This document shows, one piece after another, positions 1 to 29,729 of a stretch of DNA of 29,729 nt. Under the pieces are notes generated by a model, which did no database searches, had not been told where the DNA came from, and saw nothing but the letters and a program-made list of their open reading frames with translations. The stretch is from Macrostomum lignano (taxonomy: Eukaryota), in contig NIVC01004975.1 in NCBI GenBank assembly GCA_002269645.1, positions 1-29,729 of the forward strand, read 5' to 3'. Position numbers and translations under genes: made by a program. How positions within the stretch are numbered: the stretch's first letter is position 1; each line of letters starts with the position of its first letter.

Positions 1-625
1 ACTGCAGCAACAGTCAAAAGTTCCACCCCACTAAGCGAGATGATTTTTTTCACTTATTGCGAGTGACGCAACCTACGGCACGCGCAAAGCTTATTGCCGC
101 TTGGGGGTGGCTTGGGTCTGCTTAATGGTCCAGGCCTGGACATTAAGCAGACCCAAGCCCAGGAACAACGCCCCGACACACCAAGCCGATGCTGGTAGTC
201 TACTGAAGGAACAGCTACAGCTGCGCACTCTGCGCTGGGCTACCCGGTCCCCAGACATGAATCCCATCGAGCATGTCTGGGACTTCCTAAAACGTAGCAT
301 TCGAAAAGAGAATCCACCATAGAATGTTGCGGAGAGCTCTGCGTCATGCCATTGAAAACGCTTCGGAGCGGCTTCCCCAGGACTTTCTGCACCGCCTCAT
401 CATTGGGATGCCCCGCAGAGTCGTCGCACTTCTGCGTGCGAGGGGATCCCACACGTATCGCGATTCTAACTGAATATTGCATAAATTTATGATTTTCCTA
501 CGAGTATTGATAGTCAATCAACTTTCCCTTCCTCGCGGCGGCTTAGTTGCGTAACTTGAGGGTTGAATTGTGAGTGTAAAGTTTTCGCAATTTGGAGGGT
601 GGAACTTTTGACTGTTGCTGAGTAT
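1..625 (+). mobile_element. Internally deleted (non-autonomous) Tc1/mariner DNA transposon, DD34E type
   Basis: Terminal inverted repeats: 1-28 ACTGCAGCAACAGTCAAAAGTTCCACCC versus 597-623 GGGTGGAACTTTTGACTGTTGCTGAGT (identical except one indel), followed by TATA (TA target). Encloses the transposase C-terminal fragment. Confidence 0.9.
161..473 (+). pseudogene. Tc1 transposase C-terminal fragment, inactivated
   Basis: Reads RNNAPTH...WATRSPDMNPIEHVWDFLKR. The N at 164-166 occupies the DNAPxH Asp position (D to N), with exactly 34 residues to the catalytic E. Stop at 320-322, then a frameshift into LRHAIENASERLPQDFLHRLIIGMPRRVVALLRARGSHTY, the typical Tc1 C-terminus. Confidence 0.9.
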
Positions 626-1894
626 ACTACTGAAAACTATCCACTTAGCTGGTTACGCCACCTGCTCTCCGCTGAGTCGTTCATACACTGAGTTGATCAT
701 CGCCAGTAAGTTCGCGTGTTTGAGTTACTACTTTCGGAATAGTTCTGGACTTGGGAAGTTTAAGGACGGACTGCCGACGCTTCGTGACGCGACCTCCGCT
801 CAGAATTTAAGTTCAGTCCGGCCAGCGGACTGAAGCGAACTCGCGCTCGCCGTTGGGGAGTTCTTTTAGTTCGATCAGACGGCTCGACACGACAGATCTA
901 CGACCATTGAGACAAATTTAACTTTGTCTCATTGAGACAAAGAGAATCATAATCAGTTATTTCATTTAGCTGGTTTAAATGCATAATAATTTTGCATACA
1001 AATATTTACAAATCTTATTGGCTTTAAAAAATTACACTATTTTGGCCATGCTTTTTTTAATATTTGTCAAATAATATATTCAGATTGCATACTAAGTAAT
1101 ATATAAATCCTTCCGGCTTTCTAGGGCAGAAAGGAGGAGAATCGAGGGCCGCCCTAGATAACCTGCTGGATTTGTATTCCTTCTTGATTTTGCGGGCGGG
1201 CCGAGAAACGACATTCTTCGGCTCGCGAGTCAAACTGCATTTGCTTCAGTCTAAGTTCAGTGCAAGTCCTGATTCTCGGCCCGCAAGAAAATGGAATTTG
1301 TCTATGGCACAAAATGCAAACTGTATTTCATTTTAGCTCTGAGCCTAAAAGAGCGACTGACAAAGTAATACACTCGTAATTAGTCTAACTTTTTATTAAA
1401 ACTGAATTTCATTAACTCCTGACCCGAGCGTTCTGAGAACATGACATCGCCTCCTTCTGACTCCTGTATAGAAGGAGGCGAGATTTCTGGATTGCAGCGC
1501 GAAGAAATCGACTTTGTATGCCAACTCCGTGGCCGTGGGCGAATGTTCAATCAGTACACTGGCTTGCCTGTGCCTGGAATTGGAGTCAGCAAGGCGCTCG
1601 ACAACGGCCTGTTGGATGATCTTATAAGTGATTTTCCTATAAGTAAATACCTCTGAACGCCATGTACTGTAAAGACGGCGTGGGTTGCACCACAAGACTA
1701 TATTAAATCGTTACTGTTGTCCTCTTTGTAATGTAACGATATATACCGATTTTTTACGCAATTACGCGCTTACGCAATTGCTGCCGAAAAAAATCGGCAC
1801 ATGTCATTATTGTACCCTTTTGACTTCCCTTGTCTATGGCCCAGACATAGTGCGGATGCTGAGTATGAAATGCGATTGTTGCCGGAATGCGCTT

Positions 1895-1991
1895 TGAAAG
1901 GGTTGTAGAGATAATCAATCGTCTATGGCAAATTTAGTTGCTCTCTAAATGAAAGGGTTGTAGAGATAATTAATCGTTTATGGCAAATTTA
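1895..1991. repeat. 42-bp direct duplication (1895-1936 and 1950-1991)
   Basis: TGAAAGGGTTGTAGAGATAAT(C/T)AATCGT(C/T)TATGGCAAATTTA occurs twice with 2 mismatches, 55-bp period. Confidence 0.9.
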
Positions 1992-2197
1992 AAGGACAGT
2001 GAAGACAGCTAGCCTGGCTGCCATAAGTTTATTCTCAAGTTGATTTTGAGCTTGAATTAATTCTCCTATTCGGAGTGCAAATAGGAAAAGTAGCTATGAT
2101 TCGCTACGCAAACATTCCTGGCGGAGAAATATGTGGACTCTCCACGGACGAGTTGGCTTTTGTCACCTGAGAGTCGAGCACGCGCTACGTTCTGGAG

Positions 2198-2589
2198 ATG
2201 GACAACCTGGATGCGTCGTCCAGTTCCAACGGGCTGCCTGAGCTAGGTAGCGAAGATCTGGAAATGTTGGACCGACTTGAGAGTGACTCAGTGCCGAAAT
2301 CGACCGAGACGCAACGGAAGCTTCACGTGGCAAGGTTCCGACAGTTCCTCAACGAGAAGGGGCTCTGCCAGGAGACATGGACTGTGTGGCCCGAATGAGC
2401 GCTTGTCTGGCTGCCTATGGGTCCAAAGTCACCAAGATTGACGACGATGCGGAATCCACCATCGAAAGTGTGACAACTGGGTCTGATAGAGGCGAGCTGA
2501 TGAAAGCACCCGAGGGCGGCCAAGACCTGCCGAGAAGCCTCTGTGGTGGTCAGTTCCACAACTGCACATTCAACTTTTACGGAAAGTAA
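2198..2589 (+). pseudogene. Crypton/DUF3504-like tyrosine recombinase remnant: N- and C-termini only, catalytic core deleted
   Basis: N-part EDLEMLDRLESDSVPKSTETQRKLHVARFRQFLNEKG resembles the xPKNT...F..(W/F)L..(R/K) start of DUF3504/KIAA1958/Crypton proteins. C-part RMSACL...GGQFHNCTFNFYGK* resembles their MS..L segment and FxNCTFNF tail. Recognised from memory, not searched. Confidence 0.55.
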
Positions 2590-5500
2590 AACAATTGATT
2601 CGATCGGTTTGTTCTTAAGAACTTTTTGTGACTATGAAACACTTTCGCCGTGTTGCTATTGTTGTTCCTTGTTTTGATAGCCAAATACATTCGTCTGAAA
2701 TCCGGCAACAATCGAAAAAAGCCGACAAACAATTAAATTGTTACCGCAAGTATGAATGCCGGAAACCATAGACAAAAGGGTACAATGTTAACGTTGTACG
2801 TTGTCGTACTTTTAAAGTTTTAAATACAATCGTTTCGGCTTCGTCTATGGCCCAGCCCGATATCGGGCAGAGAATGGGCCATTTCTAAGCAGTCTTGCCC
2901 GCAAAATCAAGCAGGAATTATCAATAATCTATGCCCATCGGACAGAAAACCTGCTATTTCATTAAAATTTGATACTTACACTACTCTACAATAGTTTCAT
3001 AGTATAATCTTTTATCAAATACTGATAGACAATGCCTGTAGGAGTACTTGGGATACTGCTGCCGGTAGAAGCTTTTAATCACCTGGCAGAGCGACTTATT
3101 GGGAATTCTCTGCCCTTACAGCCATGAGACCATGATTATATGCTAAATTCTCGTTCCCATTTTTTTAGCCTTAATATGAAGCAGCAGGGAACTACTTTGT
3201 AATGTTAATATTTCTGCAGTGTTTAATCGCGATAAATTCCTAAACTGACAACTATGACAATTATCAGTGACTAAGAAATTCTTTGCGTTTTCGGGTGAGC
3301 TCATAGAACTTAAAAAAAAACTGGTGCGGATATCGAGTAGTGAGTTTGACAAACTTAAAACATGTAGAAAGTCACAGTGACAAGCGCAGGGCACTGTTGC
3401 GCTGTTTGACCGTAATAAGGGGATTTGGTGGGCGCGTTAAACTCTCTACCAAGCGCTTTAAAAAAATTGAATTGCGAAAGCATTACAGAAGCGGTAGAGG
3501 CGGCCCATCGCTAATCCACCGCTGCAGCACCTGTGTCTGTCTGGCCTTTAAAAAAGCTTGGCATGCATGCGCTAAATCAAACGCACGTTTCCTACCAGTG
3601 CATTTTCCAATGCTTTTAGGCATGACAATTTAATGAGGCTCAAAGCTCTCCTGCTTGAGTATGGCTTTAGACGGAGCTTGCCGACGTCCAGATTCGGCAG
3701 ATCCCCAACCCTCATCAGTTATATTAGGCCATGGCCTTACTTATTGAGGTAATTATGCCCAGAGTTTTATAAATATCCTAATGATTGATTCTTTGAAAAA
3801 CCATTAAAAAGCTATTTAGAGGCTTCCATGTGGTCTATTTTAATAAACAAAATGGATCAAACATGTCAAAATTATTGCCAAATAAATATATCATTAGTAT
3901 GGCTAGCCTTACTCACAATTACTTTGCATATCCTTGAAGGCTCGTCCATATCGCTGTCGAATAAGCTGTAGCAGTATTGTCCAAGCTGGTTAACAATCAA
4001 TCATTCGTTAGTTACTTCATTTGTGTACAATTATAATGCGTATATTCCGTAGAGAAACTACCACAATGATAGATTGTGTAAATGGTTTTGGAGGCAGACA
4101 ATGATTATTTAAGGCTGCTAAAGATACATTCATGAAACATTCGCCACTCGTAAAAAGTAGTGATTTCGAAGTGTTGAATAATAAGCGTACAGCATGGGAC
4201 AATGTCTTGTCTAGGACTTTTGTATCCTGGTTGCTTCTGACGTCTATGGCTATGTTAACTTAAAAAACAGGTCAGAAGGCAAGTTGAGAAGCATGAGCGG
4301 TCTTCTTTTATCGCTATAGCTTCACCCCGTTTTCACCCCAACTGCAATCAACTCTTGTTCTTAAATGTAGCAGCCGCTACATAGCATCAAACCGTGCACA
4401 CCACCGAAAATTCTGCATCTGATATAGAAACACATTGACCCTACTCATCGTATTTGACGGCCGAGCAACGAGCTTTATACAAGCGTAGGGTACCCCTTGA
4501 TACAGACGCTCAATTCAACCAGTGGCTTGGATGCGCATCATTCCACAGAACTTACCCAGAATGCTCAATCAGCGATTTTATGAAATTAAACTGCGTAGAA
4601 ATAGAGATGCGTACAAACTACTAATCCGGTGAAGAAACATAAGTAGCCATAGATCTCACAAGAAGTAGGAAGAAACTAGAAGTGGGAAGCAGAAATGGAA
4701 TAGCGAGCAGCGTTGGACAAAGGTTTGTTAAAAATGTTGCTTGTATTTCTTTACTACCAATGTAAAAAAGTTGTTTGAACTTTTATCGCGTAGTTTTGGT
4801 AAACGATTCGCAGGAAAATGATCAGTTCTACAATGCGCCGACCCAAACCCAAAGCCGGTGACCCATGACCTGCAACACGCTGCACCCACGCATTAACTGT
4901 GACTTGTAGTTCTACAATTATAAATCAATGATAAGAGCTAAAGTGTATCAAAAACGTTTATTCGATTAGGTTGGGCAAATATTCAGTATTTAAAAATGTA
5001 ACTAAATTCGTTAAATACACTCAAGCAGTTATAATTTGATTTATAATGAACTTACACAGATTCTTAGTTTCTGAAATTCTGAGCTGGTACTTCTCCCTGC
5101 TGCAGCTTTTCTTCGGTGGAAACTTTCCGGCTAGCAACTTAAGACCCGATCTACATGTATTTGGCTTGTCTTGAAAAAGCATTATTGACATTGCTGTTCG
5201 CGTGCTGCTATCTCTCACTCTTTTGTGCGCTTCCCTTCCTCTTGCTGATAGGCATTCAAAGTTATCGGGTTGCCAATTCCATCTCATTGAATGTAAGTTT
5301 GCTAGTTAAATATAAAACATCGGAGCTGGCTCACTTAAGAGCTTTCTGATTCTTAGGATACTAGCACTTGTCAAGGATCTCAGCCGTTGCGCTTCGTAAT
5401 CACAGACTAGTTTTGTCTCGGCTCTCTTAAATGTAAGTGACACATCTATCTGTGTTATCCGCACAGTTGCACATATTCCGTTTGATTTAGCGTACCGGTT

Positions 5501-5924
5501 TGCTGAATTTCCTATCCTTGCGACATGATTGGCAGAAGACAATGGTGTGGTGTTTCAATTGACAAGAACTTTTCGTTTTTAAGGAAAATGTTTGATTAGC
5601 TACTTAAGACCTTATCGATTCTCTGAGAGAACAAACACTTGCTTTTGAGACTCGAGGTGGTTGAAAAAGAATGGCGAAAGCTGACAAATACTATACAGTA
5701 CGTCAATCTCTACATGCATGCCCTGCAGCTGATATAACCTACTGGCATCGGTAAAGCTGTGGGCAGCTGTTGCCAAGGCAGAGAGTTATTTGATACGCTA
5801 AAAAATAAACTCTTAGAAAGAAAGCAACGCTTTTAAAAATTATCTGCCTTAAAATAAGCCATAAATTCTGAGCTGCAACTCTCGTGAACACAGTTGCTGT
5901 GAATTTACCCTCGTTAAGCAGACA

Positions 5925-6662
5925 ATGAGCATTAATCTCTTGATATTCATGGCTCTGGGCCTCACGCTCGGCAGTGACAACCAGCAGCTGTATGTCCTCA
6001 TCAACGGATATCTCTGCATCAACGGCGAGTTTGTTGAGACCTACTCAAGCGAACTCAATAAAGTCGGGTGCGCCGCTCTGTGCGCCCAAAACCAGCGCTG
6101 TCAGGCGTTCAGCCTGGCTGACGGTCCGTGCCAGCTGTTCGTGTTCGACAAGTGCAGCAAGTCGGTGAGGAGCTGCGGCTGCTCCAGGAGAGGCCGGGTG
6201 TTCGTCAAGCAACGGCCGGGACTCGAGGCGGGCGCGCTGTGTCCGTCTGGCTACGGCATGGACCTGTGCGGAGTGAAGTACAGGCTGTACTCTGGCATCG
6301 GGACGTGGCGGTCTAGCAAGCAGAAGTGCGAGTCAGAGAGCGGTCTGGTCATCATGGCCGACGTGACCAGCGATCAGGAGATGAGCCATGTGAACTCCAT
6401 CTACTCGAGTTACAGCTCTGGACAGTCGATTTGGCTCGGAGGCCTCCAGCCAGCAGGCAGTGCTGAGCCGGCTGGCGGCTGGTACTGGGTCGGCTGCAAT
6501 GACACCGTGGACGCTGCTCTGTGGGCCAACAATGAGCCAAACAATAAGGGTAACGAAAATGCTATAACTAGATATCGTACTTTAGCTGGTCTGACCGACT
6601 GTAGCGAGACAACCTCTGCCACGTCTACCGTCTTGTGCGAGTGCATCTCGCCCTTCACCTAA
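5925..6662 (+). CDS. Secreted PAN/apple-domain + C-type lectin domain protein, 245 aa, intronless
   Basis: Hydrophobic signal peptide MSINLLIFMALGLTLG. PAN-like C-x3-C-x5-C...C pattern (CAALCAQNQRCQAFSLADGPCQL). CTLD motifs CPSG, W..SKQKC, IWLGG, WYW, W..NEPNN, LTDC, VLCE. GC-rich coding composition against AT-rich flanks; AATAAA downstream. Confidence 0.9.
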   Translation: MSINLLIFMALGLTLGSDNQQLYVLINGYLCINGEFVETYSSELNKVGCAALCAQNQRCQAFSLADGPCQLFVFDKCSKSVRSCGCSRRGRVFVKQRPGLEAGALCPSGYGMDLCGVKYRLYSGIGTWRSSKQKCESESGLVIMADVTSDQEMSHVNSIYSSYSSGQSIWLGGLQPAGSAEPAGGWYWVGCNDTVDAALWANNEPNNKGNENAITRYRTLAGLTDCSETTSATSTVLCECISPFT

Positions 6663-6720
6663 CGCCCGGATGTCGCGCCGTCACAATTAGCTGATGTCAA
6701 CTGCAGAAATCGATCTTTAG

Positions 6721-6726
6721 AATAAA
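6721..6726 (+). terminator. Polyadenylation signal of the lectin gene
   Basis: AATAAA 59 nt after the stop codon, followed by a GT/T-rich stretch. Confidence 0.6.
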
Positions 6727-6912
6727 TCTGTGTAAAAACTGTTGTTTAGAGGATGGGATTTATCAAGAGGATAAGTAGCAACGAATTAGCTTACCGTTTT
6801 TTACAAGCAAAAGAGCCTTCCTTAATGCCAGTAGTGGCTTAATATTTGTCAAGTGTTTTAAGCGCTAATAAGGCACTTAAACATGCCTTCAGCCTGTGAG
6901 ATGAGATGAGAT

Positions 6913-7538
6913 CGCTTCCGGACATTTGCCCTCCGGCACTTCCCCTCCGGCACTTGCCCTCCGGCACTTCCCCTCGGCGGCGTTTGCCCTCCGGACATTT
7001 GCCCTCCGGGACATTTGCCCTCCGGACATTTGCCCTCCGGACATTTCCCCTCGGGGACATTTGCCCTCGGGGACATTTGCCCTCCGGACATTTGCCCTCC
7101 GGACATTTGCCCTCCGGACATTTCCCCTCCGCACATTTGCCCTCTGCAAATTTACCCCCTCGCACATTACTCACCTCACCTCCTCCTGTACCCACCCGTC
7201 GTTCCTCCAGCACCAACCTCATCCTCCCGCCTCTTGCATCCATCAGGTTCTTCTCCAGCCAACAACTCATCCTTTTCTAGTAAGCAATATATACCCGCGC
7301 CCTACCCTATCCCCAGCCTTACCTGTACTTTTCCAGACGGGAAATGTCCGGAGGGCAAATGTCCGGAGGGGAAATGTCCCCGAGGGCAAATGTCCCCGAG
7401 GGCAAATGTCCGGAGGGCAAATGTCCGGAGGGCAAATGTCCCCGAGGGCAAATGTCCTCGAGGGCAAATGTCCGGAGGGGAAATGCCGGAGGGCAAATGT
7501 CCGGAGGGCAAATGCCGGAGGGCAAATGTCCGGTAGCC
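6913..7538. mobile_element. Foldback/MITE-like element whose arms are tandem 15-bp GGACATTTGCCCTCC repeats
   Basis: Left arm about 6913-7160 in one orientation, right arm about 7337-7538 as reverse complement (GGAGGGCAAATGTCC), with a C-rich spacer. Termini CGCTTCCGGACA / rc GGCTACCGGACA. GATGAGAT flanks both ends (6905-6912, 7539-7546). Confidence 0.8.
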
Positions 7539-8286
7539 GATGAGATAAATGTGGTATGAGGGATGTGGAAGAGAGAATAAGAGAGGTGACAGAAGTGAGG
7601 AGAGACGAGAGGAGGATGAGAGGAAAGTAGATAAGAGGAGAGAACTTAGAAGAGACACTAACTAATAGGCCGGATTGCAACAGCAAAGTTTCAAAGGACT
7701 CGAAGGCAGGATAGAGAGGCTTCACTGGCCGCAGCATACAGTAACAGTACTACAGCGGCGACGTGTAGTACTTTTCTTTAAAAAAAATTTCATCACTTTA
7801 GCAACAAACTTAATGATCACTTCAGCTGTCCATTTTTACTGTCCAGATAGCTTAAAGCCGTAGGAGCGATGAATGCTAAAAATTGACTGTTCCAATCTCA
7901 TTGCTTTAAATAGTAATTGTTTCGACACAAACTGCAGATCATTGCAACTATTCATAAAAAAACTATTTTCCATAATTTTCTTGAGTGTCATTTTAAGAAA
8001 TAGTTTCCAAATTCATAACTCAGCGCCGACGAACAAAAAGTGAACTAAAGTTTCTAAATGAACTAGAGAACTAAACTACTGAGTTAAACTATTGAGTATT
8101 GAACTAAAGTGAGCACGGAGCAGGTTAGGGGAGCTTGTCGAACTGGGCTAATAGAGCTCCTGAGGGGATGGGATGGCCCAGGAAACCATATTCCGTCCCT
8201 GACTATAGCATAGTAGGGGACAATTTAGTCCCATAATCTGCTTTGTTTACTTTAGCAAAGGGCAAAGTCCAAGGGTGCCGAGTATT

Positions 8287-9097
8287 GTAGGGAGGAGAGA
8301 GGCGGCAGAGAGAAGGACAGGTCGTAGGGAGAAAATAGGGGGCAGAGAGGACAAGGTCGTAGGGAGGAGAGAGGCGGCAGAGAGGACAAGGTCGTAGGGA
8401 GGAGAGAGGCGGCAGAGAGGACAGGTCGTAGGGAGGAGAGAGGCGGCAGAGAGGACAAGGTCGTAGGGAGGAGAGAGGCGGCAGAGAGGACAAGGTCGTA
8501 GGGAGGAGAGAGGCGGCAGAGAGGACAAGGTCGTAGGGAGGAGAGAGGCGGCAGAGAGGACAAGGTCGTAGGGAGGAGAGAGGCGGCAGAGAGGACAAGG
8601 TCGTAGGGAGGAGAGAGGCGGCAGAGAGGACAAGGTCGTAGGGAGGAGAGAGGCGGCAGAGAGGACAAGGTCGTAGGGAGGAGAGAGGCGGCAGAGAGGA
8701 CAAGGTCGTAGGGAGGAGAGAGGCGGCAGAGAGGACAAGGTCGTAGGGAGGAGAGAGGCGGCAGAGAGGACAAGGTCGTAGGGAGGAGAGAGGCGGCAGA
8801 GAGGACAAGGTCGTAGGGAGGAGAGAGGCGGCAGAGAGGACAAGGTCGTAGGGAGGAGAGAGGCGGCAGAGAGGACAAGGTCGTAGGGAGGAGAGAGGCG
8901 GCAGAGAGGACAAGGTCGTAGGGAGGAGAGAGGCGGCAGAGAGGACAAGGTCGTAGGGAGGAGAGAGGCGGCAGAGAGGACAAGGTCGTAGGGAGGAGAG
9001 AGGCGGCAGAGAGGACAAGGTCGTAGGGAGGAGAGAGGCGGCAGAGAGGACAAGGTCGTAGGGAGAAGATAGGGGGCAGAGAGGACAGGTCGTAGGG
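8287..9097. repeat. 35-bp purine-rich minisatellite, about 23 copies
   Basis: Unit GTCGTAGGGAGGAGAGAGGCGGCAGAGAGGACAAG in head-to-tail copies with no spacers. Central copies are identical; variant units occur near both edges. Confidence 0.97.
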
Positions 9098-9137
9098 AGT
9101 ATCAGAGTATCAGAGTATCAGATTACCTGAGTATCAG
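9098..9137. repeat. 8-bp AGTATCAG tandem repeat, 5 units (one diverged)
   Basis: Directly visible, between the minisatellite and the Gypsy remnant. Confidence 0.85.
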
Positions 9138-9736
9138 AATTTGCCAGGTTATGTGCGCCAGTTCGAAGACAGAATTAATGAGACCACCGCCCTAGCAAAA
9201 AAGAGAATCCGTGCTCAGCAGGATTTGCGCGAAGATCACTTTGCCGGGAAACCACAAGTGAAGCCGCTGCAGCCAGGACAATTAGTGTTCTTGGCGAATC
9301 CAGTGCTAGAGGCAGGTGAGGCACCAAAATTCCTAGACCGCGGGAGGCCGTCTATGAGGTGATCGAGCAGAAAGGCCAGTTGGTCTACAAGATCCGTCGC
9401 CAGGTCAAAAACACTCGAAAAAAGTGCTCGTAGTGTACCGGAAGAATCTGCACCCCGTGCAAACTGCTGACTATCTGCCACAGGTCGTAGACGCATTGAA
9501 CCCAACGTACAAACAGCGACGTCAACCGGCGCCGTCAACCGGCGCCGTCAACCGGCGCCACAGGCTACTACCAAAGCGCCCGGCTGCCACGCTGAGCCCT
9601 GCACTGAGAAATCCGACGAGGATGAATACGAGAGCATCGTCGACTTGAATAGGGCGCACCCAGCTGGCGTCGCCGCGGCGCTGTGGACAACTCGCTTGCC
9701 GCTGCAAGCGCGATCGCGAGGCGCCAATGTCAAAAC
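9129..9736 (+). pseudogene. Ty3/Gypsy pol remnant: post-integrase region with a GPY/F-like module (5' part)
   Basis: LPGYVRQFEDRINE...LQPGQLVFLANP...PKFLDR / EAVYEVIEQKGQLVYKIRR / VVYRKNLHPV matches the Gypsy KF.P.W.GPY.V...Y.I...VVH..NL.P layout. Frameshifts near 9343 and 9420; 13-bp triplication at 9521-9559. Confidence 0.8.
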
Positions 9737-11284
9737 TAGGGGGCGACCGGGACAGCCAAAGTCGGGCCCGGGTCGGGCCCGGGAATGAGGACTCGGGCCC
9801 GGGTCGGGCCTCGGGAATTCGGGACAAGATCTTTAGGACAGCTCAATAATTGGAAAAAAAATCATAATAAATCTTAATACTTTTAGCATATGCGGATTAC
9901 TATTAAATATATAATAAATATATAGATATATTAAATCTAATATAATATATTAAATTTATAATAAATATATGATAAACATTAAATATATTATAATATATAA
10001 ATATATTGAATATATAATAATATATAAATATAATAAATATAATATATTAAATTAAATATATATTAAATATATAATATAATAAATATTATTTTTATTTAAT
10101 ACATTAGTTAAGACTTCAGAATAGATAAGAGTTACATTAAAAGACTTAATACTCAAATATCAATATACCCAATAGTTCAAATTCAATGTCACTGTGTGGC
10201 ACAAGTACTGTGTGTGTGCCAGTGACAGTGACACTAATAGGCAGTGAGGTAGGCAAGCAGGCACTACGGTAGTGCGGCTGGCACTGGCAGTGGCAGTAAG
10301 CAAAAAGAAGAAAAGCTGAAGCATTAAGTGTAAGGCACTTGGCATTGGAAGCAATAAGGAAGTAAGAACCAAATCAATTGATTGATTCTTTTATTTGAAT
10401 TTTTAGTTCCTTTACATAGCTTCAATGTAAAGAGCCATGTACACAGTCAGTATTCAATAAGACAACAAGACAAGACAACAGAACAGAACACAAGTGAAGT
10501 GACAACACAACACAACACTCAACTGTCTCAACAGAACAGGCAAACAGACAATGGAAATACAAGTAATTAGCTGATACCTGCCTACCTGCTCACCTACCTA
10601 CCTAAACGAATATGATTACGAATATGATACTATGAGTCTACGACTACAACTACCTACGAATACAATACAAATATGAACACGATTACAAACTCTGACAGAT
10701 AGCAAACTTCTTGGAAAAATGGTAGCCTTGGCCCTTAATAGGTACTTCTTGGAATGTAAATAGGAAATGTTATTTACAAAAGCTTAAAATTGACAAATCA
10801 ACTTTTTTAAGAATCATATTTTTGCTTTTAGGCTGCAGCCTGCAGCGTGTAAAGTGGAATCAATATTGCAAAAAAGTATTGCAAAACTATGTTTTAATTT
10901 TATCTTCCTGGAAAAAATCCGATCTTCCTGGAAAGTGGAAACTGGCTGTGGCTGACGCTCACGGTCACAGTCACAGACGCTCACGCTAAGAGCATACTAC
11001 AAATCAATGATATTGCTACTTCACATCATATCATCTATTACTATTACTGCAGTCGTGCAGTGCTTGAGTCTTGAGTGCTGATGCGATGCTTAACTGAGTG
11101 TTGTGCTGTGCTGTGAATAAAAATAATTTTATTCTTATTCGCACGCGGTTAGTGCCTTTAGGGAAAAAAGACTTGTCCCGATTTCCCGACTTTTTTAGGG
11201 TCGGGCCCGGGCCCGGGTCGGGCCACGATTTTGGTCGGGATTCCCGACTTTTCGGGCCCGGGCCCGGGACTGGGTCGCCCCCTA
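9737..11284. mobile_element. Non-autonomous hAT-superfamily DNA transposon, 1548 bp
   Basis: Perfect 12-bp TIR TAGGGGGCGACC / GGTCGCCCCCTA. Perfect 8-bp TSD GTCAAAAC (9729-9736, 11285-11292). Clusters of CGGGCCCGGG subterminal motifs at both ends. No intact transposase inside. Confidence 0.92.
9890..10095. repeat. Nearly pure A/T low-complexity tract inside the hAT element
   Basis: About 200 bp of (TATAA/ATATT)-like sequence with almost no G or C. Confidence 0.9.
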
Positions 11285-11833
11285 GTCAAAACCGTTGAAC
11301 AAAGAGCTGAAATGGAGAGCGGAGATTTTGCGCCAATTGAGGTTGCAAAATTGCCATTACGCGACCCGAACCCATGCGAATCTCCTGATCCCACGATATG
11401 CGTCTCGCCTGTCCAGGTTAATTAATCGAATCTTTCGCCGAAAATGAATTGCCTTACAGCGACAGAAATGTCATCCGAAATCAATAATCTTGAAGCTCCT
11501 GACCGTGTTCCGATCCGGCCCAAGCTGCCGGCAGGCGCTAAGGCCACGGTCGCCGGCAGGGTAGCTGACCTCAAAGGGCAAGGAAGACTCAAACTGAAGA
11601 TCTTGGTGGTGACTCCGCCGCCCAGCGAAGTGCCAAGAATGACCTACATGGAGGAAGAGCTGGTAGTCCATGCCCCAGGTTCGCCGCCACGCCTAAACCG
11701 GCTAGTGTCAACAGGCAGCAGCATCGCCTTGGTGCAGCGAGCCGGTAGCTCGCACCCAGTGGACTATGGCGCTGACCAGGCGGCGCGCTGTCGAGAAAAA
11801 GGAAGCGATCCCATAGGTCTCTCAACGAGATGA
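11285..11833 (+). pseudogene. Continuation of the Gypsy pol C-terminal reading frame beyond the hAT insertion
   Basis: Removing the hAT plus one TSD joins ...RGANVKT to VEQRAEMES... in frame. After a single TAA (11423-11425) the 11444-11833 ORF continues in the same frame. Confidence 0.65.
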
Positions 11834-12850
11834 GATTGTAAAGATGAGAGAGATGAAAGGAAAGATTAGAGAGTAGAGTAGAGATGAGAGATGAAGGAAG
11901 AGAGAGCAGAGTGCAGAGAGACGAGAGAAGAGAATAGAGGGGAGAGAGTATAGAAGAGGGAAGAGAAGAGAGGAGTAAGGAAAGAGAGGAGTCAGAAGAG
12001 GGAAAAGAGAAGAGTAAACAGGAGAGAAGAGAGTAGAGATGACAGAAGAGAGAGGGGGATGAGAGAGCAAAGATGAGAATGAACAGACGATATAAGAGAG
12101 GAAAGAGGAGAGTGGATAGAGAAGAGAGAAGACAAGAGAGGGAAAGAGTGTACAAGAGGGAAGAGAAGAGAAGAGAAAAAAGGAGAAAGGTAAGAGAGGA
12201 GTCAAAAGAGAGGAAAGAGTACAGAGGAGAGAGGTGACAGAATATACGAGTGTAAGAGAGTAAAGATAACAGATGAGAGAGGGGATAAGAGATGACAGAT
12301 AAGAGAGCAGAAACGAGAATGAACAGACGAAAGATGGGTGAGTAGAGAGAAAAGAGAAGAGTTAACAAATAAAACATGAGAGATGAGAGGTGAGACAAGG
12401 GGGAAGAGAAGTGAGTGAGGAGAGAGGAGAGGAGAGGAGAGAATCGAGAGGACGGGGAAAGAGGGGAAGGACGAAAGAGTGAGGAAAGAGACGATAGAAG
12501 AGATGAGAGAAGAGAGTGGAGAGGAGAGAGGGGAGAGTTGAGAGAAGAGAGGAGAAAGGAGAGAAGAGAGATGAGGGAAGTGTTGAGAGGTTAAAGTAAG
12601 GAATGAGAAGAGAGAAGAGGGAAGAGAGAGTAAAGTGGAGAGAGGAGAGGGGAGAGTTGAGAGGAGAGGAGAAAGGAGAGAAGAGAGAGCAGAGGCTAGA
12701 GAGAAGAGAGAAGAGGAGACAGAGAAAATAATAGAGGGGAGAGGTAACAGATGAGAAGAGGGGAGAGAGGAGAGAAGAAAGAAGAGATGAGAGAAGAGAG
12801 AAGAGACGAGAGACAAGAGAGAAAAGAGGAAACAGAAGAGAAAATAGAAG
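11826..12850. repeat. About 1-kb GA-rich (purine-strand) low-complexity tract
   Basis: The plus strand is almost entirely G/A; it generates spurious L/S/F/P ORFs on the minus strand. Confidence 0.95.
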
Positions 12851-12879
12851 TTTCAAAGGATTCAAGGGACATAGGGAGA

Positions 12880-13095
12880 GGCAGAGGTAGAGGCCAGTGT
12901 TTGCCTGACATTCTACGCAGCACCCCAGCTAACAATATCAATGTTTGCCTCAAATCCTAATTTTACACAAATGTACTCGATTTTATGTTTAACTATATCC
13001 TAACTATTAACAAGTTTTTTGTTTGAGTTTAACCTAAGATTTTAGAGTACATACAAAAATAGTTCTGGGGATTGGAATTCCCCGGGTTCAAAATC
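12880..13095 (+). repeat. Dispersed repeat family A, copy 1
   Basis: Shares CCTGACATTCT(A/G)CGCAGCACCCCAGC, TAACTATT(A/G)ACAAGTTTTT and GGGATTGGAATTCC...TAGCTTGT with 19400-19584. Confidence 0.85.
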
Positions 13096-13903
13096 CGCGC
13101 GTTTCAATAGCTTGTTTTAATATAATAATATTTTAAGCATATTTATCGTTTGATCAATAAATTTAGCCTATCTTGAATAATTTGCCCGTGGGGCATAAAA
13201 CAACCAATTAATCTTAACTCCGAACCAGCTCTGAGAAATCAACGTCCCGCAATACGTAAATTACGGTGGTGGCAGCGCTACTCTACTGTTAGTAAGCAAC
13301 TAAGAAAATCGACGTACATTGAATTTGCGGTGTCTAAGGACCCAATTGAACGACCGTGCCTGTTAACGACCGCTCGACTACGATTACGACTACCCCCCTC
13401 CCCCCCACCCGGAATTAAGGACCCAGCAGACGGAGTATTCAGGAGAAATTCGTTGAGATTCGACTGCGTGATTTTCCGGTATTATTCCTGCGAACTCAGC
13501 TCCGGCGGCAATTCAAATTTTTTCATCCGCCCAACCACCAAAGCTCTCTTTTTTTCTCCACCTTTATACTCGTAAATTTCATCATAGATTTATGATTTTT
13601 AAAGTTGATATGAGAATGCAGCGAATTACTATTAAGTTATTGTGATTCATTTAACACAGTATTGAAGTAAAGCAAAAATTATCCAGACACCACAAATTTT
13701 CTCAAGACCTCTGGCAGTAAATTATGACGCTACACTGGAAGAACGAAAAAAAGTAAATTTTTTAGGCTGATATCCATCAAATATTGCTCTGCGGAAAGAG
13801 GAAAAAGTCATTTATTGATCACAAAATCAATGATGCATTTGATGTCGGTTAATGAAGATTACCATACTTCTAATTTGTTTGTTTGTACCACTAACTCAGC
13901 CCT

Positions 13904-14180
13904 CAGGGGTCGGCAAACTTTTTTAATTCAGCCGTCAAGGGCCAGATTGATAACTTAGCACATGACTGCGGACCATAGTGGGGAGAGACGAGAGAAGGAA
14001 GAGGAAAGGAAATGAGAGAGTAGAGAGGAGAGGAGAGGAGAGAATATAGAGAGAGGAAGGGAAAGAGAAGAGATAGGAAATTAGAGAGAAAAGAGAAGAG
14101 ATAGGAAATTAGAGAGAAAAGAGAAATGAGAGAGGCCGGATCGCTATTGTGAATTTTCAATGGACCCGAGGGCCGGATGG
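13904..14180 (+). mobile_element. Truncated hAT (Charlie/MER58-like) MITE, left end, with internal GA-rich tract
   Basis: Begins CAGGGGTCGGCAAACTTTTT, the typical hAT-Charlie MITE terminus, with GGGCCGGA-type internal motifs. GA tract 13984-14133. No matching right TIR found. Confidence 0.6.
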
Positions 14181-14992
14181 AGAAGTTTCTTTCTCCATTC
14201 TCCACGATTTTAACAAAATTGAAAGAGCTTTTTTGAAAGGGATTTTCAGAATATAGTTGGGAGCTGTTAAAATGCTCAAGTGGAATTTGAATCTAACAAA
14301 TATCTAAATAGATTTCTCAGGTAAACTTAGTGTTAGAAGAAATGGAATTTCTAGAATAAAGAAGCCTAACTGATTTGAATCGGGTGCAGTGTCGCCACCC
14401 CAGCGAATTTGAATCGCTGGGCGATTTTAAATGGCTACGAGCTACTAAGCGATATTTGTCATATTCAGCAAATTTCAGTGATTTTTTTATATTGGGCCTT
14501 AAAATCGTGAAATATGACTGGAACTCTATGATCTAAATAATTAAATATTTCAAAGTCTATGAATAAAACTCTATGATTTTCGTAATAATCACAGAGATTC
14601 TAGGGATAAGAATCATGGTCAAAAGTTTTTGTGTTGTGTTGTGTTGTTTATAACAGTTGTACACTCTTTCTAAGAACTTCCCTATTTTTGCCTCTCAGAT
14701 ATGTTTCACACGGCAGCCTAACCGTTTTTGAGCGAGCACGGAGTTCTAAGTGAGTAACCTTTTATTAAAAGCGCTAACACCCACCTTATTAAACTGTTTG
14801 TACAAGTTTGTAGCACCTAGCACGGACATTAGCATTTAGTCTGGTCAAATATTTCTGGTTATCCCTGTATGTACGCAGGACGAGAAAAAACGCTCTGAGG
14901 CAGAGGGCTAAAGATCGTCCGAGATATTTAAAAGCAGCCTTCTGGTCGACTTGAAACGAGTTAAAAAAATTTCTGTGTCGTTATTCCTCCAG

Positions 14993-15690
14993 CCATACCA
15001 ACAGATAAGCCCGAATGTTACGTTTCTGATGGAGTATCTTCCAGAGTTCAAGAGGAATTAACTGCAGCGGTGAAACAGCTTTCTGATATCATCAAGAAAG
15101 GAGAGGAATATTATCGAGAAGAAAAAATCGCTTCTCAAGCCCGAATGGAAGCTACGACAGAAGCAGCAGTTCCAGCTGAACCTACCGGACCTTCCAACGC
15201 TTTTCGCGATGTGAAGAAGCTGAGACGGTCAATCCAGGAGAGAGCAACGACTGCTTTCAAGAGAACTGGAAACAGAGTCCCGATTCCATGGAAGCAAATG
15301 GAGAGTGACAAGCAAAATAAAACCAGATTTGCACGCGGAAGATTTTCTCTTGATTTCAAGTCACCCCATCATTTAAACAGGGCGGAATGTGTTCAGTTGG
15401 CCGAAAAGTTGGAAAATACGGATTTGGTATTTGTCAACTACCAACATTCTGACCTTGTTGCAGATGCAGTGCATTCGGCCCAGCCGGCCCCAGAGACGGC
15501 CCAGCCGACACCAGCCACGGCCGCTGCAACAATAGCCACGAGTGCTAAAATGAACATCCCGGCAGACAAACCTGATGAGTTTGATAACTACGAGCTTGGA
15601 TCTGGAACCAGCGCTTATCAAGAATTTTTCACAAGGACCAAAGCAGTGCAACAGTGCCAGCACAGCCGCAGGGAGCTGCTACTGTACTGA
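14993..15690 (+). CDS. Putative coding exon of an unknown protein (about 230 codons open)
   Basis: Polypyrimidine-CAG acceptor at 14992. The frame is open from 14995 through the 206-aa ORF, with natural composition (charged helix, IPWKQM motif, A/P/T-rich linker). Donor CAG|GTATGT at 15709 lies in a shifted frame. No family recognised. Confidence 0.5.
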
Positions 15691-16119
15691 CTAACAGTAA
15701 TCAAACAGGTATGTCTCATTCAGCTTTAGAGACGAGAGCCAATCCGACTACTATCAGTTTATTCGGCTGCTTGGATGCTTCTCGCTATAGTTAAGCATGT
15801 ATTTATATTTATTCGAATTAAAAGCCAAAAAAGTATCTGTTTTAAACTTTACTGATTTTATACAGTAGCAACCCTCAGTCTCTTTGCAAGACTGGCCACT
15901 TTGCAGAAAATGCTGTGGCAGAAGATCTGGTTCACTGCTGTGACTTTGCCCACTTTGCAAATCAATTCTGTATACTTTGCTGGGGTAATTATTGTCACTT
16001 TGCATACATCCAGATCCCCACTCCTGCGTTGTGATGACCTCTGCGTGGTGCAGGAGAGGCAACAACCCTGTTCACAAAAACACGGTTGGCTAACAATCAC
16101 AGTTAGTATATAGCTAGTT

Positions 16120-16240
16120 AAATCCCAGATCTCCCAGATTTCAGATCTCAGATTTCATATATCAGATCTCAGATCCCAGATCTCAGATCCCAGATTTCAG
16201 ATCTCAGATCCCAGTCTCAGATTTCAGATCCCAGATCCCG
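16120..16240. repeat. 7-bp AGATNNN satellite, short array 1
   Basis: Units AGATCTC, AGATCCC, AGATTTC. Confidence 0.9.
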
Positions 16241-16625
16241 GGATTCTAAACTTTTAAATATACAAAATACAACAGTCATTACCTATATTGTGCATATATT
16301 CTTAATGTCTTGTTTTCTCATGAAAATACCTGTGTATTAGAACTCCCACGACTCCAACTCCCTCTTCTCTTCTCTGTCTCCTCTTTCTTTCTACTGACTC
16401 CCTCCTCTATCGTGTATCATCTCTCTCCCATCTCCCAATGCACCCCAGCTCTCACTTCTCTCCCATTTCTTTTCCCTATTCACCCTATAGGTCACTTCTC
16501 TCCCATTTTTCCCTATTCACCCTATCTGTCACTTCTTCCATTTCTCCCATATTTAGTATATAAAAATATAAATTTCGAAAGGATTAGAATTTTATATAAT
16601 AGAATTTCTGTAATCATTTGCAGCA

Positions 16626-16901
16626 ATGGCAAAAAAAAGTAGAAAGAGGCCGCGGAGACCGGCGGAGGCAGCACCGGAGGCTCCGGCGGCTCCGGCGGAG
16701 GCAGCACCGGCGGAGGCGGCTGCCAGAGTTGACTGGGCCGCGGAGGTGGAGGCTGCGGCGGAGGCAGCTCCGGCGGCTCCGGCGGAGGCAGCACCGGCGG
16801 AGGCAGCACCGGCGGCTCCGGCGGAGGCAGCACCGGCGGAGGCGGCTGCCAGACGGCGGGCGGGCCGCCGCTGGGCCCGCGTCCGCAAAAGAGAAACATT
16901 A
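16626..16901 (+). CDS. Paralog A exon 1: K/R N-terminus, A/E/P repeats, GRRW motif
   Basis: Acceptor TTTGCAG ends at 16623, 2 nt before ATG. MAKKSRKRPRR PAEAAP-repeats VDWAAEVE ... RRAGRRWARVRKRETL. Phase-0 donor GTACGT at 16902. Confidence 0.6.
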
Positions 16902-16950
16902 GTACGTGCATTTGCTGCCTAAATCATTTCTATATATATCTTTGCTATCT

Positions 16951-18093
16951 AGATCTCAGATTCCAGATTTCAGGTTCCAGATCCCAGATCTCAGATTCCA
17001 GATTTCAGGTTCCAGATCTCAGATTCCAGATCCCAGATCTCAGATCTTAAATCTCAGATTCCAGATCCCAGATCTCAGATTCCAGATCTTAGATTCCAGA
17101 TCCCAGATCTCAGATTCTAGATCCCAGATTTCAGATCTTAAATCTCAGATTCTAGATCCCTGATCTCAGATCTTAAATCTCAGATCCCAGATTCCAGATC
17201 TCAGATTCCAGATTCCAGATCCCAGATCTCAGATCTTAAATCTCAGATCTTAGATATCAGATTCCAGATCACAGATTCCAGTTTTCAGGTTCCAGATCCC
17301 AGATCTCAGATTCCAGATTTCAGGTTCCAGATCTCAGATTCCAGATCCCAGATCTCAGATCTTAAATCTCAGATTCCAGATCCCTGATCTCAGATTCCAG
17401 ATGCCAGATCTCAGATTCCAGATCTCAGATCTTAAATCTCAGATTCCAGATCCCAGATCTCAGATTCCAGATCTCAGATCTTAAATTTCAGATTCCAGAT
17501 TCCAGATCCCAGATCTCAGATCTTAAATCTCTGATTTTAGATCTCAGATCCCAGATTCCAGATCTCAGATTCCAGATTCCAGATTCCAGATCCCAGATCT
17601 CAGATCTTAAATCTCTGATTTTAGATCTCAGATCCCAGATTCCAGATCTCAGATTCCAGATTCCAGATTCCAGATCCCAGATCTCAGATCTTAAATCTCA
17701 GATTCTAGATCCCAGATTCTAGATCCCAGATCTCAGATCTTAAATCTCAGATTTTAGATCTCAGATCTCAGATTCCAGATCCCAGATCTCAGATCTTAAA
17801 TCTCAGATATTAGATCTCAGATTCCAGTTTTTAGGTCTCAGATTCCAGATTTCAGGTTCCAGATCCCAGATCTCAGATCTTAAATCTCAGATTCCAGATC
17901 CCAGATCTCAGATTCCAGATCCTAGATCTCAGATCTTAAATCTCAAATTCCAGATCCCAGATCTCAGATTCTAGATCCCAGATCTCAGATTTTAGATCTC
18001 AGATCTCAGATTCCAGATCTCAGATTCCAGATCCAAGATCTCAGATTCCAGATTTCAGGTTCCAGATCTAAGATTCTAGATCTCAGATCCCAG
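16951..18093. repeat. 7-bp AGATNNN satellite, array 2 (inside predicted intron 1 of paralog A)
   Basis: About 160 heptamers: AGATCTC, AGATTCC, AGATCCC, AGATCTT, AAATCTC, AGGTTCC, AGATTTC. Confidence 0.97.
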
Positions 18094-18216
18094 ACACAGT
18101 CTCAAGTTAGAATAAGCTTTACTGAGCTTTCAGATTGATGGTCAGGCACTAGGACATTACATTACACAGAATTAAATTCAGCAAGCTTATTTGTGTAAAT
18201 ATTAATTTATTTCCAG

Positions 18217-18275
18217 ATGCAAACCGTCGCCCGCTTGCAGCTGCTGCAAGCCCAGCTGCTGGGCCAGCTGGCTGG
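18217..18275 (+). CDS. Paralog A exon 2: Q/L-rich helix
   Basis: TTTATTTCCAG acceptor; MQTVARLQLLQAQLLGQLA(G); 59-nt GC-rich island. Phase 0 in, phase 2 out, with a weak GTGATA donor. Confidence 0.5.
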
Positions 18276-19111
18276 GTGATATTTTTCAAATATTGAATGC
18301 TAAAATGTATACTCCTAAATATGCAGTCTAATTTCTTTCATTTACGATTTAAATCGTAACTAGATCGGCTTCGTCTCGGCCCATCAACACAGTCCTCAGT
18401 CTTGTATGTGGTCCAGATAAATCAGTCCATGGGGTGATACCTTATACATATGCAGGCTAGCAAAAGAAGGCTATAGGGCTGCAGGGATCAGAAGTGAAGC
18501 TGCTGGCAGATCGTAGGAGATTTCAGATTTTCAGGTGTAAAATCCCTCCCCCTCTATGCTAAAGACCTCATTAATTCTCAGCACTGTCAAACACCTTTTA
18601 GATGCCCAGCAGTTCCTTCAGTGGCTGCACTGGCTGGTCCCTCAGGTCCTTCAGTGGGTGCCCCCTCAGATCCTTCAGTGGATGCCCTTCAGAACCCAAA
18701 ATCTAAAATCTAAAATCGACACATTTCGTAGCTGTCTACTTGGAGTAGCTGGTCAGAGAAGGCATCCCCGAATCTCCAGATTTCCTGATTCTCACATCCT
18801 TATCCCTGAATGTCATATCTTCCTATCTGATTTCCTCATGTTAATCTCAGAATAGCCTCATACACAACACAACTATAGTTTATGTATAACGTCTCTGTGC
18901 ATCAAAAGCTGAGCAGTTTAGAGTTAATAAGCAATTTACTATAAATGAAAAAAACAACAGTTCTCAGAGTAAAACTTACACTTGTTCTCTGGTTCTAATG
19001 TTCTCGCTATCAGAGACCTTATTCACGTCCCATCCCCCCCCAGAAATATCTTGATAGAACAAATTGCGCGCCTCTCAAAAAAACTTACATTGCGACTTTT
19101 GAACTTTACAG

Positions 19112-19204
19112 AAATACTGGATTCGGCTTGCGGGGCGGAGGGCGAGGCGGGGGACGAGGGCGAGGCGGGGGACGAGGGCGAGGCGGCCAGCCCTTCCATC
19201 ATTG
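19112..19204 (+). CDS. Paralog A exon 3: RGG box
   Basis: ACTTTACAG acceptor; NTGFGLRGGGRGGGRGRGGGRGRGGQPFHH; donor GTAAGTTGCCA at 19205. Phase-compatible with exon 2. Confidence 0.6.
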
Positions 19205-19399
19205 GTAAGTTGCCATAGGACACCATTTGTTTTTCAACACACAAAATTTAATTTTTTGGACACATACATGTACAGTCCAGACACCTGTACAGACACACAG
19301 AGAGACAGAAAAACACGGAGAAGGACAGATAAACGGGCAGACAGACAGGTGATAAATGTGAAGGAAAATCAACGAGAGAAGAATCCGAGGGACGTGAGA

Positions 19400-19584
19400 G
19401 AGGCAGAGGCCAGAGTTTGCCAATACAGACAGACATTTCCTGACATTCTGCGCAGCACCCCAGCCATTTTAACTATTGACAAGTTTTTGTTGGGATATGA
19501 CTTCAGATTTTGGAAAACATGCAAAAGTAGTTTCGGGGATTGGAATTCCACGGTTTCAATATACGCGGTTTTCAGTAGCTTGTG
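19400..19584 (+). repeat. Dispersed repeat family A, copy 2
   Basis: See 12880-13095; this copy lacks about 60 bp of the middle. Confidence 0.85.
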
Positions 19585-19602
19585 CTAAGCGGGTCTATGA
19601 AC

Positions 19603-19690
19603 TTTGCTAGCAGGAATTTTGCTGGCCGAAAGTTGCTAGCAGGAATTTTGCTAGCGAGGATTTAGCTAGCCGAAATCTGCTAGCGAGAAT
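19603..19690. repeat. About six 15-bp repeats centred on the palindrome GCTAGC
   Basis: TTTGCTAGCAGGAAT-like units; resembles one arm of a tandem-repeat TIR element. Confidence 0.75.
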
Positions 19691-19852
19691 CCAAACAAAA
19701 CCGGCAAGCAGCAATTTGGCTAGCCGAACTCAGGAAGTTGTAATTCGGTAGAGACAATTTGCTTAGTCAAGTTTCGCAAGAATTTCACTAAATCCTCTAT
19801 AGCGTCGCTCCACTTTTACCAATCCTCTTCAAATTGGACACAATCCAATTTT

Positions 19853-20014
19853 CAACTATTTTGACACAATCGTATAGTTTCGTATCTCGAAGTTAATTCT
19901 GAACGGCACTGTGTACTTTTAAAGTTAGTCTGCTTTTCGTCAGCAAGACAGCCACCCCAACCTCCGTCTCTCTCCTTCCTGGCCACTAGACAGATGTGTG
20001 AAAGGGGTTTAAAA
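19853..20014 (+). repeat. About 162-bp direct repeat, copy 1 (copy 2 at 22874-23037)
   Basis: CAACTATTTTGACACAATCGTATA...GAAAGGGGTTTAAAA; about 5 substitutions and one 2-bp indel between copies. Confidence 0.95.
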
Positions 20015-20054
20015 TTGACTAACTTTCAGCTGACACAAGTATGCTCCACGTATA

Positions 20055-22740
20055 TTTCAGATTCCAGATCCCAGATCTGATTCCAGTTTTCAGGTTCCAG
20101 ATCCCAGATCTCAGATTCCAGATTTCAGGTTCCAGATCCCAGATCTCAGATTCCAGATTTCAGGTTCCAGATCTCAGATTCCAGATCTCGGATCTTAAAT
20201 CTCAGATTCCAGATCCCAGATCTCAGATCTTAAATCTCAGATTCTAGATCCCAGATTTCAGATCTTAAATCTCAGATTTTAGATCCCAGATCTCAGATTC
20301 CAGATCTCAGATTCCAGATTCCAGATCTCAGATTCCAGATCTCAGATTCCAGATTCCAGATCCCAGATCTTAAATCTCAGATTAGATATCAGATTCCGGA
20401 TTTCAGGTTCCAGATCTCAAATTCCAGTTCCCAGATCTCAGATCTTAAATCTCAGATTCCAGATCCCAGATCTCAGATTCCAGATCCCAGATCTCAAATC
20501 CTTAATTTCAGATTCCAGTTCCCAGATCTCAGATTCCAGATCCCAGATCTCAGATCTTAAATCTCAGATTCAAGATCCCAGATCTCAGATCTTAAATCTC
20601 AGATTCTAGATCCCAGATTTCAGATCTTAAATCTCAGATTTTAGATCCCAGATCTCAGATCTTAAATCTCAGATTTTAGATATCAGATCCCATATTCCAG
20701 ATCTCAGATTGCAGATTCCAGATCCCAGATCTCAGATCTTAAATCTCAGATCTTAGATCACAGATTCCAGTTTTCAGGTTCCAGATCTCAGATTCCAGAT
20801 TTCAGGTTCCAGATCTCAGATTCCAGATCCCAGATCTCAGATCTTAAATCTCAGATTCCAGATCCCTGATCTCAGATTCTAGATCCCAGATCTCAGATCG
20901 TAAATCTCAGATTCTAGATCCCAGATCTCAGGTCTTAAATCTCAGATCCCAGATTTCAGATCTCAAATTCCAGATCCAGATTCCAGATTCCAGATCACAG
21001 ATTCCAGTTTTCAGGTTCCAGATCCAGATCTCAGATTCCAGATTTCAGGTTCCAGATCTCAAATTCCAGTTCCCAGATCTCAGATCTTAAATCTCAGATT
21101 CCAGATCTCAGATTCCAGATTCCAGATCCCAGATCGCAGATCTTAAATCTCAGATCTTAGATATCAGATTCCAGATCTCAGATTCCAGATTTCAGGTTCC
21201 AGATCTCAAATTCCAGTTCCCAGATCTCAGATCTTAAATCTCAGATTCCAGATCCCAGATCTCAGATTCCAGATCCCAGATCTCAGATTCCAGTTCACAG
21301 ATCTCAGATCATAAATCTCAGATTCCAGATCCCAGATCTCAGATCTTAAATCTCAGATTCCAGATCCCAGATTTCAGATCTTAAATCTCAGATTTCAGAT
21401 CCCAGATCTCAGATCTTAAATCTTAGATTTTAGATCTCAGATCCCAGATTCCAGATCTCAGATTCCAAATTCCAGATCTCAGATTCCAAATTCCAGATCT
21501 CAGATTCCAAATTCCAGATCTCAGATCTCAGATCTTAAATCTCAGATTCCAGATCACAGATTCCAGTTTTCAAGTTCCAGATCCCAGATCTCAGATTCCA
21601 GATCTCAGATCTTAAATCTCAGATTCCAGATCCCTGATCTCAGATTCTAGATCCCAGATCTCAGATCTTAAATCTCAGATCCCAGATTTCAGATCTCAAA
21701 TTCCAGATCCAGATTCCAGATTCCAGATCACAGATTCCAGTTTTCAGGTTCCAGATCCAGATCTCAGATTCCAGATTTCAGGTTCCAGATCTCAAATTCC
21801 AGTTCCCAGATCTCAGATCTTAAATCTCAGATTCCAGATCTCAGATTCCAGATTCCAGATCCCAGATCGCAGATCTTAAATCTCAGATCTTAGATATCAG
21901 ATTCCAGATCTCAGATTCCAGATTTCAGGTTCCAGATCTCAAATTCCAGTTCCCAGATCTCAGATCTTAAATCTCAGATTCCAGATCCCAGATCTCAGAT
22001 TCCAGATCCCAGATCTCAGATTCCAGTTCACAGATCTCAGATCATAAATCTCAGATTCCAGATCCCAGATCTCAGATCTTAAATCTCAGATTCCAGATCC
22101 CAGATTTCAGATCTTAAATCTCAGATTTCAGATCCCAGATCTCAGATCTTAAATCTTAGATTTTAGATCTCAGATCCCAGATTCCAGATCTCAGATTCCA
22201 AATTCCAGATCTCAGATTCCAAATTCCAGATCTCAGATCTCAGATCTTAAATCTCAGATCTTAAATCTCAGATTCCAGATCACAGATTCCAGTTTTCAAG
22301 TTCCAGATCCCAGATCTCAGATTCCAGATCTCAGATCTTAAATCTCAGATTCCAGATCCCTGATCTCAGATTCTAGATCCCAGATCTCAGATCTTAAATC
22401 TCAGATCCCAGATTCCAGATTCCAGATCTCAGATCTTAAATCTCAGATTCCAGATCACAGATTCCAGTTTTCAGGTTCCAGATCCAGATCTCAGATTCCA
22501 GATTTCAAGTTCAAGATCTCAAATTCCAGATCCCAGGTCTTAAATCTCAGATTCCAGATCCCAGATCTCAGATTTAAGATCCCAGATCTCAGATTCCAGA
22601 TCCCAGATCTTAGATCTTAAATCTCAGATTTCAGATCCCTGATCTCAGATTCTAGATCCCAGATCTCAGATCTTAAATCTCAGATTTTAGATCTCCGATC
22701 CCAGATTCCAGATCACAGATTCCAGATCTCAGATTCCAGA
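20055..22740. repeat. 7-bp AGATNNN satellite, array 3 (about 2.7 kb) with higher-order duplication
   Basis: Same heptamer family. Rare variants recur at a 733-bp offset. Ends in (TTCAA)4 at 22741-22760. Confidence 0.97.
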
Positions 22741-22873
22741 TTCAATTCAATTCAATTCAAGTTTGCTCCACGTATACAGCCATTGACTACAAACTTTATA
22801 CCATTCTTCAATGACTCATTATTTGTCTAAATATAAAGTCTAAACTTTGTACTTTTTGACACAACTATTTGAA

Positions 22874-23037
22874 CAACTATTTTGACACAATCGTATAAAG
22901 TTTCGAGACTCGAAGTTAATTCTGAACGGCACTGTGTACTTTTAAAGTTAGTCTGCTTTTCGTCAGCGAGACAGCCACCTCAACCTCCGTCTCTCTCCTT
23001 CCTGGCCACTAGACAGATGTGTGAAAGGGGTTTAAAA
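22874..23037 (+). repeat. About 164-bp direct repeat, copy 2
   Basis: See 19853-20014. Confidence 0.95.
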
Positions 23038-23354
23038 CTAACTACTGTCCTACTACGAGCTATCTGATTGCGACTTGAGAGTATTCTGTCCCCACAATGA
23101 CAAACTGACTTTCCAAGCACTTGAACTGATGAGCCAGCAGATTTGTCTGTCTTGTGTGTCTGACCATACGCTCGTATATATTCTATATGTACTAATATAC
23201 ATTATAAATTTTAATTCTAAATTCTAGTATATTATATATAGTCGAATAGTTTTCCCATAAAAGTTTGAACGCTGACTTGCAAGCAGCCTACTAGGAGTTA
23301 TCGTACATTGAGAGAGGGCCACCGTTCTACACCCACCCCAAAACTGAGCACGCG

Positions 23355-23630
23355 GGCCAATGAGAATTCTCCCACGGTGAGTTAGGCAAGCCAACCCCTC
23401 CCTTTGATTAATGAGCCTCTCGCTTTTTGATTCAACGACGGCCACCACCCACGGTGTAAGTTAATTTGTGGCTTTATTCACCAGTATCAAGGAGCTTATA
23501 TAAAGAGCTGGAAAGAAAATTCTATCCTTGTCTCATTTTAAGCATAGGCCTGCATAGAGTATAAATATTTGAGCGCAAGCCTAACGGCTTTACTTGGTTA
23601 TTTTTAATTTGTCTTTAAATACAGGTAAGT
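23355..23630 (+). promoter_or_regulatory. Candidate Pol II promoter and first non-coding exon
   Basis: GGCCAATGA (NF-Y-like) at 23355-23363, TATATAAAG at 23497-23505, and a consensus donor CAG|GTAAGT at 23625. Motif arrangement only. Confidence 0.35.
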
Positions 23631-24256
23631 TCAAGGAATCGAATAATTTTAAAGCGAAAATGCCACTGTTTGAATAATTCTTAGTAAAATTCAGTTTTGC
23701 TGCAAGCGCACGATATCAAGTTTTTTCAATGGAATATATTAGATTATTCTTTCAACGAGCGTCATAAGACTTGGCGCCAAGTTTTTTGATTGTGATTTTC
23801 GCTTGCAAAAATTGTGGATGGCATTTTGAACTATAAAATTGTTCGACTTCCTAGAGTCTTACTCTGATAATACGCTTTATAATAACCAATATTTGCTTAG
23901 TTTTAAGCATATATAGTGAGTTTTAAGCTATGCGCATTTAGTTATAACAGACTTAGACATTTATTATAGGTAAATATTTACAGTTCATAATAAGCTATAT
24001 ATATATATTTAGTAATAAGCTATATATAGTTATTTCTGTCATATCTGTTATCTATCCTAGTGTCTATCTTAGTGTCTGTCCCAATGTCTTTCTTAGTGTC
24101 TGTCTTACTCCACTTCTCTCCCGTTGTCTCTCCTCTGCTCTCTCTCCCGTCTTCTTTCCTCTGCTCTCTCTCCGTCTTCTTTCCTCTCTTAGTACTCTCA
24201 TGGCTGTTCTCATGCTTTGATCACGTCTTCTTTCTTGCCAATTTGCAGTCCTGAAA

Positions 24257-24972
24257 GGAATTTGTGTATTTTAATCTCCACTGCAGTCTGCAGCAGTTTA
24301 ACAACAAAGGAAATACGCATTTCTTAGGAGGAAATTTAAAATTCAAAGCACTTTTAAGAGAAACCTAAAATTTCCATGGTGTGACTAATTTAGTAGGGTT
24401 GTATTGCATTGCATCGCCTTTTCATAAATCTTTCGCTTTTACAAACCATGCTGAATTCCCTCGATTTGCCATCCACTGTTAAACTGCTGCAGAGTTTTCT
24501 AATACAGACGACAGTGGTTAGAATTTCTCACTAAACTGTCATGGCTAAACGTAGCCTCTCCACGCGCGGGGGTACAGAGAAGGCTATTAAAAAGTTATTC
24601 CAAAACACTGTACATTTGCTATGTACATGTACATTCAGTCCTATCGCCTGACCCTTCGTCTGGCTCTGGGGGAATGAGTGAGTGAGTGGCACAAACAACA
24701 GAAAAAGCAGACAAACTTCACATGCTTACAGTTTCTTTTTCGGTTGAGTTACAGAGTTGAAACTTCCTATTTCAACTTGAAATTAAAACTTAAATATTGA
24801 AACTAATCAATCAGCAGCCCTAAGAGGAATTTGTGTATCTCCAGCTCCATCACAGTCTGCGGCAGTGTAACAACCAAGGAAATATGCATTTTTAGGAGGC
24901 CATTTAGATTTAAAAAATTACCTTATGCGAATCTTAATGTTAAAATCTTCATGGCGTAACTAATTTAGTAGG
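24257..24972 (+). repeat. Old diverged direct repeat pair (24257-24397 and 24826-24972)
   Basis: Shared anchors GGAATTTGTGTAT, CAGTCTGC(A/G)GCAGT, AAGGAAATA(C/T)GCATTT, TTAGGAGG and ACTAATTTAGTAGG in the same order. Confidence 0.85.
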
Positions 24973-25133
24973 ATTACATAGCCATCCACTTTTCTCTTTC
25001 CCACCGTTTCTAGTGCTCCCAAAGCACACAAATTTTTCCTATACACAAGCAATATACTGAACACAGACCTTTAAATCCAGGAGGTTCACCCTGAGTATCT
25101 GAGTGACCTGCGAGACAACTAGGAAGAGTAGGC

Positions 25134-25340
25134 TACTAAAAGTAGTATGAGGAGGACATGTGCACTATGGTTTCTAGACATACACTAGCATCACGAATCC
25201 GGCGCCTTAGAAGCAGCGGCTTACGGCTGTAACGGCTTACGGCTTACTAACTGAAATTGCGCTGGGCGGGCGGGCTGGTTTATCTGATTGTGGGGAAAGT
25301 CTTCGGAATTTTTTAAAATTTTTAAACGGACAGACATTTT

Positions 25341-25382
<42 letters not shown>

Positions 25383-25967
25383 TACATACAGAAGGACAGA
25401 CAGGCAGACAGACAGACAGACAGACAGATAGACACATACAGAAGGACAGACAGGCAGACAGACCGATACAGACAGACATACAGAAGGACAGACAGACTGA
25501 CAGGCAGGCAGACCGATACAGACATACAGAAGGACAGACAGACAGACAATTCCGAGAACTTTCCCTACAATCAGATATGAACCCTCGGGGCGAAATAGTT
25601 GGATGTGCCTATGTATATATTGTATTTAAATAAAAATGGTTCGCCCCGAGGGTTCTTACCCAGCCCCCTTTTTGGATTAAAAATCTTTGCCTTCAATTTC
25701 TTCCTTATTTATTGATCATACCATAGTATAAGCTTGGCAGGTTGTAATCAGTAAAAAAGCATTGCACACTGTTCCGATTTACATTTAAAAAAATATTACT
25801 TAGGACTGCCGTTCAATGCAACCAATTAAGTTCAATTCCAGCACCCCAGCAGCCTGGCTGGCTAGCCCTGGTTTGGCCACTCGGCTACGTTCTGATACTT
25901 GGCGGCACTGCATCCTACCATCCTACGAGTTATTGCATCCTACTACAACAGATAAGTACATTCCATC
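25134..25967. mobile_element. Helentron/HINE (DINE-1/pearl-like) non-autonomous block, copy 1
   Basis: Inverted repeat 25282-25300 / 25558-25576 (18/19) flanks a (GACA)n-type microsatellite (about 25330-25548). Perfect 16-bp hairpin 25579-25594 / 25640-25655. Homologous to 28487-29615. Confidence 0.55.
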
Positions 25968-27056
25968 CACAATTGACTCGTTCGTCTTAAGCAAATACCC
26001 TCCAGAATCCACCCTGGGTCTTTACCCTCCAGAATCTTCAGCAATATGTAACGAAGACAAAACTAACCAGTTAAAAACATTTTGCACTCTCATTCAGATT
26101 CTGCCCGATCGCTACGAGGGCTTCGAGCGCGCTCTGCCGTTGCCGGAGCTCTGGGCTGCCGGCTTTTTAATCTAGCCGGACCTGGGGCCCAGGATATGGC
26201 CTGGCCGCTGCGATGCCATAGGGCACCACAAATCTGCACCTGGATACCTGGATACTTTTGTCACCATAGCAAAACGAGTTGAAAGTGAGAAGCATATGAA
26301 TGCTTATTTAAAACCAGTTTAATTATTGGTTTAGTAACTTTAGTTTAGTGAAAACAGAATTAACTGACTAACATTGACAATTTTAATATATTCGCTATAG
26401 CTACCATAAAGCTCTCTAGTCATGCTACGCTATAAATTTACACTGAATGTTGACTGTTTACATACGTTACCAATTATTGAGCAATTAACTGATATCCACA
26501 GTCACTTATTACTCTGTATCCATGACAATACCTGTAAACTATTTTTCCTACTTAAATCCATCACAATAGTAATCAATATTTTATTGCCTAATAACTGAGA
26601 TATCTTTTAATTCTATAATGTCAAATCCTATTTTACAATTCAATACATATCAGTTTTCAAATATCAATTCTCTACTTTTATTCGATTTATTTTATACTGT
26701 ACTTCGATTTATTTATATTGATGCACTGCTTTATTACTGTTCTTATACTACTGTTCTTATTAATGTTCTTGTAGTTGTTTTTTTAAGAGAATAACTGTGT
26801 ATTAGAACTCCCACGACTCTCAACTACCCCATCTCTCCTCTTTCTACTGACTCCCTTCACTATCATGTTCACGTACCCTCTCCCATCTTCCCATGCACCC
26901 CATCTGTCATTTCTCTCCTCTTTTTCCCCATGCACCCACTTCTCTCCTATCTTTTCCCCTATCCCCCTCTCTCTAAAAAGTAGCCTTAGTAACTCAGAAT
27001 CAATTCATTTACTATTATTTATCTAATTTTCAATTTTTAATTTATCTAATTTTCAG

Positions 27057-27529
27057 ATGGGCAAAAAAAATCGATAAAAAAAACGTCCGGCCGTCCAGCT
27101 CCTGCCCGCCCGAACCCTCCCAACCCTGCTGCATCGGCCCCGGCCCCGGCGCCTAACCCTCCTGCCCGCCCGAACCCCCCAACCCTGCTGCATCGGCCCC
27201 GGCGCCTAACCCTCTTGCCCGCCCGAACCCCCCAACCCTGCTGCATCGGCCCCGGCGCCTAACCCTTCCGGCCGCCAGGGGCCTACAACTCGCCGCTCAT
27301 ATGCGGCTGTTGTAGGCTCCAGGCCAGCCCCTCCAGCCCCTGCCCCACGCCCTCCCCCCCCGCTGCTCAGCCTCACCCTTCCGCCAACCCGTCCCATCCC
27401 CTCCAATCCCTGACCCACGCCCTCCACCCCCCCTGCCGGATCTCACCCGCCGGCCCCACCTGCTGCCGCCAGATTTATTCCACCCCCTATCCATCGGGTG
27501 GAAGGAAATGGCGAAATTATAACAGAAAT
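27057..27529 (+). CDS. Paralog B exon 1 (apparent frameshifts at homopolymers): K-rich N-terminus, P/A/N repeats, GRKW motif
   Basis: TTTCAG|ATG start and phase-0 donor GTAAGT at 27530. Adding one base to each of four runs (A8 27063, C6 27175, C6 27228, C8 27354) gives 477 nt, fully open: MGKKKSIKK...RRSYAAVV...GGRKWRNYNRN. Confidence 0.5.
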
Positions 27530-27623
27530 GTAAGTTATTAAGTTATCGCATCAGTCTTTTATTCTTTTTCTAGTTTTTATTCAATTCAATTACAACCAAT
27601 AGAACCCTCAACATTTTTTTTAG

Positions 27624-27697
27624 AGAGCCGCTGTGCGGCAGTTCCTACAGCTTCAGCAGCAACTGCAGCTGCTACAGCTGGAAGCCTACTGCAAAGG
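27624..27697 (+). CDS. Paralog B exon 2: Q/L-rich helix
   Basis: T8AG acceptor; RAAVRQFLQLQQQLQLLQLEAYCK(G); phase 0 in, phase 2 out; donor GTATGT at 27698. Confidence 0.55.
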
Positions 27698-27778
27698 GTA
27701 TGTATTCAACTTAATACTTATACAGATCTAGAAATAACTATTTCTGATGGAGCTTTCTCCGCCAGAAAGTAGAGTAGG

Positions 27779-27858
27779 TTCGGGTTCTTAGAGGTTCGAA
27801 TCCTTAGAGTTTCAGGTTCTGAGAGTTTCAGCATCTCAAAGTTTCGGGTTCTTAGAGC
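27779..27858. repeat. 16-bp tandem repeat x5 (TTCGGGTTCTTAGAGG-like)
   Basis: Five diverged 16-bp units in the predicted intron 2 of paralog B. Confidence 0.8.
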
Positions 27859-27887
27859 TCTCGCAACCTCAATCACCCACACTACAG

Positions 27888-27959
27888 CTTCTACAACACC
27901 AACGGGCGAGGCCCACGAGGCGGAGGCGGCCCTGGTGGCGGCCAGCCACTCCAAGCCTA
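27888..27959 (+). CDS. Paralog B exon 3: RG/RGG-rich
   Basis: CTACAG acceptor; FYNTNGRGPRGGGGPGGGQPLQA; same donor GTAAGTTGCCA (27960) and phase as paralog A exon 3. Confidence 0.55.
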
Positions 27960-28066
27960 GTAAGTTGCCACACTACACAGGCTGTATTACATATAATGTA
28001 CATGTCCCACTTCTTTCCAACCGTGGCTTGCACCATCAGTACACCACATACCAGATAAATAAACGA

Positions 28067-28142
<76 letters not shown>
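28067..28142. repeat. (ATAG)19 microsatellite
   Basis: Perfect tetranucleotide run. Confidence 0.98.
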
Positions 28143-28144
<2 letters not shown>

Positions 28145-28420
28145 TCTCAGTAACCTTAATCTATTCTCTGTGTAATAAATCTATTCTCAGTGTCCTAAAT
28201 CTATTCTCAGTGTCATAAATCTATTCTCAGTGTCCTAAATCTAGTCTCAGTGTCTCAAATCTATTCTCATTGTCTTAAATCTATTCTTAATGTCCCAAAT
28301 CTATTCTCAGTAACCCCAATCTATTCTCTGTGTATTAAATCTATTCTCAGTGTCATAAATCATTTCTCAGTGTCCCAAATCTTTTATCAGTGTCTCAAAT
28401 CTATTCTTAGTGTCATAAAT
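28141..28420. repeat. 20-bp minisatellite, about 14 copies (CTATTCTCAGTGTCCTAAAT consensus)
   Basis: Exact 20-bp periodicity with point variants. Confidence 0.95.
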
Positions 28421-28486
28421 CATAGATGGTAGATAGTAGGATAGTATCCTACTAGTAGATAGTAGATAGTAGGATCTCTAGTAAGA

Positions 28487-28692
28487 TACTAAAAGTAGTA
28501 TGAGCGAAACATGTGCACTATAGTTTAGGGATATACACTAGCATAATGTTGTAAGGTCGCAATTTATCATTATTTTTAAAGATGGCCCGAAGAAATGGTC
28601 CTTTTCCACTCACACGTCTGATTTCTTTTCCAGATGGAAGTTGATTTTCTGCAAGGAGGGGCCTGCCCCGCCGCCGCCGCCGCCACCGCCAC

Positions 28693-28723
<31 letters not shown>

Positions 28724-29615
28724 GCCACCGCCTCGCCGGCTGAGGCGACTGCGGAGCGGCCGGCTGCAGCTACTTTAAGACTTTAAGCAGGGCTGGGCTA
28801 CAAATCTGATTGTAGGAAAGTTTGTATATATATAGATAGATAGGATAAAGGAATGGATAAAAATTTTACTGTTTAAGACATTTGGAATTAATTATTTAGA
28901 CAGGCAGACAGACAGACAGACAAACTTTCCCTACAATCAGATACGAACCTCGGGTCATAATTAATAATAAATAATTTAAATAATAAATTAAATAATAGAA
29001 AGTAATAAATAATAAGTAATAAATAATTAAATAATAAATAATTTAATAATTTAAATAATTTAAATAAAATTTGAGTAATTTAAATAATAAATTAATAATA
29101 AATTAATAAATTAGTAATAATGTTTATTGTTTATTGTTTGTTAATGTTATTGTTATTGTGTTTATTGTAATGTTGTTGTAATGTTGTAATGTAATGTAAT
29201 GTTGTAATGTTGTAATGTAATTGTAATGTTATTGTTAATGTTTATTTATGTTTATTAAATGGTAAATATTTAATAATAATTTAATAATGTATTAAATTAA
29301 TCGGCCCGAGGTTCTGCCCAGCCCAATTTTTGGAATAAAAATCTTGCGCTTCAATTTCTTCCTTATTCAATGATCATAACATAGAGTTTAAAACAGTAGA
29401 GCTCAGTGGTAGATGTTTCAGAAAAGTGTCATTATCAGCCAGTAGGCTTGGCAGGATAGTACTTAGGAATGCTGTTAATGCAACCAATTGAGTTCAATTT
29501 CAGCACCCAGCAGCCTGGCTGGCTAGCTGTGTTTTCGCCACTCGACGTTCTGATACTTGGCGGAGGTGCTTAGCGAGTTATTGCATCTTGCGACAACAGA
29601 TAAGCACATTCCATC
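28487..29615. mobile_element. Helentron/HINE-like block, copy 2 (diverged homolog of 25134-25967)
   Basis: Shared TACTAAAAGTAGTATGAG start, inverted repeat 28804-28823 / 28922-28942, short (GACA)n, hairpin arms 28945-28956 / 29303-29314, and a colinear 3' segment ending CATTCCATC. Confidence 0.55.
28634..28776 (+). other. GC-rich exon-like island with a (CCG/CCA)n triplet tract
   Basis: TTTCTTTTCCAG acceptor directly before ATG. Two open readings: poly-Ala (MEVDFLQGGACPAAAA...) or poly-Pro (GPAPPPP...RRLRRLRSGRLQLL). Coding frame undetermined. Confidence 0.35.
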
Positions 29616-29729
29616 TAAAGCGTCGCCTCAGCATTCCTGGCTACGCCGATGATCTCGCCCTGCTGTCCTCAACCGTCAAGGGCGCCCAACGTCAGCTGGA
29701 ACCGTCTGGTTGGCGTTGCTGCGAGCGTC
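29616..29729 (+). mobile_element. 5'-truncated non-LTR retrotransposon (LINE) reverse transcriptase fragment, runs off the window
   Basis: KRRLSIPGYADDLALLSSTVKGAQRQL carries the YADD catalytic motif (29642-29653). After a 1-nt shift it reads RLVGVAASV. It starts exactly where homology to the 25-kb block stops. Confidence 0.85.

Follow-up and report, generated by a model that had tools for sequence, protein, structure and literature searches.

The window analysed here (the whole 29,729-nt stretch of DNA) contains two loci, A and B, which lie ~10.5 kb apart and which a preliminary description had presented as a pair of paralogous three-exon genes encoding a basic, disordered RGG protein. Their features are as follows; a slash within a motif marks a splice boundary.

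16298..16555, + strand: locus A upstream block, pyrimidine-rich, exact 25-bp core at 16330-16354, homologous to 26762-26988
16556..16623, + strand: locus A AT-rich segment, 68 nt, 19% GC, bounds TTA/GTATAT and TTGCAG/ (from composition and sites)
16626..16901, + strand: locus A putative coding exon 1, 92 codons, 74% GC, phase 0 end; MAKKSRKRPRRP, PAEAAP-type repeats, ...GRRWARVRKRETL
16902..18216, + strand: locus A putative intron 1, GTACGT...TTTCCAG, carrying a 1.1-kb heptamer-based satellite at 16951-18094
18217..18275, + strand: locus A putative coding exon 2, 59 nt, phase 2 end; encodes MQTVARLQLLQAQLLGQLAG
18276..19111, + strand: locus A putative intron 2, GTGATA...TTTACAG
19112..19208, + strand: locus A putative coding exon 3; encodes NTGFGLRGGGRGGGRGRGGGRGRGGQPFHHW; stop TAA at 19206-19208
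26762..26988, + strand: locus B upstream block, exact 25-bp core at 26795-26819, homologous to the locus A block
26989..27056, + strand: locus B AT-rich segment, 68 nt, 18% GC, bounds TTA/GTAACT and TTTCAG/ (from composition and sites)
27057..27529, + strand: locus B exon-1-like segment, frame-broken (ATG GGC AAA AAA AAT CGA TAA)
27624..27697, + strand: locus B exon 2, open, 74 nt, phase 2 end; encodes RAAVRQFLQLQQQLQLLQLEAYCKG
27888..27963, + strand: locus B exon 3, open; encodes FYNTNGRGPRGGGGPGGGQPLQA

The two loci are paralogous. Exactly two occurrences of the 25-mer CTGTGTATTAGAACTCCCACGACTC, at 16330 and 26795, are found in the whole window, both on the plus strand; shuffled sequences gave no 25-mer match even at 3 mismatches, and a reverse-strand copy of the core, as a possible inverted terminus, was not found in the window. 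The 25-mer is the core of a homologous stretch (16310-16527 versus 26775-26972; 73.5% identity, E=6.5e-34), which the MAFFT alignment widens to ~16298-16555 versus 26762-26988, yielding a block of ~240 bp with 73.5-80% identity between A and B. The tract following the 25-mer is 82% C+T at both loci, versus 49% window-wide, in agreement with the exact block and pyrimidine tract reported earlier. At the other end, a second match (19161-19223 versus 27916-27978), with a score reached by 0 of 500 shuffles, comprises the end of exon 3 and GTAAGTTGCCA, a motif found in the window only at 19205 and 27960, so that the shared sequence described earlier as a donor context is genuine and lies inside a significant match. 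Both significant DNA matches are colinear and on the same strand, which indicates that A and B descend from one unit of ~1.2-2.9 kb. No homology was found between their flanks, and blastn, tblastn and motif searches of the window detected no third copy.

It is the DNA that establishes the paralogy; protein similarity is not significant by itself. The motifs GRRW/GRKW, LQLLQ, NT and GGQP are present in the frames in which they had been described, but per-exon similarity between the A and B proteins is within chance (shuffle p = 0.06-0.14) and BLASTP of the C-terminal halves gave E=13; the order of composition blocks is unusual for exons 2 and 3 combined only (p=0.005). The protein-motif parallels should not be counted as evidence of selection. 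Transposable-element traits were not seen in the window, with neither terminal inverted nor long terminal repeats, no transposon domain and two copies only. We also considered and rejected the two blocks as long terminal repeats of one 10.5-kb retroelement: they are only 73% identical, and the region they enclose has no gag/pol ORF and consists mostly of satellite. The window is crowded with tandem arrays and dispersed duplicates.

The anatomy of the two loci corresponds closely. All four proposed junctions (16901/18217, 18275/19112, 27529/27624 and 27697/27888) are canonical GT...AG, although these sites were picked by eye so as to fit a frame; GT[G/A]AG, the donor motif of M. lignano, is matched at only one of the four internal donors. 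GC content alternates at both loci between 58-74% in exons and 18-41% in the intervening segments, and A and B alike have a Gly codon divided as GG/N between exons 2 and 3. The third, phase-2 donor that had been proposed is ambiguous: it coincides with in-frame stops, TGG TAA at 19203-19208 in A and TAG TAA at 27958-27963 in B. The stop TAA of locus A overlaps the donor-like GTAAGT at 19205, and the tandem stops of locus B, TAG (27958-27960) and TAA (27961-27963), overlap GTAAGTTGCCA.

As described earlier, an AG acceptor lies directly 5' of the ATG at both loci (TTGCAG/CAATGG in A, TTTCAG/ATGG in B). The AT-rich segment preceding it has the same length, 68 nt, in the two copies, and a donor-like TTA/GTA is found exactly 68 nt 5' of the acceptor in both. 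The two acceptors fit [T/C]TNCAG, the trans-acceptor motif of M. lignano (PMC8629364), and SL trans-splicing at such acceptors concerns 10-30% of Macrostomum genes (PMC8629364; PMC10468722). As in SL trans-spliced flatworm genes, the acceptor abuts the ATG, the motif fits and a long, pyrimidine-rich, outron-like tract lies 5' of it; unlike in those genes, there is a donor-like TTA/GTA 68 nt upstream, and an ordinary 5'UTR intron would therefore also account for the acceptor. The 68-nt segment of locus A is thus possibly an intron of the 5'UTR or the last part of an outron ahead of an SL trans-splice acceptor, and the upstream block of A is probably a promoter plus a 5' non-coding exon, or an outron. 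Neither the M. lignano SL sequence nor an SL RNA gene is present in the window. ATGs at 16438 (A) and 26865 (B) are in frame through the 68-nt segment; we rejected them as evidence for a coding upstream block, because 82% C+T sequence seldom has stops and because the A/B alignment (MAFFT) contains indels of 1, 2, 7, 8 and 13 bases, which are not multiples of 3.

Once spliced (16626-16901, 18217-18275, 19112-19208), locus A forms an intact 143-codon ORF from ATG to stop, with a good start context (GCAGCAATGG). The repeat units of exon 1 (15, 24 and 39 nt) are all multiples of 3, as is the 18-nt unit of exon 3, present 2.7 times at 100% identity. The open frame of exon 1 counts for little as coding evidence, because 4 of the 6 frames are open in that region. 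No AATAAA or ATTAAA occurs within 700 nt 3' of the stop. The conceptual product has 143 aa, a pI of 11.6, four RGG and one predicted helix, which AlphaFold places at residues 68-113 (pLDDT 87-98), spanning the exon 1/2 junction, with low confidence elsewhere; heptad support for a leucine zipper is weak. Its tail, RGGGRGGGRGRGGGRGRGG, contains the four RGG and qualifies as a tri-RGG box (three or more RGG with gaps of 0-4 residues). On paper, therefore, the A product is the basic, mostly disordered RGG protein that had been proposed, but B, with one RGG and one further RG, is not a tri-RGG protein. The RGG of A, spaced by 1-3 residues, resemble those of RG/RGG proteins, namely the GAR domains of fibrillarin, nucleolin and GAR1 and the FUS-type boxes, as do its Gly/Arg-only, low-confidence (disordered) tail, very basic character and NLS-like N-terminus. 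Unlike fibrillarin, nucleolin, GAR1 and FUS, it lacks an RRM, a KH, a methyltransferase or any other folded domain, its sequence has no detectable homology to theirs, and its paralogous locus has one RGG only. RNA binding and condensate formation by the A product may be envisaged from these features.

Locus B is different. Its exon 1 is not open: the frame of the ATG at 27057 reads MGKKNR and then TAA, a stop at codon 7, and the frame that ends in GRKWRNYNRN at the donor is another one, with an internal stop and without an ATG. Opening exon 1 takes three or more single-base changes in homopolymers, and only 16 of 729 combinations succeed; the protein previously assigned to B hence spans three frames piecewise. 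As assembled, locus B is unable to make that protein. The 53-nt repeat of its exon 1 (3 copies, 27099-27266) is not a multiple of 3, and the position equivalent to the A helix is helical with low confidence in the predicted structure. Rescue by the terminal ATG of the SL itself was rejected, since this ATG would be in the same frame as that at 27057 and would run into the same stop. Thus, of the proposed pair of three-exon genes, the common descent and gene-like layout stand, but B appears to be an unprocessed, intron-retaining pseudogene or, at best, a non-coding relic that is transcribed. Like an unprocessed (duplicated) pseudogene, it retains introns, splice sites and upstream region, while its exon 1 has frameshifts and a premature stop; it differs in that exons 2 and 3 are still open and the 5' block is well conserved, so that it may still be transcribed. 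An assembly error is a less likely alternative.

The comparison of the two copies does not bear out the earlier suggestion of selection on a fast-evolving disordered protein. The parts best conserved between A and B are non-coding, namely the upstream block and the sequence from the stop onwards, and the repeats are wholly different (PAEAAP in A versus PNPPNPAASAP in B). At the end of exon 3, where a few coding bases can be aligned, one difference is synonymous, three change the amino acid and a further one is nonsense; no excess of synonymous change was found there.

Database searches agree with the statement that the protein belongs to no named family. An exhaustive phmmer search of 1.84 billion representative proteins with the locus A product gave 0 matches at E<=1e-3; a word-indexed search returned only two spurious matches for it (E about 0.5-1) and nothing for the conceptual B protein; and the A product matched no Pfam family and no PDB entry. 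Rfam covariance models at gathering score gave 0 matches across the whole window, as did metagenome scans with the 25-mer and with a degenerate 3'-block pattern. A neighbouring ORF of 245 aa encodes a C-type lectin, the closest relative of which comes from Macrostomum lignano (56% identity); it had no high-identity match in the collections, from which the source species thus seems to be missing, and exact-product look-ups for this ORF and for the A exon 1 ORF found no record. Synteny via the M. lignano lectin relatives gave nothing, P0003 having no record and P0005 being on a 925-bp contig. Fast-evolving, taxon-restricted genes are frequent in Macrostomum; those linked to reproduction evolve fast, and their counterparts in other species are difficult to find (PMC7336406). 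Locus A resembles such taxon-restricted genes in its low complexity, in having no homologue found outside the window, in the complete replacement of its repeats relative to B and in its flatworm-like context, as judged from a single neighbouring ORF, the lectin, at 56% identity.

The best explanation, and in our judgement an even call, is that locus A is a lineage-restricted candidate coding gene, and locus B its unprocessed pseudogene, in a flatworm-like (macrostomid) genome. The paralogy, the anatomy, the intact frame of A and the broken frame of B are seen in the sequence; transcription, splicing, translation and function we infer. Locus A would consist of a pyrimidine-rich 5' region, an acceptor at the ATG and three GC-rich coding exons, with the stop within the conserved GTAAGTTGCCA. 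Its product would begin with a basic, NLS-like N-terminus (KKSRKRPRR), followed in order by a spacer of acidic Ala/Pro repeats derived from an in-frame minisatellite, a basic helix across the exon 1/2 junction and the C-terminal tri-RGG box; by composition, it could act in the nucleus or nucleolus as an RNA-binding or chaperone-type protein and self-associate via the helix. Locus B would be a duplicate that kept the splice sites, the 5' block and open frames in exons 2-3 and lost the frame of exon 1, the 53-nt repeat having expanded afterwards, free of coding constraint. Should A prove to be expressed, a flatworm genome would gain a further RGG protein of the taxon-restricted, low-complexity kind, and the locus would exemplify complete turnover of coding repeats with a persisting regulatory block and intron positions. 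This would concern workers on orphan genes, on disordered proteins and on the reproduction or stem cells of Macrostomum. Its description as the best candidate for an undescribed system was overstated: the locus is a candidate taxon-restricted gene, which opens no new kind of system and settles no open question. The practical value of the check is negative, in that two genes become one candidate gene and a decayed copy.

It is somewhat unlikely, yet deserving of weight, that both loci are non-coding, that is, old copies of a lncRNA gene or of a dispersed-repeat remnant with a conserved 240-bp block, in which the apparent exons are GC-rich, triplet-like minisatellites and CAG/CTG-rich islands, open by composition. 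The superior conservation of the upstream non-coding block, the 4 of 6 open frames in A exon 1, the broken frame of B, the zero protein homologues, the non-significant per-exon similarity and a window full of tandem arrays and dispersed duplicates all suit such an origin. It does not readily explain why GC alternation and GT-AG boundaries fall at equivalent points, with the same Gly split and an equal 68-nt segment, or why every repeat unit of A is a multiple of 3; and two copies only in 30 kb, the lack of terminal repeats and the lack of a transposon protein domain also speak against it.

A bolder extension of the preferred candidate-gene reading, which we regard as unlikely, is that of a family of small nuclear RGG proteins confined to macrostomids, with coding exons that are minisatellite arrays swapped wholesale between paralogues (PAEAAP versus PNPPNPAASAP), while the 240-bp 5' element, the intron positions and the short helix stay constant. 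If true, tandem-repeat dynamics in a satellite-rich region would here be driving the birth and turnover of proteins, perhaps with a link to the germline.

That both loci are functional, the breaks in B exon 1 being assembly errors in homopolymers (A8, C6, C6, C8), is improbable. The B protein, of ~207 aa, would run MGKKKSIKK..., PNPPNPAASAP repeats, ...GRKW, the LQLLQ helix and a GGQP tail. In favour, B has every splice site intact, as well as exons 2 and 3, and one solution requires four +1 changes, each in a homopolymer of at least 6 bases, and restores regular 18-codon repeats. The choice of edits is, however, flexible, as the 16 of 729 combinations that open the frame attest. Moreover, the C6 state of repeat unit 2 recurs in unit 3, within a tandem period of 53 nt (93% matches), which argues that the unit was copied after the frame had been lost; the lectin ORF, the only other long ORF that could be checked, shows no frameshift relative to its relatives at 91% coverage; and the RGG box of B is degenerate, with TGG changed to TAG at its end.

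Finally, it is also improbable that the unit is the 5' part of a larger gene with further exons downstream, GTAAGT at 19205 and 27960 being a real phase-2 donor: GTAAGT is the consensus donor, fits the M. lignano motif GT[G/A]AG (PMC8629364) and, together with TGCCA, forms the most conserved 3' stretch (11 of 11 bases), but both frames already stop there (TGG TAA, TAG TAA), the sequences downstream of A and of B share no homology, and the nearest acceptor-plus-GC island after B, at 28634, would give TA/A, a stop.

The reading that we favor, with moderate confidence, is that the first of two similar forward-strand units in the window (locus A) is a candidate gene, restricted to its lineage, whose product would be a small and basic RGG protein, disordered for the most part, and that the second (locus B), about 10.5 kb downstream, is an unprocessed, decayed duplicate of it. 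As the preliminary description had reported, an exact 25-bp block lies upstream of the start codon in both, at 16330 and 26795; it occurs at no other position in the window, and no such match would be expected by chance. The 25-mer is the core of a longer homology (16310-16527 versus 26775-26972, 73.5% identity, E=6.5e-34), which MAFFT widens to approximately 16298-16555 versus 26762-26988, and whose C+T content of 82% in both loci bears out the pyrimidine tract described there. A second colinear match, located where the proposed exon 3 ends (19161-19223 versus 27916-27978), has a score reached by 0 of 500 shuffles, and the common donor context, GTAAGTTGCCA, was indeed found at 19205 and 27960 only. 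No similarity between the flanks of the two units, upstream or downstream, was found with blastn or tblastx, and a search for a third copy within the window returned none. Since nothing else is shared between their surroundings, the duplicated unit is gene-sized, approximately 2.9 kb in A and 1.2 kb in B, with introns accounting for the difference.

All 4 splice junctions proposed previously (16901/18217 and 18275/19112 in A; 27529/27624 and 27697/27888 in B) are canonical GT-AG, and the proposed exons form GC-rich islands (74, 68, and 69% GC in A; 67, 58, and 68% in B) separated by segments of 26-41% GC. In both loci, a glycine codon is split GG/N at the exon 2/3 junction. Absent from the preliminary description is a donor-like TTA/GTA located exactly 68 nt upstream of the acceptor that precedes the ATG in A and B, which delimits the following segments:

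16556-16623, forward strand, 68-nt segment of locus A (18-19% GC in the two segments)
26989-27056, forward strand, 68-nt segment of locus B

By our own estimate, equal spacing would occur by chance in about 6% of cases, as the intervals searched contain just 3 and 2 GT dinucleotides. Given this equal donor-acceptor distance in the two loci, the conserved 5' block may represent a promoter together with a noncoding first exon, the 68-nt segment being the intron after it. Another possible reading is that the pre-ATG acceptor is a spliced leader (SL) trans-splice site: trans-acceptors of M. lignano are enriched for [T/C]TNCAG and its SL ends in ATG (PMC8629364), trans-splicing affects 10-30% of the genes in Macrostomum (PMC10468722), and TTGCAG and TTTCAG, the acceptors of the two loci, fit the motif alike. 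Upstream ATGs in the pyrimidine-rich block (16438 in A, 26865 in B) are in frame with the main ORF once the 68-nt segment is spliced out, the former reading through as MHPSSHFSP...IFT-MAKKS and the latter entering the GQKKSIKK frame; this read-through is probably a composition effect, because the 5' block carries indels whose lengths are not divisible by 3.

Splicing of 16626-16901, 18217-18275, and 19112-19208 in locus A yields an uninterrupted frame of 143 codons, with a conceptual product of 14.6 kDa and pI 11.6 that contains 30% Ala, 14% Arg, 13% Gly, and 4 RGG motifs. Single-sequence AlphaFold2 predicts one helix (residues 68-113; pLDDT 87-98 over 71-110), which spans the exon 1/2 junction, with low confidence outside of it. 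A protein of such composition would be expected to reside in the nucleus or nucleolus, to associate with RNA, and to self-associate through its single helix, as extrapolated from what is well known about basic NLS-like patches and RGG boxes.

The strongest of the competing explanations, which we nevertheless regard as unlikely, is that neither locus codes and that the "exons" are GC-rich repeats kept open by their composition. The exon 1 region of A is open in 4 of the 6 frames, so that openness there says little about coding, and all coding repeat units of A have lengths divisible by 3 (exon 1: 15, 24, and 39 nt; exon 3: 18 nt), which is not rare among the other arrays of the window. The predicted proteins of A and B also show only a weak likeness: BLASTP of the C-terminal halves gave E=13, and in Smith-Waterman comparisons against shuffles the exon 1 ends reached p=0.06, exon 3 p=0.07, and exon 2 p=0.14. 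The one comparison that stands out is that of exons 2 and 3 combined (p=0.005), a signal that reflects the order of the blocks, Q/L-rich and then G/R-rich. At the DNA level, the best local match near exon 2 corresponds to LQLLQ, in the same frame in A and B and with both differences synonymous, and is not significant (p=0.28). With similarity this weak in the proteins and in exon 2, the paralogy rests on the noncoding 5' block and the last ~60 bases. The list of kept motifs does not amount to evidence for the selection on the protein that had been suggested from it. On the side of a coding locus A stand its intact frame and the canonical junctions.

Of the pair of RGG protein genes described initially, the intact frame of A stands, whereas B does not hold up as assembled. 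Its ATG at 27057 gives MGKKNR followed by TAA, and the frame that ends in GRKWRNYNRN at donor 27529 has an internal stop and lacks an ATG. When every combination of -1, 0, and +1 was applied to the six homopolymers of at least 6 bases in exon 1, which lie at 27063, 27076, 27175, 27228, 27354, and 27427, 16 of 729 opened the frame, the smallest requiring three changes. Among them, a set of four +1 changes produces regular 18-codon PNPPNPAASAP repeats, as would be expected were both loci functional and the breaks homopolymer assembly errors. This reading seems improbable to us: in the assembly, the array has a 53-nt unit (3 copies, 93% matches), and the frame-breaking C6 is common to repeat units 2 and 3, indicating that the array expanded after frame loss, which favors genuine decay over a sequencing error. 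B retains open exons 2 and 3, has one RGG and one RG left in its RGG box, and carries TAG in place of the final TGG of A; AlphaFold places a helix at the position corresponding to that of A, with a pLDDT of about 50.

The third phase-2 donor of the preliminary description, GTAAGT at 19205 and 27960, matches the consensus perfectly, and no other stretch at the 3' end of the units is as well conserved, but the frame ends exactly there (TGG TAA, 19203-19208 in A; TAG TAA, 27958-27963 in B), the stop in both loci being the TAA within GTAAGT, and no shared exon downstream of it was found between A and B. A real phase-2 donor is possible and not needed for the gene model; a larger gene, of which the unit would form just the 5' part, is the least probable of the explanations.

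In a phmmer search of the A product against 1.84 billion representatives, there were no matches at E<=1e-3, and word-indexed searches with the A and B products, Pfam, PDB, and metagenome DNA scans returned nothing relevant, in keeping with the earlier failure to recognize a named family. Detectable homologues are thereby excluded within the collections searched, proteins of M. lignano among them. In Macrostomum, genes that evolve fast and are hard to trace, above all those related to reproduction, are well documented (PMC7336406), so an orphan of this type is not surprising. Rather than the undescribed system envisaged initially, A and B would be a possible addition to the taxon-restricted RGG/low-complexity genes, plus a pseudogene.

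Micro- and minisatellites abound in the window (74 TRF rows), which is animal DNA, and an Rfam scan of its whole length gave no RNA family at gathering score. It also carries a lectin gene candidate:

5925-6662, forward strand, 245-aa ORF lacking introns; signal-like N-terminus, PAN/apple-like part, C-type lectin domain

Codakine (1.5e-5), langerin, and MIC5 are among its matches in PDB. The nearest relatives are 3 M. lignano C-type lectin proteins (56, 52, and 51% identity), all remaining matches having at most 40% identity or covering only a quarter of the ORF; no near-identical protein was found on record. This ORF, the one feature of the window that bears on its taxonomy, makes a macrostomid flatworm the most likely source of the DNA. 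Just downstream are inverted arrays of a 15-nt unit, TCCGGACATTTGCCC (6917-7144 and 7342-7533; arms of up to 126 nt, 95% complementary, ~200 nt between), and a highly regular tandem array (8287-9099; 35-nt unit, 23 copies, 97% matches) also occurs. A 206-aa forward-strand ORF (15070-15690), ~600 bp upstream of the conserved block of A and without a match in Pfam or PDB, may be an unrelated orphan or, in an operon-like pair, the upstream gene. A 50-aa forward-strand ORF (28634-28786), with its ATG directly after a TTTCCAG acceptor and then a (CCG)n tract, resembles the A/B layout (acceptor, ATG, GC-rich triplet repeat) and has no DNA homology to either locus. Dispersed duplicates of 73-83% identity, probably repeat-element fragments, bracket locus B (25127-25967 versus 28480-29615) and link sequence downstream of A (19436-19583) to 12901-13115, where an AG-rich tract of ~1 kb (11880-12850) ends. 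A heptamer-based satellite (CAGATCC/CAGATTC/CAGATCT) lies upstream of A (16122-16237), in its intron 1 (16951-18094), and downstream (20054-22743), the last array, of 2.7 kb, lying between direct repeats of 190 bp (19834-20021 and 22855-23044; 91.7%), with GCTCCACGTATA on both sides.
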